From the UHGV virus genome UHGV-0229283: a DNA stretch of 64,000 nucleotides, one strand, 5' to 3'. This stretch comes from a virus. Below, in pieces: positions 1-64,000 of the stretch (positions are counted from its first letter, which is position 1; each line of letters starts with the position of its first letter). The position numbers and the translations under genes are program-made. The notes under the pieces are model-generated. The model did not search any database and was not told the DNA's origin. It saw nothing but the letters and a program-made list of their open reading frames with translations.

Positions 1-379
1 TCTCGACCAATAAACAAAGTTCCATTGCTTCCTTCTGGAAGTTAGGGTTAGCTGCTCTTTTCTTAGCCCAATGACGTGAACCTGCATTGGTCAGGTGAGT
101 ACATTCCGGGAAACCAAAGACGATGTGAACATTGTCACCAACCATTTCTTTGATCTCTTGAGCTTGTTGAACGGTCTTGTCGTGGAAGAACCACATCCCG
201 ACTTTAACAAGGTCACCCTCGCGGGTGACTCCTGGTGAATGTTGACCATCAAAAGTCCAAACTTCATAGCCAGCCTCTAACCAAGGACGGGCCATGACCG
301 AAGTGTAATCATAAAGAATGATCACTTTCTTCTTCAAACGGCCTCCCTTAGTGGAAACTGACCCCTTGGTGATCGGCAT
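1..379 (-). CDS. hypothetical protein, 3' end truncated by window edge
   Basis: ATG at 379..377 opens a frame with no stop down to position 1 (MPITKGSVSTKGGRLKKKVIILYDYTSVMARPWLEAGYEVW...). It is absent from the ORF track only because it has no stop in the window. It overlaps the next upstream gene by about 30 nt in another frame. Confidence 0.45.
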   Translation of the reverse strand, partial: MPITKGSVSTKGGRLKKKVIILYDYTSVMARPWLEAGYEVWTFDGQHSPGVTREGDLVKVGMWFFHDKTVQQAQEIKEMVGDNVHIVFGFPECTHLTNAGSRHWAKKRAANPNFQKEAMELCLLVE

Positions 380-566
380 TTGTTACCGTACCCGTCATGG
401 AAATTGGAATAATTTTAACTAGGGTGTAGGTCAGATATCTAGCGCTTTCAGATTGCCCTGCGATAGTATATCCTTCATCAAGATGTTCTGCCAACACTTT
501 AGCCACATAATTTGGACCACTGTGGTTATTGAATTCGAATTCGACGACTTTAACTTCGTGTTTCAT
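348..566 (-). CDS. hypothetical protein
   Basis: ORF 348..593 trimmed to the internal start MKHEVKV. That start is preceded by GGAGGAG at a 6-nt spacing, and its ATG overlaps the TAA of the upstream gene (TAATG). Confidence 0.45.
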   Translation of the reverse strand: MKHEVKVVEFEFNNHSGPNYVAKVLAEHLDEGYTIAGQSESARYLTYTLVKIIPISMTGTVTNADHQGVSFH

Positions 567-850
567 TAAAACTCCTCCTCTTCCTGGAAGCAACCTACAA
601 TTTCAAGATTGCGAATATACTCGCGTAAATGATGGTATAGGACATCATCTGGAATGTCAACGTAGATCTGTTTATCTCCAGAGAATACAGCATAATACTC
701 CAAATCCTGGAAACCGTTGTAATCTACATCGCTTTCACGACTGTTACGGTCGCCTTCCATCACAGAATAAAGTGCTTCGACGGTGACGACACCCGCAGTA
801 GGGTGGTCATAACTGAATTCGATCTCTACAGGAAGTGCGGCTTTACTCAT
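566..850 (-). CDS. hypothetical protein (acidic C-terminus)
   Basis: 94-aa ORF on the minus strand, translationally coupled to its downstream neighbour. Confidence 0.5.
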   Translation of the reverse strand: MSKAALPVEIEFSYDHPTAGVVTVEALYSVMEGDRNSRESDVDYNGFQDLEYYAVFSGDKQIYVDIPDDVLYHHLREYIRNLEIVGCFQEEEEF

Positions 851-1079
851 TAAGTCCTCTCGCTTCTAAATTAATTACGAACGCGCCTTCTCCACGGCGA
901 AGCTCGGTATCATCACGCCAGCCACGGAACATTCCCCCGGCGCGACCATGAAAATATATGCACTTATCGGTTATCCGGGTAATCTCCCCGAATTCCCACT
1001 TTTTTGCTCCAGCATTGCCTTGAGAGAAGGCGATCTTGTCGCCAACTCTCGCCTCATTCCCAAAACAATCTTTGATCAT
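843..1079 (-). CDS. hypothetical protein
   Basis: 78-aa ORF in a tightly packed minus-strand operon. Confidence 0.45.
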   Translation of the reverse strand: MIKDCFGNEARVGDKIAFSQGNAGAKKWEFGEITRITDKCIYFHGRAGGMFRGWRDDTELRRGEGAFVINLEARGLNE

Positions 1080-1573
1080 TTAGACTCCAGTTCGGCCTTT
1101 AATTCAATATTCTGGTCAATCAGTGCCTCGATAAACTGAATTGCATGGACTGCTGCACTATGACAACCGTCATCAAACAACTTCCGGCTTACATCATTAC
1201 GTAAAGCGGCTGCATCACCATGCAGGCGAGTTTCCATATAAGTGCTTATGGTATTCCACGCGTTAGCACCAGAACTTAGATATTCCAAAACTGCCAGCAC
1301 ATTCTGAGGGCAGGCAGTCGCAATGTATGTTGCATCCATATCATTGCGCCAAGCCGAAAGATTACCTGTGTTCTCATGGCGCACAACCGGACCCATATTT
1401 CCGTCTGTCACAAACACTGTTTCCATGCCAGCATCTTCCGTTGAAAATGCAACCATAGCATGACCATGTGAATCTATCCACCACTTACCCGGTGTTGCTT
1501 GACTTGCGATGCGTTTCAAATCATCAATAAGTTTACAAATATTTTCACGATGTTTCATCTTCTGCGCCTTCAT
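1076..1573 (-). CDS. hypothetical protein
   Basis: 165-aa ORF; its start overlaps the neighbouring gene's stop. Confidence 0.5.
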   Translation of the reverse strand: MKAQKMKHRENICKLIDDLKRIASQATPGKWWIDSHGHAMVAFSTEDAGMETVFVTDGNMGPVVRHENTGNLSAWRNDMDATYIATACPQNVLAVLEYLSSGANAWNTISTYMETRLHGDAAALRNDVSRKLFDDGCHSAAVHAIQFIEALIDQNIELKAELESK

Positions 1574-1859
1574 AACGAGTTAGGGTCAATTTAGTAACAG
1601 TCAGGCTCACACCTTCTGAAGTTTCTACCACAAAAGTATTGTGGACACCATCTAAAACTACGACGATGAAGTCACCAACCGCAGGCGGCAGATCCGCAAG
1701 TTTCAGGGCAACCACTGCCTCTGCGTATTCACCATCATTGATGACTCGTATAGCGATATCATGTCCAGGACCTTGTTCTGTGAAGTCAAATACCCGAACT
1801 TCATTTTCTGTGGTTTCATCCTCTTTGGCAAAGAGCCAGTTAATTAGACGTTTGAACAT
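1545..1859 (-). CDS. hypothetical protein
   Basis: ORF 1545..1883 trimmed to MFKRLINW, which has a GAGGG Shine-Dalgarno at a 7-nt spacing. Confidence 0.45.
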   Translation of the reverse strand: MFKRLINWLFAKEDETTENEVRVFDFTEQGPGHDIAIRVINDGEYAEAVVALKLADLPPAVGDFIVVVLDGVHNTFVVETSEGVSLTVTKLTLTRYEGAEDETS

Positions 1860-2022
1860 TCTTCGCCCTCTTGACAATTTCATGAATTATATCTTGGAGT
1901 CTTTCCCACGCTTCCAGTTCAGCTTGCTGCATCTCATCGTGATAATCTTGAGCGATATCACGGAGTTTCATTAGCTTTTCTGTTGTTACCTTACTCAGGT
2001 CAGTGAAGTCTTCAACCTGCAT
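1840..2022 (-). CDS. hypothetical small protein
   Basis: ORF 1840..2133 trimmed to MQVEDF, preceded by AGGAGAG. The longer form would overlap the upstream gene by 122 nt. Confidence 0.35.
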   Translation of the reverse strand: MQVEDFTDLSKVTTEKLMKLRDIAQDYHDEMQQAELEAWERLQDIIHEIVKRAKNVQTSN

Positions 2023-2470
2023 TTTTGCTCTCCTCATAGAACTTAATCCACTTCTTAGTTGATTTGATACCACCTTCCAAAGACTTGTCCCTCTGAACCG
2101 CCACCTGCTCAACAATACGGTTCTGTAGAGCAAAACTCATGCGATCCCCCAACCTACGGAATGGATTCCCCTTGTACCCATTGCCATTATGGATGCTAAC
2201 TGCATCCTGTAACGAGATAAAGAATGGGCGACAAATCTTTTTACATCGAGGGAATGCAAGCTGGTAGCCAAAGCGACCATCTTTAACTTCTGGGAAGTTA
2301 GAAAGACGACGAGGGACATACCCATAAGCAGACATCATCTCGTCAAGAGAGGCCATTTGGATGTGGGTAGTGTCCATAGCTTTTTCAGAGCGAGGAACCT
2401 GCCATTGATTCCATACTTCAAGTTCTTTGCGGAACTTTTCTACCAGCTCCAGACGAGAATATGATGCCAT
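2012..2470 (-). CDS. hypothetical protein
   Basis: 152-aa ORF with an AGGAGAAAATAATG start context. Confidence 0.5.
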   Translation of the reverse strand: MASYSRLELVEKFRKELEVWNQWQVPRSEKAMDTTHIQMASLDEMMSAYGYVPRRLSNFPEVKDGRFGYQLAFPRCKKICRPFFISLQDAVSIHNGNGYKGNPFRRLGDRMSFALQNRIVEQVAVQRDKSLEGGIKSTKKWIKFYEESKNAG

Positions 2471-2479
2471 TATTTTCTC

Positions 2480-3787
2480 CTAAAATTTTCCTGGGAATGT
2501 GTCTTTGTAGAATTTAACAATTCTTTGGTCTACGATAATATCACGTTCTTTAACCGGACGCAACAATCTTAAACCTTTTGTAGAAGTGGCCCTGCTAAAG
2601 GCAACATAGGCCATCCCAGGAGCAAAAGCTCCATAACCAAAGTCTATATTAACCTCTGGCAAAGTCAAGCCTTGAGCTTTGTGAATGGTCACTGCATAAC
2701 CAAGGCGAATGGGTAAGTTTGTGTATGTTCCAACAACAATCTTTTCCAATTCCTCTTCAGTCTTACCATTCTTGATAACCTTTCTTGGGAAGTATTCAAC
2801 ATTTTCCCAGACATTCTTTTCGATCTCTACAACCTTGCCGTCTTCCAGTTCTACATCTACCGAAAACTTCCTTAGGGCCTTGATAATACCCCGTGTTCCG
2901 TTTACAAATTTAGGACCGTCTTCATCTGGATTCTGATCATTAACGGTGATCATGACACGAGTCCCTACCTTGAGGTGTAGACTCTCAGCAACTGGACGCT
3001 GGGCAAAATCTCCTGTTTTGGAGGCTTTGTAAATAACCTCTTCACCCGGTATCTGATCGTAATGCTTTTTGTTGATACGTTCCGCCGCGGCATTAGTTGA
3101 AGTCAGGGTAATCGCATTCAGTGCTGCACCTTTTGAATAGCACTGATTGTTGAGGAATTTAACTATTTCATCAATACGCTCGCCTTTCCTCATATGATTC
3201 AACAACGATGAAAAATGCACACTGTTTTGACGATAAATCTTGTCAAGAAGTACAGGGTATGGATTTATCTCTCCCCAAGTGTCTGAGAAACACGATAATT
3301 CTGTGCTGTGGAGTTCGAAGTAAGCGTTTTCTTCAGAATCTGTCAGAACTGGAGGGTTCTGAAAGAAATCACCAAACATTATGACCTGAAGACCGCCGAA
3401 AGCTTTCTTAGGCTCCCTTCTCGCAACACGTAGTTTCTGATCCATTTCCCACAATTTGTCGGCTCGCACCATAGATATTTCATCAATAATGATACGCTCA
3501 AGAGATTTGCTTTTTAAAAGTTTTTTAGGTTTAGTTTTTACTGTCTTACCATCATTTTCTGTGGCTATCCCCATTGATAACCCGAAAGCTCGATGAGTTG
3601 TCATTCCATCAACATTAAGTGAAGCGACCCCTGTCGGGGCCACTGTTAATGTTGAACTTGGATACAGGGATTGGATTGTTTTGATCAGATGGCTCTTGCC
3701 ACTACCACCAGGTCCCGTAATGAAAACGTTTTTGCCTTCAATGATAGCACCTAAGGCCTCTTCCGTTCCCACTCCAAAATCAGACAT
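2480..3787 (-). CDS. SF1B DNA helicase, Dda/RecD/Pif1-like
   Basis: Walker A GPGGSGKSHL and Walker B IIDEISMV. At 435 aa it is close in size to T4 Dda. Confidence 0.75.
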   Translation of the reverse strand: MSDFGVGTEEALGAIIEGKNVFITGPGGSGKSHLIKTIQSLYPSSTLTVAPTGVASLNVDGMTTHRAFGLSMGIATENDGKTVKTKPKKLLKSKSLERIIIDEISMVRADKLWEMDQKLRVARREPKKAFGGLQVIMFGDFFQNPPVLTDSEENAYFELHSTELSCFSDTWGEINPYPVLLDKIYRQNSVHFSSLLNHMRKGERIDEIVKFLNNQCYSKGAALNAITLTSTNAAAERINKKHYDQIPGEEVIYKASKTGDFAQRPVAESLHLKVGTRVMITVNDQNPDEDGPKFVNGTRGIIKALRKFSVDVELEDGKVVEIEKNVWENVEYFPRKVIKNGKTEEELEKIVVGTYTNLPIRLGYAVTIHKAQGLTLPEVNIDFGYGAFAPGMAYVAFSRATSTKGLRLLRPVKERDIIVDQRIVKFYKDTFPGKF

Positions 3788-5022
3788 TAATCCTCCTTAT
3801 CGAGATAAATTTCGTCCAGGATAGCACCCCTTACACCCACAACAATAACATCAGGAGCACCTGCTGGCTTTTCTTTTCCTGTCAATACCTCATAGCGGCA
3901 GCAGCGGCATTTCTTGTTATTGTAGTTATATGGTACGCTAACAATGTCTGCCGGGTCAACAGATACCTCAACCACATTACCATAATCACGGGCATATTCC
4001 TTGGAGGCGATATGTAAACCCTGGCTACAAGCTTTGGTTGGGTCATCTTCAACCATGTTTCTTGGCATAGTGACTGTGGTGTTAGCCCAGTTAGGGACCA
4101 AGCCTGTGAACCAGTCACGAGGACCATTCTCAGTGCGTTTAAGACCCTTGTAGGCCAAGATGTTGCCATTCTCCAGAATCTCGAACTTGTTATGCTCCAA
4201 GAAGTCGTACAGCATTTCAACCGATTTGTAAGAAGGATTGAGCATCAGCTTCCGCATGAACTCGACATAACGGTTATCGAACTTCCCCGTCTCGATATCG
4301 GAAACAATACGGCGAGCAATACCGCTTTCTTGTTTGATACCGTGCCAGTACAGAATTCCGTCTAGCAGCTTCATATCCGGTCCAAGGTCGATTGCCACTT
4401 CAGCTTTTGCAGCGATCCCCGCTTCAATAAGCGCTACGGCTTCGTCGATCTTGTTGTTTAACAGCAACATACCGACGTCGTTAAAGATTTCGCTGTTACT
4501 GCCCAGAGTATGAATGGTTCCATCTGGAAGTGTGATGGAAACGTTGCCTGGTGTCATGATGACAATGGGATCAGCTTTCGTGTCATCAACAACCGAAATC
4601 TTAATAGGCACAGGTGTAGGTTCTGGAAGCTGAGGAACAGTAACGCTCACTTCTACATCAGAAACCACGAACACCACTTCCCAGCGCTTACCACGCTTGC
4701 CAAGGTCCTTGACAACTCCCTCCTCTTTGTCATGTCCTGCTGTTGTCTTTGCATGATCGATAATCTTCGCATTCTGTACAGTCTTAGAGAATGCTCGGGC
4801 CTCTCCACGACTCGCAAAGAACATAGAGGCAGTTGGCGCAGGGTAAGTTTCCATATCGAAGGAAATCGTCTTTTCCGGGGAAGCACCAATACTGTCTTTG
4901 GGGACAACCATCCAACGCCCCTCTGCCAGCACCGCTGGGGATACACCACGGTCCACAACCTTCATACCACGACTTGCAGCACAAACACGAGCATCTGCAC
5001 GGGATTTAAAAAGATCACTCAT
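3787..5022 (-). CDS. hypothetical protein
   Basis: 411-aa ORF translationally coupled on both sides (ATGA overlaps). No recognisable motif. Confidence 0.55.
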   Translation of the reverse strand: MSDLFKSRADARVCAASRGMKVVDRGVSPAVLAEGRWMVVPKDSIGASPEKTISFDMETYPAPTASMFFASRGEARAFSKTVQNAKIIDHAKTTAGHDKEEGVVKDLGKRGKRWEVVFVVSDVEVSVTVPQLPEPTPVPIKISVVDDTKADPIVIMTPGNVSITLPDGTIHTLGSNSEIFNDVGMLLLNNKIDEAVALIEAGIAAKAEVAIDLGPDMKLLDGILYWHGIKQESGIARRIVSDIETGKFDNRYVEFMRKLMLNPSYKSVEMLYDFLEHNKFEILENGNILAYKGLKRTENGPRDWFTGLVPNWANTTVTMPRNMVEDDPTKACSQGLHIASKEYARDYGNVVEVSVDPADIVSVPYNYNNKKCRCCRYEVLTGKEKPAGAPDVIVVGVRGAILDEIYLDKED

Positions 5023-7010
5023 TATTTCTCTCCTTTGCTATCAATAAATTTACGATACTCAGCCACCTCTGGTGAGTTAAAATGCTCCATCGAGATGTGC
5101 TTCAGTAACGGGTAACGTTCTTTTACCTTGTTAATCAGGCTTTTCCCAACACGAATACGTCCATTGACGATTCTCTTCGCAGTTCTTTCTGCACTATAAT
5201 AACCTTTAACATGGTAAAGGGTACTAGCCATATTAACCTTTTCCTTGTATTCAGGATCTTTGACAACCTCTACACCTATTCCCTTTAAGTCGTCCAAGAG
5301 AGAGCGATACTCACGCTGTCTGGTTAACTGATTAAGATGATAATCCAACAGGTTTGAACTTGCAACCTTATAAAGGTCGTCCTGTGTAATCATCCTAACA
5401 TCATCATCCAGCCAACTCACTCGGTTTAAAGGTACGATGTATAATTTATCATCAATACCAAGATCTGACAAGAAGGTCTCCGGTTGATGACGGTTAGAAA
5501 GGTACGCCGTAGACCCAAGGTCACAAGTCCCTCGTGCCTGACCACCAGAATAGATCATGGCATATTTGATATCATCAAATTCCGCACGGGAGATACGTGT
5601 TTTCCTAATAGCTCCACTCTGCTCAATGATCCATACTGGATGCCCTGGTTCATACAGGCTATAGCCGCCATACTTTTTATCCGATTTCGATGCTGGACGC
5701 TTTTCCAAATCCGACAGCTTATGGATCATTCCCGCAAAGAATGGATTATCACACATTTGTGCCACACCAAGATTGTCCGTCAGATAGACGGCCTTGCCTG
5801 TTACATCAAACAACTGATTACATTTACTTCTAACCAGCTTATTGTCGTCGTTGTATACAAGATGGTAACCATTCATCATATCCGCATATGAATAGTCTTT
5901 GTCAGTTCTACGCTTCTCCCCGTGGCCGTTGTAAGTTACACATTCCTTGACGCTTACAGAGTCAACATAATCTCTGAACAATTCCGCAATGTATTTTGCG
6001 CCGTATTTTGTAGCAAACCACCCGCCAACTCGCTTCATATACTCCAGAACATCCGCAAGTTTTGGAAGCTTACGGAGTTCATGGTAAATTTCTTCACCAC
6101 GGCGATCAAGGGCCGTCTGAACGAATGTCTTAAGGCGCTCTTCGAAGCCACGGTCATTCTTGCCCTCGATAGTCCATTCACGTCCCGGATTGACATCGCA
6201 ATCCCCGATTGGGATGGACACCATCATCAGGGGCCATTCAGGGTTATTGCTCAGAAACTTTGATTTGTACGGCTGTTGTCCCATAACCACAACGCTATCA
6301 GCATTGTTAGATACCGACGAATACATTTCCAGCATCCAACCAGATTCTTCATCTTTGAACGTATACTGCACCGGGTAGGTACGGTCTCGAATAGATGAAG
6401 TCACAAATGGGTCATTGATCTCGTAAGGGAACTTAGCATAACGCAGGCAACTGATAATTGCACGGCGGTATTTCTCAGTCTCTGCCGGGTCAACGTTGAA
6501 TTTGATTTCAACACCATTTTCTTCTATGGTTTTTGACTCGTGGAGAGGCACAACCTCAGGTATCCCTTGGTCTTTATGAACAGAGTACACAGTTTTAGTA
6601 CCATCTTTGATGGAGATGACACTGAACATGTCCGTAACGGTGAACGGGGCCTTGGAACCAATACCTTTCGCACCGATCAGATCGTTGGATTCACGTTTGG
6701 TGGACGACCCCAGCATCATGAAGGTCTGGGTAACCATGTCAAAGTCCATCCCAATACCACCATCCTTGACAGAATACCACGGTTCTAGGTCAGTTGGGGA
6801 GTGGATGATAATCGGTTTATCCCGGCATCCGGCTTCTGTGTGTGCATCTACCGCATTGAACAGGGGTTCACGACAGGCAGCAAGGATCTTGTCCTCATAA
6901 ATACCATCGATCAAGATACTGAAAGTTTCAGCATTAATCGCGATACCAGCCTGATAGCGTTTGACGTTGGTACTAACTTCTACCTTCTTCTCATTACGCT
7001 CGATTATCAT
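5022..7010 (-). CDS. GHKL-family ATPase, Hsp90/HtpG-like N-terminal domain
   Basis: N-box REPLFNAVDA, G1 box VKDGGIGMD, G2 box GAKGIGSKAPF, and an ETFSIL motif resembling Hsp90 ETFAFQ. 662 aa. AGGAGAAG Shine-Dalgarno before the ATG. Confidence 0.6.
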   Translation of the reverse strand: MIIERNEKKVEVSTNVKRYQAGIAINAETFSILIDGIYEDKILAACREPLFNAVDAHTEAGCRDKPIIIHSPTDLEPWYSVKDGGIGMDFDMVTQTFMMLGSSTKRESNDLIGAKGIGSKAPFTVTDMFSVISIKDGTKTVYSVHKDQGIPEVVPLHESKTIEENGVEIKFNVDPAETEKYRRAIISCLRYAKFPYEINDPFVTSSIRDRTYPVQYTFKDEESGWMLEMYSSVSNNADSVVVMGQQPYKSKFLSNNPEWPLMMVSIPIGDCDVNPGREWTIEGKNDRGFEERLKTFVQTALDRRGEEIYHELRKLPKLADVLEYMKRVGGWFATKYGAKYIAELFRDYVDSVSVKECVTYNGHGEKRRTDKDYSYADMMNGYHLVYNDDNKLVRSKCNQLFDVTGKAVYLTDNLGVAQMCDNPFFAGMIHKLSDLEKRPASKSDKKYGGYSLYEPGHPVWIIEQSGAIRKTRISRAEFDDIKYAMIYSGGQARGTCDLGSTAYLSNRHQPETFLSDLGIDDKLYIVPLNRVSWLDDDVRMITQDDLYKVASSNLLDYHLNQLTRQREYRSLLDDLKGIGVEVVKDPEYKEKVNMASTLYHVKGYYSAERTAKRIVNGRIRVGKSLINKVKERYPLLKHISMEHFNSPEVAEYRKFIDSKGEK

Positions 7011-7052
7011 CTACTTCTCCTACTTTTTGCAGTTATTTATATTTAGTCTAAA

Positions 7053-7175
7053 GGCCGCTGTAGCCATACCTATTGCGTATGCTCCACAAATTTGTTCCCA
7101 ATACATGGGCTGTGACAGTGACAATATCACACACAGAGGGGTAATGCAAACAAATATTACTAAGAATTTCTTCAT
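7053..7175 (-). CDS. putative small signal-peptide or lipoprotein-like protein (40 aa)
   Basis: Unlisted short ORF MKKFLVIFVCITPLCDIV... with an AGGGGG Shine-Dalgarno, lying directly downstream of the secreted cell-wall hydrolase. Confidence 0.25.
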
Positions 7176-7179
7176 GAGT

Positions 7180-7710
7180 TCATGCCCCCTGAGAATCTTC
7201 TTTCTCTTTATAATATATATGGTTATCGATCCTGACTGTGCGTAGCATGGCCTTTGTCCAGTAGGGTTTTACTTTTCGTGAATGGTAGTGGGTTGCTCCA
7301 TGTGTTATGTCCAGAGCATCGTAGACGATCCTGTTTTGTTTATGAATCTTGATCAGAACTTTTGCAAACTCTTGTGCCTTCTCCCAGCGATCCTTTTCAT
7401 AGACTTTAAACGTTGTTCCTGAAGATGTCCAGGAGAATTGTCCGGGCTGGTAGACGATCTTTTTTACTGTTCCAGGGTACTTATCGTTATCCTTACGATT
7501 CAAAGTTACGAATGCGATCGACATTAACCCGGAATCACTCTCTCCACGAGCTTCTTTGTACATGTTGCAGGCTAAAATGTTTACCACTGTATCATCTTTT
7601 TTGCACAGATGAATTACCTTGGGCTTCTTTGCGTTGTCTTTAGCCAGTACAGGTGTGGTGGCTAGAGAAAACACACAGGCGGTTGCCAGAATCAGATTTT
7701 TCAATTTCAA
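7180..7710 (-). CDS. secreted cell-wall hydrolase, SleB/Hydrolase_2-like
   Basis: CNMYKEARGESDSG...YPGTVKKIVYQPGQFSW motifs. The likely start is a TTG giving the signal peptide MKLKNLILATACVFSLATTPVLA, with a GGAGTG Shine-Dalgarno. The ORF-track start at 7737 lies inside the tnpB terminator hairpin. Confidence 0.6.
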   Translation of the reverse strand: MKLKNLILATACVFSLATTPVLAKDNAKKPKVIHLCKKDDTVVNILACNMYKEARGESDSGLMSIAFVTLNRKDNDKYPGTVKKIVYQPGQFSWTSSGTTFKVYEKDRWEKAQEFAKVLIKIHKQNRIVYDALDITHGATHYHSRKVKPYWTKAMLRTVRIDNHIYYKEKEDSQGA

Positions 7711-7720
7711 ATTTACACTC

Positions 7721-7750
7721 CAAATTAAAAGCCCCATTGCGGGGCTAAGA
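7721..7750 (-). terminator. rho-independent terminator after tnpB
   Basis: On the minus strand, AGCCCCGCAATGGGGCT is followed by TTTTAATTT immediately after the tnpB stop codon. Confidence 0.5.
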
Positions 7751-7760
7751 TGCTATAATT

Positions 7761-9014
7761 TTACTTATGGGTCAACCCCTTATTAAGGATATTTTTTGCA
7801 GCATTAATGTCTGCATTCTCAGTATGACCGCAAGAAATACATAAAAATTTAGCTTGTGTTTTCCTGTTTTCTTTTGATACATACCCACATCCAGAGCACG
7901 TCTGAGAGGTATATGCTGGATTAACAATCATTAACTCACTTCCGTACCTGATCGTTTTGTAAGCTAACTGCATACGTACCGAGTATAGACTCATATTTAG
8001 AATCTCTCGGTTAAGCCCTGTTTTAGCCTTCACATTTTTACCAGGCTGTTCAATCGTTCCTTTTGACGATTTCGTCATATTGGAAACTTTCAAATCTTCC
8101 AGAACAATTTTGTAGGATTTTGTAGCCAACTTTTTAGTAAGTTTGTGGCAGGCGTCTTGGCGAATACTCCCTTGTTTGGACTTGCGTACAGTGATCATTT
8201 CGCCAAGCTTTTTGTATCTTGCGCTGCCTTTCTGGCATTTGGCTTGCTTACGTTGAAGAATACGAATACGTTCTTCAAGAGCCTTTAACGATTCTTTAGG
8301 ATACTCCTCATGCCATGCTGTTTCACTATCTGAATCATAGCATGTTGCATACTGTGCAACACCTAAGTCAACACCAACACACATTTCCCTTTTATTAGAG
8401 ATCTGATAATAATCTTCGTCAGGTATTTCAAAGATGAAAGCAACATACCAGTCACCAGCAGTTTTGCTGAACGTGGTATTCATAAGTTTCCCATTCAGGA
8501 TACGTGCAGGTATCTTATCTCCCAGTTTCATCTTTCCAAGTCTGTTGTGGATGATGTAAGCCCCAACGTCATCAAGATTCTTTTCCTTTTTGAAGTCTGT
8601 ATTGCTTAATTTAAAACCTTTCCTGCGATGCTTTGATTGAAACTTGGGTCTGCCTCCAAGCTTTTTGAAGCATCGCTGCCATGCCTCTTTGAGGTCATAC
8701 TTTATAGCAAGCTGGCCAACACTACCGGGTATCCCATTTAACCATGTGTGGATTCCTGAGCCTAACATTACTCCAGATTTTGTTGGCTTTTTAAAACCGA
8801 GAGGGTATTTACCTTGGTTAAAAAATTTATCGTATTCATTTATTTTTGCCAATTTCCATTTTTCATCAGGAGATAGGGTTTCTTGGTCTATGAAACATAA
8901 CCCTAATGCATAATTAAAAGCATAACGTCTGGCGTTGCTCCAATGAAGAAGAGTGCTGTTTTGGCGATTATTTGTACCAACTTTTGTTTTAAAACCTACC
9001 ATCATGATAATCAT
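7761..9014 (-). CDS. tnpB: IS200/IS605-family TnpB (OrfB), RNA-guided nuclease-like; no tnpA partner
   Basis: Split RuvC motifs are present: GVDLG (I), VLEDL (II) and ADINAAKNI (III). A C-terminal zinc ribbon CSGCG...CISCGH follows. 417 aa. Confidence 0.85.
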   Translation of the reverse strand: MIIMMVGFKTKVGTNNRQNSTLLHWSNARRYAFNYALGLCFIDQETLSPDEKWKLAKINEYDKFFNQGKYPLGFKKPTKSGVMLGSGIHTWLNGIPGSVGQLAIKYDLKEAWQRCFKKLGGRPKFQSKHRRKGFKLSNTDFKKEKNLDDVGAYIIHNRLGKMKLGDKIPARILNGKLMNTTFSKTAGDWYVAFIFEIPDEDYYQISNKREMCVGVDLGVAQYATCYDSDSETAWHEEYPKESLKALEERIRILQRKQAKCQKGSARYKKLGEMITVRKSKQGSIRQDACHKLTKKLATKSYKIVLEDLKVSNMTKSSKGTIEQPGKNVKAKTGLNREILNMSLYSVRMQLAYKTIRYGSELMIVNPAYTSQTCSGCGYVSKENRKTQAKFLCISCGHTENADINAAKNILNKGLTHK

Positions 9015-9099
9015 CTACCTGCGCTGTTAAAGTTCATTCCGACAGTACCACACTACGTGAGGAACGTGATAGAATGGAGAGTTCGTGCATACAGTCCAG

Positions 9100-9247
9100 A
9101 GGTTATCCCCACATATTTTGGGGGCACCTGATATCTGTGATACGCTAGGAGGACTACATCGGTTTATCCCACATTGTGGGGAACACGGGCAGCGATTTGT
9201 AGCGATCCGGGTTGGCCTCGGTTTATCCCCACGCATGTGGGGAACAC
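9100..9247 (-). CRISPR. mini-CRISPR array with type I-E-like repeats, 3 repeats and 2 spacers
   Basis: The minus-strand repeat is GTGTTCCCCACATGCGTGGGGATAAACCG (29 nt). Repeats lie at 9219-9247, 9160-9186 and a degenerate terminal copy at 9100-9128. Spacers are 32 nt (9187-9218) and 31 nt (9129-9159). The degenerate repeat sits at the leader-distal end. Confidence 0.7.
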
Positions 9248-9463
9248 TCTAACCGTAAACATATGGCAACCTTAGTGTTTTAAGCCCACTTAAAATCTAC
9301 CGAGTTGTGTTCCCAAATTTGTAGAGATAGGAGCAAAGCTCCTGAAGGACTTATGCAACTAAGTTGCAGCCCCCTTCTTCCTTCATAGACTCGCTAATGC
9401 TTATCTCCAGAAGCATAACTTCGGCGTTAACCACACCTAGAGGATTGGCTCCCAACAAGAGAC

Positions 9464-9492
9464 ACTATACAGTGTCTCTTAATTGGAGTCAA
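9464..9492 (-). promoter_or_regulatory. sigma70-like promoter driving leader, array and tnpB
   Basis: Minus strand: TTGACT, a 17-nt spacer, then TATAGT. The perfect palindrome AGAGACACTATACAGTGTCTCT (9458-9479) overlaps the -10 and +1, so it may be an operator. Confidence 0.5.
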
Positions 9493-9538
9493 CAATTATT
9501 TTCTAAGAATATCCCCTGAAACTGTTTTCACATTACCT

Positions 9539-9730
9539 TCAATAAACTTCTGTTCTGGTCTCACCACTTTTAATGATCCTCGCTTTTTGGGCATGATAGA
9601 CAAACTGTTTGTTCTCTTTAACAAACTTTTTGCCCTGTTCTTCGTCTTCGAAAATCAAGGTATCACACTCGGTGAAAGAATGTCCAGGCCTTTTTTCAAC
9701 AGACCGCGTTGTGGCTACAATGAGGGACAT
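9539..9730 (-). CDS. hypothetical protein
   Basis: 63-aa ORF with a TAATG overlap to the RNA ligase gene. Confidence 0.45.
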   Translation of the reverse strand: MSLIVATTRSVEKRPGHSFTECDTLIFEDEEQGKKFVKENKQFVYHAQKARIIKSGETRTEVY

Positions 9731-10716
9731 TAGCCCTCCTCACTCAGACGAGTCATGTACCATGCACGAGCTTTGTTGCTGATAAACTTGCCAACATCTT
9801 TCATGGTCATGGAGCTGGCTTCCAGAACATCACCCTCTTCCTTGTTGATGTCTCGGTTAATCCACCCAATGAATTCACCGATCTTAGTCTTGTCAAGACC
9901 GACTTCGCTGACACCCTGCTCAAGACGTGCTTCCGTCACAGCGTACTCAACGAACTCACGCATACTTGCGAGGCGTTCTGGGTCGATTGCCGCCAGGGTC
10001 TTAACTTTGGATACAGAGTGTTTATCACCTTTGACTTTAAACCACAGGCCAGAGATTTTAGAAAGCTCAGGATCTTTTGGAGACCAGACAATGCCTTCAC
10101 CGATACCTTCTACGCCAAAGAACTTACCTGCCGGGCATTTGTTTTCCACTTCACGAGTCAGTTCTGCCAGGTCATTCTGGACAAGTTCCGGCTCATTGAA
10201 TGGGATATTAGCCATCCAGTAACCGAAGTCAAGGATACTGTAGATACGAGCATCCGGCAATCCAATTCCAAACTGGAACGTTGGTGGTAGCCAGTTGAGG
10301 GTATCCGTTGCCTCATCCCGTCCCACAGCCACACGGAAGATAGCAAAGAACGGCTCTACTTCAGTGATGGCAACACCTTTCTGAATGCCACGCCCAGCCC
10401 ATTCACCAGCAATTTCAACCGGGAACTGGAACTCGACGTCATTGACTTCACACAGGTATTTAACCTGTGAAAGCAACTCTGCGGTGTCTTTTCGAGACAT
10501 GAAGGCCGCGAAGCCATTGTTATCGTCGCCTACAGTCACGACACGCTCTTTGGACTGGAAGACAACTTCATCCTCAGAGTGGAATACCACACTGCCATTA
10601 GTGCCGTGAAGCTTAACCGTACCGATGTACGGGATCAGGTACGCTTCCGGTGGCAACACCTTTCGCTTGATATTACCCTCTTCATCAATACCGTCGAACG
10701 TCAGTTTATCATGCAT
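9730..10716 (-). CDS. RNA ligase, Rnl2 family
   Basis: Nucleotidyltransferase motif I is KLHGTN (T4 Rnl2 has KIHGTN). The start is set at MHDKLTF so the lysine sits at the T4-like position. An alternative longer start lies at 10821. Confidence 0.6.
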   Translation of the reverse strand: MHDKLTFDGIDEEGNIKRKVLPPEAYLIPYIGTVKLHGTNGSVVFHSEDEVVFQSKERVVTVGDDNNGFAAFMSRKDTAELLSQVKYLCEVNDVEFQFPVEIAGEWAGRGIQKGVAITEVEPFFAIFRVAVGRDEATDTLNWLPPTFQFGIGLPDARIYSILDFGYWMANIPFNEPELVQNDLAELTREVENKCPAGKFFGVEGIGEGIVWSPKDPELSKISGLWFKVKGDKHSVSKVKTLAAIDPERLASMREFVEYAVTEARLEQGVSEVGLDKTKIGEFIGWINRDINKEEGDVLEASSMTMKDVGKFISNKARAWYMTRLSEEG

Positions 10717-10756
10717 GGTGCGGATAACCTGACGGAACTGTGCGGTGCTTGGGTAT

Positions 10757-10990
10757 TTAATTGGTTTTGTCAATTTTATTCTCCTCAAATAATTTGCTAA
10801 TGTGTCCGCCAGAAAGTTCAAGAACTACATATCTTTGTTGGTCATCAAAATACTGCTTCCCACCCCATGTTGCGTGGACAAGATTCCACGCATTCTTGGC
10901 AGCGCCAGAGCTAATCCATCCAATCTTGGCTTTGTGGTTCCAGAGGCATCTGTCAACAGTGTCATAGATGACAAAAACCAATTTACTCAT
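10757..10990 (-). CDS. hypothetical protein
   Basis: ORF 10757..11014 trimmed to MSKLVFVIY, which has a GGAGGG Shine-Dalgarno. Confidence 0.4.
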   Translation of the reverse strand: MSKLVFVIYDTVDRCLWNHKAKIGWISSGAAKNAWNLVHATWGGKQYFDDQQRYVVLELSGGHISKLFEENKIDKTN

Positions 10991-11171
10991 CAGGACCCTC
11001 CAGCTTCCAGCCACGACTATTCAGCCATTCGTCAATCTGAATACCCGTGCCGTCACCACTTGGTTTCTCTACCCCAAGTAGTAGTATGGCAAAGCTCTGA
11101 CCACGAGGGGCGTTATAGGTTAACACCGTATTACCCACATAAAGGTCGATCTTTTTGGTATGTGCTACCAT
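10983..11171 (-). CDS. hypothetical small protein
   Basis: ORF 10983..11306 trimmed to MVAHTKK so that it starts just after the macro-gene stop. Confidence 0.3.
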   Translation of the reverse strand: MVAHTKKIDLYVGNTVLTYNAPRGQSFAILLLGVEKPSGDGTGIQIDEWLNSRGWKLEGPDE

Positions 11172-11179
11172 ACCGTCTC

Positions 11180-11791
11180 TCAATTTAACCACGATAATCC
11201 AGTCCCCCCTGTGGATAATCCACATTTTGTCATTTCCCGAATGGCAGCGATCTGTTCTGATGTCAGAGGGCCGTCGTCTGGAGGGTAGTAACCAGGGATT
11301 TCCCATTCTTTCAAGACATAAACTGTCACATCACAATCAAAGAAGATTGATTTGATCATTGCCTCGATGACGTTCCAGTCACCGCCTGCAAGGCCCGCAC
11401 CAATTTTAGGGAAGCCAATTTTGTAGTCAGCCATAGAACCGTCTGTAAAGCTCTGTAAGAGCTTTTTCATTTCAACCATCGAATCATACAAGGCATTGTA
11501 GTCGAGGTCCCTGAGGCCCTGTTTACGGAGAGTATAGCCATATTGTGAGTACAGATTAAACCCTGCGACTGTACCGTCCTTCAGGAAGGCCATTGTATAG
11601 GTTCCAAGTTTGGCTTTATCACCCTTCTCGGTCTTGAGATCCGCAGCGTACATTTTGGGGAACGCTTCTTTGACCAACGGGGCGATACCCCTGCCCATAG
11701 CGCAATGGCAATTACAACCGTGAGCGAACACGTTAACTTCACCGTTCTTAACGGCCTCGATCAGGTCTCCAACTTTATATTTCAAGCTCAT
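11180..11791 (-). CDS. macro-domain (ADP-ribose binding/processing)-like protein
   Basis: Carries an HGCNCHCAMGRGIA motif typical of macro-domain proteins. Confidence 0.5.
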   Translation of the reverse strand: MSLKYKVGDLIEAVKNGEVNVFAHGCNCHCAMGRGIAPLVKEAFPKMYAADLKTEKGDKAKLGTYTMAFLKDGTVAGFNLYSQYGYTLRKQGLRDLDYNALYDSMVEMKKLLQSFTDGSMADYKIGFPKIGAGLAGGDWNVIEAMIKSIFFDCDVTVYVLKEWEIPGYYPPDDGPLTSEQIAAIREMTKCGLSTGGTGLSWLN

Positions 11792-11964
11792 TTACAACTC
11801 CTCTCTTTAAACTCTTTCATGGATTCAATAGCATCCGAACGATTTTTCGCGCAGACAACAAACACCCGATGACGTCGATAGGTGTATCCTGCCATAACAC
11901 AGTCGGCGGTGTCAAGCCACCAACACTCGTTTAGTTCAGAAGCCGGGAATTTGAATTTTGCCAT
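11788..11964 (-). CDS. hypothetical small protein (58 aa)
   Basis: Unlisted ORF MAKFKFPASELNECWW... with a GGAGAGAAAAG Shine-Dalgarno. Its stop overlaps the macro-gene start in an ATGA arrangement. Confidence 0.35.
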   Translation of the reverse strand: MAKFKFPASELNECWWLDTADCVMAGYTYRRHRVFVVCAKNRSDAIESMKEFKERSCK

Positions 11965-12112
11965 CTTTTCTCTCCACGTAATAAGGTAATCGCTTGATCA
12001 AGTCTTGAGGAGCACCATTTTCTGTCCAAGTGAGGCCTTGGTCACCAGAAACATAGCCTTTACCGTTAACAAACTTGCGCCAGATATTACGAAACTGGTT
12101 TTTGTAGATCAT
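11936..12112 (-). CDS. hypothetical small protein
   Basis: ORF 11936..12142 trimmed to MIYKNQF, giving an ATGA overlap with the upstream gene. Confidence 0.35.
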   Translation of the reverse strand: MIYKNQFRNIWRKFVNGKGYVSGDQGLTWTENGAPQDLIKRLPYYVERKDGKIQIPGF

Positions 12113-12363
12113 TCGATCACACTCCAGCCTTCGTCCTGCCATGCTTCACCACGATACCAGTCTGCCATAGGGCAACCGTCTTCTGCGTAGATACGCCCAT
12201 CAACCATTTCGAACCATTCATCAGAAGTGAAATATTGGTTACGGATACGTTTACCTTCACGCATGGCCTGCTTTGCTTGTTCCCAGGTTAAACAATGCAT
12301 ATCAATCATCCTTTCCGAATTTAACAACGTCTTCGTAGGACAACCCCGAACGAAGAAGAGCAT
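12109..12363 (-). CDS. hypothetical protein
   Basis: 84-aa ORF. Confidence 0.45.
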   Translation of the reverse strand: MLFFVRGCPTKTLLNSERMIDMHCLTWEQAKQAMREGKRIRNQYFTSDEWFEMVDGRIYAEDGCPMADWYRGEAWQDEGWSVIE

Positions 12364-12664
12364 CTTTAACTTTTTGTTTTTTCTCTTGCAAAACCTGCAA
12401 GTTTGATTTTACAACACCTTTGAAAGAACCACCTTCATAACAGGGGGGTTCGATCTCCGCAATCAAGTGATTAAGATCTGATTCTGGAGTTGCTTCAATG
12501 ACCAAGCTATTCTCAACGTCAATCCAGTATTGGTAGTGAGCGTGTTTGCCAATACTTTCCAGGAATTTGATTGCATGTGCCGGACTGTTTGCCTTTACGT
12601 AACCAAGTAGTTTAGTTGTACGGCCTTCGCAATCACCTTCGGTAGTAACTTTGTAAATTTGCAT
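12302..12664 (-). CDS. hypothetical protein
   Basis: 120-aa ORF. Confidence 0.5.
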   Translation of the reverse strand: MQIYKVTTEGDCEGRTTKLLGYVKANSPAHAIKFLESIGKHAHYQYWIDVENSLVIEATPESDLNHLIAEIEPPCYEGGSFKGVVKSNLQVLQEKKQKVKDALLRSGLSYEDVVKFGKDD

Positions 12665-12725
12665 GAGTCTATCCTCGTTTTGTTTGATACATGAAGAATA
12701 ACAGCCCCAAGAGGGGCTGTCAATA

Positions 12726-13922
12726 TTATTTTCCTTCGATAAGCTTAATATCTTCAGCGTAGTTGACCTGGAAGTCTGCCATAATTTTCATTATGATGGG
12801 CTTTGCCTTCAACAAACGTGCAGGAAGCTTGTCACGGTTGCTTGCAGTGGTCAACAGCGCCTTACCGAATGCATTTTCCTTGATGAACGACAAGAAAATA
12901 GAGCTTACGAAGTCTCGGTTCTGGTCCATAAAGTGATCATAAAGATACTGTAGGAAGTTTCCAGAGAATTCAATAATCTGGTCATCCGTGTAGTTGGTAT
13001 CTGCAATAGCCTTACGCAACCAAATAGCGCCTTCTGAACCCAAAATCCACAGGCTATCGGATGGAAGGTCTCCAGGATCTTGGGCAGTACCGTTCATAAC
13101 GTCTTCGATCGGGACCATATTACGAATCTTAGTGTGGTATGCCCACAGTTCAGCCATTAAAGGTGTGCCAATGAAGCCCTGAAGAGCAACCTTAGCCAGG
13201 TTGGCAGGCAGCAAATTAGCATCGTAATCGTACAATACATCACTGGCGTAAGTTAAAGTACGCGGTGTGGCGAAAGAAGGACACCCGATATCCAGCATTT
13301 CTTCATAGTTTTCAATAGCACTGTTCTTACGAGACAGAAAACCAATGATTGACGAATGAATACCGTTCTGCATGGCATAGTCTTCGATGAAGACCGATGC
13401 GCTATAGGTAAGCTCTACCAGCATCATACGGTTAGCCAAAGGAGCTTCCAGTGCAGTCACGGCAGTACCATCCCCAGCACGGTTACCCGCAGCAACCAGT
13501 ACAGCCCCTTCAGGGAACTGGTAGGTCCCGATTCGACGGTCCAGCATGATTTGGAATGCCAGTTTCTGAAGGTAAGGCTCTGCGTGGAGAAGCTCATCAA
13601 GAAACACAATACCTTTCCAGTTAGGATCACGGGGCCAGAAATCCGGCAAGGCGTACACTGTGCGAGTAACACCATTGTCATCGGTGTATGGAATCTGCAC
13701 CCCGGTGAGGTCAGTGTTATCTTTATCAGCCAAGCGGAAGTCTACCAGGTTATCACCAGGCCCGAAAAGAGAGTCTGCTATTTGCTTCACGGCCTGACTT
13801 TTACCAATACCTGCCCCACCGAAGATCATCAGTGAACGTTTGTGACGCTGGCAAAATTGTACGAGTGGTGGAAGATCTCGCAAAGTGATCCAGTTACCAG
13901 AAAAGATATTACGACTTGACAT
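12726..13922 (-). CDS. AAA+ ATPase, MoxR/AAA_5-like
   Basis: Walker A GGAGIGKSQ and Walker B IVFLDELLH. The start is moved to MSSRNIF, which follows AGGAGA at a 6-nt spacing. Confidence 0.7.
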   Translation of the reverse strand: MSSRNIFSGNWITLRDLPPLVQFCQRHKRSLMIFGGAGIGKSQAVKQIADSLFGPGDNLVDFRLADKDNTDLTGVQIPYTDDNGVTRTVYALPDFWPRDPNWKGIVFLDELLHAEPYLQKLAFQIMLDRRIGTYQFPEGAVLVAAGNRAGDGTAVTALEAPLANRMMLVELTYSASVFIEDYAMQNGIHSSIIGFLSRKNSAIENYEEMLDIGCPSFATPRTLTYASDVLYDYDANLLPANLAKVALQGFIGTPLMAELWAYHTKIRNMVPIEDVMNGTAQDPGDLPSDSLWILGSEGAIWLRKAIADTNYTDDQIIEFSGNFLQYLYDHFMDQNRDFVSSIFLSFIKENAFGKALLTTASNRDKLPARLLKAKPIIMKIMADFQVNYAEDIKLIEGK

Positions 13923-13985
13923 TATTTGTCTCCTGTAAATGAAATTCGGGAGAAGGATACATTTGATCCTCCCCCATTGCAATGA

Positions 13986-14363
13986 TTATTTATCCACCCA
14001 TACGCGATTTTCATCACACCAATCATAAAAATCTTTCATGATGTCGTTGAATTCCCGCAAGGGTGTATAATGGCGAATAGGATCAGCATCATACCCCTCA
14101 TTTTCACATTCTGCAATAGAGGCTAGCCAATCCGGGTATGTTGGAACATCCCGGAAATAGCCAATTATATCACACAGCTCATAATCGCAGCCATTATCCC
14201 AGTTGTCGTAGTTTGACTCGCGAGGGAATTTCCGTTCAAGACGGCGGGCTATCTCTTTAGCAAGCTCATGCACCGTTTTATCTGTCCAGTCTTCCCGACC
14301 ACATTCACCACTCCGCTTATCCCAGATGTCGCGGAGGTCCAGAGTTGTTTTCCAGTTAGGCAT
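13986..14363 (-). CDS. hypothetical protein
   Basis: The ORF-track start is GTG. The start is moved to MPNWKTT, which has an AAGGAGAGG Shine-Dalgarno. Confidence 0.45.
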   Translation of the reverse strand: MPNWKTTLDLRDIWDKRSGECGREDWTDKTVHELAKEIARRLERKFPRESNYDNWDNGCDYELCDIIGYFRDVPTYPDWLASIAECENEGYDADPIRHYTPLREFNDIMKDFYDWCDENRVWVDK

Positions 14364-14514
14364 TGTTCCTCTCCTTATATCTTCCTCGCCAAGGGCCGAA
14401 ACGCCCACATTTTAGACATTCCCAGCTGCGTTGCCCGTAAATGATGATCTTGCCGATTTCTTTATTTCGACAATTTGGGCAAGAGTATACTATCTTACCA
14501 CCTTTAGACAGCAT
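14356..14514 (-). CDS. zinc-ribbon mini-protein (52 aa)
   Basis: Unlisted ORF MLSKGGKIVYSCPNC...CLKCG with an AAGGTGA Shine-Dalgarno. It is translationally coupled to both neighbours. Confidence 0.35.
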   Translation of the reverse strand: MLSKGGKIVYSCPNCRNKEIGKIIIYGQRSWECLKCGRFGPWRGRYKERNNA

Positions 14515-14995
14515 TTTTCACCTTCCTCAACTCGAATTCATCGCCATAGCCTATCATATGGCCTTTGGCCGTGATCACCTTTTCTCCAAACACACTGCCA
14601 GTGCATTTACCAATGAAAACTTCTGGCATATCTTCTTCTGAAAGAAGAATATCCACAGTAAATTTACCATGATAGTGCCTTGCGTTGTAATGCGGCCCTT
14701 CATCATCTGTTTTATACCAGTATTTACCATTCCAGCGGTATTTGTTATGCCTGTACCATACATATGACCCCCAGGTGTCTTGTGCTATATGGTCCACTTT
14801 GGTAGTAATAAGTCGGCCTGTATTACGAAGTAGCTCGTCATATTGCTTTTCGTAAACTTCCACACGATTTTTCATACTGTTGTAATAGTTCTGGTAACGA
14901 TCAGCTCTGTTGACCATAACCCTGAGAAGGTTCTCAATAGGCGTACCTTTCTCAAGATGTTCTTCATAAAGTTGTTGACTTGTTTTGCTTTCCAT
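14504..14995 (-). CDS. hypothetical protein
   Basis: The start is moved to MESKTSQQ, which has an AAGGAGA Shine-Dalgarno at a 7-nt spacing. Confidence 0.5.
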   Translation of the reverse strand: MESKTSQQLYEEHLEKGTPIENLLRVMVNRADRYQNYYNSMKNRVEVYEKQYDELLRNTGRLITTKVDHIAQDTWGSYVWYRHNKYRWNGKYWYKTDDEGPHYNARHYHGKFTVDILLSEEDMPEVFIGKCTGSVFGEKVITAKGHMIGYGDEFELRKVKNAV

Positions 14996-15015
14996 ATCAA
15001 ATCTCCTTAAGAAAT

Positions 15016-15201
15016 TCATGACAAATACCATTTAAAACCACAGTTCGGGCAACAAGGTTCCTTAATCCGAAGCTGATCGGGGGCCTTTACAGGAGCATCT
15101 TTCAGGTTATAAGTCGAAAAACATCTCGCACATACTACAACCTTGTCAGGAATTTCCATTTCGAACCAAGGAAGGCCATTTAATTTTTTCGTAATGATCA
15201 T
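15016..15201 (-). CDS. zinc-ribbon mini-protein
   Basis: 61 aa with CARC...CCPNCG. ATGA overlap with the upstream gene. Confidence 0.45.
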   Translation of the reverse strand: MIITKKLNGLPWFEMEIPDKVVVCARCFSTYNLKDAPVKAPDQLRIKEPCCPNCGFKWYLS

Positions 15202-15707
15202 AATGTAGCCAACATGTTGATCGCTTCGTGGTGTTCTTTCATCTTTGTCAGACGAAGATACATGTCATGATACTTACGGACACGTAACAAATCCTTATCT
15301 GTCAGGCCTTTCAGGCGACGAACATCAGAGTTATGGCGCAGGTCTGCAAGCTTCACACGTACCGCATCATAGTTTTGGGCCAGGCGGTTAAAATACTCTT
15401 CCGGTGTCTGATTAGGGGTTTTCGTCAGAAGAACCACAGCATCCTTCACACGGTTCGAGAAGCCTAGCAGAACCAGATCCGCAGCGGTAACATCGGTGTC
15501 TTCAACCACATCATGAAGCGCGGCGATAGCCATAAGCTGAAAATCATCGGTCTTCAGGTAGTGCATTACCTTCAGCGGATGAAGGATGTACGGGTTACCA
15601 CCCTTATCTTTCTGATTCAGGTGGCCTTCTGCTGCAATTTTAATTGCTAAAGCAAGTTCTTGGGCCGGACTTAAAGCTTGAATACAACTCTTGTCTGTTG
15701 ATACCAT
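15198..15707 (-). CDS. HD-domain (p)ppGpp hydrolase-like protein (SpoT/RelA HD, small alarmone hydrolase)
   Basis: HLNQKDKGGNPYILHP...LHDVVEDT match the SpoT HD-domain signature. AGAGGAAG Shine-Dalgarno. Confidence 0.65.
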   Translation of the reverse strand: MVSTDKSCIQALSPAQELALAIKIAAEGHLNQKDKGGNPYILHPLKVMHYLKTDDFQLMAIAALHDVVEDTDVTAADLVLLGFSNRVKDAVVLLTKTPNQTPEEYFNRLAQNYDAVRVKLADLRHNSDVRRLKGLTDKDLLRVRKYHDMYLRLTKMKEHHEAINMLATL

Positions 15708-16666
15708 TTGACAGCTTCCTCTAGGTTAAAGGGTTTTATGTTCAGTCTATCGAAAGATTTTACGTTGTCAAGCCAAAATTCATCTTCATACCCTGCGATC
15801 GACATCATCATCAGTTCTTCTTCTGTTGGGGAGTCCCCCTCCATCATACTCTGTAACTTGGGGTCATATTCCAAGTGGAACATTGTTTCTTTCGGGGAAC
15901 AAACGAACATTGCCTTACGTGCCTTATTAGCGATCTTTCTGTTCATGATGTTGATAACCGAATGATTCAGTTGGCTACAAACACGATCGAACGCTGAAGG
16001 CTCAAGATAGTCAGAGTAAAGAACCAAATCACCACTGATAATCCTTACATTTTTAAGGGTGAATCTCTCCCCATTATGGGCCATCCAAGATTGGATAGGG
16101 GCATTTTTTTGATAGCCGGTGTATTCGACAACCAAACGGAGATCAAGATCATCTCCGTGTGACATCCCTACCAAAAGCTGCTTTACACACTCAAGAAAAT
16201 ACTTAGTATGGTAGTTAAAATTCCAGAACCCACTAAGAAATGCTTCGCCAAAACCATGACCGTGAATATTGATAGAGACTGTTTCTGCGAAGCGATGTGT
16301 CCAAGGGTCACCACCCGTAATATGTGTTTGGTGGTCTATTTCCATACGTGAAACATTTGTCTTCCGATTCATATCAAAACTATAATCCATGACATCCCCT
16401 GGAAGCCATTGCCAATAAAAAGGGCTACCATGCGTAGGAAGTTTATCAAGACATGACAAAACTATTTCCAATATCGGGTTAGAGTCCTGTACCCCTTGGA
16501 GATAATCTCTAAAGCGGGTGATGGGATTGTCAACATATTTGTCCATCTCAAGAGTTGACAGAAATCTCTCTTGAGCAGCCGCCTTCCCTTGTAACAACTT
16601 ATCTATGAAATCCCGCTCCTCATCCCAAGTATAGTTTGGTTTTACATTAATATCTACTTTGCTCAT
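15671..16666 (-). CDS. hypothetical protein
   Basis: Long ORF trimmed to MSKVDINV. His- and Asp-rich segments (HGHGFGE, SHGDD) hint at a metal-dependent hydrolase, but this is weak. Confidence 0.45.
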   Translation of the reverse strand: MSKVDINVKPNYTWDEERDFIDKLLQGKAAAQERFLSTLEMDKYVDNPITRFRDYLQGVQDSNPILEIVLSCLDKLPTHGSPFYWQWLPGDVMDYSFDMNRKTNVSRMEIDHQTHITGGDPWTHRFAETVSINIHGHGFGEAFLSGFWNFNYHTKYFLECVKQLLVGMSHGDDLDLRLVVEYTGYQKNAPIQSWMAHNGERFTLKNVRIISGDLVLYSDYLEPSAFDRVCSQLNHSVINIMNRKIANKARKAMFVCSPKETMFHLEYDPKLQSMMEGDSPTEEELMMMSIAGYEDEFWLDNVKSFDRLNIKPFNLEEAVKWYQQTRVVFKL

Positions 16667-16731
16667 AATCTCACTTACCCTCTTATACAAATAATGAACA
16701 AAGATACACCGCCACTTTTTAGAAATCAAGG

Positions 16732-16760
16732 GTTGACAACTCTTTTCCGAATGGTGATAA
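16732..16760 (+). promoter_or_regulatory. sigma70-like promoter for the rightward block
   Basis: TTGACA, a 17-nt spacer, then GATAAT, upstream of the gene at 16800. Confidence 0.4.
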
Positions 16761-16799
16761 TCACCTTACTAAGAACGGGTAAGACCCAAGGAGTTAGAA

Positions 16800-17711
16800 A
16801 TGTTTGATGTTAAAAAGAAATTTACCAACAGCGAGATTAAAAGTCTAGAAGAACGGTATCATAAAAAGGTAGAACGCACAAAGAAAAGGGGTTTAGAATT
16901 CTCCTTGACCCTTGATGACTGGTTCATGATGGGAGAAAAGCTTTTGGGCATTGGCCCGTGCGACTACACCAATATGAACTTTAGCACGAGGTCGGTACAT
17001 GGCGAAAAAGACCCATTGTATCCGACAGTTGAGCGCATTGACGATAAGAAAGGTTATGTTCGTGGAAATGTATGCGTTGTCTTGCAAAGAGCCAATGAAT
17101 TGAAAGATCGTTTGGTTGACAAGAAAACAGCCATCACTATAATTGATCCGCTAGACCGTGAGATTGTGCAGGCTATGATGCTGAATATGTCTAAAGACCA
17201 TCTCGAAAAACTGAAAACTAAATATATCCCACAACAGGAGACAAAAATGGACATGAAAGAACACATGGCAGAAGTAGAAAAGAATCACAACACCGACTAC
17301 AAAGAGCTTGCTGAACACGAACACAAACAACCGCCTGCGGCAGAAGAAACCACTGCACCTGTGGAAGTGGAGGCTGAACCGAAAGAAGCTATCAGTGTTG
17401 CACTGCCAGAAGATGTAGCTGTTGCGCTTGCCTATGCAAATTACTGCAATACTTTTGCAAATGTCGGTATGAAAGTAAGTGTGACATATGCTCAGTTCAA
17501 GGCCAAATATATTCGCAGCACCTGCGCAATGACCGGAGAGAAGCTTACTGGTGAGCCTAAATCCATTCTGATTCTGGATCTTAACATTGGCTTTGCCAAA
17601 GATAATTTCATCATCGTTTCCAAGAAAATGGAAACGGCTATGACTCAACTGATGATCCAGACGGGCCTTAGCCTGCCAAAAGTTACAGCAATGCTGAACA
17701 AGGTGGTGTAA
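16800..17711 (+). CDS. hypothetical protein
   Basis: 303-aa ORF, the first gene of a plus-strand block that diverges from the leftward operon. Confidence 0.55.
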   Translation: MFDVKKKFTNSEIKSLEERYHKKVERTKKRGLEFSLTLDDWFMMGEKLLGIGPCDYTNMNFSTRSVHGEKDPLYPTVERIDDKKGYVRGNVCVVLQRANELKDRLVDKKTAITIIDPLDREIVQAMMLNMSKDHLEKLKTKYIPQQETKMDMKEHMAEVEKNHNTDYKELAEHEHKQPPAAEETTAPVEVEAEPKEAISVALPEDVAVALAYANYCNTFANVGMKVSVTYAQFKAKYIRSTCAMTGEKLTGEPKSILILDLNIGFAKDNFIIVSKKMETAMTQLMIQTGLSLPKVTAMLNKVV

Positions 17712-17971
17712 TGTACGAGGATATCTTGGGCAGGCCAGCATCCCCTCCAGAGCAAAAAATGCTGAATGCTGGCTTCAGGCCGGGTCTTAGTTTCGGGGAT
17801 CTGGTAGAGACTTTCACAGAGAACGCGATTCGCGGAGCTATTGATGGGATCGTCTTGTTTGCTGTTCCTCACCTTCCTGGAGCGCCGGGTCCGCAATTGG
17901 CCTGGGGTTTCAGGATTGAAGGGATAGATGAATTTTTACCCCAAATTGCATTGCAAAGGGTGATGAATTAA
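17711..17971 (+). CDS. hypothetical protein
   Basis: 86 aa. Confidence 0.45.
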   Translation: MYEDILGRPASPPEQKMLNAGFRPGLSFGDLVETFTENAIRGAIDGIVLFAVPHLPGAPGPQLAWGFRIEGIDEFLPQIALQRVMN

Positions 17972-17974
17972 CCT

Positions 17975-18008
17975 ATAATAAGGCCATCGTAACTGATGGC
18001 CTTTTTTC
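17975..18008 (+). terminator. rho-independent terminator
   Basis: AAGGCCATCGTAACTGATGGCCTT followed by TTTTTC. Confidence 0.55.
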
Positions 18009-18020
18009 TTGGAGAAGAAA

Positions 18021-18647
18021 ATGAAATTAGTTTGTGGTATCGGTATAAATGACGCAGATTACAACGTAGTCCAGTTTCGGAATGGTAAGCAGGTTTGGAT
18101 ATGCCCTCACTATAGGGCGTGGAAGAGTATGTTGGGAAGGGTTACTGGTGTGTACACAGACGTGACGGTTGTTAACGCATGGAAGACTTTTTCAAATTTT
18201 AGGTTGTGGTCTGTAAAAAATGCTCCACGTTCGATGGAAGGTTATGTATTGGACAAGGATTTATTATCTTTTTCGAAAAAAGTATATGGCCCCCTTACGT
18301 GTGTATACATTCCAAAAACTTTGAACTCTTTACTGACAGTCGTCAAAGTAAACAAAAACGGCCTACCGCTTGGTGTGTCCAAGATGGATGATTTATTTGT
18401 TTCCCAGATTTCATACCTCGGGAAGAAGAAAGGTCTAGGTAGGTTTTTAAATCCTTCAGATGCTCACCGAGCATGGCAACAGGAAAAAGTAAATAATCTT
18501 CTTGACTATTCAACCAAGTATTATAAAGAATTGGATTTTAATCCCGTTGTTTATGATGCTATACTAACTATAGCAATGAAGATTCATAAAGAAGAGGTCT
18601 CTGGATTAGAAACAGTAAATCTCTTTACCAACAACATAATCTACTGA
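18021..18647 (+). CDS. phage paralog-family protein (paralog of 24484..25062)
   Basis: N-terminus KLVCGIGINDADY...YRAWKSMLGR parallels KVCGIGVNDAPF...YKDWHNMINRC in the other copy. The start is set at MKLV, after GGAG. Confidence 0.5.
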   Translation: MKLVCGIGINDADYNVVQFRNGKQVWICPHYRAWKSMLGRVTGVYTDVTVVNAWKTFSNFRLWSVKNAPRSMEGYVLDKDLLSFSKKVYGPLTCVYIPKTLNSLLTVVKVNKNGLPLGVSKMDDLFVSQISYLGKKKGLGRFLNPSDAHRAWQQEKVNNLLDYSTKYYKELDFNPVVYDAILTIAMKIHKEEVSGLETVNLFTNNIIY

Positions 18648-18658
18648 GGGAAATAACT

Positions 18659-20086
18659 GTGTATAAAGACGAGTCGGAGATGATCTCCAAGCTACAAGAT
18701 TCAGCACTGAAGAAAGTTCAGTCTGCCCGCATCGCTTTACTTACTAATCGACCATTCTACGGGACGCTATTAAGCGGTATGCCGCTGATAGTTGACTGTG
18801 CATGGCTTCCAACCGCAGCGACTGATCATCGCAACCTATACTTTAACCCAGAGTTCATTATGGGTATGCCTGTTGATCGCAAGAAAAAAGTCTTTGCTCG
18901 TATTGACAAGCATCCGATGATGACACAACAGCAAAAAGATGAATATAAAGAATATGTGGATGTCTTCTATCGTCAAAAAACCATGAAGGAAATTGTATTT
19001 ATTCTAATGCATGAGGTCCGCCATGTCACCAACGACCACATGTCTCGTGGGAAAACATTTGACCGTAGACGTTTCAATATCGCAGCCGATCACTATATCA
19101 ACACTGATCTGGTCAAGGAGTTGGGCCAGAAAGCTGAGAGTTTGAAATGGTTCACTCATAGACAAGTGTTTGATAAGTCAAAAGAATTTGGATTCCTTGC
19201 TTACTGCTATTGTGACTATCAGTACGAGGGGAAAACGGCTGAAGAAATTTATGCTCTTTTGCCTGGTGAAGCCGGGGATAGTAAAGGTAAGCCGCTGGGG
19301 GCGCACATCGGGGATTATGATAAAAACCTAGATATTCTGGGGTATACAGACCCACACCCACAGAAGTCTCCTGATCAGGAAGATGAGGATATGTCTTGGT
19401 CTGAGGACATGATTGACGCCGCTATGAAAGCCGCTGGCGGTGAAGGACCGAAAGAAGCCAGAGAATTAATCGCACAAAAAGGTAAACCGAAGATTAATTA
19501 CCTGCAAATAATTAAGCAACGGATGATTTCTCGTGTTAAATCTGATCGTACTTATCGGGTTTTAGGTCGTCGGTCCGGCGGGATGACAAAAGTTCTTCGT
19601 GATCACGGTGCTTTAACTAAGAAACAGTTCATGGTTATGCCGGGTAGAAAACGAACAGAAACTGTAGATATCGTAATCGGTTTTGACGTTTCAGGTTCTA
19701 TCTCTCGTCAAACAATGACACGTATCTTTAATGAGATCATCGCTTTGAGCACCCTGTACCAATGTTTCCGTATCACATTGTTCTGTTGGTCAACCCAAGT
19801 TGGCAACGTCAACGTGTACACACAGGACAACATAAAGGAAATTCTGGATTACAGAGTTACATCGACTGGTGGAACGACTGCGGCATGTGCTTTTGAGTAC
19901 ATCGATGAGTTTATTCCTAAGGCAAAAGAGGTTATAATCTTCACAGATGGTTACATCGAGGACCTGAGACATCGTGGCTCAAGCTGGGGACGTAAGTACA
20001 ACACTCTCTGGGTTATCTGCGGTGGTCGTAAGGGTTGGTTAGCTCCATTCGGGAAGGCGGTAGATTTGGATGAGCACTTTAAATAA
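18659..20086 (+). CDS. VWA-domain protein with N-terminal putative Zn-metallopeptidase (HExxH), DUF2201-like
   Basis: HEVRH zinc-binding motif, plus an IGFDVSGSIS MIDAS-like motif typical of a VWA fold. Confidence 0.6.
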   Translation: MYKDESEMISKLQDSALKKVQSARIALLTNRPFYGTLLSGMPLIVDCAWLPTAATDHRNLYFNPEFIMGMPVDRKKKVFARIDKHPMMTQQQKDEYKEYVDVFYRQKTMKEIVFILMHEVRHVTNDHMSRGKTFDRRRFNIAADHYINTDLVKELGQKAESLKWFTHRQVFDKSKEFGFLAYCYCDYQYEGKTAEEIYALLPGEAGDSKGKPLGAHIGDYDKNLDILGYTDPHPQKSPDQEDEDMSWSEDMIDAAMKAAGGEGPKEARELIAQKGKPKINYLQIIKQRMISRVKSDRTYRVLGRRSGGMTKVLRDHGALTKKQFMVMPGRKRTETVDIVIGFDVSGSISRQTMTRIFNEIIALSTLYQCFRITLFCWSTQVGNVNVYTQDNIKEILDYRVTSTGGTTAACAFEYIDEFIPKAKEVIIFTDGYIEDLRHRGSSWGRKYNTLWVICGGRKGWLAPFGKAVDLDEHFK

Positions 20087-20477
20087 GAAAGTTGTCCACA
20101 ATTTAGATTTTGAGGTTTACTTGATGGGGCTTGGTTGTTGTCTCATTGTGAACTTTGAAGTACAAAATGGTCATGATCTGACTGGCTATAGGTATGACAT
20201 CTTCTGTAACAGGAAGATTGTCGAGGTATATGGTGCCGGAGAAGGTGGTGAGAGGGAGATTATCATTTCCAGGGATTTCACGGATGATCCCCTCCATATC
20301 ACAGAAGAAGAGCTAAGTCTGGTCGAAGTTATGATGACACACTTGTCTCCATTCGAGAGAAGTTTGCACAAACTTGGATGTGATCTGGCTGTTCTTCACT
20401 ACAATGATGCATCTCAAGAGTATGCCCAAGAGGTTGTTAAAAATCACTTGAATAATTATCTGGAGGTAGAAACATGA
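20070..20477 (+). CDS. hypothetical protein
   Basis: 135 aa. Confidence 0.45.
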   Translation: MSTLNKKVVHNLDFEVYLMGLGCCLIVNFEVQNGHDLTGYRYDIFCNRKIVEVYGAGEGGEREIIISRDFTDDPLHITEEELSLVEVMMTHLSPFERSLHKLGCDLAVLHYNDASQEYAQEVVKNHLNNYLEVET

Positions 20478-20770
20478 GAATCTCTAAGAGTTTCAGTGTT
20501 TTATGCTCTTATGGGATGATATCCAATCTGAAGTTATCTTCAACGGATATCCGCATTTACCTGTACTTGAAATTCAGGTGGCAGTTCTTTCACAGCAAAG
20601 GCTCAGAGTTTTGTGAATCAACCACCACTATCTCTGAAGAGGTTGGTGTTTCTGAAAGGACTGTTCGTCGGTCTATGGAGAAATTAGAAGAGTTGGGATA
20701 CCTAGAGGTAGTCAACCGACCAGGAAAAACCAGCCTGTATATCACCAAAGATGAGGTGGCTATTAAGTAA
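20474..20770 (+). CDS. winged-HTH DNA-binding protein
   Basis: ISEEVGVSERTVRRSMEKLEELGYLEV is a helix-turn-helix signature. ATGA coupling to the upstream gene. Confidence 0.5.
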   Translation: MRISKSFSVLCSYGMISNLKLSSTDIRIYLYLKFRWQFFHSKGSEFCESTTTISEEVGVSERTVRRSMEKLEELGYLEVVNRPGKTSLYITKDEVAIK

Positions 20771-20993
20771 CCAACCCCGGACACTGGTGACCGGACACCC
20801 AGGACATGGATGACCTACGACATAATAAAGAATAAAACAATAAAGATAATAAAACCTAAAACATAGATCTTTATAAAAAGATCTTGATCTATGGTTTAGT
20901 TAGTGTATAGTTAGTTTCAAGAGGAAGTGATGAATCACTTCAGATGTGTGGAAGTGCAATGTGTTCGGAGCCACGGGCGACAGGAGCTTCTAA

Positions 20994-21245
20994 ATGCGAC
21001 GATTAACTGGGGGCGGCGCGAGCCGTACTGAGATGGAAGTTATAAAACTACGAAAAACGTGGAATAACCTTGTTGGTGGAAGACGAGGTACGGTAAAAAT
21101 GCATTTGGTGGCCAGCTTTATTGACCAAGGTCAACACGTTGCAACATATCGTTGGTGGTCAAGAAAATATGGCTGGCAATATGAGACCAAACCTGCATAC
21201 CTTTATGCACAGACATGGCGGCTAATGGAAAAATGGAATGACTAA
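20994..21245 (+). CDS. hypothetical protein
   Basis: 83-aa ORF after a 220-bp AT-rich spacer. The start is uncertain. Confidence 0.35.
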   Translation: MRRLTGGGASRTEMEVIKLRKTWNNLVGGRRGTVKMHLVASFIDQGQHVATYRWWSRKYGWQYETKPAYLYAQTWRLMEKWND

Positions 21246-21308
21246 ACAACAAGCTTGGACACTTGACAATGGCGAAGCACTAGATTCAACCCTAAACAAG
21301 GATAAAAA

Positions 21309-21569
21309 ATGAAAACGATCCGTATCCGTCAACACCGTGGTGGCCTGTTGGAAAGCAAACAAACAGAGAAAGAAATTCCTGCCACCAAAGAAGCTGTGCT
21401 TGAATACGTTGTAGATTCTGGTATGATTATGACTATGCTTCCTCTGGGAGCTGATGATGTTGTAGTTGTGCCTTACTATGAAGATGGTAAGGACAAGATT
21501 TATATGGTGAAGGTATTTTCCATGCCCTTCGGTTTTATCGAAACTGTTGGAAATTTAACACTTAACTAA
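21309..21569 (+). CDS. hypothetical protein
   Basis: 86 aa. Confidence 0.5.
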   Translation: MKTIRIRQHRGGLLESKQTEKEIPATKEAVLEYVVDSGMIMTMLPLGADDVVVVPYYEDGKDKIYMVKVFSMPFGFIETVGNLTLN

Positions 21570-21594
21570 AGTTATCTTAAGAGGAGATTACAAA

Positions 21595-22251
21595 ATGGGT
21601 TCATGGCCTTTTCTGATTTATGTGATTGATGTTCTGACTACAGACGGTAATTATGGTGGTTGGGTTGCTCTGATGCTTATCTCTGCTCTCGCATACGCCG
21701 CCTGCTATTTCGGTCAGAAGATTTATGAAGATCTTGAGAAGAATGGTACAGCCTTAGGGTATCAGTTCTTCGAAGGTGAAAACCTGATTCTTAACCAAGA
21801 CTGGAATGGATGTAAGGCCGGGGATACGATTGAAATCGTTACGGTATGGAACAGTGATAATACGCTTCGAGTTCGCTTGCCGAATGGAAGGGTCTCCAGC
21901 AACGATATTAAGCAGTCCACAATCTACAAAGTAACCCGGAAGGAAGGCCAATCAACAACACCTGTTGTGGTAAAGGATGTTACCAAAGGTCCACGTAAGA
22001 TCGCAGTCTTTGGCATGGTTATATGTTTCCTAGGTATCCTGTACGCTAACTTTATGCCGCAGAAAGAGACGGCCTATAAGATGCTGGCAGCGTATGTAGG
22101 TCAGAATGTGGTTGAGTCACCACGTACACAACAACTGGCGGACAGTACGATCAAGTATCTTGATGCTCAAATCAAGAAATATACTGATGAGCTTGATGCC
22201 ACTACGAAAAAAGAAAAGGCAGAGAAATCTAAGGCGGAGGATAAGCAATAA
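21595..22251 (+). CDS. membrane protein with lysine-rich C-terminus
   Basis: Strong AAGAGGAG Shine-Dalgarno and two hydrophobic helices. Confidence 0.55.
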   Translation: MGSWPFLIYVIDVLTTDGNYGGWVALMLISALAYAACYFGQKIYEDLEKNGTALGYQFFEGENLILNQDWNGCKAGDTIEIVTVWNSDNTLRVRLPNGRVSSNDIKQSTIYKVTRKEGQSTTPVVVKDVTKGPRKIAVFGMVICFLGILYANFMPQKETAYKMLAAYVGQNVVESPRTQQLADSTIKYLDAQIKKYTDELDATTKKEKAEKSKAEDKQ

Positions 22252-22505
22252 TGGAAAAATACTTAGAGGTTGAAGAGGATACTGAATTTTACCGTGGTCG
22301 AGCACAAGTTATGGAATCTTGCTGTAAAGGAATGATTCTTATCCAACTGTGGATGACGGATAAGACCACTGATGACCTGGACAGTGCAGGCATTCGTCTC
22401 ACTCGTACTCAGGCCCGTCAGGTAGCAAACCACCTGAATAATCTGGCAGATCAACTCTTCTTTGAAGAACAAGAGAGTAAAAAAGGTGCAAATGAAACTA
22501 TTTGA
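22251..22505 (+). CDS. hypothetical protein
   Basis: 84 aa. Confidence 0.45.
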   Translation: MEKYLEVEEDTEFYRGRAQVMESCCKGMILIQLWMTDKTTDDLDSAGIRLTRTQARQVANHLNNLADQLFFEEQESKKGANETI

Positions 22506-22845
22506 TCGTAGGCGGATAGCACTTGACTTTGATGATACTTTCACGTTAAATCCAACCATGTGGCAACACATTGTTGACCTGATGATCATCGAGGGTGATT
22601 TTGATGTTCGTTTCGTTACCTTCCGATATCCGACTGATAATAACTCGGACATTGAGTTCTGGGCTAATGAGCTGGATATCAAAGTAATCTACTGTGGTGG
22701 TGTACAAAAGGCCCAAGTGTGTGCAGAAAACGGCTGGACACCAGATGTCTGGATTGATGATATGCCAATCCTGATCCCAATGAAACAACAACTCCAGGGC
22801 ATGATCCTTGGTATTGAAAAGAACGAGGGTAAGCATGAAAAATAA
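22492..22845 (+). CDS. HAD-superfamily hydrolase-like protein
   Basis: An LDFDDT (DxDxT) motif sits right after the chosen start MKLFDRRR, which has a GGTG Shine-Dalgarno. Confidence 0.45.
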   Translation: MKLFDRRRIALDFDDTFTLNPTMWQHIVDLMIIEGDFDVRFVTFRYPTDNNSDIEFWANELDIKVIYCGGVQKAQVCAENGWTPDVWIDDMPILIPMKQQLQGMILGIEKNEGKHEK

Positions 22846-22987
22846 AGAAAAGTATGCAGATAGTCTATATAAGATGCTCTATGATATCTGCAAAGCTCGA
22901 CCAATAGGAAGCTCAAGAGGCTTCCTGATTGCAAAGGCCAAACGTCTCATCAAAGAGATTGAAGAAGAGGAAAAACTCAATGGCTAA
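22835..22987 (+). CDS. hypothetical small protein (50 aa)
   Basis: Unlisted ORF with a GAGGGTAAG Shine-Dalgarno. Confidence 0.3.
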   Translation: MKNKEKYADSLYKMLYDICKARPIGSSRGFLIAKAKRLIKEIEEEEKLNG

Positions 22988-23390
22988 GTTAGGAAAGCGT
23001 GGATATCCAGCACTATACCTGAAAGGCAGTAATGCTTGGTATACCGGGTATGCCCATGACTGGAAGATGGAAGATAAGGTGGATGTTTCCGATCGTCATG
23101 AAATTCGCGAGCTGAAACTCCAGTACACTGGATTCAGTCGTGGTCGTTCTGCTGCGAATATTGAAATGGTCGATCAAGACGGGAACAAGTTCCTGATGTC
23201 AATGTCTGGGTTTGATTTGTTGATGAAAATAGTCGATGCACCAGCAAGTGTCAAAAGACCAGAAAAGCTTGGTGGGTATGATATTCTCCGCGTCACCCAG
23301 CATGGCGGCGGCGGTGTCTGGTACATTGGTTCATTTTGTCAAACAAAACAAGGCCAGAACTATTTTATTGAACCTGTGGAGGTAAGATGA
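22980..23390 (+). CDS. hypothetical protein
   Basis: The start is moved to MAKLGKRGYP, which has an AAGAGGAAAA Shine-Dalgarno. Confidence 0.5.
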   Translation: MAKLGKRGYPALYLKGSNAWYTGYAHDWKMEDKVDVSDRHEIRELKLQYTGFSRGRSAANIEMVDQDGNKFLMSMSGFDLLMKIVDAPASVKRPEKLGGYDILRVTQHGGGGVWYIGSFCQTKQGQNYFIEPVEVR

Positions 23391-23545
23391 TGAGCTTGGA
23401 AAAACGATCTAAATATTTGGTTTTTAAGTTCTGGGAGACCATGTATGATGTCTGCTACCTGGTGTTTGGAAACCTCCCGGTAACTTTCGATGTCAAACAC
23501 AAGATGAATATGGCGTATATGCGCTACCAAATGAAACGTGACTGA
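23387..23545 (+). CDS. hypothetical small protein (52 aa)
   Basis: Unlisted ORF MMSLEKRSKYLVFKFWE... coupled to the upstream gene by an ATGA overlap. Confidence 0.3.
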   Translation: MMSLEKRSKYLVFKFWETMYDVCYLVFGNLPVTFDVKHKMNMAYMRYQMKRD

Positions 23546-23562
23546 AAAACAGATGCTATGAT

Positions 23563-23602
23563 ACCCCGTATGATGCGTAGAAACGCCGTGGCGGGGTTTT
23601 TA
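23563..23602 (+). terminator. putative terminator
   Basis: A compound GC hairpin (CCCCG...GCGTagaaACGC...CGGGG) followed by TTTTT. Confidence 0.4.
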
Positions 23603-23671
23603 GCACATAAGGTAGGAAAACGTACTGCCTTTTCATAAAACCCCTCAGAATTGATTACAGGACGCTACACG

Positions 23672-24487
23672 ATGACTACTATTTTAAACACTCTCGAACT
23701 TATCCCCCATAACAAGGTTAGTTATGATTTTCCTAACGTGCGCGGCGACCTTGAAAGGCTTTACCTTGATGCAGTATATGCCCTTGGTGGTGTAGAATTC
23801 TCTACTGACGAGACTGATGAGAGGACTTTCAATCAGGCCAAGGCCAGCGTGGAAAGTGTGCTTGATGACCTTAAGCAATACGCTACAGGTTCAGAGGTTG
23901 AAGGGCTTCTCGATTATGCAAAAGACACTGAACGTGCCTTTGTTGAAAGAGGTGAGTATGTACTCAATGCCATGCGGCGCATGAACAAGTTCAGTAAGGA
24001 TATCTTAGATATCGACAATACCTGGAACAGAGAAGACATTGCAAATGGTGTTGCCTGGATCGCAGAGCAACTGGGTGAGATGTTTGATGGAGGCTCCCAT
24101 ATACGGTACATGATGCAGAATCGAGGATGGCGAGACCTGTATCTTGATTACCTCGTGAACCTTGTCGGTAACCCGGTAGTAGAGGTGCTTGCACATTATT
24201 CTTCTGCTCATGATTTGGTGTATGGTGTCGATGGTCGTATCAAGATTTCTGATAATACCGTTACACTTATGAATGGCCCTACTTCCTTGGTCCTTTCTCC
24301 TATTCCCGGTGATATGCGTATTGTTTACACAGTCCCAGGAAAGACAGAACGGTTCCTGATTTCTGTATTGAGCACATTTTTCATTGACATTTGTAATCCG
24401 ACTCCAGATGAGATTCAAATGTATGAGATTTCTACAGGTACAACCTATGATATCCGTAAATGGAAGGAGATATTTGGAGGTAGATGA
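23672..24487 (+). CDS. hypothetical protein
   Basis: The ORF-track start is TTG. The start is moved to MTTILNTLEL. Confidence 0.5.
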   Translation: MTTILNTLELIPHNKVSYDFPNVRGDLERLYLDAVYALGGVEFSTDETDERTFNQAKASVESVLDDLKQYATGSEVEGLLDYAKDTERAFVERGEYVLNAMRRMNKFSKDILDIDNTWNREDIANGVAWIAEQLGEMFDGGSHIRYMMQNRGWRDLYLDYLVNLVGNPVVEVLAHYSSAHDLVYGVDGRIKISDNTVTLMNGPTSLVLSPIPGDMRIVYTVPGKTERFLISVLSTFFIDICNPTPDEIQMYEISTGTTYDIRKWKEIFGGR

Positions 24488-25062
24488 TGAATTTAAATTC
24501 TGAGATGGAATCAATACCGTCTACAAAACATCGAGGTAAGGTCTGTGGTATAGGGGTTAACGATGCGCCTTTTACCACCAGTATGCGTAAAGATGGTAAG
24601 ATGTATCACCACACAGCCTATAAAGATTGGCATAACATGATAAATAGGTGTTATAGTGGAAAGTACCCATCTTATCGGGGGGTTGTTGTATCTGAAGAAT
24701 GGCACCACTTCATGGATTTTTATCTTTGGTGGCAGATGAATTATCATGATGGTTTTCAACTTGATAAGGACCTCTTTGGTGATAAGTTAAAATACAGCCC
24801 TGCAACATGCAGATACATACCTTTGTGGATGAACTGTTCTTTACATGGTGGTGGTAAACCTGGTGTACATTACCACAAAGCCTCTGGCCTTTATCGCTCA
24901 GGAAAGGATGGGATATTTGGTACATTTGAGGATGAGGATTCTGCTTGGAAAGTTTGGCGTAATAATTTTGTAAATACAAAAGATTATGATATTTGGAACA
25001 GCCTGGATATTTCAATCAGGGAGAGATTTTGTAAATTGAAAGACATTTGTATGATATTTTAA
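24484..25062 (+). CDS. phage paralog-family protein (paralog of 18021..18647)
   Basis: Shares the CGIG(V/I)NDA...W...M..R motifs with the other copy. Confidence 0.5.
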   Translation: MMNLNSEMESIPSTKHRGKVCGIGVNDAPFTTSMRKDGKMYHHTAYKDWHNMINRCYSGKYPSYRGVVVSEEWHHFMDFYLWWQMNYHDGFQLDKDLFGDKLKYSPATCRYIPLWMNCSLHGGGKPGVHYHKASGLYRSGKDGIFGTFEDEDSAWKVWRNNFVNTKDYDIWNSLDISIRERFCKLKDICMIF

Positions 25063-25301
25063 TTTTACATGATATTTTAAAATTCGAAATGGTTTTCAAA
25101 ATCGTTTTTGAAACGGATTTCATCTTCCCTGCAAATTTTTAAATAAAGAGTTTTGGGAGTAGGTTATCTCAAACCTTTGTGGAAGCTATGTCGAAAAATG
25201 ATGCACAAGTGTATGATTGCTATAGGTATCTTGGCATCAAGATTGGACATTTATCTCAAATAGGCGAAAAAGATATCTCAAATTTTCAGGTAGAAAACTC
25301 T

Positions 25302-25510
25302 GGGTTCTCGATCGACTTTTCGTTTTCAAAAACGTATTTGCTCTCACTATCAAAAAATTTTTCTCTATATCAACCGGGTTCTCGATCGGTTTTTCAAAAT
25401 CGAGATCGTAAATGTTTTTTCTCTAGAAAAAATTTTTCGGCCCGGTTCTCGATCGAGATCTCAATTTCCAGATCGTATTTGTTTTCTTACGCGAAAAAAT
25501 TTTTTAGGGG
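25302..25510. repeat. three degenerate tandem repeats of about 70 bp
   Basis: Each unit begins GGTTCTCGATCG (at 25302, 25376 and 25444) and ends in an AAAAAATTTTTC tract. The region is AT-rich and ORF-poor. Confidence 0.5.
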
Positions 25511-25883
25511 TATCGCTCAGTATATCACATGAAAATCAGAAGTCAATATTTAAATTTTTTGTTGAATGAGAAGCATTCTTATTTAGTTATTTGAATGATA
25601 ATCATTCTCATTTGCTGAATGACAGGCACCCCCGGTGTTTTGTACTCCGGTTTCAATGTTCCCGCTATGTGTATAATATAGGATACACGGCCCCAGGTTG
25701 CAAGCGTCTTTACAATTCTTTACAAATAGACTTTAGGCGAGCTACCGGCGATCCACCTTCCAACCAGGTCTCCGCGCCTGGTATGTTAGCCCCGCCTTTC
25801 CGCCGTGGGGTGGCGTCTCTTCTCCTGTCTGATAAATATAACCCATGTCGGGGCCGTTTGCAAGCCCCGCGATAAAATATTTT

Positions 25884-26069
25884 TTACTCCCAGGAGTCCG
25901 CGAGCACTTCCCCATTTTCCGCTACAATTCTCACCCTGGTAAATCCTGCATTATACATTTTCAACGCGAAGGGTAAAGGCACGATCCTAACCTGGGGCGC
26001 TGCGCTTTCCGTCTCCCAGGTGGAAAGGGTGACCATTGTCTCACTCGTTGTTACTTTTGCGTTTTCCAT
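25884..26069 (-). CDS. hypothetical small protein (61 aa), block-type RBS
   Basis: Preceded on the minus strand by AAAGGTAAACGAAATG, which is identical to the Shine-Dalgarno used by plus-strand genes in the block. Confidence 0.45.
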   Translation of the reverse strand: MENAKVTTSETMVTLSTWETESAAPQVRIVPLPFALKMYNAGFTRVRIVAENGEVLADSWE

Positions 26070-26173
26070 TTCGTTTACCTTTATTTGTGGGCGTCCTTAT
26101 ATAGTACACTAACCAGGCCTGGGCGCAAGCCCACACGAACAAAAATATTTTTAATTTATTTTCATCCAGGGGA

Positions 26174-26202
26174 TTGACGGCAATTAGTAAAGCGCTTACT
26201 AT
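26174..26202 (+). promoter_or_regulatory. sigma70-like promoter
   Basis: TTGACG, a 17-nt spacer, then TACTAT, about 45 nt upstream of the gene at 26250. Confidence 0.45.
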
Positions 26203-26249
26203 CCATCTCATCAGGTCCCCCGTCGCCCACACTTAAAAGGTAAAATAGA

Positions 26250-26543
26250 ATGAAAATTTCCGCTAACAAACAATTGATCGACACTGTAAAAAATTATATC
26301 CGCCACCCGTATGAGTTCGGTGGGTATCCGAAAATTTTAATTATGCGTGATGGTGGTTGCCTTTGCTCAAAGTGTACGCATGAAAATTTTACCCGCCTAT
26401 TGGAAGAATTAAGGGATGAGAGTGATCTGGCATGGATGCCAGCCGATGTGGGTATTTTCTGGGAAGGTGCGGATTTCCCATGTGGTAATTGCCAGACTCC
26501 GATCCCTAGTGCATATGGAGATCCCGAAGAAGAAGAAGAATAA
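26250..26543 (+). CDS. zinc-ribbon protein with polyglutamate C-terminal tail
   Basis: AAAAGGTAAAATAGAATG start context. Contains CLCSKC...CGNC and ends DPEEEEE. Confidence 0.55.
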   Translation: MKISANKQLIDTVKNYIRHPYEFGGYPKILIMRDGGCLCSKCTHENFTRLLEELRDESDLAWMPADVGIFWEGADFPCGNCQTPIPSAYGDPEEEEE

Positions 26544-26551
26544 ATATTTAA

Positions 26552-26587
26552 TTGACACGGGCCAGTGTCCGGGGTTACAATCCCCGG
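26552..26587 (+). promoter_or_regulatory. sigma70-like promoter with the -10 in a hairpin loop
   Basis: TTGACA followed by GGTTACAAT. The -10 lies inside the hairpin CCGGGGTTACAATCCCCGG. Confidence 0.4.
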
Positions 26588-26631
26588 ACCTGACAATCAA
26601 AACAAAAAACTACACAAATCGAGGTTACAAC

Positions 26632-26799
26632 ATGAAAAACATTTCTTTTACTACCCGTGACCAGGCCCGCGCTTTTGCCCGTAATGTTAACAGCAAGGTA
26701 ACCACGGCGGCGCGTTTACGTCAACCTGTTAAAGATGGCGCCGGGCAATGGGTTATCCCTGGGATCAACCACGGCAAAACCTTATCCCTGGCTAAATAA
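26632..26799 (+). CDS. hypothetical small protein (55 aa)
   Basis: ORF 26416..26799 trimmed to MKNISF, which has a CGAGGTTACAACATG start context. Confidence 0.45.
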   Translation: MKNISFTTRDQARAFARNVNSKVTTAARLRQPVKDGAGQWVIPGINHGKTLSLAK

Positions 26800-26892
26800 A
26801 ATATTTTATCCTGGGCGCTTGCTTTCAGTTAGCGCCTTTGATAAAGTGTTTTCTCAGGCGGCAAGGGCCGCGATAAATCGAGGTAAAAAGCA

Positions 26893-27678
26893 ATGTCTAC
26901 GTTTAAACTTAATAATGGTCTGGTTGTCAACTCTGAATCCGAGATCGTGCATAGTGTACCTGGTAAAAAATCCACAGCAAAAAAGGGTTATGTATTATAT
27001 AAAGGCCCGTCAGTCCTGGATAAGGCCCCGATCGTGGTCATTGCTACAATGTCAACCGCTAACGATAAAACAGGCGACATGGTTCAAACCTGGATCATGC
27101 GAGAAGATGTTAGCCCACTGGAAGCAAGCGCGAAAAAACTTGATTCCTCCGTTTGCGGTATGTGTCCCCATCGTACCAGCTTAAACGGCGCTTGTTATGT
27201 GACGCTACACCAGGCCCCACTGTCAGTCTGGAAGTCTTACAAAAAAGGCAACTATAAAGACCTTGATTCTCGCGATCTGGTACATTTTGCGGGTCGTCAT
27301 ATTCGTTTAGGTTCCTACGGTGATCCGGCGGCGGTTCCTTTTGAGGTATGGCAAAACATGATCAACCATACGCAAGGTAATACGGGGTACACTCACCAGA
27401 TCAACCATAAGAATTTTGATCATCGTATCGCTACCATTTGCCAGATCTCCGCCGATACGGAAAAACAAGCGATCACAGCATGGCGCAAGGGTTATAAAAC
27501 TTTTCGCGTGAAAACTCCCAACATGCGCCGCCTGGAAGGGGAGATCACTTGCGTTAATACAACTCACAATATTAGCTGCTTAGATTGCGGCTTATGCGAT
27601 GGTAAACGCGCCAACGTCGTGATCGACGTTCACGGCAGATCCGCAAAAAGATTCGATAAATTCGAACGTATCATTTGA
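26893..27678 (+). CDS. hypothetical protein with Cys clusters (CGMCPH, CLDCGLCDG)
   Basis: 261 aa with a CGAGGTAAAAAGCAATG start context. Confidence 0.55.
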   Translation: MSTFKLNNGLVVNSESEIVHSVPGKKSTAKKGYVLYKGPSVLDKAPIVVIATMSTANDKTGDMVQTWIMREDVSPLEASAKKLDSSVCGMCPHRTSLNGACYVTLHQAPLSVWKSYKKGNYKDLDSRDLVHFAGRHIRLGSYGDPAAVPFEVWQNMINHTQGNTGYTHQINHKNFDHRIATICQISADTEKQAITAWRKGYKTFRVKTPNMRRLEGEITCVNTTHNISCLDCGLCDGKRANVVIDVHGRSAKRFDKFERII

Positions 27679-27751
27679 CAACCGCCACACGATAACAGAT
27701 AATACAAATCAGCCGGGGAATTCTCCCCGGCCCTAGCAAGGGTAAAATATC

Positions 27752-28021
27752 ATGGCAATGAATCTCAGGTCTTTAAAGCTTATGCGCGATTTTAACAAGT
27801 GTTTTCACCAGGTCGCCCAGTATGGCGAGTGTATCAGCATATCAAAAGAGGCCTACAACGTGGATCACTTCCATCACGGCCCTGATTGCCTGATCTCAGT
27901 CCTTGTTAAAAAATTTAACTATCTTGGGCATGAATTCACCTTTAAGATCTCAGATCTTGATAATAAATATTATCTAGCTGGCGATATATGCGCCGCTGGC
28001 TGGAAAGATTTAAGAAAATAA
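27752..28021 (+). CDS. hypothetical protein
   Basis: 89 aa. The CCGGGGAATTCTCCCCGG hairpin sits directly upstream of its Shine-Dalgarno. Confidence 0.5.
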   Translation: MAMNLRSLKLMRDFNKCFHQVAQYGECISISKEAYNVDHFHHGPDCLISVLVKKFNYLGHEFTFKISDLDNKYYLAGDICAAGWKDLRK

Positions 28022-28097
28022 TATTTGACACCAGGCCCGGAAAGGGCCTATAATTACCAGGCACCAACAAACTAAACACTAAACGAGGTAAAATATC

Positions 28098-28610
28098 ATG
28101 GGCTGGACTGGCATTTATTCTAATCTTAATAACAAAAAATTTGTTGAAAATTATCTGACTGATAACCGCGTGATCGAAACTTCTGTTGTAGGCAATGAAG
28201 TTTATCAACTTGCAAGGGCGAGGGATGAAAGTCTTTACATTCGTGTAACAATTCTTTCTCGTAAAGATGGTATGGTCTTTTATAAAGATATGGATGAAAC
28301 CTGCGGCCCGTGTTATTATAACTGTCCTGAAAAATTCCTTAAGCGATCCATGCAAAAAGATGAATTTTCCGTTAATTGGCGTGCCGCTTGCCGTAAACAT
28401 GCCAAATACAAAAAAGAGCAGAAAGCATTGATTGACCGGATCAAGATCCTGAAAAACGGCGATCGCGTGGAAATGGTATCCGGTCGTGTGGTTGTCTTTG
28501 AGTTCCCACATAACCGCGCCCGATTTGCTGGACGCCTGGCGGATGTTGCACCAGGTAAACAAAATTCTCTTTTTGCATGGTCTTATAAAGACGTTGCAAA
28601 GATTCTTTAA
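28098..28610 (+). CDS. hypothetical protein
   Basis: 170 aa with a GAGGTAAAATATCATG start context. Confidence 0.55.
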   Translation: MGWTGIYSNLNNKKFVENYLTDNRVIETSVVGNEVYQLARARDESLYIRVTILSRKDGMVFYKDMDETCGPCYYNCPEKFLKRSMQKDEFSVNWRAACRKHAKYKKEQKALIDRIKILKNGDRVEMVSGRVVVFEFPHNRARFAGRLADVAPGKQNSLFAWSYKDVAKIL

Positions 28611-28669
28611 ACCGCTATACTGATTAAAGCCGGGGAATTGTCCCCGGCATAACCTAAAAGGTAAACAAA

Positions 28670-29053
28670 ATGGCCTACATGAATAAAGAGAAGAAAGCTA
28701 AAATTGTTGAAGCGGTTAAAGCTGTATTGCCGAAGGGTTGGAAAGTTACGTTTAAAGTAATTCACTATTCTACGATCCGTTGTACCGTTCGATCCGCGCC
28801 GTTCAATTTGAATGATGTTTTAGATTTAACAGATTGGGAACGGGAAAACGGGCACAAGGATTTAAACACATACCACTATGAAAGATATTGCAAAACTCCT
28901 GAATTCAAAAAGGCTGTTGGCGAAATCATCGAGGCATTAAATACAGATAATTATAACAATAGTGATATAATGACAGATTATTTTGATGTCGGTCACTATA
29001 TCGGCCTACATTTTGGCGGCCATGATAAGCCATTTAAAAACAGCGCCGCGTAA
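28670..29053 (+). CDS. hypothetical protein
   Basis: 127 aa. The CCGGGGAATTGTCCCCGG hairpin is followed by AAAAGGTAAACAAAATG. Confidence 0.55.
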   Translation: MAYMNKEKKAKIVEAVKAVLPKGWKVTFKVIHYSTIRCTVRSAPFNLNDVLDLTDWERENGHKDLNTYHYERYCKTPEFKKAVGEIIEALNTDNYNNSDIMTDYFDVGHYIGLHFGGHDKPFKNSAA

Positions 29054-29159
29054 TATGAAAGAATTGTTGATTCTACTCATATTTTGTTATTATGCAAAAA
29101 TTCACGTCAGGATCTGGCGTGTTATAAAATGGTTTTACTACTGGTACAGGGTTAAAACA

Positions 29160-29417
29160 ATGTTCCACTATATAGAATATCGCTTCCAGGGGGAGGATTA
29201 CCACACCAGGAGATCCGGGCCGTTAAATGATTTGGAGGGTAGCGGCCTGATTTGTGAGATTAAACACCGGGGAGGCGTGGTCCTGGTACATAAAGAGGGA
29301 TCCTTCGACTACATCGAAGAGCTGATCGAATATCGCAAAAAACAGATCGCGGAATGGCGAGCGGAAACATACAACCACAGGGGATCAAGATATGACAGCA
29401 AAAAGCCGCAACTTTGA
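29160..29417 (+). CDS. hypothetical protein
   Basis: ORF 28983..29417 trimmed to MFHYIEYRF, which has a GGGTTAAAACAATG start context. The upstream part looks like a promoter or regulatory module. Confidence 0.4.
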   Translation: MFHYIEYRFQGEDYHTRRSGPLNDLEGSGLICEIKHRGGVVLVHKEGSFDYIEELIEYRKKQIAEWRAETYNHRGSRYDSKKPQL

Positions 29418-29607
29418 GAAGATGACAAGCCAGCGCGATCGCCTTGCTTTTGGTGAGACTAACGAGCGGCGCGAGCGTAACAATAAACGGCATAAGCCGG
29501 AACGGATCGCGGTTCAATGGTCGCCGGACCAGTATGATCCGAAGCTAAATAAACGCATCGCCGATCGTAAGCGTAATTTGCAGCGATACGCCGTAGCAGG
29601 TGAATAA
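29392..29607 (+). CDS. hypothetical basic protein
   Basis: 71 aa, Arg- and Lys-rich. Confidence 0.4.
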   Translation: MTAKSRNFEKMTSQRDRLAFGETNERRERNNKRHKPERIAVQWSPDQYDPKLNKRIADRKRNLQRYAVAGE

Positions 29608-29640
29608 CCAGTCCGGGGAATTATCCCCGGTTTTTTTTAT
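29601..29640 (+). terminator. rho-independent terminator
   Basis: CCGGGGAATTATCCCCGG followed by TTTTTTTT. Confidence 0.6.
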
Positions 29641-29941
29641 GCAAAAAAGTGAATTTAGCGAGATCTCAGCGTAGCAATGCACTTACCAGGGTTACAGATT
29701 GAAGCGCTTAGAATCGATTTGAGGGCGTTTTAGATGGTATCCGATAACCGCGCCCCGCTCAAAACGTCGCAAATTTAGTTACCGGTTGAAACTAATTGCA
29801 TAACAGCGATTTTCTATGCACATCACTGCATATGAGAACAGTTCTCAACAATTCTTAAAAATATTTGTTGCATCCTGGCGGCGTTATGCTATCCTTTAAT
29901 CAGTGGCGGAATTCACCGCCACACTGAAAAAGGTAAACACT

Positions 29942-30118
29942 ATGGAAAAGCAAAACATGTATAAAACGGCCTATAGTTCTGAATTTTGTTGTTATGTTGG
30001 GATTAATCGCGCTTGGAAAGATTCAAATGGTAAATGGATTTTTGAGTGTTCAAATGTGGCAAAGGGCCTAGATAATTTCCTTTTTCGTGAGTCAGAACTA
30101 GAAAAATTTTGTCTTTAA
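29942..30118 (+). CDS. hypothetical small protein (58 aa)
   Basis: ORF 29903..30118 trimmed to MEKQNMYK, after AAAAAGGTAAACACTATG. Confidence 0.45.
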   Translation: MEKQNMYKTAYSSEFCCYVGINRAWKDSNGKWIFECSNVAKGLDNFLFRESELEKFCL

Positions 30119-30121
30119 TTG

Positions 30122-30151
30122 TTGACACTGGTTAATGTGTGGGGTTATACT
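30122..30151 (+). promoter_or_regulatory. repeated early-type promoter (copy 1)
   Basis: TTGACACTGGTTAATGTGTGGGGTTATACT, then CACATTGACAAGTGAAACAAA. Confidence 0.55.
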
Positions 30152-30196
30152 TCCTACACATTGACAAGTGAAACAAATAACCAAAAGGTAAACAAC

Positions 30197-30481
30197 ATGC
30201 AAAACGTAAAATCTGAAATCGCCGCTCTTGAATCAAAATTCCTGGGCAAAATGGTGTATCATAACTATGGTCAAATCGCTTTTGGCGTGGTAACCGGAAT
30301 CGATGATCGCGATCCCAATAAATTACGTTTACGCGTGAAGTTTACCCGCAACAATACTCCGGCGCATATCAAAAAATATGACAACCGCGCGGATCGTGTT
30401 CGTTGCTTACTCCCTCAATCTGTTACCGTGTCCCGTGTTCAATATGGGATCTATAATCAGACAAACCAGATCAACAAATAA
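30197..30481 (+). CDS. hypothetical protein
   Basis: ORF 30119..30481 trimmed to MQNVKSE, after AAAAGGTAAACAACATG. The 5' part of the ORF is the promoter. Confidence 0.55.
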   Translation: MQNVKSEIAALESKFLGKMVYHNYGQIAFGVVTGIDDRDPNKLRLRVKFTRNNTPAHIKKYDNRADRVRCLLPQSVTVSRVQYGIYNQTNQINK

Positions 30482-30519
30482 TCAATAGCGGGGCCTTGCG
30501 CCCCATTAAGGCGGCTACC

Positions 30520-30738
30520 ATGTTTGGATTTATTATATTGGCTTGTCATATTTCTGTTAGTTCGATGGCATTACAATGTGATTGGAATGTTAAAAAAACA
30601 TTCCCCACGGAACAGGCTTGCAACGTGTACGAAAACGAATACACGTTAGGCAAAGGCGAGCAGATCGGGATCTGCGATGAGTTAGACCCCGGCGTTAAAG
30701 AAGGCGATAAGCGCCCTATTCTCACCCTCAAAAAGTAA
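30520..30738 (+). CDS. putative secreted or lipoprotein small protein
   Basis: MFGFIILAC... is a hydrophobic N-terminus with a possible lipobox ILAC. Several Cys residues. Confidence 0.45.
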   Translation: MFGFIILACHISVSSMALQCDWNVKKTFPTEQACNVYENEYTLGKGEQIGICDELDPGVKEGDKRPILTLKK

Positions 30739-30748
30739 GGTAACGATC

Positions 30749-30940
30749 ATGTTTGAAGTATTCGCGGGTATGTGCTTTTATGGTGCGCTGGCTTTAAAAC
30801 AGTGTGATGATTATGTAGTAGAAAGCTATGATGATCAATTGACTTGCGAGATCGTCGCCGTTGACTATCAGCGCCAGGGGCGCTGGATTAATCCGGCCTG
30901 CATACCATCGCCGGAAGTCGAACCGATGCCGGAAAGCTAA
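30749..30940 (+). CDS. hypothetical protein
   Basis: 63 aa with a TAAGGTAACGATCATG start context. Confidence 0.5.
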   Translation: MFEVFAGMCFYGALALKQCDDYVVESYDDQLTCEIVAVDYQRQGRWINPACIPSPEVEPMPES

Positions 30941-31023
30941 AATAATCATTGATCCCCCGGCCCGGTTAGGTTATATTACTTGGACCGGGCAAGATTGGCC
31001 CACTAACAAAAAGGTAAAATAGT

Positions 31024-31347
31024 ATGGAAAAGGCAAACAAATTTTTCTTTCTGGAAAATGTTAATGACAATGTTAATTGTGACTTTAATCGCCAGGGTGA
31101 AAAAACCATGCTAGTATTTTGCCATGAGAATGACAGCGAACAAACGGACCGTTTAACCGTCCTGATCCGTACTGAAAAATCTATTCAATCCCATAGCGGA
31201 AAACTTGAAAACCGCCACTTTATCGCCTACACGCTTGAAAGAAGCGGAGTAACAATAAAACAGGCTGACAGCCTGCCTATAACTACCCCGGATCTGGTCT
31301 GGATGTTTACAACTGCTATTGTTAACGATGTTTTCCGTTCTAACTGA
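31024..31347 (+). CDS. hypothetical protein
   Basis: 107 aa with an AAAAAGGTAAAATAGTATG start context. Confidence 0.55.
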   Translation: MEKANKFFFLENVNDNVNCDFNRQGEKTMLVFCHENDSEQTDRLTVLIRTEKSIQSHSGKLENRHFIAYTLERSGVTIKQADSLPITTPDLVWMFTTAIVNDVFRSN

Positions 31348-31360
31348 TTGAGAAAATTAA

Positions 31361-31395
31361 TCTGAAAAGTCGCTTGCAAACGTGAGCGACTTTTA
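31361..31395 (+). terminator. rho-independent terminator
   Basis: AGTCGCTTGCAAACGTGAGCGACT followed by TTTTATT. Confidence 0.55.
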
Positions 31396-31452
31396 TTATA
31401 TTTAATGCACAGGGCGGCAATGGTGCGACGGCCCAAAATAAAGGTAAACGAA

Positions 31453-31617
31453 ATGAAACTTTCCCAGCAATTTGCTCAAGAATGCCGCGAAGAAGCGAAG
31501 TATTATTTTGATCGCGCCTTGCAAGCGAAAGCAGAAGGCCTGAATTATTCCCGCCGTGTTTGCTTACAGGTCGCTTTATTGAATCGCAAAAACGCCCGTA
31601 AATGGGCCGCCGAATAA
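31453..31617 (+). CDS. hypothetical small protein (54 aa)
   Basis: ORF 31405..31617 trimmed to MKLSQQF, after AAAGGTAAACGAAATG. Confidence 0.45.
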   Translation: MKLSQQFAQECREEAKYYFDRALQAKAEGLNYSRRVCLQVALLNRKNARKWAAE

Positions 31618-31621
31618 TTTG

Positions 31622-31650
31622 TTGACACTGGTTAATGTGTGGGATAAGAT
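31622..31650 (+). promoter_or_regulatory. repeated early-type promoter (copy 2)
   Basis: TTGACACTGGTTAATGTGTGGGATAAGAT, then CACATTGTCAAGTGAAACAAA. Confidence 0.55.
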
Positions 31651-31703
31651 ACCCGCACATTGTCAAGTGAAACAAAAAAACCACACAAAACGAGGTAAAC
31701 AGA

Positions 31704-32474
31704 ATGACCACTAAAATCACCGTTACTTATTACATCGACTCCGGCAAGCTGAATGCAATGTATACATTGCGCCGCCGTAATTTTGGCGGTGGCGTTTTTG
31801 TAGATTCTTACATTTGCAATCTTTCAACCGATCCCCAAAAAGCAGAAAATAAAGCAAAGGAATATTTTGATCGAGTAACCGCGCGGATCGCCAATACAGA
31901 AAACTTTGAGCAAGTTTTTGCAGGCTATGCGGATTTTGAGCTGGGGCAACGTCGCGGTAAATTGTCGATCGTCGATACGGCCCGGATCGAAGAAATCGAA
32001 GCGGGGCGCTTTCCGTTTGGCAAGCATTGCGGTAAAACGTTTGCCGATGTTAAAGAATCATATGTTTTATTTTTTGCTGATATGGCAAACAAGCCAGACA
32101 ACGGCCCGGTAATGGAAGCATTAAGCGCGGCTTGTTTGGGCTATGCTCTTGATCATGGGTACATTGCAGCCCGTGACCAAAAACGCGCCGAGCGTAAGGC
32201 CGAGGATTTAAAAAGCAACTGGATCGGCAACATTGGCGATCGCCTGGTTTTTGAGGGTGAGATCGTTTTTTCTTATCTAAAAATTGATGAGTGGAGTTTA
32301 TCATCTTACTATATTATAAAAATTCGCCAGGGTGACGATCTGGTTACCTACATCGGATCAAAAGAGTTAGGCCCGGTTGGCGCGGTTATTAAGTTTAAAG
32401 CTACCGTCAAAAAACATGATACATATCAAGATGTTAAAACAACCGTTGTAAACCGTCCCGCCATTATGGCATAA
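31704..32474 (+). CDS. hypothetical protein with DUF3820-like FPFGKHCGKTF motif
   Basis: 256 aa with an ACGAGGTAAACAGAATG start context. The (M/F)PFGK(H/Y)xGKT motif resembles DUF3820 and the ExoX C-terminal motif. Confidence 0.5.
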   Translation: MTTKITVTYYIDSGKLNAMYTLRRRNFGGGVFVDSYICNLSTDPQKAENKAKEYFDRVTARIANTENFEQVFAGYADFELGQRRGKLSIVDTARIEEIEAGRFPFGKHCGKTFADVKESYVLFFADMANKPDNGPVMEALSAACLGYALDHGYIAARDQKRAERKAEDLKSNWIGNIGDRLVFEGEIVFSYLKIDEWSLSSYYIIKIRQGDDLVTYIGSKELGPVGAVIKFKATVKKHDTYQDVKTTVVNRPAIMA

Positions 32475-32522
32475 TGTACACCAGGCCCCGGATCGCCGGG
32501 GCAACTTTTAGAGGTAAACAAA

Positions 32523-32813
32523 ATGAAAAATGTTAACGCGCTGTTAGAAAAGGCTGAAAAATTAGTCTGGGCGGAAATAGAAAAGAAAGTAACAAAAATT
32601 CTACTGAGTGAACGCAACGCAGCGCGGGGCTTTATTTGTTGTATGGGCGGTTATTTCTGGATCGACAGCAACGGCGATGCAATAGACGATCGCGCCTGGA
32701 TGAATCCTGTTTTCAATATCTTTGATAAATACGATGATGCTTTCAAGCTTACGGGGATCGGTTGGCGCTGGGATCTGGTTAATGGCGAGGTTGTAAAAAC
32801 AACCGATTGGTAA
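32523..32813 (+). CDS. hypothetical protein
   Basis: 96 aa. The hairpin GGCCCCGGATCGCCGGGGC is followed by AGAGGTAAACAAAATG. Confidence 0.55.
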   Translation: MKNVNALLEKAEKLVWAEIEKKVTKILLSERNAARGFICCMGGYFWIDSNGDAIDDRAWMNPVFNIFDKYDDAFKLTGIGWRWDLVNGEVVKTTDW

Positions 32814-32969
32814 ATGCAAATGATACGTTTTCTCAATATGCGATCTGGTAAAATTTATCGCTGGATTGAAAACCGTGTTTTGGTTGAAACGACAAAAGGC
32901 TGGCGACGTGTAGATCACTTGCGCCCCGCCGATCTGGCTTGCTTTCCTTTCATGGGGATTAAAAAATGA
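32814..32969 (+). CDS. hypothetical small protein (51 aa)
   Basis: Unlisted ORF MQMIRFLNMRSGKIYRW... coupled to its neighbours by TAAATG and ATGA overlaps. Confidence 0.35.
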   Translation: MQMIRFLNMRSGKIYRWIENRVLVETTKGWRRVDHLRPADLACFPFMGIKK

Positions 32970-33433
32970 TTAGTGTACGAATGTTTTATTACGATGAATT
33001 ATCAGAACAGGCAAAAGCCGCCGCCCGCGCTAACGTTGTGATCCCCGAGGTGGAAGCACTGATTCGTAATGTTGGCAACGCTCGCCAGGCCTGGAAGGAA
33101 AACATTCACCGGGCAATTAATGACCCTTATCACGTCCGCCGGATCTACAATGGACAAATGGCGCTTTACAAAATCCGGCACCAGGGCGAGGCTTATTTGA
33201 TACCCTACATCCGGCAAAACTGCACAATTTATCTGGCCGATGGATCATATGTTTACTATGATTGCAACAAAAAACGGATCGCTATTGTTAACAGTGGTTA
33301 TCATGGATTATTACCCGACGATCTCCAGGTGGCGGCGCGTGATGAATATGTAAGAGTAAACGATCGAGGCCCGGCATACTTTAGAAAATTATATTCCGAC
33401 ATTGCAAAGGCGAAGAGATCCGGCCCGGCATGA
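32966..33433 (+). CDS. hypothetical protein
   Basis: 155 aa. Confidence 0.55.
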   Translation: MISVRMFYYDELSEQAKAAARANVVIPEVEALIRNVGNARQAWKENIHRAINDPYHVRRIYNGQMALYKIRHQGEAYLIPYIRQNCTIYLADGSYVYYDCNKKRIAIVNSGYHGLLPDDLQVAARDEYVRVNDRGPAYFRKLYSDIAKAKRSGPA

Positions 33434-33800
33434 TAGGAAAATCTTTACAATTCCAGGGCTTGTTTTCGGTCCTGGTTTTTGTTATTCTGTTTTTGAAGCG
33501 GCAACGATGGACACCGGAGGAAAGTCACCGGAGGTGCCCGCCATTCTGGTAATGAGAATTACTCTCAACAACGCCTAAAATCTTATGCAAAATAGTGAAT
33601 ATGGCGAGATCTCCGATAAAATGGACTAGGGTACAGCCTGGACGAAAAACCGCTTAAAACTCGTTACAGGGCGTTTAAAGGCCATATAAAAACAACTTGA
33701 CACGGGAAAACGGCTAAAAAGTAATTTCACCATGAAATCAATTGCATAGCGATGCATAAAGATGCAAAAAGTGAATAATGTAAAGATACGTAAAGAGCTA

Positions 33801-33829
33801 TTGACAGCGATCCCCGCTTATATTATTAT
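33801..33829 (+). promoter_or_regulatory. sigma70-like promoter
   Basis: TTGACA, a 17-nt spacer, then TATTAT, upstream of the gene at 33879. Confidence 0.4.
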
Positions 33830-33878
33830 TTATCTCGTAGGGCAAACAAACGAAAACAACTTAACGAGGTAAACGAAA

Positions 33879-34238
33879 ATGACTATCATCAATCTGAATT
33901 CTACTGTTAAAGGTAAAGATTTTGGCGGCGTAGTAGATCATGATCCGATGTGGTCGCTTTCAGTTTTCAAAGGCGATTTAATCGACGTCGTTACCCTGGA
34001 TGGCCCGAGCGACGATTACAAATGTGAAATTCATCTCACTAACTGGTACACTAACAAAACTTATGCTCTTGATCGCGTGATTATCGGTAGAATTGAATCA
34101 CTGACAGACGAAGAGACCGGGCAAGATTTTGATTATTATATCAATAGCTCTGATCGCGCTGATCGTCTGCTGCAAAAGATTAAAGAAAAAGGCGTTATTG
34201 ATTTAGCTCTTTGGGTGGACGTTACAGAAAGCAACTAA
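33879..34238 (+). CDS. hypothetical protein
   Basis: 119 aa with an ACGAGGTAAACGAAAATG start context. Confidence 0.55.
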   Translation: MTIINLNSTVKGKDFGGVVDHDPMWSLSVFKGDLIDVVTLDGPSDDYKCEIHLTNWYTNKTYALDRVIIGRIESLTDEETGQDFDYYINSSDRADRLLQKIKEKGVIDLALWVDVTESN

Positions 34239-34242
34239 GTTA

Positions 34243-34275
34243 ACAGATTAAAAGGCGTTTAGATGAGCGCCTTTT
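34243..34275 (+). terminator. rho-independent terminator
   Basis: AAAGGCGTTTAGATGAGCGCCTTTT followed by GAT. Confidence 0.55.
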
Positions 34276-34313
34276 GATAAGTTATCACCAACAATCAAAA
34301 GAGGTAAAAAACA

Positions 34314-34643
34314 ATGACTAAATCAGAATTCTTTAAAATGCTGGATAATCATCTAGAATCACACAACTACACTTTCGATCATTTTGGAAATCGAATCAAG
34401 CGAGAGGATCGCCAGTATACAGCAAACGAGATCGAGGCCTTCACACATAGCGAACCAGAAGAGAAGATCGTGAAACTTAAAGCGGCGGATTCAAATTATC
34501 CTTGGATTTTTCATTCTTCCGGTTGGTGCCTTGCGGATTGTTGGTATATCACCGCTATCTCACATAGAACAAAAGCGGCGGCAGAAAAGCAACATAAGAT
34601 TTTTACCCGCTGGATCGCTGAGTATAAAGAGCTTAACAAATAA
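34314..34643 (+). CDS. hypothetical protein
   Basis: 109 aa with an AGAGGTAAAAAACAATG start context. Confidence 0.55.
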   Translation: MTKSEFFKMLDNHLESHNYTFDHFGNRIKREDRQYTANEIEAFTHSEPEEKIVKLKAADSNYPWIFHSSGWCLADCWYITAISHRTKAAAEKQHKIFTRWIAEYKELNK

Positions 34644-34691
34644 TCAAACCGGGGCGCTAGCCGCCCCGCTATCCTTTGAGGTAAAGCAATT

Positions 34692-34922
34692 ATGATTAAT
34701 ATTAGTGTTGACAAGTTAGCCGAAATCATCCAGAAGGCAGGAGATGAGAAATACGGCGTAAATGATTTTTATTTCATCGGGCAGTATGAGGACGGTCGCT
34801 ATTATGGCGTGTTGTCTAACAAGGTGAAAAGCCGTAGCAGCGCCGCACAATTGCGCCGCCCGGAGTTTTTAGAACAAAAGGGCCTTAAAGTAATAAAAGT
34901 AATGAAACGCAAAAAAGGTTGA
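34692..34922 (+). CDS. hypothetical protein
   Basis: 76 aa. A CGGGGCGCTAGCGCCCCG hairpin lies upstream. Confidence 0.5.
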   Translation: MINISVDKLAEIIQKAGDEKYGVNDFYFIGQYEDGRYYGVLSNKVKSRSSAAQLRRPEFLEQKGLKVIKVMKRKKG

Positions 34923-35134
34923 TGATTATGAAAACTGTAAAAGCAAAAGATTTAAAAGGCGGAATGATCATCGAATTACCGGACATTGCACCAGGCTTTA
35001 AACCTGGTTTAGTGACTATCACACAAATAGAAATCGAAGCGCCCCACATTGTGGAAGTATCTTTCTATTACAAAAAGCGCTATATGGCCGACCTTTATCA
35101 CCCTGAGGCGGAATTTAAACTAATCAGTGAATGA
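34919..35134 (+). CDS. hypothetical protein
   Basis: 71 aa with an ATGA overlap. The start could instead be MKTVKAK, 9 nt downstream. Confidence 0.5.
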   Translation: MMIMKTVKAKDLKGGMIIELPDIAPGFKPGLVTITQIEIEAPHIVEVSFYYKKRYMADLYHPEAEFKLISE

Positions 35135-35237
35135 GGCTGTAAAGAAAAGGCAAACCGCTTGCCTGGCCAGATGTTTTCGACTATTATTTATTTCAGGGCG
35201 GGAAGATAACCAACCCGCAAAACCGAAGGTAAATAAA

Positions 35238-35408
35238 ATGTCAAATATCCGCTACAATATCAAAAGCACTTCAAAAACCGGTTATGTGTCTTATGTTCGC
35301 CAGGGGTCTACAATGGCTTGGACCTTTGAAGAATGTATGAAAATTGTTACTACGCTTTCAGGTGATGATCGCTATATGGGCGTTTTATTTGAGATTGAAT
35401 TAGCTTAA
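35238..35408 (+). CDS. hypothetical small protein (56 aa)
   Basis: ORF 35127..35408 trimmed to MSNIRYNIK, after CGAAGGTAAATAAAATG. Confidence 0.45.
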   Translation: MSNIRYNIKSTSKTGYVSYVRQGSTMAWTFEECMKIVTTLSGDDRYMGVLFEIELA

Positions 35409-35440
35409 ACATCGGGGCGCTATTGCAGCGCCCTTTTTCG
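35409..35440 (+). terminator. rho-independent terminator
   Basis: GGGGCGCTATTGCAGCGCCC followed by TTTTT. Confidence 0.6.
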
Positions 35441-35482
35441 TGTGTTATTCTTTTACCTCCCTCATTAAACGAGTAACACCAA

Positions 35483-35746
35483 ATGACAAACATGATTTAC
35501 ACTGTAAGCAAAACAAGCCTTTTACGCGCTACCCTGCTGGCTTGCCTTATTGCTTTAGTGTCTAATACGTGTTTTAACTGGCTGGCTTGCCTGGTAACGA
35601 CGGAAACAATGGCGCAAGGGTTTAACACCATGATCGACGTTTTACAATTGACGTTTTACACTCTGATTAAACTTAATCGCTTTAATCGTTTAGACCGTTA
35701 TGATCTCCCTTTCTTGATCGCTGGCCTGCTGGCTATCGCGCTGTAA
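35483..35746 (+). CDS. small membrane protein
   Basis: 87 aa with two or three hydrophobic helices. It is the last gene of the block. Confidence 0.5.
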   Translation: MTNMIYTVSKTSLLRATLLACLIALVSNTCFNWLACLVTTETMAQGFNTMIDVLQLTFYTLIKLNRFNRLDRYDLPFLIAGLLAIAL

Positions 35747-35764
35747 GGCTCCACTACTCCCCAA

Positions 35765-35800
35765 AAATAATGCCGGGCAACTCCCGGCTTTTGTGTTTTT
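35765..35800 (+). terminator. rho-independent terminator
   Basis: GCCGGGCAACTCCCGGC followed by TTTTGTGTTTTT. Confidence 0.55.
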
Positions 35801-36160
35801 ATATGTTAGGTTTTATCAATCAATAATCAAAAAGTGATAGGTGACTAAAACCTGCATAATCGAGATCTCCAGGCGGTAACCCACTAGCCAGGGTAAGAGA
35901 TAAAGCCTCTCAGAATGGCGCATATTGCGCTTAAAAGGGTATGGCCCTACCTAACAACCCCAACAATTAATAACGCATGTTATTAACTGAATAAAACATG
36001 CATTTTTAAGCATTATGTATGCATAGTGTGAGAATCACTCTCAAATGATAACTTTTATCATCTAACCTATTGTGTGAACTGGTTTTATTGAGCATAAAAA
36101 TAAAATCTTGTCAAATAAAAATCGTTCGCGTAATCGTGGGGAGTGGCGCGAGCGTAGCGA

Positions 36161-36364
36161 GCGACACAATAACACTAGGGTAACTCAAATGCGAACAAAT
36201 CGCATTCTCGTTCGCGTTATCGTGGCTCGTAGACGCTACGATCAAGGACGAAATTATTACAGTGTATTATCATTACATCCGTAATGATTAGCAATGGAAC
36301 TTTATCACATCGCCACGATAACACCGATCAACTATCGTTGATCGCCCTAGTGTTATTGTGTCGC
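36161..36364. repeat. perfect 20-bp inverted repeat pair flanking ATCGTGG/CCACGAT iterons
   Basis: GCGACACAATAACACTAGGG at 36161-36180 and its exact reverse complement at 36345-36364. Between them are CGCGTAATCGTGG, CGCGTTATCGTGG and CGCCACGATAACACC. Confidence 0.5.
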
Positions 36365-37491
36365 TGGTGATGGTAACACCCCGTTATTATTATGTGATTA
36401 AATGAAATTTAATGGTTGACAAATAGCAATAAATCACTTGCCAATGTGGGCCTATGGCCTATGGAAAGGCCTGTTTTTGAGCATGGAAGAAGTGTAAACT
36501 GTCAAGTGTTTTTATTATCGAAAATTCCTATCAATGCCTTGCGTGGCAATAAAGAAAATAGTTACTTATTGTAACTATTTCAATGCTTTAGCATTGCCGG
36601 GTATCCGGTCCGTAACGGGCTTATGTGAGAATAGTTATCATTGGGGAAATGCTCAAAGTATAGCTGTGTGTTAAACACGATTCTCTCTCCTTGTCAAGCT
36701 TTTATTTATAAATTTACAAAATATTTATATTTGCGGAATGATTCTCATTTCGAAATTGAATTCGAAATCGAAATAATAATGATTCTCATTCGTCATCTCA
36801 TTCACAAAACAACCCTAAAACATGAATAATCACACATGAAACTATCACCACAGTAACAGTCACACCATGTAATGACCTGAAGCGGCTGGCCTATGCGTCA
36901 CACTGGTAACATTGGGGCATTATTAGCTTGCTATGTGTTGTTGGTCAGTGCGTATAACGTGTTTTATGTTAAATGGTGTAATTCATATAAATATAAGCTT
37001 GTCAATAGCAAATCGTGCTCTAAGCTGGCAAACCATATGCTTGCTATATGTCACATTTGATTATTATTAGTTTCGGCAAGTAACTATCATGCCTGAAGAG
37101 GCCCCGAGGAACCGGGAACCGGATCGACCTTGCCCATGATATTTTGTAAAGATCCGTAAAAATATTTGACGCCCGGAGCTGTCCGTCTAGCACCGCAGAT
37201 GGTGAGAACAGGATATTTTTCGGCAAGTGATATTTTCGGCAGGGGGCCTGTTTTGATTTCCCCACGGGGGAAGGGGTGGTTATACGGGGAAAACAGGGGC
37301 CTGTTTACGGTATCGACATATCGGGGAGTCCCTTCAGATTGTGTGTTAATGAAATGAGTACGTAGTACAATGAGAATCATTCTCATTTACAGACAACCGG
37401 GCAGGTCCGGTGATTGTTTCGTGCAGCCTCAGCACCTGTTGCTGTGTGCAGGATAACAGGGTTGCCTATTCAGGTCAACCCCTTCGTGCGG

Positions 37492-37779
37492 TCACCACTG
37501 ATGAAATCTTTTGTGCTCCCATCTCGCCCGGCTGATGATACACCACATAGCCTGTTCATCATAGAAACCAAGCGCTTTAAGCTCTTGCTTCACATCGCTC
37601 AACTGTGCGTATAAATAAAGCTTTTTACTACCTTGACGCAGGAGGATAGCTGGTACAAGTGTCTTTGCATAGTCCAACAACACCTCTATTCTCTGCCTTT
37701 TCCCTTCAGATTTCTTGCGTGGGCAATTCCTGATGTGTGCCAGTTTTGCTGGCGCTTTTACTACTTTGTTGAAAGCCAT
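37492..37779 (-). CDS. hypothetical basic protein
   Basis: 95 aa, Lys- and Arg-rich. It is the most promoter-distal gene of the leftward block that begins near 41.9 kb. Confidence 0.5.
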   Translation of the reverse strand: MAFNKVVKAPAKLAHIRNCPRKKSEGKRQRIEVLLDYAKTLVPAILLRQGSKKLYLYAQLSDVKQELKALGFYDEQAMWCIISRARWEHKRFHQW

Positions 37780-38195
37780 AGAGGTTCCTTAAAGAATGGT
37801 TGTGATGATCAGACATTGTTGTGTGGTTCTCATCATTGCATGGGTGGCCTGGCCCGTTGGAGGGTCGTTATTGTCATCATCGTCATCTACGAATAAGGTA
37901 AGGACCACCACCACGATGGCAACAATCCCCAACACCCAAAGAACTATAAGTCCCATCATTCATCCTTCTTAGCCACTGGCCCAATAGATACGTACAACAT
38001 CATCCCATAAGGGATAAGGATCAGGAGCACTGTAATCAGCATCCCTAGTAATAAGAAACCCATGTCGTCCATAAAATTCTCCTCGTGTAATTGATAGAGG
38101 GAGTATAATCGCCGAGCCTGTTTACGTCAAGGTAAATTGATGCTCCACTTTAGATAAAAGAAAAGGAGCCTCTTCAGACTCCCTTGTGGTGTGGG

Positions 38196-38624
38196 TCAGA
38201 TATTCTTGACTGCGATCAGGTTTGGGACATACGTACATGTTGGGGAGTAAGTGGTGTCCTTCCTGCGAAGCTGTGTCTTGCACAGAGAAGCATGTGATTG
38301 TGTGTCCACAGGCTCTCGGTCATAGAACGGATATCCGCTGCACATGTACGGGCGATCCTCGTAAATTGAGCACTTGTTGTCTTTCAGCTTTGTGCAGGTA
38401 AAGTAGCTGGTGAAGTGATTTGTTCCTTTACCAACTTCCTCACGACCTGCAACAACAAGAGGATTCCGTTTGTAGGCCTCATCCCTGGAGATTGGTTTCA
38501 TCATCTCCCCGTGGATAGCAGATATTCTTCCGGCCCTGATTTTTTCGTGGAAGTCTTCGTGGGTGATGTTGTCTATGGCGATAACTTCACAACAGGCACT
38601 GCAATTATGGCAATGTTTTATCAT
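38196..38624 (-). CDS. CxxCxxCC zinc/iron-chelating domain protein (YkgJ/UPF0153-like)
   Basis: HCHNCSACCEV motif near the N-terminus, with additional Cys residues. Confidence 0.5.
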   Translation of the reverse strand: MIKHCHNCSACCEVIAIDNITHEDFHEKIRAGRISAIHGEMMKPISRDEAYKRNPLVVAGREEVGKGTNHFTSYFTCTKLKDNKCSIYEDRPYMCSGYPFYDREPVDTQSHASLCKTQLRRKDTTYSPTCTYVPNLIAVKNI

Positions 38625-38909
38625 TTATAACCTCATCCAGGTTTGATAGTCAGCTTCTGTGTGGTGCTCATCCCGTGCAACCTTTTGTGGTGGAGCAGGG
38701 TTCTTTGCAGCAGCTTCCATGATTCCCCGTGGGTCGGGGTCTTCAATCAGGTGTTTGTGTTCATCACAGGCGTAATGCTTGTACCAGTCACGCAGTCCCC
38801 ACGGTGGTTGGTATTTCGTCATAACTGTGCAGCGCCTGCGGATGCCAATGGCTTTGCAGAATTTGCAGTAGGTTATAGGTTTGCACTTCTTCAGCGGGAT
38901 ATGTTTCAT
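38625..38909 (-). CDS. Cys-rich hypothetical protein
   Basis: 94 aa with CKFCKAIGIRRRC...YACDEHKH. Confidence 0.45.
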   Translation of the reverse strand: MKHIPLKKCKPITYCKFCKAIGIRRRCTVMTKYQPPWGLRDWYKHYACDEHKHLIEDPDPRGIMEAAAKNPAPPQKVARDEHHTEADYQTWMRL

Positions 38910-39112
38910 TAATAGTAATCCTCAGGTCCACCCATATACCAGGAGTCTGGTGCATCACCCAGATCAGCCTCTCCCCAGTCACGGCTCTTTTTGCCTTTGG
39001 TCTGTTCCTTTCCAAAAAGAGCAGTCCCGTCAAGAAGGTGGCCCATAGCTTTCTCGCCCTTTTTGACGATCCTTCCACGGGCATTCCATTCTTCAAATGT
39101 TCTGTAGGCCAT
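38909..39112 (-). CDS. hypothetical protein
   Basis: 67 aa. Confidence 0.4.
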   Translation of the reverse strand: MAYRTFEEWNARGRIVKKGEKAMGHLLDGTALFGKEQTKGKKSRDWGEADLGDAPDSWYMGGPEDYY

Positions 39113-39121
39113 AATTTTCCA

Positions 39122-39367
39122 TCACCAAAGAATTACATAGTTATGCTTCAAGCATCTCTTCATACCATGAAGGTCGGCCTGAATGCACAAGATGACCAGC
39201 TCACGATCGAAAGATGTCATGCCGTCTTCATGGCAACTCTTTACATAGTTTTCGATCCAAACTTCATCTGTTAACAGCGCCTCTGTGGTAGCAATTTCTT
39301 GCTTTATCCACTCACGCTCTTCAGGTGTTATTGGGGTCCCCATCCTTGCATCCGTAAAGATATTCAT
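39122..39367 (-). CDS. hypothetical protein
   Basis: ORF 39122..39400 trimmed to MNIFTDARM, which has a GGGAGATGA Shine-Dalgarno. Confidence 0.45.
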   Translation of the reverse strand: MNIFTDARMGTPITPEEREWIKQEIATTEALLTDEVWIENYVKSCHEDGMTSFDRELVILCIQADLHGMKRCLKHNYVILW

Positions 39368-39546
39368 GGTGTCATCTCCCACCAAACATTGAACATCCAT
39401 GCTGAAAGAAATGCATGGGCAATCATCATGAGACCAGGGAAAACAAACGGATCTTCTTTTTTACGAAGCAGGAGTGTTAATCCCTGCAACCCACAGCAAA
39501 CCGTGTTCAAAATGAACAAGAAAAACGTAAATACTAAGACAAACAT
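39364..39546 (-). CDS. small membrane protein
   Basis: ORF 39364..39597 trimmed to MFVLVFTFFLFIL. Hydrophobic. Confidence 0.35.
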   Translation of the reverse strand: MFVLVFTFFLFILNTVCCGLQGLTLLLRKKEDPFVFPGLMMIAHAFLSAWMFNVWWEMTP

Positions 39547-39758
39547 ATCCTTACTCCCAAAGACCAAAGTGATTAAGTACCGCGATGATGAGAACAATGG
39601 CTACGACTTTCAGGATAAAAGGCAGACATCCGAGGTTCTCATAAACACCGCTTCTTTCCGCATTGAAGTGATCGCGGACGATCGCTCTCATTATCCAGAA
39701 ATTCATAGCTCCTCCTCTTGATTAGATACCCTGAGGATATATTACTATCCATGAGGTG

Positions 39759-40001
39759 TCAAGGCTCTTTTCCAAAAAGAATACGATCATGACCGACAAT
39801 AGCCTTCGTCTTTTCCTTCAGAGCGAACCGCTTTGTCCAGTCAGCCATGTCCTGAATGTACCAACAAGCCTCTGCCGCTGCACGAATATTCGCTACATAT
39901 TCGAGTGCGCCCTGATACCCACGAGAAACACCCTCCGCCCACCGGATACCGCCCCTTTTTGCTTCCAGATGCTCTAATGCCTTCTTAACATTTTCCATCA
40001 T
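39759..40001 (-). CDS. hypothetical protein
   Basis: ORF 39759..40076 trimmed to MMENVKK, which has a GGAGGT Shine-Dalgarno. Confidence 0.4.
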   Translation of the reverse strand: MMENVKKALEHLEAKRGGIRWAEGVSRGYQGALEYVANIRAAAEACWYIQDMADWTKRFALKEKTKAIVGHDRILFGKEP

Positions 40002-40299
40002 CGACCTCCAGCAGATATTTTTGCCAGCGGCGCATACTGACATCATGGAGTTTACGACTGCCAAGGAGATTTGCAATCTTCCATGATTTTACTTCAGGAA
40101 ATTCCTTTTTTACAACACCTTGAAGATGCCCGTTTATTTTTCTACGGGTCTCCACTGCACGTTTATAACCTTTAGTTTTGAACAGGCTACACCAGGTGTC
40201 TCTGGTATTTGCATCGATGCTGAAACTTCTCATCACTAACTGGAAGATACGCTGGCGGTGGCCCGTGCATGTCTCATCGAGGACATAATAATTTTTCAC
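39985..40299 (-). CDS. hypothetical protein
   Basis: 104 aa. Confidence 0.45.
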   Translation of the reverse strand: MKNYYVLDETCTGHRQRIFQLVMRSFSIDANTRDTWCSLFKTKGYKRAVETRRKINGHLQGVVKKEFPEVKSWKIANLLGSRKLHDVSMRRWQKYLLEVDDGKC

Positions 40300-40386
40300 A
40301 AGAACTCCTTCACAAAAAGATCGACGGCAAAATCCAGGCCCCGGCGTAGCGGGGGTACTGGATTTGGACGGCGCGGCGCTTCGCGC

Positions 40387-40935
40387 CTATACACGATCCC
40401 CAAACAGTTTTTCAAAGCTAGCCATTCTTTCTTTCACCCGTTCAGGGTCTGCGGACAAGAAGTGGCGACTATCGCCCCTGATAAGTGTTCCAGTGTAGCC
40501 GATACTTTTATTAAAGGCTGTGGCGATGTCTTCCACAGCATATCCTCTCTTGTGCAGTTCCCTTATGACCGCGACATCCTCGTCACTAAGTGCTTGATTT
40601 CCAGCCTTGATGTTCTTAGCAGTACCTTCGGGACCATTTTTACCCTTCACCATCCCTGTAACCTCATAAAAGTATTCCGGGATTCTTGAAGGAACCAGCA
40701 CAGGATCTCTTAATCGGACGGCCTTTATAACCTTGTGGTATGAGATTCCCATCATTTCGGCTACTTTCGTCAAAGGCCATTTGGTGTACTTCTTGATGGC
40801 TTTCAGAAAGATAACCTCCTCGTTTGAGAGCGATCTCCCATTGGGGGTCCCACTCGGGTCCCACCATTGGTAATCTCTTGCCATCTGCTGTAAAGACTGC
40901 GTTCCCATAGCCATATTTTTGCTTTCTATCTTCAT
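40387..40935 (-). CDS. putative DNA-binding protein with two HTH-like segments
   Basis: TKVAEMMGISYHKVIKAV and VEDIATAFNKSIGYTGTLI both look like helix-turn-helix segments. Confidence 0.5.
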   Translation of the reverse strand: MKIESKNMAMGTQSLQQMARDYQWWDPSGTPNGRSLSNEEVIFLKAIKKYTKWPLTKVAEMMGISYHKVIKAVRLRDPVLVPSRIPEYFYEVTGMVKGKNGPEGTAKNIKAGNQALSDEDVAVIRELHKRGYAVEDIATAFNKSIGYTGTLIRGDSRHFLSADPERVKERMASFEKLFGDRV

Positions 40936-41102
40936 TCACCGCCACTCCATCTTTACGCAACCGTAGCCTTTGTCCTTACATTTTACCATCTGCCGAATGG
41001 CCTCGTCAAAGCTTTCGCCCTGCCAGAATACGTAATATTTATACTCACCCTCGTGGGCGTTTGTCCAGTATTGGACAGTAAAAGTGCTTCCCATATTAAC
41101 TC

Positions 41103-41285
41103 CTAATGATCGCCAAAAATACGTAGAAGGGAGAGATTAGTCCAGAAGGCAAAGGACATCCCAAACAGCAACATCCCGACAAAATCATGGGACTCGGCAG
41201 TTTGTGCCAACCCAGTCCCCATCACAAAGGACATGAAAACACATCCCAGGGTTTTCCAGATTTCAATCATATAGACCCTTCCCAA
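41103..41285 (-). CDS. small membrane protein
   Basis: 60 aa with two hydrophobic helices. Confidence 0.35.
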   Translation of the reverse strand: MGRVYMIEIWKTLGCVFMSFVMGTGLAQTAESHDFVGMLLFGMSFAFWTNLSLLRIFGDH

Positions 41286-41512
41286 ATCTCAAAGTTGTTG
41301 CCGAGACTGGGGAGGACGTGCTCATTAATCTGAGTGCATCGATAGCCCTCTCCTCCAAACATGGTTCCCAAGCTGTAGACTATGTACAGACTACCTTTTT
41401 GAGAAAGGTAGGTGTAAATGCCCTGCAACCACTTCGGGTCCCTGAAGTAAATTCCATTGCTCCGAGATTTCTTCAGAGCAGACTTTATCAAAACCAAATC
41501 ATCGTAAATCAT
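41267..41512 (-). CDS. hypothetical protein
   Basis: 81 aa. Confidence 0.45.
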   Translation of the reverse strand: MIYDDLVLIKSALKKSRSNGIYFRDPKWLQGIYTYLSQKGSLYIVYSLGTMFGGEGYRCTQINEHVLPSLGNNFEIWEGSI

Positions 41513-41524
41513 ATTTTATCCTCA

Positions 41525-41773
41525 TTAAGGCTTGGAAGGAGGGGCTGGTGGTGGGCCTGGTCGCAACATCTTAGCAGAGACTGCGGCGATAATCTCTTCC
41601 CGTGTGGGATAGTAAATGCACTCATCCTCTTTTTCCTGGACGTGCTCTGCAATCTTTGACATTGCACTTTCTTTCGTCAAAGAGGGATTCCAAATGGTTA
41701 GCCACAGGAACCCAAAGAATTTTTCCTGCACCCACCATCGCCCACCCTGACATTTTAGCCTAAATTTATTCAT
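41525..41773 (-). CDS. hypothetical protein
   Basis: ORF 41525..41881 trimmed to MNKFRLKCQGG, which has an AAGGGGG Shine-Dalgarno. This gives ATGA coupling to a short upstream ORF. Confidence 0.4.
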   Translation of the reverse strand: MNKFRLKCQGGRWWVQEKFFGFLWLTIWNPSLTKESAMSKIAEHVQEKEDECIYYPTREEIIAAVSAKMLRPGPPPAPPSKP

Positions 41774-41915
41774 TGTAAGAAACCCCCTTAACATAACGCC
41801 AAGTTTTACGGTAATATGCCAGCCACTTGGCAAGCTCGTCTTCACCGACACCAGATTTGCACAAATACCAGCCGTTGTCAACGCTTACCCGTCCATAGAT
41901 GCAAAATTTTTTCAT
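41766..41915 (-). CDS. hypothetical small protein (49 aa)
   Basis: Unlisted ORF MKKFCIYGRVSVDNGWYLCKSG... with a GGGAGG Shine-Dalgarno. Confidence 0.3.
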   Translation of the reverse strand: MKKFCIYGRVSVDNGWYLCKSGVGEDELAKWLAYYRKTWRYVKGVSYNE

Positions 41916-41991
41916 ACGCCTCCCCATGATTTCTCCTTTGAAATTGTTTATCTTGGCATTATGACAGAAAGAGAGGTCTTGTCAACAGTTG

Positions 41992-42020
41992 ATTGATACC
42001 AAATTTGTTGGTATAATCAT
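41992..42020 (+). promoter_or_regulatory. near-consensus sigma70 promoter
   Basis: TTGATA, a 17-nt spacer, then TATAAT, upstream of the gene at 42046. Confidence 0.5.
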
Positions 42021-42045
42021 TTAAAAAATATGGAGGGGGGTTGTT

Positions 42046-43011
42046 TTGGAACACCATGTTACCACACAATATAGAAGATCTGGGGTACTAGTTTATATGG
42101 TTTGTATTGTAGGCTACGAAGAGTTCGGAGGTTTCGAAGTTCCCGCGTTAGTTTATAATTATCGGAAGAACGAAGTCAGAAGCCTGCTTAATCGTAAAGT
42201 AGTGGAGTTCAAAAACCTGAAAAAGGAGAGAGGCCTAAAGGGGGTCCCACCTAAGATGGAAAAACCCCCTAAGAAAATTTCCAGAGCTGGCCCAGCAAAG
42301 ACGGCGAAAAAAGGGATGTATAAAGTCAGAGAATCTGAAAGAACCAATGCAAAAGGCCACCATGTGTATATCGATTACAAGTGCCCTGTTTGTCGCAAGG
42401 ATGTGTTTTCAAAGGCGGGTATTTGTGATGGTTGGTTCACTATGAGGAGATCCGATTTTGAAAGCGGGAAACTCGCGTGCAGGTGTAGTAGTAGCTATAG
42501 ATACACTGAAAGACAAAGAATTTTCCAGATTGAGAGCGTGGCGAGAAATTTGGAATTTATTGGTTGGGTAAGTGGGTATGAAGGCAAGAATGCAAAGACA
42601 CTAGAGATCACGATGAGGTGCCAAAAACATGGTGATTTTATTACTACCTTCGACCGACTTTACCATAAGGGGTGTGGGTGTCCTGAATGTGCGGGTAAAA
42701 ACCAAAAGTTTTCATATATCCATCTTATCGAGGGTGAGCAAGGTTTTAAATTCGGTATCAGTAAAGACCCAAAATATAGGATATCAAAGATGAACTCCAT
42801 GAACAGGGCCAAGGCTAAGAACATAGGTGTCTGGGAGTTCTCCTCAGCAGAAAAGTGCAAAAAAGCAGAGAAGGAATGTAAAAAAAGAGTAGTCACAGGC
42901 TTTATATCAAAGGAATACATGAAAGATGGGTGGACTGAAACAGCTTCTGTGCTAGACTTAGAAAAAGTCATCTCCATCTATGAAAAACATGGTGGAAAAA
43001 GAATCAAATAG
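42046..43011 (+). CDS. T5orf172 (GIY-YIG superfamily)-domain protein with Zn-finger-like Cys pairs
   Basis: TTG start after GGAGGGGGG. C-terminal YIHLIEGEQGFKFGISKDPKYRISKMN matches the T5orf172 pattern. Cys pairs CPVC and CGCPEC. Confidence 0.55.
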   Translation: MEHHVTTQYRRSGVLVYMVCIVGYEEFGGFEVPALVYNYRKNEVRSLLNRKVVEFKNLKKERGLKGVPPKMEKPPKKISRAGPAKTAKKGMYKVRESERTNAKGHHVYIDYKCPVCRKDVFSKAGICDGWFTMRRSDFESGKLACRCSSSYRYTERQRIFQIESVARNLEFIGWVSGYEGKNAKTLEITMRCQKHGDFITTFDRLYHKGCGCPECAGKNQKFSYIHLIEGEQGFKFGISKDPKYRISKMNSMNRAKAKNIGVWEFSSAEKCKKAEKECKKRVVTGFISKEYMKDGWTETASVLDLEKVISIYEKHGGKRIK

Positions 43012-43019
43012 GAGATAAA

Positions 43020-43259
43020 ATGTCAGAACAAATTCTCGAACAAGACAAGTACAAAATTTACGAAATCGTCCTCATCGATGGTCAATACGAGGCAACCATT
43101 CGGGATATCTATACCCGGACTGTCCGCAAGGACGAGGATACCGTTGAGGTCTATGTGTCTTATCGTCTTCACGAGAAAGATTGGTGGTATGAGGAGATTC
43201 TCCCACACCGTGTACAAAAGCTAAATGGCGAACTTAACTTTGGAGATAAAAAATGCTAG
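43020..43259 (+). CDS. hypothetical protein
   Basis: 79 aa. Confidence 0.5.
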   Translation: MSEQILEQDKYKIYEIVLIDGQYEATIRDIYTRTVRKDEDTVEVYVSYRLHEKDWWYEEILPHRVQKLNGELNFGDKKC

Positions 43260-43549
43260 AATTAGAAGATAGTGGTATGCCTGATCGTAACGAGCCAGAC
43301 CATAAGGTTTGTGTTGATTCCATCTGCCTGCTGTATGGATTCTCGGAGGATAATATCCTTAATGGAAAACGCTGTCTTGTGCTGGAGAAGACCATCCTCG
43401 GTGTAAATGGATATTACCCTCGTCACGAATCTTGGTTTCTTTGCCACGTTGATGGACTTCCATATCTGCATGATATCCGAGTTGATCACTTGATGCACTT
43501 GGATGATTCAGATCATCTCGTGATAGAAAAGCTATCCAAAGGTCAATAA
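43253..43549 (+). CDS. hypothetical protein
   Basis: 98 aa. Confidence 0.5.
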   Translation: MLELEDSGMPDRNEPDHKVCVDSICLLYGFSEDNILNGKRCLVLEKTILGVNGYYPRHESWFLCHVDGLPYLHDIRVDHLMHLDDSDHLVIEKLSKGQ

Positions 43550-43581
43550 AAAAAAACCCGGCAATCGCCGGTTTTTTTTTA
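43548..43581. terminator. bidirectional rho-independent terminator
   Basis: AAAAAAAACCCGGCAATCGCCGGTTTTTTTTT lies between convergent genes. Confidence 0.65.
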
Positions 43582-43953
43582 TACATCTTTCAACCATTCA
43601 TTCCTTTCGGTATAAATCATACGGTTTTTCTTCTTCCTGTTGAGGGCAGCAGGTATCACCTGAATATTATCACCACAGTTAAGGCCGGACACTTTAGTTG
43701 CCCTGAGGGGAAGCATGTGGTCTGGTTCCCACTTTATTCCAGTATCTTCACAGCGAACAGAACACAAGTGGTCAGCCTCATCTCTGACAAACTCATCCCA
43801 CTCACTATGGAGGGTAGCACGTTTCTCTGCTTCAATACGAGCAAGACGAATACGAAGTTGTTCTGCTTTACCTTCCGGTGTGGAACGCCGCTGACGATCA
43901 ATCTCACGACGACGGGCGGCATACTGACGATAATACTCCTGACGATCTCTCAT
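43579..43953 (-). CDS. HNH-nuclease-like protein
   Basis: EPDHMLPL...NIQVIPAALNRKK looks HNH-like. Arg-rich N-terminus. Confidence 0.45.
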   Translation of the reverse strand: MRDRQEYYRQYAARRREIDRQRRSTPEGKAEQLRIRLARIEAEKRATLHSEWDEFVRDEADHLCSVRCEDTGIKWEPDHMLPLRATKVSGLNCGDNIQVIPAALNRKKKNRMIYTERNEWLKDV

Positions 43954-43965
43954 AAGAATCTCCTC

Positions 43966-44445
43966 TTAGTGCAAGGTCAGAAATACCGTCAACAGGCCGT
44001 AGAGAACTGCCGCCAGGAGAAACCAGCGGTTATTGGAATTTCTGAACCAGTCTTTTACTCGGTATTTTACACCTAGCGTTTTCTTGTGTTCACTGATAAT
44101 CCTATCCAACGATCTATAGAGATCACGAATAGAGGCTTCGAACCCTTCATAACTATCAAAGGCCTCTTCCAGATGTTCTGGATCGAGCTTCCCCATGTCT
44201 CCAACACGAAAAGTGTAAGTTGTTGGTCTTATGGTATTTGAACCCCTAGTGACATCCAGACGACCAACTTTTATAGAAAAAAGGATGCCGTTTTTGGCAT
44301 CCCTTATGACGAGAACTCGTTCTTCTGTCACAGGCTCCCTTACGAGAGCGATGCAACCTTTTGAGTTTTCTATAAAACCCTTTTCCAGCAGAGTATGCCA
44401 GTGCTCTCGAAGGATAGGGTGTTCACGTACAATCTTTTGAAACAT
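43966..44445 (-). CDS. hypothetical protein
   Basis: 159 aa. Confidence 0.5.
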   Translation of the reverse strand: MFQKIVREHPILREHWHTLLEKGFIENSKGCIALVREPVTEERVLVIRDAKNGILFSIKVGRLDVTRGSNTIRPTTYTFRVGDMGKLDPEHLEEAFDSYEGFEASIRDLYRSLDRIISEHKKTLGVKYRVKDWFRNSNNRWFLLAAVLYGLLTVFLTLH

Positions 44446-44517
44446 ACTAACCTCCTATCTTAATGATAGATCCATTTTATCATGAAAAACAGGGTTATCA
44501 TATAAGATAGGGACGAT

Positions 44518-44748
44518 TCAGCACTTAAAACTGCACTTGGGACAAGGACAAGAGATACCGTGGAAGCATAAACCCGTGCCATCTTTTCTAACACCAGTGC
44601 CACCACAATTCGGACAAGAGTCATGCAAGCACTTCACAGTTCCGGTATCACCTGAAGAAGGCCATACAACTTTCTCGATGCATTGCTGGGCATAGTATCT
44701 TTCTCTCATAATCTTTGCCTGTTCTGGAGTGAGAAGACCATAACTCAT
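44518..44748 (-). CDS. zinc-ribbon mini-protein
   Basis: CPNCGGTG...CPCPKCSFKC. Confidence 0.45.
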   Translation of the reverse strand: MSYGLLTPEQAKIMRERYYAQQCIEKVVWPSSGDTGTVKCLHDSCPNCGGTGVRKDGTGLCFHGISCPCPKCSFKC

Positions 44749-44907
44749 ACTGTATACCCCTTACATTGTAGCCAAACAAAGAAATCCTCCATCCAATCTT
44801 CCTGATCTCTGGTGTCGGGCCAGTTCTCAGGCTCTTCGGAGAGATTCCTGTGCATTTTATATTCTGATTGCCATTCTGAAATCAGTTCTACCATTCTACC
44901 CATAAAC

Positions 44908-45120
44908 TCAAGCTGTCGCATTTCTTCTCCTCATAACATAGTGGATTAAGGCCCCGAAGGGCCATGCAAAACCGATGGCAAAACAAATTTCAGACCAATC
45001 CCGATCCGTCTTGGCCTTATAGATTTGCTTCAGGACTGTGTCCTTTTCCATCCTGATTGAGTATACCACGGCTATGATTGAATATGCAACACCAAATATC
45101 CCTACCAGCGCTTCAATCAT
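44908..45120 (-). CDS. small membrane protein
   Basis: 70 aa with two hydrophobic helices. Confidence 0.45.
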   Translation of the reverse strand: MIEALVGIFGVAYSIIAVVYSIRMEKDTVLKQIYKAKTDRDWSEICFAIGFAWPFGALIHYVMRRRNATA

Positions 45121-46190
45121 ACCAGTTTACTCCAACACATATCTTGAGCCGTCATGAGAACCCTGGCAAACAGGTCAAGATCCGCCATTTTAGGAAGCTG
45201 TGTCTTTTTGTACAAATCTCCCCGGATATAATGGTCCTTCTCGTCAGCCCATGAGAGCAGTTCGTCAAGAGTCCACTTACCAGCCCGGATATCGAGGAGT
45301 TCCTGAGCATCAGGACGCTTCACGAGGACCTTCCCATCAGAAAGAATCTCTTCTGCCATACGCATCAGCCGTACAAGGTGCATCGCATGTTTCGTGTCAT
45401 AACCAAAATCAACTTCGAGCTGGTGACGAACTTCATTTCGGTTCTGTTTCCATGTCCAATAGTTACGATGCTTCTCTTTGGCCTGCTTGTGTTCCTCTGC
45501 CAAATATTTGACAATAAAGACAGGTTTTCTCCGCTTGTCAGAATCAGAAAGTTGCTGATAGTCAACATGGCGAATTGAACCGTCAGCATTGAACATCCCT
45601 GAGCTACTGAAGTTTTCCATCACCCCATAGATATCGTTCCCATAAGGTACAAGGATACACATATCGTTGAGATTGTTCATTGCTTCCATGAAACGATCAT
45701 GTTTAATTGCCCCGGCAAGGAATTCGTTCTCACTATAGTTGTGAACTAATCGGAAGAATTCCTTTTGCGTAGGCTTTTCTTCAGGTTGCGGATTGCTGAT
45801 CCACTTATCATGACCGCGAATACGCTTAAGCTGTGCCATCGCATAGCCAGAAAAGGAGAACGCTACCTTACTGGTCAGTAGCGCCGGAGCCATTGTGCGA
45901 AGATATTCATAAACTTCAGAGGTTTGCAGAATATCCTTATCATCGACAAACATCAGTTCGATAATGTTGGGGTTCATCTCTGCAAACAATTTCATGAAGT
46001 TTGTCAGCTCATAAATCTTCCCATCCTCTTCATCTTTCAGCGTCTGCTCTTTGATGTTAAAGAACGGAGTGCGAATGAATTTAGGAGGGGCGCAGAACAG
46101 ACCCCGGATATCCACATCACTAGTTGGCAGATTTGTGCCATAAGCCAAACTTCCTGAGTGGCATCGCATCACTTCGAAATTTTCCATCAT
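45117..46190 (-). CDS. Pol-beta-superfamily nucleotidyltransferase (CD-NTase/OAS/archaeal-CCA-like GS...SDxD motif)
   Basis: HSGSLAYGTNLPTSDVDIRGLF is the hG[GS]x9-13[DE]h[DE]h nucleotidyltransferase signature. 357 aa. Confidence 0.6.
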   Translation of the reverse strand: MMENFEVMRCHSGSLAYGTNLPTSDVDIRGLFCAPPKFIRTPFFNIKEQTLKDEEDGKIYELTNFMKLFAEMNPNIIELMFVDDKDILQTSEVYEYLRTMAPALLTSKVAFSFSGYAMAQLKRIRGHDKWISNPQPEEKPTQKEFFRLVHNYSENEFLAGAIKHDRFMEAMNNLNDMCILVPYGNDIYGVMENFSSSGMFNADGSIRHVDYQQLSDSDKRRKPVFIVKYLAEEHKQAKEKHRNYWTWKQNRNEVRHQLEVDFGYDTKHAMHLVRLMRMAEEILSDGKVLVKRPDAQELLDIRAGKWTLDELLSWADEKDHYIRGDLYKKTQLPKMADLDLFARVLMTAQDMCWSKLV

Positions 46191-46196
46191 CTCTCC

Positions 46197-46571
46197 TTAG
46201 GAGGTTACCAGTTTCATCGGGCGTTTCATATCCCAAAAGTTCAGGAGGCCCTGACACAGTTGCTTTGTTGGCAGACCATCTTTATTCATCGGGGCTTCGT
46301 CACGCAGACGGCGGATCTCTTCAAGCAGAAGGATTACCTCATCTGGATAATAACCAGTAGGCTCTTCCGCCTTGATCATACAGATACCAGGTTTCCACTT
46401 AGACAAAGAGTAACGACTCTCGTCTTCTTTCCGGTTAGGGTATGCATCAACCAACACCTTAGCCAGCTTGCCACGGATCTGCTTTACAATGCCGGGTTTT
46501 AGTTCATTGTACCCGAAATAAATATAAACAGAGTCGCCAACCTTGAGAGTATCGCCACGAACATCATTCAT
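46197..46571 (-). CDS. hypothetical protein
   Basis: 124 aa. Confidence 0.5.
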   Translation of the reverse strand: MNDVRGDTLKVGDSVYIYFGYNELKPGIVKQIRGKLAKVLVDAYPNRKEDESRYSLSKWKPGICMIKAEEPTGYYPDEVILLLEEIRRLRDEAPMNKDGLPTKQLCQGLLNFWDMKRPMKLVTS

Positions 46572-46572
46572 G

Positions 46573-47064
46573 CTATTCTCCTTTCAGTCGGAAAGATTTG
46601 ATCATGGTAATCAAGTCTTTCTCCACTTGGGTATAGTTGTGGATAACATTTCCCATCTCATCACGATACTGATTCGCAATTTGTGGACCTGACAGTTGAC
46701 CTGGTCGGTATACGAGATCCGCAACTTCCATGTATTGTGGATTGTACATATACTCTGGTAGTACAACAGCAACTGCCGTCATTGCCCCGTTAAGAGCATC
46801 CTTTTCCTCGCAGAACGAGGCCCACGGGTACGTAGCTGAAACAGGGATCAGCTTTTCACACAGGGATTGAAGGCTTGACTGATAACCGCCATTAAGAACA
46901 ATGATAGTCTTATCTTCATCAGCCCATTCCAATACTAACTTACCTGCCTTTGTCTTGGCAGGGGTGTAGTCACGGAATACCTCAGCGATCGCATGAGCGG
47001 ACTGAATTCCGGCATGGATACCTGCAATATACTGATTTACTACGCAATACATACGTGTCTTCAT
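46573..47064 (-). CDS. putative peptidyl-tRNA hydrolase, Pth2-like
   Basis: RMYCVVNQYIAGIHAGIQSAHA resembles the Pth2 pattern KMVLVVRxDLxMGKGKxAAQCSHA. The assignment is tentative. Confidence 0.4.
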   Translation of the reverse strand: MKTRMYCVVNQYIAGIHAGIQSAHAIAEVFRDYTPAKTKAGKLVLEWADEDKTIIVLNGGYQSSLQSLCEKLIPVSATYPWASFCEEKDALNGAMTAVAVVLPEYMYNPQYMEVADLVYRPGQLSGPQIANQYRDEMGNVIHNYTQVEKDLITMIKSFRLKGE

Positions 47065-47279
47065 TATTTCTTTCTCCTGTACACAACTGTCCTACTATTC
47101 AGATGCTTCCCTACCCAACCACAAATGGCACATAAAATAGCTAACCACCAAAAAACACCACAGACCAGGGAAATTAAAATATCTTCGACCCTCAGTAAAT
47201 CTTGTTCACGAAGGGTGTGGTAAATTACAGCCCCTGCCATGATGATACCGAGAACAATATAAATAATGGCAAAAATCAT
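47064..47279 (-). CDS. small membrane protein (holin-like)
   Basis: 71 aa with two transmembrane segments and a basic C-terminus. Confidence 0.45.
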   Translation of the reverse strand: MIFAIIYIVLGIIMAGAVIYHTLREQDLLRVEDILISLVCGVFWWLAILCAICGWVGKHLNSRTVVYRRKK

Positions 47280-47587
47280 TTCCCTTTCCTTTCCTTCACA
47301 AACTTAACCAGAAGAAACATCCCCAAGCCTATGGCCGCAGTTATGGCAAAGAATATAAATGCGGGAAGAAGCAGAACCCCCAGCCCTATGATTACCGGAA
47401 GGAATAAACCGCACATAACAGCTATAAACGCTGGGATTCCATATTTATCCCATGTGGTGTCGTCCTCTGCACGATAAACGAGACCAACACACAATCCAGC
47501 CAAGACACTTAGAACGACAACCAGCAATTCTGCGTTATTAAAGATAAATCTCCATACAGGGAGTACAACGTCATCAAGATAATTCAT
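47276..47587 (-). CDS. membrane protein
   Basis: The start is moved to MNYLDDVV, which has an AAGGATAG Shine-Dalgarno. Three hydrophobic helices. Confidence 0.45.
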   Translation of the reverse strand: MNYLDDVVLPVWRFIFNNAELLVVVLSVLAGLCVGLVYRAEDDTTWDKYGIPAFIAVMCGLFLPVIIGLGVLLLPAFIFFAITAAIGLGMFLLVKFVKERKGK

Positions 47588-47591
47588 TTTT

Positions 47592-47801
47592 CTATCCTTT
47601 TTTGAAGAACTCTGTGTATTTAAACATAGCACCCTTGTAGCTTGGATGCAAGCGATAATTACAACCTTTTTCGATACACCAGGCTGTGGCCTTGTTACGC
47701 AGGGCTACTAAACCACACCAAGCACAAACTTGCTTCCCTGCATGTTTGTCCAGAAAGAAATGATGTTTCTCGTAGGTGTACTCTTCTTTGTCCTTAGGCA
47801 T
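47592..47801 (-). CDS. zinc-ribbon mini-protein
   Basis: The start is moved to MPKDKEEY, which has a GGAGGAG Shine-Dalgarno. Contains CAWCG...C..KGC. Confidence 0.4.
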   Translation of the reverse strand: MPKDKEEYTYEKHHFFLDKHAGKQVCAWCGLVALRNKATAWCIEKGCNYRLHPSYKGAMFKYTEFFKKG

Positions 47802-48021
47802 TATTCTGCTCCTCCAGCCAATTCCCAAGTTCATTCCTGGTCTGTTTGAAAGACTCAAGTTCAAGCAGTTTTTCATCTTTTTCCGTGAGCCTGTCTGCCA
47901 GGTTGAAAAGTCTTGCTAACGCATGGTTGAGCAGCGTTCTCTCAAACAGAGTCGCCCAAGAAATTCCTTTAAAACTGATTGCGTGATCAGCCCCATACTC
48001 AGTTATATCGAAGATTTCCAC
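47794..48021 (-). CDS. hypothetical protein
   Basis: 75 aa. Confidence 0.4.
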   Translation of the reverse strand: MEIFDITEYGADHAISFKGISWATLFERTLLNHALARLFNLADRLTEKDEKLLELESFKQTRNELGNWLEEQNNA

Positions 48022-48042
48022 CTTCTCTATGCGGAAAGGAAG

Positions 48043-48252
48043 CTATCCATTTTTCCACACAAGAAATTTCCTTTTCCCTTCATTTCTGGTCCTAAAGTTG
48101 TTCGCCTCTTTTTCCAAGAACTTAAGGAATTCCCAAGCCGGGCAATCACATCTCGCCACAAGTCGAGCATACTCTGCCTTCGCGTCTATAGTATTCTTTG
48201 GAGAGCGTCTTATCCACCACAAGTTGAAATCTTCGTGACTTACAAGTTTCAT
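48043..48252 (-). CDS. hypothetical protein
   Basis: 69 aa with an ATGA overlap to cca. Confidence 0.45.
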   Translation of the reverse strand: MKLVSHEDFNLWWIRRSPKNTIDAKAEYARLVARCDCPAWEFLKFLEKEANNFRTRNEGKRKFLVWKNG

Positions 48253-49496
48253 GGTCTCTCCTTAAGAACATTACGGATTGCATCGATACGTGCAACACGG
48301 ATCGCCTCACCGATCTCCTTACCGCTTTTGCCTTTCTCTAGCATTGCGGAAGATACCTCCTTGCTGTCCGTATTTACAACCGCCTCGAAAGCATCAACGA
48401 GAATTTTTCCTTGCGGGTATTCCTTATCTGCGTGCATGGCACCACGACCACGGGCATCGCAGAAACAAGCGTCTGCTAAGGCAAACACCTTGTCCTGTGT
48501 CTTCTGACTAGCCACGTTACCTGCGGCTTCGAAAAGCTTCATCATGGAACGTGGCTTGATTCCTTTATTATTCCCACGGCCCAAAATGCAATGCACACGA
48601 GTATGGTGCTCTGTCACGTACAGTGCAATATCCCTGAATTCGTTAGGAACTCGAATCCGACTGCACAGCGTCCGCACAGGATCAAGACCGGCCTCTTCAT
48701 GACCGAGGAGATTACCGTACTTACGGAAAGTGATCGCCTTTCCAAAGTCATGGCACAGCACCGCAAATTTCACCTGAGGAGGGCAAAAGGTTTTGTCTGC
48801 ATGATGTAGACACATTAATGTATGAATGAAAGCGTCTCCCTCCGGGTGATGTTCTGGTGGCTGCTCTACTCCACGTAGGGCATCCAGTTCTGGAAGTTCA
48901 CCCATAATCGCCATGTGGTAGGCGTAATTATGGAAGTTTTTGGAATTTAAGGCCTTTTCCATTTCTTTCCATTTCCGCTCAGGGCTAATCTCCGCAAGAC
49001 GGTGACGATTATTAAACATAAGTGTGTATGTTTTATGGTCAACAGACCAACTCTCACCCAACTGAGACTTAAGACGGAAAAGACGCAGAATACGCAGCGG
49101 GTCATCCATGAACGCCGACGTAGTATGACGAAGAATCATATTCGACAGGTCATGCATACCATTGAACGGGTCAATGATAAATCCTGTCTCCATGTCTTTA
49201 GCCATCGCATTGATCGTCAGGTCACGACGCGATAAATCCTCTTCCAGAGTTACATCCGGGCTGAAGAAGGTCTCAAAGCCAGTATGGCCCTCACCCGTTT
49301 TGCGCTCAGTACGGGCCAGTGCGTATTCTTCTTTGGTTTCAGGATGCAAGTACACCGGGAAAGCAGCGCCAACCTGGGTGAAACCTTTTTCAATCATCTC
49401 TTCGTGTGTTGCACCCACAACCACGTAATCACGGTCATGAACTGGACGACCCAGCAGACCATCACGAACAGCGCCACCTACCAGATATACTTTCAT
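48249..49496 (-). CDS. cca: CCA-adding tRNA nucleotidyltransferase with HD domain
   Basis: The N-terminus MKVYLVGGAVRDGLLGRPVHDRDYVVVG is nearly identical in pattern to bacterial Cca. 415 aa. Confidence 0.8.
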   Translation of the reverse strand: MKVYLVGGAVRDGLLGRPVHDRDYVVVGATHEEMIEKGFTQVGAAFPVYLHPETKEEYALARTERKTGEGHTGFETFFSPDVTLEEDLSRRDLTINAMAKDMETGFIIDPFNGMHDLSNMILRHTTSAFMDDPLRILRLFRLKSQLGESWSVDHKTYTLMFNNRHRLAEISPERKWKEMEKALNSKNFHNYAYHMAIMGELPELDALRGVEQPPEHHPEGDAFIHTLMCLHHADKTFCPPQVKFAVLCHDFGKAITFRKYGNLLGHEEAGLDPVRTLCSRIRVPNEFRDIALYVTEHHTRVHCILGRGNNKGIKPRSMMKLFEAAGNVASQKTQDKVFALADACFCDARGRGAMHADKEYPQGKILVDAFEAVVNTDSKEVSSAMLEKGKSGKEIGEAIRVARIDAIRNVLKERP

Positions 49497-49505
49497 CTTT
49501 TCTCC

Positions 49506-49772
49506 TTAGAAATTGTCTGTGTTGATGAAGTGTATACCGTTCTTCTTCAACAAGTCAACCTTTAATTTCCGTAAAAGAAGATCGTGGTCTTTTTTAATGG
49601 AAATAAGGGTATTCCTATGACCATCTATCTCATGTGACGGCCTCACATGGAGGACCTTTTCGCAACTGTATGTGCCAGATGCCGTTTTCACATCAAAATT
49701 CTCTTGCAGATCACCCAAAACAACAGTGTAATACGGATACAGGTCATATTTCACAAATGCAGTTACTTTCAT
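49506..49772 (-). CDS. hypothetical protein
   Basis: 88 aa. Confidence 0.45.
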   Translation of the reverse strand: MKVTAFVKYDLYPYYTVVLGDLQENFDVKTASGTYSCEKVLHVRPSHEIDGHRNTLISIKKDHDLLLRKLKVDLLKKNGIHFINTDNF

Positions 49773-49776
49773 AGTC

Positions 49777-50061
49777 TTACCACATCACGTAAGTTTTATA
49801 AATTTGGGGAAGATTGTTTTTATTCATGAAGATATCGTACTCTTCAAGACCATTTTCACCTTCAACGAAAAATGTAAACTGGACACTGTTCCAGTGTTTT
49901 CCATGCTCATTCAGAGTTATGGCTGTGCTGCTACGATCAATAGCAACTTCAAGCACAGAGAGAATTTCTTCCTCATCATGAGTTTTCAAAAACTCTTTTG
50001 CTCGTTTCTCATCATAAGGCCAACCCGCATTCGGGTTAGTAAGCTTTGCGTAAAGATTCAT
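49777..50061 (-). CDS. hypothetical protein
   Basis: 94 aa. Confidence 0.45.
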   Translation of the reverse strand: MNLYAKLTNPNAGWPYDEKRAKEFLKTHDEEEILSVLEVAIDRSSTAITLNEHGKHWNSVQFTFFVEGENGLEEYDIFMNKNNLPQIYKTYVMW

Positions 50062-50366
50062 TCAGTAATCTCCAGCTCTTCTGCGGTATACACATCGTTA
50101 CCTTCGTACATATCATTGCCAATACGGACAGCAAAGGTACGATCAACAATCTGGCCGAATCTTGAAGTTCTTGATCCTCCTCCCGTGGTTAAGTAGACAT
50201 CCCGAAGAGTGCGTGAGGTCACGCACAACGTATCATCGGAATAAACAGCCACCTCTGTACCAGCAGGGATTGCTACGACTGTTGTTACCCTTTGACCAAC
50301 AGTAGACGGTGTTCCCATAGCTTCATTACACAGGTCTTTAATAACGGTATAAGTTTTATTGGTCAT
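50058..50366 (-). CDS. hypothetical protein
   Basis: 102 aa. Confidence 0.5.
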   Translation of the reverse strand: MTNKTYTVIKDLCNEAMGTPSTVGQRVTTVVAIPAGTEVAVYSDDTLCVTSRTLRDVYLTTGGGSRTSRFGQIVDRTFAVRIGNDMYEGNDVYTAEELEITE

Positions 50367-50694
50367 TGTGTCTCCCCCAAGTATTCATATAATAAACCAG
50401 ATCCTTAAGTGAGCGTTTGTCGGATAGTGGATAAATACCATCTGAAGGGACGCCACCAGAAGCTAGCATTTTGTTCAATCGATTATACACGGCCTCAGGA
50501 CGATTGCAACGTTTAATTTTCCATTGCTCCCCATCCGGGCTAAAATCTTTCTCTTCACAAGAAACATGGATCAGGTCGCCCATGTACTCTTTGAATTTGA
50601 TGGTGTGCATAGGACGGTGATAAATGTAGAATTTCATAGCAATCTCCTCTGATACGAGAAGCATAATTGAAGCTGTGTAGGGAGTCAAGCACAA
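50356..50694 (-). CDS. hypothetical protein
   Basis: 112 aa. Confidence 0.5.
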   Translation of the reverse strand: MCLTPYTASIMLLVSEEIAMKFYIYHRPMHTIKFKEYMGDLIHVSCEEKDFSPDGEQWKIKRCNRPEAVYNRLNKMLASGGVPSDGIYPLSDKRSLKDLVYYMNTWGRHNDQ

Positions 50695-50720
50695 AAACTA
50701 AAAAACCCGCCGAAGCGGGT

Positions 50721-51002
50721 TTACCATGTAATATACAATCGTGCTCTAATGCCTTGCATAGAGGGTTCAACTTCTACGACATCAACCTCGAAACCTCCAC
50801 CACGAAGATCAGCAATAATATGAGGCAAATAATCAAGCAGGTGATCCGGCAGATCTATCACCATCCCCATCCCCAAAAGTCCCTTCTTGGCACATTGGTG
50901 AATCCCCTCTACCATGTTGTCGTACAACTGGTTCATCTCGGGGGGGATTGCTGCGTTTGCGATTTCTGCGATCCCCCGCATCTTGCTTGCGGCACTCATC
51001 AT
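50721..51002 (-). CDS. hypothetical protein
   Basis: 93-aa ORF overlapping the low-complexity 3' tail of the HNH ORF. One of the two overlapping frames is probably not translated. Confidence 0.35.
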   Translation of the reverse strand: MMSAASKMRGIAEIANAAIPPEMNQLYDNMVEGIHQCAKKGLLGMGMVIDLPDHLLDYLPHIIADLRGGGFEVDVVEVEPSMQGIRARLYITW

Positions 51003-51531
51003 CTCTCAAGTTCTCCTTGTGCAATTCTTTACGCATAGAAATAGCTTTTGATTTTGCATCCTCAAATTTATCAAACCACCCACCATGATAATCAACCCCC
51101 TCAAGGGTAACCTTGACCTTCCATTTCTTGCGTAACTTATTGAAACTTACACCACGCACACCAGAGGTGTTTCTAGTTGAAGTTTTTGAGTTCTGTGCAT
51201 TTTTTGAATGGTCGCTTTCCCTTAAGTTGCTTGGATGGTTGTCAAGTTTGTTACCGTTCTTATGGTCCAGTATACTTTCGGGCCATCTTCCGTGATGCAG
51301 GAAAAAGACCACAACATGCTCTCTGTAATGGAGACCTTGCAACTGGATTATCCTATACCCAGTCTTCCTGTTTAATGCTCCAGCCACCTTACCAGAAAAC
51401 AAAGTGTTGTGACGGCGCTCTGTTCTGGTTAGATCCCCTTCCAACTTTCTCCAATAAACAGTTGCACCCTCTAATCTGAGGTATCTTTTAATGGCTTCCA
51501 TCTGGCTGTGCCCAGTAGATCGGCTTTTCAA
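50833..51531 (-). CDS. HNH homing endonuclease with AP2 DNA-binding domain
   Basis: HNH motif IDHKNGNKLDNHPSNLRESDHSKN and AP2-like segment SGVRGVSFNKLRKKWKVKV. TTG start in the ORF track, with an alternative ATG at 51501. The C-terminal 60 aa are low complexity. Confidence 0.6.
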   Translation of the reverse strand: MKSRSTGHSQMEAIKRYLRLEGATVYWRKLEGDLTRTERRHNTLFSGKVAGALNRKTGYRIIQLQGLHYREHVVVFFLHHGRWPESILDHKNGNKLDNHPSNLRESDHSKNAQNSKTSTRNTSGVRGVSFNKLRKKWKVKVTLEGVDYHGGWFDKFEDAKSKAISMRKELHKENLRDDECRKQDAGDRRNRKRSNPPRDEPVVRQHGRGDSPMCQEGTFGDGDGDRSAGSPA

Positions 51532-52015
51532 GTCCTAACCTCCCATGTTTGTCCCATATAAAATAACCATACCCAGAACCATCTGTTTTTCCATCGTCGG
51601 TAAAAGAGGGCCTCTTGGACAGAATAATAAGGTGATCTAAAGGGTTTTGTTTCCAAAACTCCCATCTCGCCATACTCTCAAGGAACCCTAACCTCAAAAG
51701 CATAATCACGACATCGGCATCGTCAAGTGCTTTTGTCACAAACTCTTGGGCCAATGAATATGGCGGGTTGGTGATGATGCAATCAACATGATTTGGATAA
51801 TAGGTATTGAGATAATCCACACCTTCACGAATTTCCCCCCAAGCTGAACCGAGAGGCATGTGATTATAGAACCTCCCAGACGCTCTACAAGGTTCCAGGT
51901 ATGTCCATGAGGGGTTAATAGGGATAACATCCAAAAGGGCCTGTACGGCCCATTCAGGGGTTTCATATACGTCATGGTCCCTACGTTCCCTCTTTTTCTT
52001 CAGAGGAGCACTCAT
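51488..52015 (-). CDS. DNA N6-adenine methyltransferase
   Basis: IITNPPY is the NPPY motif IV. Confidence 0.7.
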   Translation of the reverse strand: MSAPLKKKRERRDHDVYETPEWAVQALLDVIPINPSWTYLEPCRASGRFYNHMPLGSAWGEIREGVDYLNTYYPNHVDCIITNPPYSLAQEFVTKALDDADVVIMLLRLGFLESMARWEFWKQNPLDHLIILSKRPSFTDDGKTDGSGYGYFIWDKHGRLGLEKPIYWAQPDGSH

Positions 52016-52941
52016 TACTCGGCATTCCCAAAGGTATCGATGATAACTTCACCTGCTGTCAGGAGAGCTTCGATTAGTGCTTGGCGATCACGAGAGGTAA
52101 TCTCCAGTGCCTTTTCTTCTCCTTGTGCAATAGCCCCAACCTGTGACAGAATGCTTTGCAGCTCATCGATGTTGAAGATATCGAAATCAGAGGCCTTCAG
52201 GTTTCTCACATCCAACGAGAAAGTCTCACCATCGACATGTACCTTCAGGACAACACTGCGGTCAGGATCTCCAGTAACAGTGTCCTCTTTCTGGGTATCT
52301 TTCACACCAACAGGGGTTACGATCGGATTTTTACCGGATTTCATCCTTTCGATATTTTTATCATCCAAAATCACTGCGCGGGTTCGTTTCGTGATCTCAA
52401 CTTCATCCAGCCACACCTGCCCGCCACCTTTGATTGTGTTGATCTCCCCGTCGGTCAATACACCTTTGTAGAAATAATCGATTAAGCGATCGAAGTGTTG
52501 TTTATAGAACAGCACCTGGGTATAAATATTAGCCCCATCACCAAATGCCCCGCCCTGATAGTTATGGAACATAAACTCCGTCATTGGGGCGACAGTTCGC
52601 TCTTTAGAAGCCAGCCATAAGATTGTTCCAGCAGAACACACCTGCCCCTCTGCATGGGTAACTACAGTTGCTTGACTCTCGCGCATCGCACTAACATAAG
52701 CCATTGCGATATCTACACGACCACCGTAAGTGTTGATGATAACACGCACCATATCGTCTGGGTTGGCTTGACGTATTTGTTGCAATTTATTGAAATGATC
52801 TTCCATATAATCCAAATCATGAATATAGATCACATGCTCATGAGAGGGCATTGGATAGCAGAAAGAACCTTCCCCACCAAAACCACCGCCAAAACCAAAG
52901 TAATTCTTTTTGTCGTTATTCTGCATCTTGTGTCTCCCCAT
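52015..52941 (-). CDS. ClpP-family (S14) serine protease-like protein
   Basis: INTYGGRVDIAMAY...GQVCSAGTIL...FHNYQGG is consistent with a ClpP Ser/His active-site arrangement. Confidence 0.65.
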   Translation of the reverse strand: MGRHKMQNNDKKNYFGFGGGFGGEGSFCYPMPSHEHVIYIHDLDYMEDHFNKLQQIRQANPDDMVRVIINTYGGRVDIAMAYVSAMRESQATVVTHAEGQVCSAGTILWLASKERTVAPMTEFMFHNYQGGAFGDGANIYTQVLFYKQHFDRLIDYFYKGVLTDGEINTIKGGGQVWLDEVEITKRTRAVILDDKNIERMKSGKNPIVTPVGVKDTQKEDTVTGDPDRSVVLKVHVDGETFSLDVRNLKASDFDIFNIDELQSILSQVGAIAQGEEKALEITSRDRQALIEALLTAGEVIIDTFGNAE

Positions 52942-53410
52942 TCGCGTCTACAATCAGTTGTCGTAATGTGTATGCATTACGTAACAACCAGTCTATATTG
53001 AACCCTGAATCATCATCCACAAGGACTTGGTCGCTGTACTTAAAGCACAGGAGTACCCTCTTGGCGCGTTCTGAGGCTACTGCCGCTTGATGCAACAGCG
53101 TAAAGTGGTTAAGCTCTTCTTTGGTCAAACTCACGTACTGAGATTTTCCATCTAGGTAAATCAAATGTTCCAACAGGTCACGACGATCCGGGAACATCCA
53201 AGAGGCATCCCGCTCGGCAGCGGAACGACTATAAATCATCCGGGTAAAGAACCCGTCATTCATTCTATAAAGTGATTCAGCCACAATCTTTAGATAGAGA
53301 TTGTAATACTTTGTCACCTCGGACTCGAAAAATTCAGGCTCGACGACTCCACAATTCTTCAGTTCCATCAGTCTCCGATGGGAAAGAATCCCATGAATAC
53401 TAACTGTCAT
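52916..53410 (-). CDS. hypothetical protein
   Basis: 164 aa. Confidence 0.5.
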   Translation of the reverse strand: MTVSIHGILSHRRLMELKNCGVVEPEFFESEVTKYYNLYLKIVAESLYRMNDGFFTRMIYSRSAAERDASWMFPDRRDLLEHLIYLDGKSQYVSLTKEELNHFTLLHQAAVASERAKRVLLCFKYSDQVLVDDDSGFNIDWLLRNAYTLRQLIVDANGETQDAE

Positions 53411-53417
53411 ACTCCTC

Positions 53418-53729
53418 CTATCGAGCTATAAGGTACTTAATACTTCCGTCTTTCTCACGGTGACCGATATCTACCACATAGTACGGTCCGAACTTGTCAA
53501 CGTTCACCTTGTCACCAACGAATAACTCTCTCTTACTTTGGTACTCAATGGATTCCAGGAAGTATCTGAATAAATCAGTATCGTCTGTGTTACAGATGTT
53601 TTTCATCCCGCCATCCTTGTAAGTAATGAAAATCACTTTGTTACCGATTTTACCAACTGACCAGCCCTGCCCATCAACTTTAACGAGACAATAAGAATTA
53701 TTAAGCTTATCGCGAAATCTGGATGCCAC
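53418..53729 (-). CDS. hypothetical protein
   Basis: 103 aa. Confidence 0.5.
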   Translation of the reverse strand: MASRFRDKLNNSYCLVKVDGQGWSVGKIGNKVIFITYKDGGMKNICNTDDTDLFRYFLESIEYQSKRELFVGDKVNVDKFGPYYVVDIGHREKDGSIKYLIAR

Positions 53730-54345
53730 GTTTTTCCTCCAAGGATCTTAAGAACCTCTCCAACAAGGCTAGTTTATCAGGTGTGTTCAGGTTAAGAACC
53801 CGAACTCCGTACTTTCTGGCTAAATTAACTGCGGTTGCAGTACCTCCCTTAGGATTTCCGTTCCTATCTTCTTTGGCATAGTACAAACAAAATGCAGAGG
53901 GACGTGTATCGAGGATATTGGCCCCCAAGACTTGATGCACATTACGAGAATGGAGCGCAAAAGCTCCTCTTTTTCTTTTAAGAGCTTCAAAATTAGGATG
54001 AATCTCCTCAACCAGTGCCTCACGTACAACCTTTTGGTCGGGAATAAGATAATCAAGATAATCTAAAGGATAATCCCAGAGATCCCAGAGATTATCATTG
54101 TCAGATGCAAATCCATCCCAGGGAATATAGATCTCCGCCAAATGTGTACGATACTCTTCTTGCTTCCCATTGTCAAGAGATTCGTAATATTTTTGCATTC
54201 CGACCTGGAATGCTTCATCTGCACCACCTGCTTTTCCACTTCTCAAGGTGAATCCGCACCTTGCAAGGCGGAAACCAGCATCTTCCATGATGCTGATAAC
54301 CTCAGGAGGGGTCTCCCTCGACCCCACACCTGTATAATAAGCCAT
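53707..54345 (-). CDS. DprA/Smf-like Rossmann-fold (SLOG) protein
   Basis: YTGVGSRETP...RSGKAGGADEAF resembles the DprA GSR...SGxAxGxDxxA pattern. Confidence 0.45.
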   Translation of the reverse strand: MAYYTGVGSRETPPEVISIMEDAGFRLARCGFTLRSGKAGGADEAFQVGMQKYYESLDNGKQEEYRTHLAEIYIPWDGFASDNDNLWDLWDYPLDYLDYLIPDQKVVREALVEEIHPNFEALKRKRGAFALHSRNVHQVLGANILDTRPSAFCLYYAKEDRNGNPKGGTATAVNLARKYGVRVLNLNTPDKLALLERFLRSLEEKRGIQISR

Positions 54346-54354
54346 AATCCTCCG

Positions 54355-55143
54355 TTACGAAGCCAGTGGAGTATAGCGTCCTTCTGCACGGTCGGCGATT
54401 AACGCCTTGGCAATGTCACGAACCATACCACCACGGACGATGTCATCATCTGGGTTGTCGAAGTTTACAATACCCACACCCGCGATCCCGTTCCGGCTCA
54501 GGAAATCTTCCACCCACTCCAGACCGGAGATTCCGTGGATATCTTTCTGAGAGGCATCCCCCATGACCACGAGTGTACAGTTGTCAGAGATACGTGTGAT
54601 GATACTCAACATTTCCTCTGGGGTACTCTGCTGGGCTTCGTCGATCAGGAGATAGCTTCTTTCATCGAATGAACGACCACGGATGCTTTCCAATTCCTGA
54701 ACTTCAATACGCCCATTCAGACCATCTTTAAGCGCATTGTAATAGGCACCGTCGCCCATACGTTTACGGATGGTGTCTAACATGTTACGAACATACGGGA
54801 AGAGTTTTTCCAACGATGTTCCCGGTTTGAAGCCGGAGGTTTTACCCGTCTGCACATAAGGGCGAGCGACAATGATCTTGTCGAGTTCATTCTTACGGAG
54901 CAGATCAGCAGCGTAGGCCGATGCCAGGTAAGTTTTACCTGTACCGAAGATACCTTTTGCGATAACAATATTGCAAGTTTGCAACTTGTGAAGGTAATCT
55001 TGCTGCTTGTCATTCAGAGGAGTCAGCGGTGGAGCGCTATTCCTTTCCTCATCGAATTTAGGGTGGTGCTTGGCTTGTCTCTCAGCACGTTGTTGCTGGC
55101 GAACGCTGAGTTTGGTTGCACGAGCCTCTTTGCTTCTTCCCAT
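54355..55143 (-). CDS. phoH: PhoH-like ATPase
   Basis: Walker A GIFGTGKTYLA. The overall layout matches the PhoH family, and the ATG follows an AAGGAGAA Shine-Dalgarno. Confidence 0.85.
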   Translation of the reverse strand: MGRSKEARATKLSVRQQQRAERQAKHHPKFDEERNSAPPLTPLNDKQQDYLHKLQTCNIVIAKGIFGTGKTYLASAYAADLLRKNELDKIIVARPYVQTGKTSGFKPGTSLEKLFPYVRNMLDTIRKRMGDGAYYNALKDGLNGRIEVQELESIRGRSFDERSYLLIDEAQQSTPEEMLSIITRISDNCTLVVMGDASQKDIHGISGLEWVEDFLSRNGIAGVGIVNFDNPDDDIVRGGMVRDIAKALIADRAEGRYTPLAS

Positions 55144-55153
55144 GTGGTTCTCC

Positions 55154-55708
55154 TTAAGAGGTTAGAACAGATTTTGCCTTTTTGTAGTATGCGGTTCTTT
55201 CTGCGAGGTGGTTAGTCCCGCCATTTACCAGCTTGGTGATTTTGGTGATATCATCAGCATCGCAAGCGGCGTTGATGTTTCTCATGTTCCAGTACCAACC
55301 AGCGCTGTCAACTGCATATTTCGGCTGTTCAAGTAATTCAGGGTGATTGACGAGATCCAACCCTAAGGCTTTACCACAAGCTTTGTAGTTTGCAAGCCCG
55401 GTGACTTGGATCAGACCACGTCCCTTGTACTTAGCTCCGTCACCATCCTTTTCTGGTGTATTGCCAAGTCGCTTTGCAATTGGTCCGGTATCATACTTAT
55501 TAAAGTAGGCATTGTTTCCAAGCTCTCTGGTATACAGGAACTCTGCGGACTCCACACCGATTTGGGAAAGGAATCCGGCAATGCGGTTGACAGTATTAAT
55601 ACCACCCTTCTCAAACAAATCATTCAAAGGACCAATAAACTTGGCATTTCTGCCAGCCTTCGCGCCATTCGGAAATATTTTGTTGAGTTGTTCCAGCGTA
55701 AGTTTCAA
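55154..55708 (-). CDS. endolysin, glycoside hydrolase family 19 (chitinase-like)
   Basis: GFLSQIGVESAEF...YKGRGLIQVTGLANY are GH19 catalytic-region motifs. The likely start is the TTG preceded by AAGGAGGT at a 5-nt spacing; the ORF-track ATG lies 45 nt upstream at 55753. Confidence 0.75.
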   Translation of the reverse strand: MKLTLEQLNKIFPNGAKAGRNAKFIGPLNDLFEKGGINTVNRIAGFLSQIGVESAEFLYTRELGNNAYFNKYDTGPIAKRLGNTPEKDGDGAKYKGRGLIQVTGLANYKACGKALGLDLVNHPELLEQPKYAVDSAGWYWNMRNINAACDADDITKITKLVNGGTNHLAERTAYYKKAKSVLTS

Positions 55709-55727
55709 AAGACCTCCTTTTTTCAGG

Positions 55728-56108
55728 TTAGGCCTCTCCCACCGCCTCTTCAAAAGCCGCTTCGAGCTGGGAGGCTACCCCATGAATCTTGATCGTAATC
55801 TTCTCTTGGAAGATCGCGTATCTCAGCTCTTCTTCTGTCAAAGCCTCTGCCAACTGGCAGACCAATTTATCAAACACTTTCTGTTGAACCCCTGTAGAGA
55901 GAGTTTTACGAAGGCGTTCTTTTTTCTCCTTTATTTCCTTGGCAAAATATACGTCTTTCTCTCCCTTCACCATGTTCTGGAGACTTTCAACCTGCACCTG
56001 CAATCCAGTAGCAAAATCTCCGATCAGTCGGTCCCACACCAGAGAAACAAACTCCTTTGCCAGAGAAGGTCGTAAGTCAGTGGTTACAACTGCGGCCTTT
56101 TTTGACAT
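55728..56108 (-). CDS. hypothetical protein
   Basis: 126 aa. Confidence 0.5.
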   Translation of the reverse strand: MSKKAAVVTTDLRPSLAKEFVSLVWDRLIGDFATGLQVQVESLQNMVKGEKDVYFAKEIKEKKERLRKTLSTGVQQKVFDKLVCQLAEALTEEELRYAIFQEKITIKIHGVASQLEAAFEEAVGEA

Positions 56109-56248
56109 TAGTAACCCCCGCGAGCGGCAGCGTCTGCTGCAAGTTGCTGAAGTTCTTCATCAGAAGAGCGTTTATTCTTCGGCTTTTTGCCACGCAGTTC
56201 CAGAGCCAGTTCCTTGGTATATGCCTTACGCAGTGCTTTCTTACTCAT
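56108..56248 (-). CDS. hypothetical small basic protein (46 aa)
   Basis: Unlisted ORF MSKKALRKAYTKELALELRGKKPKNK... with a strong GAGGAGAATTCGAATG start context. It has a TAATG overlap with the downstream gene. Confidence 0.35.
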   Translation of the reverse strand: MSKKALRKAYTKELALELRGKKPKNKRSSDEELQQLAADAAARGGY

Positions 56249-56327
56249 TCGAATTCTCCTCTAAATTTCCTGCCGGACAGATTTCTCGGCAGGATTACAT
56301 AAATCATACAGACAGAAGGTTGCTATG

Positions 56328-56600
56328 TCAACAGGATTTCATATGTTTTTGCACAAAAGCAATGAAGTCATCAGCGCCACCAATGTACTCCGTTGAGGAG
56401 TCCGTCTCACGGAAAATCTGCGGGACGGTGCGAGGGATAACCGGGGCGCACTGCTCCACCAGCTCTTCCTTGGTGTAATTCTTCCCGAGTGTCAGATAGA
56501 TATACTCGATCCCGTTTGCAATGGCGAACTCCTTCGCGCGGGTGCAGTGCTGGCAGTTCTCCTTACCATAAATGGTAAAGGTGGAATTCTTCAGATTCAT
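56328..56600 (-). CDS. nrdH: glutaredoxin-like protein, NrdH-type
   Basis: FTIYGKENCQHCTRAKEF carries the CxxC motif. 90 aa, directly downstream of nrdB. Confidence 0.7.
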   Translation of the reverse strand: MNLKNSTFTIYGKENCQHCTRAKEFAIANGIEYIYLTLGKNYTKEELVEQCAPVIPRTVPQIFRETDSSTEYIGGADDFIAFVQKHMKSC

Positions 56601-56609
56601 TGTTACTCC

Positions 56610-57698
56610 TTAAAAATCCCAGACTTCGTCTTCAGCGTCATTGACTGTCGCATTAAGACGATAATCGGTGTTTGTTTGTTCCTGATTCGCATTCTGTTGC
56701 TTGGAAGGATTCATCCAAACATCCATGAACGGGAGAGGATCACGTTTTGGTGCTACGAAATCTTTTTCAATGCCGTAGTAATCGTAGATCGGAGCACAGT
56801 TCCAGTCAGTCCAATCTTTCAGCAATGGAGCGTTCAACCCGATGATCGCACGGCCTTCACTGAAGAGATAATCGCCCCAACCATATTCATTGGTACGAAC
56901 TTCATCCAGAATTGCTTTCAGCTCGTGCTTGATTGCGATAAAACTGGCCTTCCATACCGGGTCTTTCAGAAGGATATCGATAACTCCGAAATCCATCTTG
57001 GTATGCAGCATCTCATCCAACATAATTTTCTGCACTAGCTGCCCCACCTGGACAAACACACCCTGTTCTGCAAGAGCGAACGTACAGGCAAAGCTAGAGA
57101 TGAATTCAATACCTTCCAGCCCCAACAGGGAGAACATAGCTCTCAGGATTCCTCGACGGATTTCCTCTTTGTCGACAGAGTCCGGGTCAATACGGTATCG
57201 AGCACCGAGGATCTCTAATTCACGCATGAATTTGACAATGACTCCAGAGCGTTCAAGGACTGCTTGGTTGTTCTGAATATCTTCAATGATCTGGCGAGAA
57301 TTAGGCAGACATTGACGAACGATATCAGAATACGTCAGAGCATGTAGGACTTCAATCTCTGATTGCTTCATCATCATGGCGAACAGTTCACTATTCGTGA
57401 TGAACGGTGCAAACAGACAGATGATAGACTGTGCTGCAACACTATCAGCTTCCCATTGCCACATCAGGGTCTGCACCATGACGTCGTAAGTCGATTTGCT
57501 GCAAGTAGCAAAGTCAGTGATAGACTGGCTCAGTTCAACTTCATCTTCTGACCAGTCCTGTTCTTTCTGCTTTTTATACAGGTCAAACAGTTGCGGATAC
57601 TTTTTATTGATGGAGTCATACATCCCCATCTGTTGACCAAGGAACAGTGGGTAGTCCCCGGTCTTATGCGCGGTGTTTTCTACGTTAAAAACTGCCAT
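56610..57698 (-). CDS. nrdB: ribonucleotide reductase class Ia beta subunit
   Basis: Di-iron ligand region EGIEFISSFACTFALAE and EMLHT. 362 aa. GAGGAGAG Shine-Dalgarno. Confidence 0.9.
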   Translation of the reverse strand: MAVFNVENTAHKTGDYPLFLGQQMGMYDSINKKYPQLFDLYKKQKEQDWSEDEVELSQSITDFATCSKSTYDVMVQTLMWQWEADSVAAQSIICLFAPFITNSELFAMMMKQSEIEVLHALTYSDIVRQCLPNSRQIIEDIQNNQAVLERSGVIVKFMRELEILGARYRIDPDSVDKEEIRRGILRAMFSLLGLEGIEFISSFACTFALAEQGVFVQVGQLVQKIMLDEMLHTKMDFGVIDILLKDPVWKASFIAIKHELKAILDEVRTNEYGWGDYLFSEGRAIIGLNAPLLKDWTDWNCAPIYDYYGIEKDFVAPKRDPLPFMDVWMNPSKQQNANQEQTNTDYRLNATVNDAEDEVWDF

Positions 57699-57704
57699 TT
57701 TCTC

Positions 57705-57730
57705 TCCTCAAAAACGGGGCCGAAGCCCCT
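57705..57730 (-). terminator. UUCG-tetraloop hairpin between nrdA and nrdB (terminator or attenuator)
   Basis: On the minus strand, GGGGCTTCGGCCCC is followed by GTTTTTG. Confidence 0.45.
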
Positions 57731-57735
57731 ACAAC

Positions 57736-60048
57736 TTATAAAGAACAACTTTCGCAATAAGGATCTTCAGTATCCCCGGCGATAAGTGGTGCAACAGCCC
57801 TTGTCTCTTCCTCAGCTTTTGCTTTAGCATGAAGTTCCTCAGTGAGGGAGTCTCCCGCCCCAACCTTGGAGTTCAGGTAATACCATGTCTTCATTCCCAT
57901 CTTCGTGGCGCGAATCAGATACCCAAGTTGTTGTTTCATGGAAATCTTACCATCCGGCAACTGGGTATAGTCGATGTAAAGATCCGCACTAATTGCTTGC
58001 CCTGCGAACTTCTGAATGATTGCATAGATATCAATCAAGTCATTCGTATCGATATCCCAAGCCGATGTGTAATATTCCTTCAGCTCTTCATACTCAGGCA
58101 CGATAAACAGCACAGAGCCTTGAGGGGATTTCTTGAAGATCACATGGTCACGTACTGGATACAGGCCATTTGTTGTGTTGGTAGCCAATGATGAACTTTC
58201 GTTCGGCATATAAGCTTCCAGAACACTGTTACGGATACCACCATTTTCGATGATTTCCTGGCGCAAAGTTTCCCAGTCCTGCTTCAGGCTCGGATTCTTC
58301 ACGACACTATCAACTGCCTTATTATAGGTATCGATAGGCAACCAACCCTGCGGGTACTTAGTCTTATTCATCCACGGAGCAACACCACGCTCTTTAGCCA
58401 GTCGCAGACTTGCCCTATGCAGACTGAAGCTATGCAGTTCTGCCAGATCGTGAACTAACTGTTTGCTCTCAGGAGAACCATACGCGACTTTGTGTTTCGC
58501 GATGTAGTGTGCAAGGTTGGTTAGGCCAACACCAATCGAACGACGAGATTCGGCTGTGTACTTCATATTCTCATACGGATAGTCCATGATATCCATAACG
58601 TTGTCGATCATCAGGACGGTGTAGTAAGCAACATCCTCGTACTCTTCTTCAGAAATACGACCAGCAACAAGAGAGGCGATAAAGCACAATGCAACTTCAC
58701 CATCATCAACAGTCGGGTTGAAAATGTTCCGCATATCTGTATACCCTTTTGTTGGCAGACAGATTTCTTGACACAAGTTAGATGAATAGATTGTCTCAAG
58801 AAATGGCGTATGACGGTTCATTTCGTCAGGCCAGTAAACATAAAGACGACCAGTTTCTGCACGTTGAGTGATCAGCTCCATTGCCAGATCACGCGCCTTC
58901 ACCCAAGTTTTTGGAATCTTCGTATCTGCTGCTACACGGGCAACCTCAGCATCAAACTCCTGCATTGTCATTCGGAACATACCCTCATGCAACTGAGGGG
59001 CATCCTTATATGACACCAACATCCAGTCCAGATTCTTAGCCACTCGATTCATGAACGAGTGGTTGACACCGATCGAATAGTCCATCGTGTTGATACGCTT
59101 TGAGGTAACCGTCATCGGATTACGCAGGCGCATCAGTTCTTCAACTTGCGGGTCTAACGCAAGGAAAGACACCGTTGCAGAACCACCACGGGATTGTTGA
59201 CGATTTTCCTTAACACCAACATCAATTCCACGGTAATACGGGAGTTTACCCATGTGTTTGATCGTATTGTCACGAACACCATCGCCGATAGAGCGGGAGG
59301 ACAGGTAATAACCGATTCCTGCCTGTGCTACCGTCATAGTGTACGCCACTTCACGAGCAACACCAATACTTTTTGCTGTATCGTCTGCTTTGATAATGCA
59401 ACAGGATGCATATCCCGTTTTACCAGTACGCAGACCATTCAGGTACGGCGTTGGCGCATTGATCTTAAGGTCAGAGAGATACGTATACAGTCTGATGACG
59501 TCATTCTTCCTACGGGATAATGGCATATTCTTCATAACAGCCATAGCAATACCCATGAACATCATCTGTGGGGATTCGAACAGGATATCATTGATGTTAT
59601 CTTTGATACCATACTTATCCCGGAACTGTTTCAGAACCGCATACCCATAACTCAGGTCCTTACTGTGGTCAATGACTTGATCAAAGTTTAACAGCTCAGG
59701 TCCAGTATAGCCCATTTCTTCCCAGTACCCACGCATCACCATGTCCTGGTAAAACTCGGTAAGGCTTGGTATTTTCTTAAATCCGCCAAAAGCTTCCTTG
59801 TAGATTTGTCCAATCAGGACGCGCCCAGCCATCCGTGAATGGGCTTCGTCTTTACGACTCACACAGGCGTCGATCAATGCCTGGTTAACTTCACGAGTGG
59901 TGCAGCCGTCATACAGTCGCTTATATGCATCCATTGAGATATACGACCAGTTACCATTACCGTCATCACCAAAGATAGCGGCCTTGTTTAGACGTTCTGG
60001 TTCAAATGGAACCACACTGCCATCACTCTTCACAACTGTATTGATCAA
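57736..60048 (-). CDS. nrdA: ribonucleotide reductase class Ia alpha subunit
   Basis: 770 aa with an ATP-cone N-terminus and a C-terminal CESCSL redox Cys pair. TTG start after an AAGGGG Shine-Dalgarno. Confidence 0.9.
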   Translation of the reverse strand: MINTVVKSDGSVVPFEPERLNKAAIFGDDGNGNWSYISMDAYKRLYDGCTTREVNQALIDACVSRKDEAHSRMAGRVLIGQIYKEAFGGFKKIPSLTEFYQDMVMRGYWEEMGYTGPELLNFDQVIDHSKDLSYGYAVLKQFRDKYGIKDNINDILFESPQMMFMGIAMAVMKNMPLSRRKNDVIRLYTYLSDLKINAPTPYLNGLRTGKTGYASCCIIKADDTAKSIGVAREVAYTMTVAQAGIGYYLSSRSIGDGVRDNTIKHMGKLPYYRGIDVGVKENRQQSRGGSATVSFLALDPQVEELMRLRNPMTVTSKRINTMDYSIGVNHSFMNRVAKNLDWMLVSYKDAPQLHEGMFRMTMQEFDAEVARVAADTKIPKTWVKARDLAMELITQRAETGRLYVYWPDEMNRHTPFLETIYSSNLCQEICLPTKGYTDMRNIFNPTVDDGEVALCFIASLVAGRISEEEYEDVAYYTVLMIDNVMDIMDYPYENMKYTAESRRSIGVGLTNLAHYIAKHKVAYGSPESKQLVHDLAELHSFSLHRASLRLAKERGVAPWMNKTKYPQGWLPIDTYNKAVDSVVKNPSLKQDWETLRQEIIENGGIRNSVLEAYMPNESSSLATNTTNGLYPVRDHVIFKKSPQGSVLFIVPEYEELKEYYTSAWDIDTNDLIDIYAIIQKFAGQAISADLYIDYTQLPDGKISMKQQLGYLIRATKMGMKTWYYLNSKVGAGDSLTEELHAKAKAEEETRAVAPLIAGDTEDPYCESCSL

Positions 60049-60057
60049 ACTTTCCCC

Positions 60058-60288
60058 TTATTCTTCTTCAAATTGAGACAAAAACTCATCTGCCTCGTCA
60101 ACAACCTGATCGTCTTTCTCGTTTTGATCTGGCGCAACGATGTTAACTATTTTACCAGAAAACTCATCATAGTAAACATCGTCGTACATTTTACTGTCAT
60201 CGGTTAAATCGTTGAAGTAGAGCCACCCGGCATAATGATGCTTATCATCGAAGCCACGGTCTTTCCATTTCGTTTTTTCTTTACTCAT
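60058..60288 (-). CDS. hypothetical acidic protein
   Basis: 76 aa. Confidence 0.45.
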   Translation of the reverse strand: MSKEKTKWKDRGFDDKHHYAGWLYFNDLTDDSKMYDDVYYDEFSGKIVNIVAPDQNEKDDQVVDEADEFLSQFEEE

Positions 60289-60764
60289 TCGTCCTCCAGG
60301 CCAAACACATCGCCCAGACGAGCTTCGTCTTCAATATCGAAAGTGATTTCAAATGTCTCTGGTCGATCACCTCGCTTGGTATACTTGCGGGTGTTAACTT
60401 TTTCAATTACAGGGATGTCGTAAGGAAGATCTAAAACAAATTCCATATCACTGCCTGAATAAACCCCTACATCAAGGATTTCAACACCGTTGTATATCTT
60501 CGCGTATTTATAATCGGGTCGCATTTCTCCTACAAAAATCATTGTCTTACGATACGTCGATGGCATGTTGGCACATCTTACATTTTTGTTTTGGAACACA
60601 GTTACGTGTTTAGGATTCCCATCTTTATCGGTAACCTGAAAACCGAGTGCGTATAAGGCAGCGCGGAGGTCATTATCTTTCTGGACATCAAACCCTGGGA
60701 CCGTTCTCAGGAAGTCAATGGTGACCGAAATGTGTTGGGGTGGCTTGCGTTTTTCTTTACTCAT
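60285..60764 (-). CDS. hypothetical protein
   Basis: The start is moved to MSKEKRK, which has a GGAGAT Shine-Dalgarno. Confidence 0.5.
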   Translation of the reverse strand: MSKEKRKPPQHISVTIDFLRTVPGFDVQKDNDLRAALYALGFQVTDKDGNPKHVTVFQNKNVRCANMPSTYRKTMIFVGEMRPDYKYAKIYNGVEILDVGVYSGSDMEFVLDLPYDIPVIEKVNTRKYTKRGDRPETFEITFDIEDEARLGDVFGLEDE

Positions 60765-60844
60765 GTAATCTCCATTCTGCCTGACAAGGGGCAAAATCGC
60801 CCCTAATTAATATGCTTCTAAGATACGAATTAACGATATCTTTG

Positions 60845-61831
60845 TCAACCTGAAATTGCATTGTCAGGCACTAACTGGCGATGTTGTATCCAACCACGAA
60901 GGTTGCCGGACCAAAGTTGTCCTTGACGATCTGCGTGTGTGATACCCTCTTCCCAAGATACCGCATATCCGGGGATATTCACACTTGGGTCATAGCCATA
61001 TTGACTGAACTCACCCTTCATAGGTGTAGCCTGATGTTCAAATGGAGAAGCATGAACTTTATTACCACTGACCAACTTCTCATAGATATCCAGAGCCTTT
61101 TCTTTGCTCGTATTCAGAACACGATAAGACACCTGAGCACAACAAGATGCGGAAATAGCCAAAGCCTCTTCTAGGGTCAGCATTACAGGCTTGTTCTCTT
61201 CGTCAAGAACGCAATAGCCTTCAAATACTGCACACTCTTTGTCATCGATATCTTCAAAGCCATAAACGTGATCAACGTATGGTGTATGCCACTGTCCCGG
61301 TTCAAGAGGGTCTGGGATAGAATTATCTCTAGCCTCTTTCATTGCCTTAGCTAGTTCATAGATCGTCGGGTCAGCATCCGGGTCAACCCGCAGCCAGAAG
61401 AAATTATTCCAGTCTGTAGCGGTGACAACTGTCTTCATTCTTTGGTATGGTTCCAGAAGGCGGTTTGCAATCTGCTTGTGATAACCAGCATCTGCAAATT
61501 CTGCTGCAAACCGGGCTGCACTAAGTCCTGCGAGTTTCCACCATTCTTCTGCCGAGTACCCATCACCAAGCTGTGCTGAGTGCTCCCCGGCATCCTGCAT
61601 TCCAGGTTGGTTCTTACCAAACTTCACAGGCATTGCAGGATTTTGCTGAACCTGCTCGATCATTTTCTTAATCGGAATAGCACGACTGCTCATCGCATTC
61701 CGACTTAACAGTCGGTGAGTCATCAACTCACTGTGAATAATTCGTGGATATTCAAGCTCGAAAGTTGTGATCCGAGAACCAGAAGGTGAAATGCTGTCAG
61801 CTACAATTTTTACGGAAATCAAATTACTCAC
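60845..61831 (-). CDS. thyX: flavin-dependent thymidylate synthase, ThyX-like
   Basis: MTHRLLSRNAMSSRA resembles the ThyX RHRxxSxxxxSxR motif, though with T in place of the first R. It sits in a nucleotide-metabolism cluster. GTG start after AGGAG. Confidence 0.5.
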   Translation of the reverse strand: MSNLISVKIVADSISPSGSRITTFELEYPRIIHSELMTHRLLSRNAMSSRAIPIKKMIEQVQQNPAMPVKFGKNQPGMQDAGEHSAQLGDGYSAEEWWKLAGLSAARFAAEFADAGYHKQIANRLLEPYQRMKTVVTATDWNNFFWLRVDPDADPTIYELAKAMKEARDNSIPDPLEPGQWHTPYVDHVYGFEDIDDKECAVFEGYCVLDEENKPVMLTLEEALAISASCCAQVSYRVLNTSKEKALDIYEKLVSGNKVHASPFEHQATPMKGEFSQYGYDPSVNIPGYAVSWEEGITHADRQGQLWSGNLRGWIQHRQLVPDNAISG

Positions 61832-62141
61832 TCATTGCTCCTAATTTCTCAATAATCTTGTCTTGGTTTTCAGCCATACGAGCGGCGACGGCAGTTTCAA
61901 CTAACAGGTCAAGTTCAGCAAGACGGTCTTTGTATTTGATCTGGGGGATAATAATCTCTTCCAGCTCGCGGAGAGAGAATAAGTTCAGATAGACGTCATA
62001 AAAAAGACCTTTATTAAAATCCGCATCAATCCCCATGATATCCGCAGTCAGTCCTGTGCCTGGGAACATACCTTCAATAACACGATTCACACGAGCCGTT
62101 GCTTGTGTACGGATGTGTTCCGCCATTTCATCCTTTGTCAT
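61824..62141 (-). CDS. hypothetical protein
   Basis: 105 aa. Confidence 0.45.
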   Translation of the reverse strand: MTKDEMAEHIRTQATARVNRVIEGMFPGTGLTADIMGIDADFNKGLFYDVYLNLFSLRELEEIIIPQIKYKDRLAELDLLVETAVAARMAENQDKIIEKLGAMSE

Positions 62142-62338
62142 TTTCCAACCCTCTTAATTTTGTAGTTAACATTTGGATCAAGGTCTGCCTTGAACACCAA
62201 GTAGCGGTTAAGCACATTCTTACACATGTCGCTTGTCGCTTTGAATGAGTACACGAAATTATCCTTCTCATCGAATACTTCGTACCACTTACCCTGACGG
62301 GCGATGAAATCACCGCCCTCGCATCTATTCCTTTTCAT
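62138..62338 (-). CDS. hypothetical protein
   Basis: 66 aa. Confidence 0.45.
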   Translation of the reverse strand: MKRNRCEGGDFIARQGKWYEVFDEKDNFVYSFKATSDMCKNVLNRYLVFKADLDPNVNYKIKRVGK

Positions 62339-62991
62339 CAGGAGAGGTCCAGAATAAAGTCCTGAATATGACTCCAGTCGGATGTCTCAAGGTCAATCGA
62401 GACTTTCAACTCCTCAGATTGGTCATACGGAGTCCAGAACTTAATCTTAAGTACGTCATCTCCGAACTGATTCAGGAATTCATTGCGATCATCAATAATG
62501 ACGTCAAGCTTAAGACCTGCTTTGTTCTTCGTCGCATAAAAACCATGACCAGAACCCGGCTCAAGGCTGAAGAACTCTTCTGTCTCACGTTTCAAGAAGC
62601 GTACCTTAGACGAAAAGTGTCCCTTTTTGCAGTATGATACAAATTGGTTGAAGTGGCCAGCTTCAGCAAATGCGGCCACTGCTTCAACAGCGCCAGGGCG
62701 TGGTTTCAGCCTATCGTACAAATAAGGATCTTCCCAGAACTCATACGGAGGTAATTGATTCACCTTCGCGGGTGGAAAATATTTAGAAAGATTATAGTAA
62801 GTCTTCCCCTGTGGGTTCGGGGGTGGCAAACTACAGTCCGCCTTAACGCCATACATCAGTTCCAACCAATGAAGCCAAGGAGTACCAGAATCTACAAAAG
62901 TTAGATCGACATCAATACCTATATTCATCGGTTTACGCATCATCTTCTCCATAGCTAATTGACCTAGCCCACTCAAGGATCTCTTCTGCAC
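62338..62991 (-). CDS. HAD-superfamily hydrolase (5'-nucleotidase-like)
   Basis: IGIDVDLTF carries the DxDxT motif. Confidence 0.45.
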   Translation of the reverse strand: MQKRSLSGLGQLAMEKMMRKPMNIGIDVDLTFVDSGTPWLHWLELMYGVKADCSLPPPNPQGKTYYNLSKYFPPAKVNQLPPYEFWEDPYLYDRLKPRPGAVEAVAAFAEAGHFNQFVSYCKKGHFSSKVRFLKRETEEFFSLEPGSGHGFYATKNKAGLKLDVIIDDRNEFLNQFGDDVLKIKFWTPYDQSEELKVSIDLETSDWSHIQDFILDLS

Positions 62992-63538
62992 AATCGATCA
63001 TAGCGCCCTCTTTGTTATCAAAGTCACGTTCATGACCTCGGATACCATCAAGGTATAACCAGTTACGACTGTCATTCCCCCAATCATAACCTTTTCGGTG
63101 GATACGTGCAAGGAAGAATTCACCACCAGTCGAGTATGCATAATCTGACAACTCTTTGATTTCCTCAGCAAAGCCACCATCTGAGAATACAATCACCTCG
63201 TCGTTGGCATAGGTCTGCTTCAGCTTTTCCACAGCAGCTTTACCGAATGCTGACTTTCCGAACAACGGCTTGATTACCTTCTCAGAGCAATGGATCATCC
63301 ATTCGCGGGGAGAAACAAAGAAGCCGTCTATCATCAGGTAAGGTGTTGGTTTCTCTTTGTAGCGGCGCGTGTACAGAGAGTCCCATAGCTCGCGAGAGAT
63401 ACCTGCACTTCGAATAGCGACCTCAAAAAGGAGTTCCTTCACCTCTTCGTGGTTGATGTTTGGGTTACCTTTACAAAGGTACGCAGAAATCTCATCTTTA
63501 CCGCTCTGTGGTGGAGCATTCAGAACAATGATATCCAT
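62933..63538 (-). CDS. P-loop kinase, dNMP-kinase-like
   Basis: VLNAPPQSGKDEIS resembles the phage dNMP kinase P-loop. Confidence 0.5.
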   Translation of the reverse strand: MDIIVLNAPPQSGKDEISAYLCKGNPNINHEEVKELLFEVAIRSAGISRELWDSLYTRRYKEKPTPYLMIDGFFVSPREWMIHCSEKVIKPLFGKSAFGKAAVEKLKQTYANDEVIVFSDGGFAEEIKELSDYAYSTGGEFFLARIHRKGYDWGNDSRNWLYLDGIRGHERDFDNKEGAMIDCAEEILEWARSISYGEDDA

Positions 63539-63723
63539 TAGTACCCCGTATACTGTTGGAGTGCATCAATGATGTCAAGACAAGCACCTAACTTATCAAA
63601 GCTTTCTTCGTTATCCTCAACCTCTACAACAGCCTCGATCCTTACACGTAAGGATTCGATCTGCTCTCGCAGCCAATCATCATCTGCGGCATCAGGAACT
63701 TTAACAACAATTTCTCTTCCCAT
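63538..63723 (-). CDS. hypothetical small acidic protein
   Basis: ORF 63538..63903 trimmed to MGREIVVKV, which has an AAGGAGA Shine-Dalgarno. Confidence 0.35.
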   Translation of the reverse strand: MGREIVVKVPDAADDDWLREQIESLRVRIEAVVEVEDNEESFDKLGACLDIIDALQQYTGY

Positions 63724-63758
63724 AGGATCTCCTTTGCAAAGGGCCGAAGCCCTTAAAG

Positions 63759-63983
63759 TTAAACCAAAATATTTGACAGCAGTTGCGCTCGTTTCTCTTT
63801 CGAGAGAAGGTTTGTTCTCCCACGGCGCTGTTGCCCGGTGACCTTGTGACGGTAACGTTGGTACTTGCCAAGATTGGTGTAATGGAAACCATCCTCTATC
63901 CACTCGCTCATATCCAGAACACCATCAACATACAGATCGAAGTTAGGCAGACGAGAATCCCAAGGCATGAAGATTTCGTACAA
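63759..63983 (-). CDS. hypothetical protein
   Basis: 74 aa. Confidence 0.4.
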   Translation of the reverse strand: MYEIFMPWDSRLPNFDLYVDGVLDMSEWIEDGFHYTNLGKYQRYRHKVTGQQRRGRTNLLSKEKRAQLLSNILV

Positions 63984-64000
63984 CTCTTGGTTCGATAAAA

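Follow-up and report, generated by a model that had tools for sequence, protein, structure and literature searches.

A stretch of Klebsiella phage DNA of 64,000 nt (UHGV virus genome UHGV-0229283; hereafter the window) carries, on its minus strand, a short CRISPR array immediately followed by a gene for TnpB, a nuclease otherwise guided by the omega RNA of its own transposon. The locus thereby raises the question of which RNA guides this TnpB, and of whether array and nuclease form one system or are neighbors by accident. An earlier reading of the letters alone (the sequence-only reading) left two answers standing, namely a proto-Cas12 system that employs CRISPR-type guides, and an omega-RNA-guided TnpB that had landed by chance beside a hijacker array; the comparative evidence presented here favors the former. 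We consider it probable, from sequence comparison, that a mobile and self-contained CRISPR module of type V-like character is encoded here, built on TnpB and of TranC/Cas12n-like grade, in which a type I-E leader and array were captured and took the place of the original guide module.

Organization of the cassette and its nuclease

The elements are arranged on the minus strand in the order sigma-70 promoter, 210 nt of non-coding DNA, three-repeat array, tnpB, and terminator, so that every part of the single-strand layout proposed from the letters (promoter, leader, array, tnpB, terminator) was recovered. The sigma-70-type promoter (TTGACT-17 nt-TATAGT; 9464-9492, minus strand) agrees with the consensus at 10/12 positions, and its -10 element sits within the palindrome GAGACACTGTATAGTGTCTC. 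The non-coding DNA had been described simply as a leader; a leader is indeed present, but only in its 3′ part, where 82 nt (9248-9329, minus strand) align to the leader of E. coli K-12 CRISPR-1 and are genuinely of I-E type, whereas the 5′ part is an omega-RNA-type (tracr-like) scaffold of ~128 nt (9330-9457, minus strand). Repeat and spacer comparison places the mini-array (R1-spacer 1-R2-spacer 2-R3) at 9099-9247 on the minus strand. It is joined to tnpB by a linker (9006-9098, minus strand) with a ribosome-binding site, AGGTAG, at 9020-9015. No terminator was found in the linker (9006-9098), and read-through from the array promoter into tnpB is therefore possible.

The longest tnpB open reading frame spans 7761-9014 (minus strand) and encodes 417 aa from the ATG at 9014, but the start codon conserved among homologs is the ATG at 9005, which yields 414 aa. 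Measured to these two codons the gap after the last repeat is 84 nt and 93 nt, respectively, close to the 86 nt given previously. The intrinsic terminator, AGCCCCGCAATGGGGCT then TTTTAATTT (7730-7746, minus strand), had been assigned to tnpB itself. This assignment has to be withdrawn: 7746-7730 is identical base for base in cassette-free phages, Proteus phage Mydo and BIS47 among them, and is thus ancestral phage sequence rather than the cassette's own.

Relative to ~35 related phages the cassette is an insertion, with its left boundary just upstream of the promoter -35 element and its right boundary at 7746/7747, leaving only ~14 nt of cassette DNA after the tnpB stop codon. The ancestral insertion site lies between a Mydo_015-like gene and the endolysin gene and is marked by a remnant of the 3′ end of the former (ending in IEGNVKTVSGDILRK before its stop; 9496-9543, minus strand), which a secondary deletion has fused to the Mydo_017 homolog. 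The neighbors of the cassette are the endolysin gene and conserved phage genes. Salmonella phage KE23 carries the cassette at the same site as the window phage; in Klebsiella phage KP13-16, of a different subfamily, it is located elsewhere, among tRNA genes. Relatives of the window phage hold HNH homing endonucleases in this same intergenic hot spot. Consistent with the remark that tnpA and IS ends were missing, neither tnpA nor IS605-type LE/RE ends were found when the boundaries were compared with those in Mydo, BIS47, and FBKp34. An IS605-type insertion at a TAM in the empty site was also considered and rejected: Mydo has TTGAT near the junction, yet the boundaries do not fit.

The protein contains the Pfam domains OrfB_IS605 (PF01385) and Cas12f1-like_TNB (PF07282) and scores 207 bits against the NCBIfam model guided_TnpB (NF040570; cut-off 100), but remains below the cut-offs of IS200_TnpB (135 versus 425) and IS607_TnpB (139.5 versus 350). 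Scores against the NCBIfam Cas12 families were all below cut-off, in agreement with the identification of the nuclease as a TnpB and not an annotated Cas12, and a Cas12 "hacker" (Cas12p) was rejected as its identity, being a different family of 500-700 aa. The RuvC-I, -II, and -III motifs and the zinc ribbon noted at the outset are intact, with conserved catalytic residues D213, E303, and D399 and the CxxC pairs C370/C373 and C389/C392. An AlphaFold model (pLDDT 87.5), which has no disordered tail, gave ISDra2 TnpB (PDB 8H1J) as its best fold match (E = 3e-22; TM 0.69/0.78), and the closest solved structure by sequence is Cas12n (PDB 9J09; E = 3.4e-37), over the RuvC/TNB half only. Judged by dN/dS values of 0.05-0.15 against its relatives, tnpB is under strong purifying selection. 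When eight K-12 type I-E proteins and Vibrio Cas1e and Cas2e were compared with the window by tblastn, no Cas protein was detected (best E = 0.06, not significant).

A type I-E array attached to an omega-RNA-type scaffold

The repeats had been called I-E-like, and repeat, spacer length, period, and leader all match type I-E. The palindromic repeat is 29 nt long and ends in GGGGATAAACCG (K-12 repeat, GAGTTCCCCGCGCCAGCGGGGATAAACCG), the spacers are 32 nt, and the period is 61 nt. R1 (9247-9219, minus strand; 29 nt, GTGTTCCCCACATGCGTGGGGATAAACCG) is followed by spacer 1 (9218-9187, minus strand; 32 nt), R2 (9186-9160, minus strand; 27 nt), spacer 2 (9159-9128, minus strand; 32 nt), and the degenerate R3 (9127-9099, minus strand); one copy of the R1 core is present in the 64 kb, where chance would give 0. 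The leader contains TCGGTAGATTTT, ends in GGTTAGA against the first repeat, and aligns with the K-12 CRISPR-1 leader over about its last 60 nt. In the leader-proximal block the sister loci (CAAATGCATACTTTTAGA) agree with K-12 (CAAATGTATACTTTTAGA) at 17/18 positions and the window at 13/18. The Cascade, Cas3, Cas6e, and Cas1-2 genes expected next to a type I-E array are absent from the window by tblastn.

Spacer 1 matches Klebsiella plasmid NZ_CP122577 at 32/32 nt, next to an AAG, and is the one of the two window spacers for which a target is known. The other family spacers with matches likewise point to plasmids, a 120-kb phage-plasmid, and chromosomal islands. Flanking the six protospacers are AAG, AAG, GAG, GAG, GGG, and AAA, that is, with A at -2 in 5/6 and G at -1 in 5/6 of a small sample; by these sequences the flanks are of the AAG type that serves as the I-E PAM, while the PAM of the effector itself is a prediction. 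A search of 8 + 28 spacers against 50,697 phage records returned only self-matches. A role of the spacers as homing or anti-phage guides was rejected on this basis, the records including the empty site in Mydo-like phages, and so was copying of the spacers from host arrays, since the E. coli and plasmid matches lack flanking repeats. A metagenome locus (L084) contains the array of the window with one additional repeat-spacer unit.

A search for an omega RNA across the 3′ end of tnpB (about 7600-7900) had been suggested, and a canonical one there with its own guide, together with repeats processed only by host Cas6e, was named as evidence against the use of CRISPR-type guides. None was found in 7600-7900 by sequence comparison or with the scaffold covariance model. 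The homologous scaffold lies instead upstream of the array, within what had passed for leader, and its sole copy in the window is at 9372-9443, where the covariance model built from the scaffold (model R1, not to be confused with repeat R1) scored 88.9 bits (E = 1.9e-18) in a scan of the 64 kb with filters off. The canonical position downstream of tnpB is empty, and the 82-nt leader intervenes between scaffold and first repeat. The same model matches the tnpB stop-codon region in 13 ordinary IS605-type TnpB loci and in the FBKp34 IS, and these matches establish homology between the scaffold and the 5′ domain of IS605-type omega RNA. It consists of a 5′ hairpin, GGUGU[GGUUA]ACGCC (9437-9423), with the loop GGUU at 9432-9429, a domain of covarying helices, a variable hairpin, and the terminal hairpin GGAGCUUUGCUCC (9342-9330). 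Compensatory changes were identified in 17/23 of its pairs, and between the window and phage KE23 it is identical at 70/72 nt, even though synonymous sites of tnpB are saturated (dS ~1). Rfam searches with the region and with the scaffolds of its relatives returned no family, and the single sequence does not fold with unusual stability (z = -1.57). Scans for exact scaffold patterns recovered one viral contig and three informative metagenome loci; four further matches were dismissed as chance occurrences in coding DNA.

The loop GGUU of the 5′ hairpin is complementary to the repeat tail AACC, which lies directly 5′ of the spacer. Across the family, loop and tail were paired in 72/72 cells, with double-sided changes at all 4 pairs, while 0/500 shuffles equaled the observed value and slid controls reached at most 69%; the contact is 4-5 bp long, the pairing was proposed from the same sequences on which it was evaluated, and its compensatory support comes from four independent lineages. 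Most units have GGUU/AACC, and the variants are GGUC/GACC (L076), AGUU/AACU (L069_a), GAAA/UUUC (L066_up), and CCAU/AUGG (L067); the L066_up unit has a different repeat type and resides in the same phage as a GGUU/AACC unit. By its descent and this complementarity the scaffold is, as read from the alignments, a tracr-like RNA derived from omega RNA, and since its loop covaries with the end of the repeat, the array RNA appears to be tied to the RNA partner of TnpB. An equivalent pairing in canonical omega RNAs is only suggestive, as it held in just 5/7 of the loci inspected. The first candidate for an anti-repeat had been GGGAACAC, an inverted partial copy of the repeat in the leader (9314-9307) that is complementary to the 5′ end of the repeat, but it was rejected because the segment is absent from many units (the downstream units and L066_up).

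Relatives of the cassette in phages, a plasmid, Photobacterium, and Vibrio

The sequence-only reading had spoken of a system caught in a phage; by the search for relatives the cassette is no one-off and belongs to a family. Scaffold, I-E leader, and I-E-like repeats adjoin relatives of tnpB that range in identity from about 94-96% to 40%. These relatives occur at different genomic sites and are carried by several phage lineages, by a conjugative plasmid, and by Photobacterium and Vibrio. Related phages with tnpB but no array, which had been named as contrary evidence, were not found among the relatives examined, all of which carry the unit with the sole exception of L067, where there is a single repeat-like hairpin. 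From this co-occurrence, a TnpB-type effector is stably associated with a CRISPR array across the relatives.

The position of the unit relative to the gene varies. It is upstream in the window, L006, L083, L084, KE23, and L070, and downstream in Vibrio L073/L074 (10 repeats), Photobacterium L076 (9), L072, and plasmid L086 (3); KP13-16, L062, L063-65, and L066 have units on both sides, and L069 has three. The TnpB of L070 is 47% identical to that of the window, and the upstream-only layout is independent there. Every upstream unit of the relatives has kept the promoter. The Vibrio locus additionally encodes Cas1e (370 bits), Cas2e (120 bits), and a second TnpB-like gene, and no Cascade genes were found within 10 kb of the Vibrio or Photobacterium loci.

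Proposed mechanism, alternatives, and known systems

We infer from these comparisons that TnpB uses the guides of the array. In the proposed mechanism a single transcript would supply both the tracr-like scaffold and the crRNAs. The I-E repeat, with its hairpin and 8-nt tail, would replace the terminal hairpin and tail of a canonical omega RNA, and the tail would pair with the scaffold loop so as to rebuild a pseudoknot beside the guide. Guided by the 32-nt spacer, TnpB would cut DNA bearing a 5′ RAG-type motif. New spacers would be installed by the type I-E Cas1-Cas2 of the host acting on the phage-borne leader, which would account for the differing arrays of near-identical phages and for repeat types that follow the I-E types of enterobacteria; the host Cascade may also be able to use the same crRNAs. 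The spacers would be directed at a phage-plasmid and at small plasmids or integrative elements from Klebsiella and E. coli, so that the likely role would be competition with other mobile elements during infection. We advance more tentatively, at somewhat less than even chances, the further proposal that a class 1 (I-E) repeat is a drop-in for the 3′ module of omega RNA; a captured I-E leader and array would then have re-armed the TnpB of a virulent phage, with spacers provided by host Cas1e-Cas2e.

The repeats, 32-nt spacers, leader, and AAG/GAG flanks are typical of I-E and exactly what host Cascade and Cas1-2 require, the window encodes no Cas proteins, and one array of L066 is built on a second I-E repeat type, which would be anticipated were arrays adapted to the machinery of their hosts. 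These features are also those of a hijacker array that host Cas6e processes and that only host Cascade-Cas3 (and Cas1-2) use against the competitors of the phage, TnpB being an unrelated selfish or domesticated neighbor. Such an accidental neighborhood seems unlikely to us given that, in at least five unrelated genomic contexts, an omega-RNA-type scaffold always precedes the array and a TnpB of the same clade always adjoins it, and that the scaffold loop covaries with the repeat tail. The Vibrio and Photobacterium arrays, with 9-10 repeats, are moreover without Cascade within 10 kb, Vibrio having Cas1e and Cas2e, and no other guide RNA was found for the TnpB of the window, which is nevertheless under strong purifying selection.

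Two further explanations are less probable still. If a functional 3′ scaffold/array unit had been deleted, the nuclease would be an orphan and the upstream unit a leftover; KP13-16, L062, L063, and L066 do have a second unit after the stop codon, where the window, L006, and KE23 have none, with ~14 nt remaining. Decay of this kind is quite improbable in view of the upstream-only layout in six window-type loci and independently in L070, the 70/72 nt shared by the upstream scaffolds of the window and KE23 despite saturated synonymous sites, the tnpB dN/dS of 0.05-0.15, the gain or loss of array units that continues among near-identical phages, and the perfect match of spacer 1 to an extant Klebsiella plasmid. 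TnpB proteins of IS200/IS605 elements cut element-free sites and so aid retention of the element, and by analogy TnpB and array could spread the cassette between co-infecting phages by cutting cassette-free sites. Such homing would suit a cassette that occupies a hot spot taken up in relatives by HNH homing endonucleases and that is found at different sites in unrelated phages. We nonetheless rank it as the least probable explanation, as no spacer of any locus matches the 50,697 phage records, the Mydo-like empty site among them, and the matches obtained are to plasmids, a phage-plasmid, and chromosomal islands.

Cas12 is accepted to have evolved from TnpB, and to our knowledge few natural intermediates illustrate the passage from a transposon guide to an adaptive array. 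The module favored here would, together with its relatives, represent one concrete route, in which the omega scaffold was kept and the guide-proximal hairpin and tail were swapped for an I-E repeat, while compensatory mutations preserved the contact and adaptation came from the I-E leader and, in Vibrio, from Cas1e-Cas2e. If the repeat is a drop-in, a type V array can originate from a captured class 1 array and not from a duplicated omega RNA; immunity would be a class 1/class 2 chimera, with adaptation outsourced to the host and crRNAs that may serve both TnpB and Cascade; and a 414-aa effector with a purine-rich (AAG-like) PAM would have a scaffold loop that can be retuned to other repeat types, as in L066. 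The suggested ecological role is that of a phage acting against a plasmid, a phage-plasmid, or an integrative element, and the practical interest lies in a very small nuclease with a predicted non-T-rich PAM. Because the system occurs in cultivable virulent phages of Klebsiella and Salmonella (KP13-16 and KE23), these steps are directly testable under native conditions.

Among known systems, TranC comprises at least 24 clades of transposon-CRISPR intermediates that arose by omega RNA splitting (Jin et al. 2025), and the comparison is with the characterized clades as described. As in these, a TnpB-like effector of about TnpB size stands beside a short array, and the functions of the omega/reRNA are divided between a tracr-like scaffold and crRNA; TranC includes phage-borne examples, e.g., CauTranC9 (~414 aa). 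The repeats described for the characterized clades are 32-38 bp and of unknown subtype, in contrast to 29 nt with 32-nt spacers here; unlike in those descriptions, the leader is homologous to a I-E leader, the scaffold can be upstream with its own promoter, and scaffold and repeat make contact through 4-5 bp of loop-tail pairing in place of a long anti-repeat.

Cas12n (type V-N, formerly V-U4/C2c9) is likewise miniature and tracrRNA-dependent and includes the closest solved structure by sequence (9J09). Its PAM, 5′-AAN with a critical A at -2, fits the AAG/GAG/AAA flanks of the window family, and C2c9, which has no adaptation module, recognizes the same PAM as the type I systems found alongside it. 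Cas12n differs in its expanded REC/WED and in that the unstructured C-terminal tail of its ORF encodes the tracrRNA, whereas the window protein has 414 aa and an ISDra2 TnpB-like fold, does not reach Cas12-family NCBIfam cut-offs, and is accompanied by an upstream scaffold with a promoter of its own. Cas12r-CRISPR of Thermus phages (Lalka; bioRxiv 10.64898/2026.04.20.719267) is also phage-encoded and pairs a TnpB-like nuclease with a short array, in which the repeats are 29 bp and the spacers 32-33 bp. Its PAM overlaps the host I-E AAG, its spacers target integrative elements, the phage carries no adaptation genes, and adaptation by the host I-E system is proposed. Cas12r, however, is a protein of 564 aa from a thermophile-specific branch of TnpB, with the array downstream and no need for a tracrRNA (bioRxiv 10.64898/2026.04.20.719267); the window system, whose phage hosts are enterobacterial, includes an omega-type scaffold.

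With canonical IS200/IS605 TnpB the cassette shares protein family, fold, and a homologous 5′ scaffold domain, and the terminal hairpin and tail (...GGAUGUCAA) that precede the guide in canonical omega RNA resemble the I-E repeat hairpin and AUAAACCG that precede the spacer. Unlike those elements it has no TnpA, LE/RE ends, or guide from flanking DNA; it draws its guides from an array, and the scaffold lies apart from the 3′ end of the gene. Phage mini-arrays, solitary repeat units, RNA anti-CRISPRs, and the type I-F system of phage ICP1 are, as far as their descriptions go, similar in that phage-borne repeats are of the host's type, and the ICP1 system is described as having spacers against a parasitic mobile element (bioRxiv 10.64898/2026.04.20.719267; PMC10651486). 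According to the same descriptions, Racrs consist of solitary repeats that lack functional spacers, and ICP1 has a full Cas set, whereas the window cassette combines a bona fide leader, a spacer with a perfect protospacer, its own single-protein nuclease, and a scaffold RNA.

Cassette anatomy and boundaries

The window derives from a Mydovirus-like Klebsiella phage (Vequintavirinae), with flanks 95-96% identical to those of KP12, KB57, Mydo and others. On the minus strand, a sigma-70-type promoter (TTGACT-17-TATAGT, 9492-9464) precedes 210 nt of non-coding sequence (9457-9248) and three I-E-like repeats, R1 (9247-9219), R2 (9186-9160) and the degenerate R3 (9127-9099), separated by two 32-nt spacers; an 84-93-nt linker leads to tnpB (7761-9014; start conserved among homologues at 9005, 414 aa) and a hairpin terminator (7746-7730). 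All elements of the promoter, leader, repeat-spacer array and TnpB layout described in the sequence-only reading were thus found, as was the lack of tnpA and of IS605-type ends at the cassette. A perfect palindrome (GAGACAC TGTATA GTGTCTC, 9461-9480), kept in every upstream unit, covers the -10 element of the promoter and may serve as an operator or terminate the gene that lies upstream.

Where Proteus phage Mydo and Klebsiella phage BIS47 have two small genes, Mydo_015 and Mydo_016, the window has 7747-9542 instead, and only ~14 nt separate the tnpB stop codon from the end of the cassette DNA. The terminator hairpin, previously read as tnpB's own, is not part of the cassette, since it belongs to ancestral sequence common to Mydo and BIS47. 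Salmonella phage KE23 (Seunavirus) is the only one of 47 related records to have the cassette, and has it at the same site; in Klebsiella phage KP13-16 (Stephanstirmvirinae) it sits among tRNA genes. These two copies indicate that promoter, non-coding region, array and tnpB travel together. Besides the insertion, the window and the window-type locus L006 have lost Mydo_016 and most of Mydo_015 (window 9496-9730 versus Mydo 2254-3021), the 3' remnant of which is fused to a Mydo_017 homologue (ORF 9539-9730); KE23 still has a full Mydo_015-like gene. In BIS47 (2202-2804) and KE23 (1996-2625), these same intergenic regions near the endolysin hold HNH homing endonuclease genes, which marks a hot spot where selfish nucleases insert.

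Scaffold, leader and repeats

A homologue search across 5.8 billion proteins, followed by retrieval and comparison of the contigs, yielded a graded series of TnpB relatives from 93% to about 40% identity. The tnpB of each fetched homologue is accompanied by at least one copy of a unit in which a conserved, RNA-like segment (~130-150 nt) is followed by 70-85 nt and these by I-E-like repeats, L067 departing from the pattern with just one repeat-like hairpin. This unit lies upstream of tnpB in the window-type loci (window, L006, L083, L084, KE23) and in L070, downstream in Vibrio agarivorans (10 repeats), Photobacterium angustum (9 repeats, in a defence island), L072 and the conjugative plasmid L086, and on both sides in KP13-16, L062, L063-65 and L066. 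L069 (Logan SRR12284446 contig, 988-3276) has three tandem units around one tnpB, with loop/tail AGUU/AACU versus GGUU/AACC (see below), and such units seem, from this arrangement, to duplicate and diversify as modules.

A covariance model (A3/R1) built from the 73-nt 5' domain of the segment hit the 64-kb window once only (9372-9443, 88.9 bits, E = 2e-18) and recovered all units of the family. Omega RNAs are encoded at the stop-codon region of IS605-type tnpB genes, and the model matched precisely this region, at 23-37 bits, in 13 ordinary IS605-type tnpB genes and in the IS of phage FBKp34. By this homology, the 5' part of the unit is an omega-RNA-type scaffold, for which an Rfam search returned no matching family. 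The model detected no scaffold-like RNA at the 3' end of the window tnpB, where the sequence-only reading had suggested looking for an omega RNA. The following 70-85 nt align with the leader of CRISPR-1 in E. coli K-12 (K-12 CAAATGTATACTTTTAGA|GAGTTCCCC versus KP13-16 CAAATGCATACTTTTAGA|GTGTTCCCC); on the strength of this alignment they constitute a type I-E leader proper. What had been called the leader is thus an I-E-type leader in its 3' part only, its 5' part being scaffold; in the window this leader takes up the 82 nt that separate the scaffold from R1.

In FBKp34 (MW394390, 900-2640, minus), the cassette promoter is retained together with the scaffold 5' domain (R1 hit at 2498-2569, 80.9 bits). 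In place of the remainder stands another tnpB, of canonical IS605 type, with one complete omega-like RNA upstream (2316-2389) and a second downstream (978-1051), both of which end in ...GGATGTCAA; an IS appears to have inserted into what was once a cassette, or to have recombined with it. Within the leader, 9307-9314 (minus; GGGAACAC) is the reverse complement of the repeat 5' end (GTGTTCCC), and the ~24 nt around it resemble an inverted degenerate repeat; this segment occurs in upstream units and the downstream unit of L066 and is missing from other units. In all close loci the R2 stem has lost bases from its 3' half (GTGGG-ATAAACCG versus GTGGGGATAAACCG), 2 nt in the window and 1 nt in the orthologues (L006, KE23, KP13-16). 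The spacers flanking it differ completely between these loci, a combination hard to reconcile with simple leader-proximal acquisition duplicating R1.

Proposed pairing between scaffold loop and repeat tail

The stem of the scaffold 5' hairpin covaries (CCU/GGG, GGU/GCC, GGC/GUC), and covariation supports 17 of 23 pairs in the remaining scaffold. In the window the hairpin loop reads GGUU (9432-9429), the complement of AACC, with which the repeat ends immediately 5' of the spacer. Across 18 units, 72 of 72 cells preserve this pairing, the hypothesis having been formed on the same sequences, and both-sided changes occur at all four pairs; none of 500 shuffles reached the observed value, and sliding the partner gave at most 69% pairing. 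The compensatory variants stem from four lineages: Photobacterium (GGUC/GACC), one L069 unit, L069_a (AGUU/AACU), L067 (CCAU/AUGG) and the L066 upstream unit (GAAA/UUUC). The last has a different repeat type (…CCCCACATACGTGGGGGTGTTTC), which we take to be the Klebsiella I-E type, and the downstream L066 unit has GGUU/AACC, which makes this locus, in effect, a swap experiment done by nature. Related TnpBs with canonical omega RNAs have an equivalent loop (GGACA or GGGCA) that is able to pair with the tail …GGAUGUCAA between terminal hairpin and guide, which is only suggestive because it holds in five of seven loci; their "hairpin + short tail + guide" has the same architecture as "I-E repeat hairpin + AUAAACCG + spacer". 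The ISDra2 omega RNA needs a pseudoknot.

Targets, the likely crRNA user and known systems

Spacers are entirely different between close relatives, except that the array of L084 (TnpB 96% identical) equals that of the window with one repeat-spacer unit added. Apart from self hits, no spacer matched any of 50,697 phage records. A target was found for one of the two window spacers: spacer 1 matches, over 32/32 nt, a 6.5-kb Klebsiella plasmid whose genes include those for a primase, a serine recombinase and an RDF-like protein. Spacers of KP13-16 match an E. coli island beside tRNA-Thr and a 120-kb K. pneumoniae phage-plasmid that is also matched by an L062 spacer, which suggests recurrent conflict with that element; an L006 spacer matches an E. 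coli island, and a spacer of plasmid L086 matches virB4 of another plasmid. This phage-plasmid of 120 kb, p2B30155 (NZ_CP074582), with spacer targets at 2501-2532 and 4900-4931, encodes a major capsid protein. No repeats flank any protospacer match. The six 5' flanks are AAG, AAG, GAG, GAG, GGG and AAA; E. coli type I-E adaptation and interference use AAG, with which these flanks are compatible, as they are with the AAN PAM of Cas12n.

The nuclease looks functional, given its Pfam (OrfB_IS605, Cas12f1-like_TNB) and above-cut-off NCBIfam (guided_TnpB) matches, the conservation of D213, E303, D399 and two CxxC pairs, which bears out the intact RuvC motifs and zinc ribbon read earlier, purifying selection (dN/dS 0.05-0.15) and a confident structure model (pLDDT 87.5), whose best fold matches are ISDra2 TnpB, ISFba1 TnpB and Cas12f. 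No Cas homologues were found in the window. The best candidate for the crRNA user is TnpB, on three converging grounds: the scaffold is obligatory, loop and tail covary, and purifying selection acts on a nuclease without another guide, all functional statements here being comparative. A single transcript would yield scaffold and crRNAs, the repeat tail would dock onto the scaffold loop, RAG-flanked targets would be cut by TnpB, and host Cas1e-Cas2e would fill the array. These crRNAs may serve host Cascade as well; that it is their only user, a reading with which the AAG flanks agree, is improbable when set against the scaffold, covariation and selection. Less likely still are readings of the cassette as a relic, given the purifying selection on tnpB, the recurrence of the upstream-only layout and the perfect plasmid match of spacer 1, or, for all its position in a hot spot for selfish nucleases, as a homing element, given that no spacer matches a phage record, the empty site in Mydo-like phages included.

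The Vibrio relative (BLAT01000001, 10001-15649) encodes Cas1e and Cas2e, both above NCBIfam cut-offs, flanked by TnpB-like genes of 452 and 506 aa whose products are 38% identical; its two arrays have different 29-nt repeats in opposite orientations, and serine recombinase genes bracket the entire locus. No Cascade genes lie within 10 kb of it or of the Photobacterium locus.

Cas12n (9J09), the best sequence match of the window TnpB among solved structures, is tracrRNA-dependent and has its AAN PAM in common with co-resident type I systems; unlike Cas12n proper, the window protein lacks expanded domains and a tracrRNA in the ORF tail. Canonical IS-borne TnpBs differ in having a 3' omega RNA, ends and TnpA. 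Cas12r of Thermus phages has 29-bp repeats, proposed host I-E adaptation (Thermus I-E PAM, AAG) and integrative-element targets, but differs in its 564-aa effector and lack of a tracrRNA (bioRxiv 10.64898/2026.04.20.719267). Among the closest concepts, as far as secondary descriptions go, are the TranC intermediates, whose omega RNA has been divided into a tracrRNA and a crRNA. The window system is probably best described as of the TranC/early type V kind, in a clade possibly already listed by Jin et al. 2025 or in the trees of Altae-Tran 2023. Relative to TranC as described secondarily, it would be distinguished by its I-E-derived leader and repeats and short loop-tail contact, and further by modular scaffold-leader-array units able to sit upstream behind their own promoter and by residence in cultivable enterobacterial phages.

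What the first reader, a model, noticed from the sequence alone, without database searches (positions are those of the whole stretch)
9100..9500. Phage-borne mini-CRISPR array with type I-E-like repeats and its own regulated promoter
Three 29-bp repeats read GTGTTCCCCACATGCGTGGGGATAAACCG on the minus strand. They share the I-E architecture: a GTGTTCCCC 5' end, a 6-bp stem with a 4-nt loop, and an ATAAACCG 3' handle. They alternate with 32- and 31-nt spacers, which is exactly I-E spacer length, and the leader-distal repeat is degenerate as in genuine arrays. About 210 nt upstream on the same strand is a TTGACT-17-TATAGT promoter whose -10 is buried in a perfect 22-bp palindrome, a likely repressor operator. 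There is no cas gene in the window. This fits a phage hijacking the host Cascade and Cas3 to target competitors or host defences.
Basis: seen in the sequence. Interest (0 to 1): 0.8.

Follow-up and report, generated by a model that had tools for sequence, protein, structure and literature searches.

The report
Phage TnpB-like nuclease with borrowed CRISPR array
The mini-CRISPR array is real, but it most likely supplies guides to a small RNA-guided nuclease gene lying right beside it in the phage, so it looks like a compact phage weapon against rival mobile elements rather than a hijack of the host's Cascade.

Summary
The array is real. On the minus strand lie one exact 29-nt type I-E repeat (9247..9219) and two decayed copies, separated by two 32-nt spacers. 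A strong sigma-70-type promoter sits 217 nt upstream. The identical repeat forms chromosomal arrays beside a complete I-E cas operon in Erwinia.

A 417-aa TnpB/Cas12-type nuclease gene (9014..7761) starts about 90 nt after the last repeat, and its catalytic residues are intact. Promoter, leader, array and nuclease travel together as one roughly 1.76-kb module, found in at least three phage groups and always with different spacers.

The 5' part of the "leader" is a structured RNA. One hairpin loop (GGUU) pairs with repeat positions -5 to -2 (AACC). This pairing covaries across units (GAAA:UUUC, AGUU:AACU, GAUU:AAUC), as in TnpB/Cas12n guide RNAs. The last ~60 nt resemble genuine I-E leaders.

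Spacer 1 matches a small integrative Klebsiella element 32/32, next to an AAG PAM. A 40%-identical Vibrio homolog has the same scaffold, a 10-repeat array and I-E-type Cas1-Cas2, but no Cascade within 10 kb.

Best reading: a phage-borne type V-like system that uses I-E-format arrays. I found no published description in the library searched. All functional steps are inferred from sequence.

The parts
7747..9510 (-). Whole mobile module: promoter, scaffold RNA, I-E-type leader, mini-array, tnpB-like gene and terminator. It is absent from the closest relatives.
   Evidence: Homology to Klebsiella phage KB57 ends at window 7746 and resumes at 9511/9543. The same module is present in Salmonella phage KE23, Klebsiella phage KP13-16 and metagenomic phage contigs L004, L017-L020, L031 and L038.
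9464..9492 (-). Sigma-70-type promoter: TTGACT, 17-nt spacer, TATAGT
   Evidence: 10 of 12 positions, best in region. Conserved in all close-clade upstream units.
9457..9480 (-). Palindrome AAGAGACACT-GTAT-AGTGTCTCTT overlapping the -10. Possible operator; function not established.
   Evidence: The arms change in a mirrored way in L019, and the 4-nt centre is inverted in L004.
9307..9458 (-). Structured scaffold RNA (tracrRNA/omega-RNA-like 5' module of the 'leader')
   Evidence: Highly conserved across phages whose spacers all differ. RNAalifold predicts 28 pairs, 20 of them keeping pairing through changes on both sides. Window MFE z-score is -2.25. Homologous scaffolds accompany every unit of the family, upstream or downstream of the nuclease gene.
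9423..9437 (-). Scaffold hairpin GG-UGUGGUUAACG-CC. Its loop GGUU (9432..9429) is complementary to repeat positions -5 to -2 (AACC); proposed pseudoknot.
   Evidence: the pseudoknot helix pairs in 95% of cells, all 4 pairs change on both sides, the presenting stem pairs in 100% of cells with GC-to-CG swaps, and 0 of 500 shuffles reach the observed values; the exact complement sits at the same loop position in 17 of 18 units (GGTT, GAAA, AGTT, GATT, CCAT).
9307..9314 (-). GGGAACAC, complementary to the repeat 5' end GTGTTCCC (candidate anti-repeat that would close the leader into a loop)
   Evidence: Invariant in the close clade. The duplex is better than with shuffled repeats in this clade, L020d and L043d, but not in 8 other units. 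This is weak, clade-limited support.
9248..9306 (-). I-E-type CRISPR leader proper (repeat-proximal ~60 nt)
   Evidence: Aligns with the leaders of the Erwinia sp. OLFS4 and Pantoea I-E arrays (TCGGTAGA ... AAAAC.CT ... ATT-CA ... TTAGA|GTGTTCC).
9219..9247 (-). Repeat 1, exact I-E repeat GTGTTCCCCACATGCGTGGGGATAAACCG
9187..9218 (-). Spacer 1, AGGCCAACCCGGATCGCTACAAATCGCTGCCC
   Evidence: 32/32 match to K. pneumoniae pKP-2683-1-6.5 (NZ_CP122577.1 2853-2884) with a 5'-AAG flank. Near matches in K. oxytoca and Leclercia plasmids and in an IMG/VR contig also carry AAG.
9160..9186 (-). Repeat 2 (27 nt; two bases lost in the stem-loop, 3' handle ATAAACCG intact)
9128..9159 (-). Spacer 2, ATGTAGTCCTCCTAGCGTATCACAGATATCAG (no target found)
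9101..9127 (-). Repeat 3, degenerate terminal repeat GTGCCCCCAAAATATGTGGGGATAACC
7761..9014 (-). 417-aa TnpB/Cas12n-like RNA-guided nuclease gene (probable start ATG at 9005)
   Evidence: Pfam OrfB_IS605 and Cas12f1-like_TNB. RuvC D/E/D and CxxC..CxxC are intact and conserved in 31 homologs. Best PDB sequence hit is RdCas12n 9J09 at 3e-37, against ISDra2 TnpB at 1e-17. AF2 model has pLDDT 87, and the best fold matches are TnpB 8H1J/8IAZ and Cas12f.
7730..7746 (-). Intrinsic terminator hairpin after the nuclease gene

Best explanation
The feature is the guide-RNA locus of a compact, phage-encoded, TnpB-derived (type V-like, Cas12n-like) CRISPR system whose arrays are in type I-E format.

Proposed mechanism, with the basis for each step:
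1. The promoter at 9492..9464 drives one transcript. It contains a ~150-nt structured scaffold (tracrRNA/omega-RNA-like), an I-E-type leader, the repeat-spacer units and probably the nuclease mRNA. (Inferred.)
2. The scaffold folds. (Covariation shown.)
3. A scaffold hairpin loop (GGUU) pairs with the last bases of a repeat (AACC) just 5' of the spacer. This positions the spacer as the 3' guide, as in TnpB, Cas12n and Cas12f. (Pairing shown by covariation; its role inferred by analogy.)
4. The 417-aa nuclease has an intact RuvC site. It would cut DNA matching the spacer next to a 5'-AAG-type motif. (Inferred.)
5. The targets are rival mobile elements in the host: small integrative or satellite-like elements, phage-plasmids and competing phages. 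(Matches shown; effect inferred.)
6. The phage has no cas1 or cas2. The repeats, leader, 32-nt spacer length and AAG motif are all of I-E type. New spacers are therefore probably inserted by the host's I-E Cas1-Cas2. (Inferred.)
7. In sister loci, a second unit downstream of the nuclease carries a single repeat followed by the element's own flanking DNA. That gives an omega-RNA-style guide against the element-free allele, which implies homing. The window's lineage has lost that unit.
For: (1) Linkage. Promoter, scaffold, array and nuclease gene co-occur in every close homolog examined, in three phage groups and at different insertion sites. The scaffold and repeats are conserved while all spacers differ.

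(2) Array turnover. The near-identical phage contig L031 has an extra repeat-spacer unit between the window's S1 and S2. L017 has an extra spacer relative to KP13-16 and L018.

(3) The nuclease looks active. The RuvC triad and zinc finger are intact and conserved, and the model has a TnpB/Cas12f fold.

(4) Scaffold structure. 20 of 28 RNAalifold pairs keep pairing through changes on both sides.

(5) Pseudoknot covariation. The scaffold loop pairs with repeat positions -5 to -2 as GGTT:AACC, GAAA:TTTC, AGTT:AACT and GATT:AATC. Pairing holds in 95% of cells and 0 of 500 shuffles reach the observed values. The same kind of pseudoknot is described for Cas12n, TnpB and Cas12f (PMC12216341; bioRxiv 10.1101/2025.01.20.633832).

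(6) The Vibrio agarivorans homolog (40% identity) has nuclease, scaffold, a 10-repeat I-E-like array, Cas1 and I-E-type Cas2. It has no Cascade, Cas3 or Cas6e within 10 kb.

(7) Protospacer 5' flanks are AAG three times, AGG once and GGG once. One AAG belongs to a flank-derived guide that no adaptation machinery selected. That points to the effector's own motif. AcCas12n prefers AAG (PMC12216341).

(8) Phage L020 carries two scaffold-plus-array units, one for each Klebsiella I-E repeat family, each with a matching pseudoknot loop.

(9) Precedent. Cas12r of Thermus Lalka phages is a phage TnpB-like nuclease with I-E-like 29-bp repeats and 32-33-nt spacers. Its authors propose host I-E adaptation as the source of spacers.
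Against: - There is no expression, processing or cleavage data. Every functional step is inferred from sequence.
- The pseudoknot covariation rests on three independent variant events. A fourth, L021d, depends on a repeat boundary I chose. L043d is offset by one base.
- The anti-repeat duplex is not general.
- In the window, R2 and R3 are decayed and the unit downstream of the nuclease is missing, so this particular copy could be partly degenerate.
- Only 5 protospacers were found, 2 of them without AAG. Window S2 has no known target.
- The repeats keep everything Cas6e and Cascade need, so use by the host effector is not excluded.
- The nuclease is not clearly inside the Cas12n clade. Its full-length similarity to ordinary enterobacterial InsQ/TnpB (198 bits) exceeds its half-length hit to RdCas12n (132 bits).
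Confidence: 0.7

Rival explanations
1. First reader's model. The array is a stand-alone I-E mini-array. Host Cas6e processes its crRNAs and host Cascade-Cas3 uses them to destroy competitors. The neighbouring TnpB gene is irrelevant to the array, or the crRNAs are shared between host Cascade and the phage nuclease.
For: - The repeat is identical to genuine I-E repeats, with the Cas6e hairpin and both handles intact in R1.
- Spacers are 32 nt and the PAM is AAG.
- Klebsiella carries I-E systems with related repeats.
- Virus-borne mini-arrays that rely on host effectors are known (established knowledge; reviewed in PMC11656645, listed).
Against: - This model does not explain the strict linkage to the nuclease gene.
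- It does not explain the conserved structured scaffold, or the covariation between the scaffold loop and the repeat 3' end.
- The Vibrio relative has no Cascade, Cas3 or Cas6e near an otherwise complete locus.
- The stem-loop sequence matches Erwiniaceae rather than the Klebsiella I-E repeat.
- R2's hairpin is damaged in the window.
Confidence: 0.15
2. RNA anti-CRISPR or regulatory decoy. The repeat-bearing transcript sequesters host Cas6e or Cascade subunits (Racr-like), or acts as a crRNA-like regulator that silences host immunity. It would not guide cleavage.
For: Phage-encoded repeat mimics that inhibit CRISPR-Cas (PMC10651486) and phage crRNA-like regulators (bioRxiv 10.1101/2024.10.29.618823) are described. 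The repeats here are good I-E mimics expressed from a strong promoter.
Against: - Racrs are solitary repeats. Here full-length 32-nt spacers turn over between near-identical phages and match mobile elements at 30-32 of 32 positions with AAG flanks.
- The scaffold-repeat covariation and the nuclease linkage are not explained.
Confidence: 0.05
3. Decaying relic. The module was once functional, but in this phage it is inert cargo with two damaged repeats, a lost downstream unit and no mobility.
For: R2 lacks 2 nt, R3 is degenerate and there is no downstream unit. No flank-derived guide was found after R3.
Against: - The nuclease ORF is intact with all catalytic residues.
- The promoter, scaffold, pseudoknot loop, R1 and the 3' handles of R1 and R2 are intact.
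- S1 matches a circulating Klebsiella element perfectly.
- The same R2 deletion pattern is conserved in KE23, KP13-16 and L004, so it is tolerated rather than recent damage.
- A degenerate terminal repeat is normal for arrays.
Confidence: 0.1

Closest known systems
Cas12n (type V-N, formerly V-U4), e.g. RdCas12n and AcCas12n
   Same: - Compact TnpB-like effector; it is the best solved-structure sequence hit (9J09, E=3e-37).
- A long scaffold RNA (~170 nt) plus crRNA.
- A pseudoknot between the last repeat bases and the 5' part of the scaffold.
- A-rich 5' PAM (AAN; AAG for AcCas12n) (PMC12216341).
   Different: - The window protein is 417 aa and aligns to RdCas12n only over residues 169-411. 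Clade membership is not established.
- Here the scaffold and array lie upstream of the gene with their own promoter, rather than overlapping the ORF's 3' end.
- The repeats and leader are of I-E type.
- The system is carried by lytic enterobacterial phages rather than by Actinobacteria.
Cas12r-CRISPR of Thermus Lalka phages (bioRxiv 10.64898/2026.04.20.719267)
   Same: - A phage-encoded TnpB-derived nuclease with a short array.
- 29-bp repeats that share elements with the host I-E repeat, and 32-33-nt spacers.
- A PAM overlapping AAG.
- No adaptation genes in the phage; host I-E adaptation is proposed.
- Spacers target integrative elements.
   Different: - Cas12r is 564 aa, from a thermophile-specific TnpB branch.
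- Its array lies downstream of the gene.
- No tracrRNA was detected.
- The system here has a conserved scaffold RNA with pseudoknot covariation, true I-E repeats and leaders, and in sister loci a flank-derived single guide.
TnpB-omegaRNA (IS200/IS605 OMEGA) and TranC intermediates
   Same: - TnpB fold and size.
- In relatives (L038, L021) a scaffold downstream of the gene ends in one repeat followed by flanking DNA as the guide. That guide matches the element-free allele next to AAG, which is the omega-RNA and homing logic (PMC13565253).
- Fixed guides and array guides coexisting echoes TranC, described in PMC13565253 as a transposon-CRISPR intermediate.
   Different: - No TnpA and no recognisable IS ends in the window.
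- The guide source is an array of acquired spacers.
- The scaffold is a separate transcription unit upstream of the gene.
- The terminal scaffold element is an I-E CRISPR repeat.
Type I-E CRISPR-Cas arrays (Enterobacterales)
   Same: Identical repeat (Erwiniaceae), homologous leader, 61-nt period, 32-nt spacers and AAG PAM.
   Different: No Cascade, Cas3, Cas6e, Cas1 or Cas2 genes in the module. A structured RNA is fused upstream of the leader. The array is obligately linked to a class 2-type nuclease.
Phage ICP1 type I-F CRISPR-Cas against the PLE satellite; viral mini-arrays
   Same: A phage-encoded CRISPR system whose spacers hit satellite-like or integrative elements of the host. The ICP1/PLE comparison is from established knowledge.
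   Different: ICP1 carries a complete class 1 system with its own adaptation genes. Classical viral mini-arrays have no effector. This is a single small effector with a borrowed array format.

Membership tests
Type I-E CRISPR array | 29-nt repeat of the I-E family with the Cas6e hairpin and an 8-nt 5' handle | tested here: met
   The exact repeat occurs in Erwinia, Pantoea and Izhakiella arrays. The Erwinia array lies beside a full I-E operon.
Type I-E CRISPR array | I-E-type leader adjoining the first repeat | tested here: met
   About 60 nt align with the Erwinia and Pantoea I-E leaders. This is similarity only; integration activity was not tested.
Type I-E CRISPR array | 32-nt spacers acquired next to an AAG PAM | tested here: met
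   S1 and S2 are 32 nt. The 5' flanks are AAG for 3 of 5 protospacers in the family, AGG for one and GGG for one.
[quoted passage not shown] | Cascade (Cse1, Cse2, Cas7, Cas5, Cas6e) and Cas3 encoded with the array | tested here: not met
   No such genes flank the module in the window or in any of the phage loci. None lie within 10 kb in the Vibrio relative.
[quoted passage not shown] | crRNAs processed by Cas6e and loaded into Cascade | not testable with these tools
   Needs RNA-seq or northern blots with and without cas6e, and Cascade pull-down.
Type V CRISPR-Cas (TnpB-derived Cas12) | Single effector with a RuvC D-E-D triad and a TNB zinc finger | tested here: met
   GVDLGV, LEDL, NADINAA and CxxC..CxxC are present. 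D216, E306 and D402 are conserved in 31 homologs. The model has a TnpB/Cas12f fold.
Type V CRISPR-Cas (TnpB-derived Cas12) | Evolutionarily conserved association of the effector with a CRISPR array | tested here: met
   An array or single-repeat unit is present in every homolog locus examined, from 94% down to 40% identity.
Type V CRISPR-Cas (TnpB-derived Cas12) | Scaffold or tracrRNA that pairs with the repeat 3' end (pseudoknot) | tested here: met
   Covariation is seen, and the scaffold stems are supported. This is comparative evidence only.
Type V CRISPR-Cas (TnpB-derived Cas12) | RNA-guided DNA cleavage by the effector | not testable with these tools
   Needs interference and cleavage assays.
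Cas12n (type V-N) | Effector falls within the Cas12n clade | tested here: inconclusive
   It is the best PDB sequence hit (9J09, 132 bits) but only over the C-terminal 60%. Ordinary InsQ/TnpB proteins score higher over the full length. No reference phylogeny was available.
Cas12n (type V-N) | tracrRNA overlapping the 3' end of the effector ORF, with the array downstream | tested here: not met
   In the window the scaffold and array lie upstream with their own promoter, and only a terminator follows the gene. Downstream units do exist in relatives L018-L021, L038 and L042-L044.
Cas12n (type V-N) | 5'-AAN PAM | tested here: inconclusive
   3 of 5 flanks are AAG, one AGG and one GGG. The sample is too small and there is no depletion assay.
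IS200/IS605 TnpB-omegaRNA transposon | Omega-RNA at the 3' end of tnpB whose guide is the transposon-flanking DNA | tested here: not met
   Absent in the window. Present in relative L038, where the guide is colinear with the FKP3 phage backbone.
IS200/IS605 TnpB-omegaRNA transposon | TnpA transposase and/or IS ends with subterminal hairpins | tested here: not met
   No further ORF with a transposase domain lies within the module. IS ends were not searched for systematically.
RNA anti-CRISPR (Racr) / solitary repeat unit | Solitary repeat without functional spacers | tested here: not met
   There are two full spacers, one with a perfect target, and spacers turn over between phages.

The most novel reading that the evidence does not exclude
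A cross-class hybrid. A 417-aa phage-borne TnpB-derived nuclease uses arrays in authentic type I-E format. The host's class 1 adaptation machinery (Cas1-Cas2 acting on an I-E leader) would write spacers that a class 2-type phage effector reads. Different scaffold-plus-array units are tuned to different host I-E repeat families. Sister elements keep an omega-RNA-style flank guide for homing next to arrays of acquired spacers. That would make the family a living intermediate of the TnpB-to-Cas12 transition, used by lytic Klebsiella, Salmonella and E. coli phages against satellites and rival elements.
Probability: 0.45. Interest if true: 0.9.

Novelty: new variant of a known kind. Interest (0 to 1): 0.78.

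Why it matters
- **How phages could obtain adaptive targeting cheaply.** They would carry one small nuclease and one RNA scaffold and borrow the array format of the host's commonest CRISPR type. They would probably borrow its spacer-writing enzymes as well.
- **Evolution of CRISPR effectors.** The same scaffold serves fixed flank-derived guides and arrays of acquired spacers within one family. That makes the long-discussed step from transposon omega-RNA to CRISPR arrays directly testable.
- **Phage ecology.** The targets point to warfare between lytic phages and satellite-like elements in clinically important Enterobacterales. This matters for phage therapy cocktails.
- **Possible tool.** A 417-aa nuclease with an apparent AAG motif and a defined natural guide architecture is a candidate compact genome editor.
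- **Annotation.** Current annotation calls the gene "transposase" or "hypothetical protein" and does not mark the array.

Tried and rejected
- **Rfam.** A scan of 8500-10000 at E<=10 found nothing meaningful, including no CRISPR-DR or omega-RNA family.
- **Window spacers against phages.** No hits, so the window's spacers do not target module-free relatives such as KB57.
- **Window S2.** No target in phages, plasmids, E. coli genomes or IMG/VR.
- **Second batch of 19 spacers, including 9 from Vibrio.** No plasmid hits and only one phage hit.
- **Sequence between R3 and the nuclease start as a flank-derived homing guide.** No match in phages.
- **Self-targeting or extra copies within the window.** None found.
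- **General anti-repeat pairing with the repeat 5' end.** Significant only in the window's clade, L020d and L043d, so I do not claim it as a family feature.
- **Cas12 hacker / Cas12p.** Rejected as the family: 500-700 aa, 37-nt repeat, GTN PAM, and only a weak PDB match.
- **Fold search to separate Cas12n from TnpB.** Uninformative, because the 9J09 model lacks the nuclease lobe.
- **First fuzzy-regex script.** It timed out and was replaced by BLAST.
- **Exact-pattern scans of IMG/VR and metagenomes with the scaffold core.** These added only L029-L031.
Full report
**1. What is in the sequence**

All features below are on the minus strand.
- Promoter: TTGACT (9492..9487), 17-nt spacer, TATAGT (9469..9464). 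It matches 10 of 12 positions and is the best match in the region.
- Palindrome: AAGAGACACT-GTAT-AGTGTCTCTT (9480..9457), overlapping the -10 hexamer.
- Leader: about 210 nt.
- Repeat R1 (9247..9219): the exact 29-mer GTGTTCCCCACATGCGTGGGGATAAACCG.
- Spacer S1 (9218..9187): 32 nt.
- Repeat R2 (9186..9160): 27 nt, with two bases missing from the stem-loop.
- Spacer S2 (9159..9128): 32 nt.
- Repeat R3 (9127..9101): degenerate.

The corrections are that R2 and R3 are not 29-mers and that S2 is 32 nt, not 31.

The repeat is a bona fide type I-E repeat. The identical 29-mer forms arrays with a 61-nt period in Pantoea, Erwinia and Izhakiella. In Erwinia sp. OLFS4 the array adjoins Cse1, Cse2, Cas7, Cas5, Cas6e, Cas1 and Cas2.

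**2.

About 90 nt downstream of R3, on the same strand, is a 417-aa ORF (9014..7761).
- Pfam assigns it to OrfB_IS605 and Cas12f1-like_TNB.
- Its RuvC triad (GVDLGV, LEDL, NADINAA) and CxxC..CxxC zinc finger are intact. They are conserved in 31 homologs.
- Its best solved-structure sequence hit is Rothia Cas12n (9J09, E=3e-37). ISDra2 TnpB scores 1e-17.
- An AlphaFold model (pLDDT 87) matches TnpB and Cas12f folds best.

So the window does contain a candidate effector gene.

**3. The array and the nuclease form one mobile module**

The window comes from a Klebsiella Mydovirus-type phage, about 98% identical to KB57, KpS8 and Mydo. Those relatives lack the segment from about 7747 to 9510.

The same promoter, leader, three repeats and nuclease gene occur in other phages:
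- Salmonella phage KE23 (Seunavirus);
- Klebsiella phage KP13-16 (Stephanstirmvirinae), inserted among tRNA genes;
- phage contigs L004, L017, L018, L019, L020, L031 and L038.

Across these loci the promoter, leader and repeats are conserved while every spacer differs. The near-identical contig L031 has one extra repeat-spacer unit between the window's S1 and S2. This is how a genuine, turning-over CRISPR array behaves.

**4. The leader has two parts**

*Repeat-proximal part.* The last ~60 nt (9306..9248) align with genuine I-E leaders of Erwinia and Pantoea.

*Upstream part.* The preceding ~150 nt form a structured RNA. RNAalifold predicts 28 pairs on 16 units, and 20 of them keep pairing through changes on both sides. 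Homologous scaffolds accompany every unit of the family, whether upstream or downstream of the nuclease gene.

*The key test.* In Cas12n, TnpB and Cas12f, the last repeat bases before the guide form a pseudoknot with the 5' part of the scaffold (PMC12216341; bioRxiv 10.1101/2025.01.20.633832). Here a small scaffold hairpin (9437..9423) presents the loop GGUU, which is complementary to repeat positions -5 to -2 (AACC).

Where the repeat differs, the loop differs to match:

| Unit | Scaffold loop | Repeat -5 to -2 | Note |
|---|---|---|---|
| Most units | GGUU | AACC | |
| L020 upstream | GAAA | UUUC | its repeat belongs to the second Klebsiella I-E repeat family |
| L041a | AGUU | AACU | |
| L023 | GAUU | AAUC | |

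On an unbiased MAFFT alignment the pseudoknot helix pairs in 95% of cells. All four of its pairs change on both sides. The presenting stem shows GC-to-CG swaps. None of 500 shuffles reaches the observed values. In 17 of 18 units the exact complement sits at the same loop position.

Caveats:
- The number of independent events is small, at three clean ones.
- L021d depends on a repeat boundary that I chose.
- L043d is offset by one base.
- A second pairing, GGGAACAC at 9314..9307 with the repeat 5' end, is supported only in the window's clade and two other units.

**5. A complete chromosomal relative**

In Vibrio agarivorans a 40%-identical homolog is followed by:
- a ~250-nt scaffold and a leader;
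- ten I-E-like 29-nt repeats with 32-nt spacers;
- Cas1 and I-E-type Cas2 (PF09707);
- a second TnpB/Cas12f-like gene.

No Cascade, Cas3 or Cas6e gene lies within 10 kb. In this lineage the I-E array format therefore goes with a class 2-type effector. That argues that the I-E-like repeats reflect the adaptation module, not Cascade.

**6. Targets and PAM**

| Spacer or guide | Match | Target | 5' flank |
|---|---|---|---|
| Window S1 | 32/32 | 6.5-kb circular K. pneumoniae element (serine recombinase, Xis-like HTH, primase-helicase) | AAG |
| Window S1, near matches | 25/25 to 31/32 | K. oxytoca and Leclercia plasmids, one IMG/VR contig | AAG |
| KP13-16 S2 | 32/32 | 120-kb capsid-encoding Klebsiella "plasmid" | GGG |
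| L004 S1 | 30/32 | ~12-kb island at tRNA-Thr (integrase, major capsid gene) in 36 E. coli chromosomes | AAG |
| L017 S2 | 30/32 | the same E. coli island, about 790 bp away | AGG |
| L038 downstream guide | 32/32 | Klebsiella phage FKP3 | AAG |

The targets are satellite-like or integrative elements, a phage-plasmid and rival phages. The S1 near matches are homologous copies of the same site, so they are not counted separately. Three of five independent flanks being AAG is far above the 1/64 expected by chance. AAG is both the I-E acquisition motif and the preferred PAM of AcCas12n.

**7. An omega-RNA-style guide in sister loci**

Several relatives carry a second scaffold unit downstream of the nuclease (L018, L019, KP13-16, L020, L021, L038, L042-L044).

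In L038 this unit has a single repeat. The 32 nt that follow it are the phage's own flanking DNA. They are colinear with Klebsiella phage FKP3 over 180 nt. In FKP3, which lacks the module, this sequence is preceded by AAG.

This is the TnpB logic in which the guide is the flank and the nuclease cuts the empty allele. It implies homing during co-infection (concept reviewed in PMC13565253). No adaptation machinery selected that guide, so its AAG flank points to the effector's own motif.

The window's lineage has lost this unit. Only a terminator follows the gene, and no flank-type guide was found after R3.

**8. Interpretation**

The best-supported reading (confidence about 0.7) is a phage-borne, TnpB-derived, type V-like system. 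A scaffold RNA and an I-E-format mini-array would guide the adjacent nuclease against rival mobile elements. Spacers would probably be supplied by host I-E Cas1-Cas2.

*Shown by comparison:*
- the array is genuine;
- it is linked to the nuclease gene;
- the catalytic motifs are intact;
- the scaffold structure and the pseudoknot covary;
- the leader and repeats are of I-E type;
- spacers match real targets.

*Inferred:*
- transcription and RNA processing;
- cleavage and the PAM;
- adaptation by the host;
- an anti-satellite role;
- operator function of the palindrome.

The Cascade-hijack model (about 0.15, or dual use) is not excluded, but it does not explain the linkage, the scaffold or the Vibrio locus. 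The decoy and relic models are less likely (sections 3, 4 and 6).

**9. Relation to known systems and novelty**

Closest known systems:
- Cas12n (type V-N) has the same RNA architecture and PAM type, but membership is unproven and the locus layout differs.
- Cas12r of Thermus phages shares the ecological logic and the I-E-like repeats, but it is a different protein branch, has no tracrRNA, and its array lies downstream.
- TnpB-omegaRNA and the TranC intermediates.

The TnpB/Cas12 survey reports about 40 independent array recruitments, with arrays almost always downstream. It never mentions I-E, and it excluded loci whose arrays were linked to non-type-V systems. Full-text searches found no description of this enterobacterial-phage system. 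GenBank annotates the gene as "transposase" or "hypothetical protein" and leaves the array unannotated.

I rate it a new variant of a known kind. It is of high interest because it links class 1 adaptation format to a class 2-type effector, and because fixed omega-type guides and acquired-spacer arrays appear side by side in one family.

Noticed in passing
window 9457-9480; L004 and L019 promoter regions: The promoter palindrome seems to be under selection of its own. In L019 the arms change in a mirrored way (GGTACT..AGTATC). In L004 the 4-nt centre is inverted (ACTATACAGT against ACTGTATAGT), which turns the -10 from TATAGT into TACAGT. It could be an operator or a flip-prone element.
   Followed up: partly
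L020 (2060-2530 and 3790-4200); L041 (455-1510 and 2760-2901): Some phages carry two or three scaffold-plus-array units around one nuclease gene. Each has a different I-E-like repeat variant and a matching pseudoknot loop. L020 has one unit for each of the two Klebsiella I-E repeat families.
   Followed up: partly
L045 (Vibrio agarivorans) 8815-9801 and 14129-15649: The chromosomal relative's locus also holds a second TnpB/Cas12f-like gene (506 aa) after cas2, and a 328-aa ORF with no Pfam hit just upstream of the effector. The island is flanked by resolvase, recombinase and transposase genes.
   Followed up: no
L030 (Ga0208609_102496): This locus has the same promoter and the first ~130 nt of the scaffold. 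The locus is then interrupted by a different IS605-type tnpB, so one IS has inserted into another RNA-guided module.
   Followed up: no
window 9496-9624 and 9511-9543: Relative to KB57, the window has also lost the two small genes KB57_243 and KB57_244. Only a 33-nt remnant of the KB57_244 3' end remains, just upstream of the module's promoter.
   Followed up: partly
L048 (E. coli NZ_CP029747.1 684-697 kb): A ~12-kb island at tRNA-Thr carries an integrase, a major capsid gene, a 715-aa protein and a DUF6945 protein. It is present in 36 of 5,426 complete E. coli genomes and is hit by spacers from two different phages. It looks like a capsid-encoding phage satellite.
   Followed up: partly
L046/L047 against L038: In module-bearing L038 the module replaces a ~870-bp stretch that in FKP3 holds tRNA-Met, tRNA-Leu, tRNA-His and small ORFs. 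Only the right junction is precise, at the guide start. This is a replacement rather than a simple insertion.
   Followed up: partly
L050 (IMGVR_UViG_3300022856_000270) 3133-3152: The first 20 nt of window S1 match exactly in an unrelated 5-kb viral contig, but the remaining 12 nt do not match and there is no AAG flank. This is probably chance or a conserved gene fragment.
   Followed up: no
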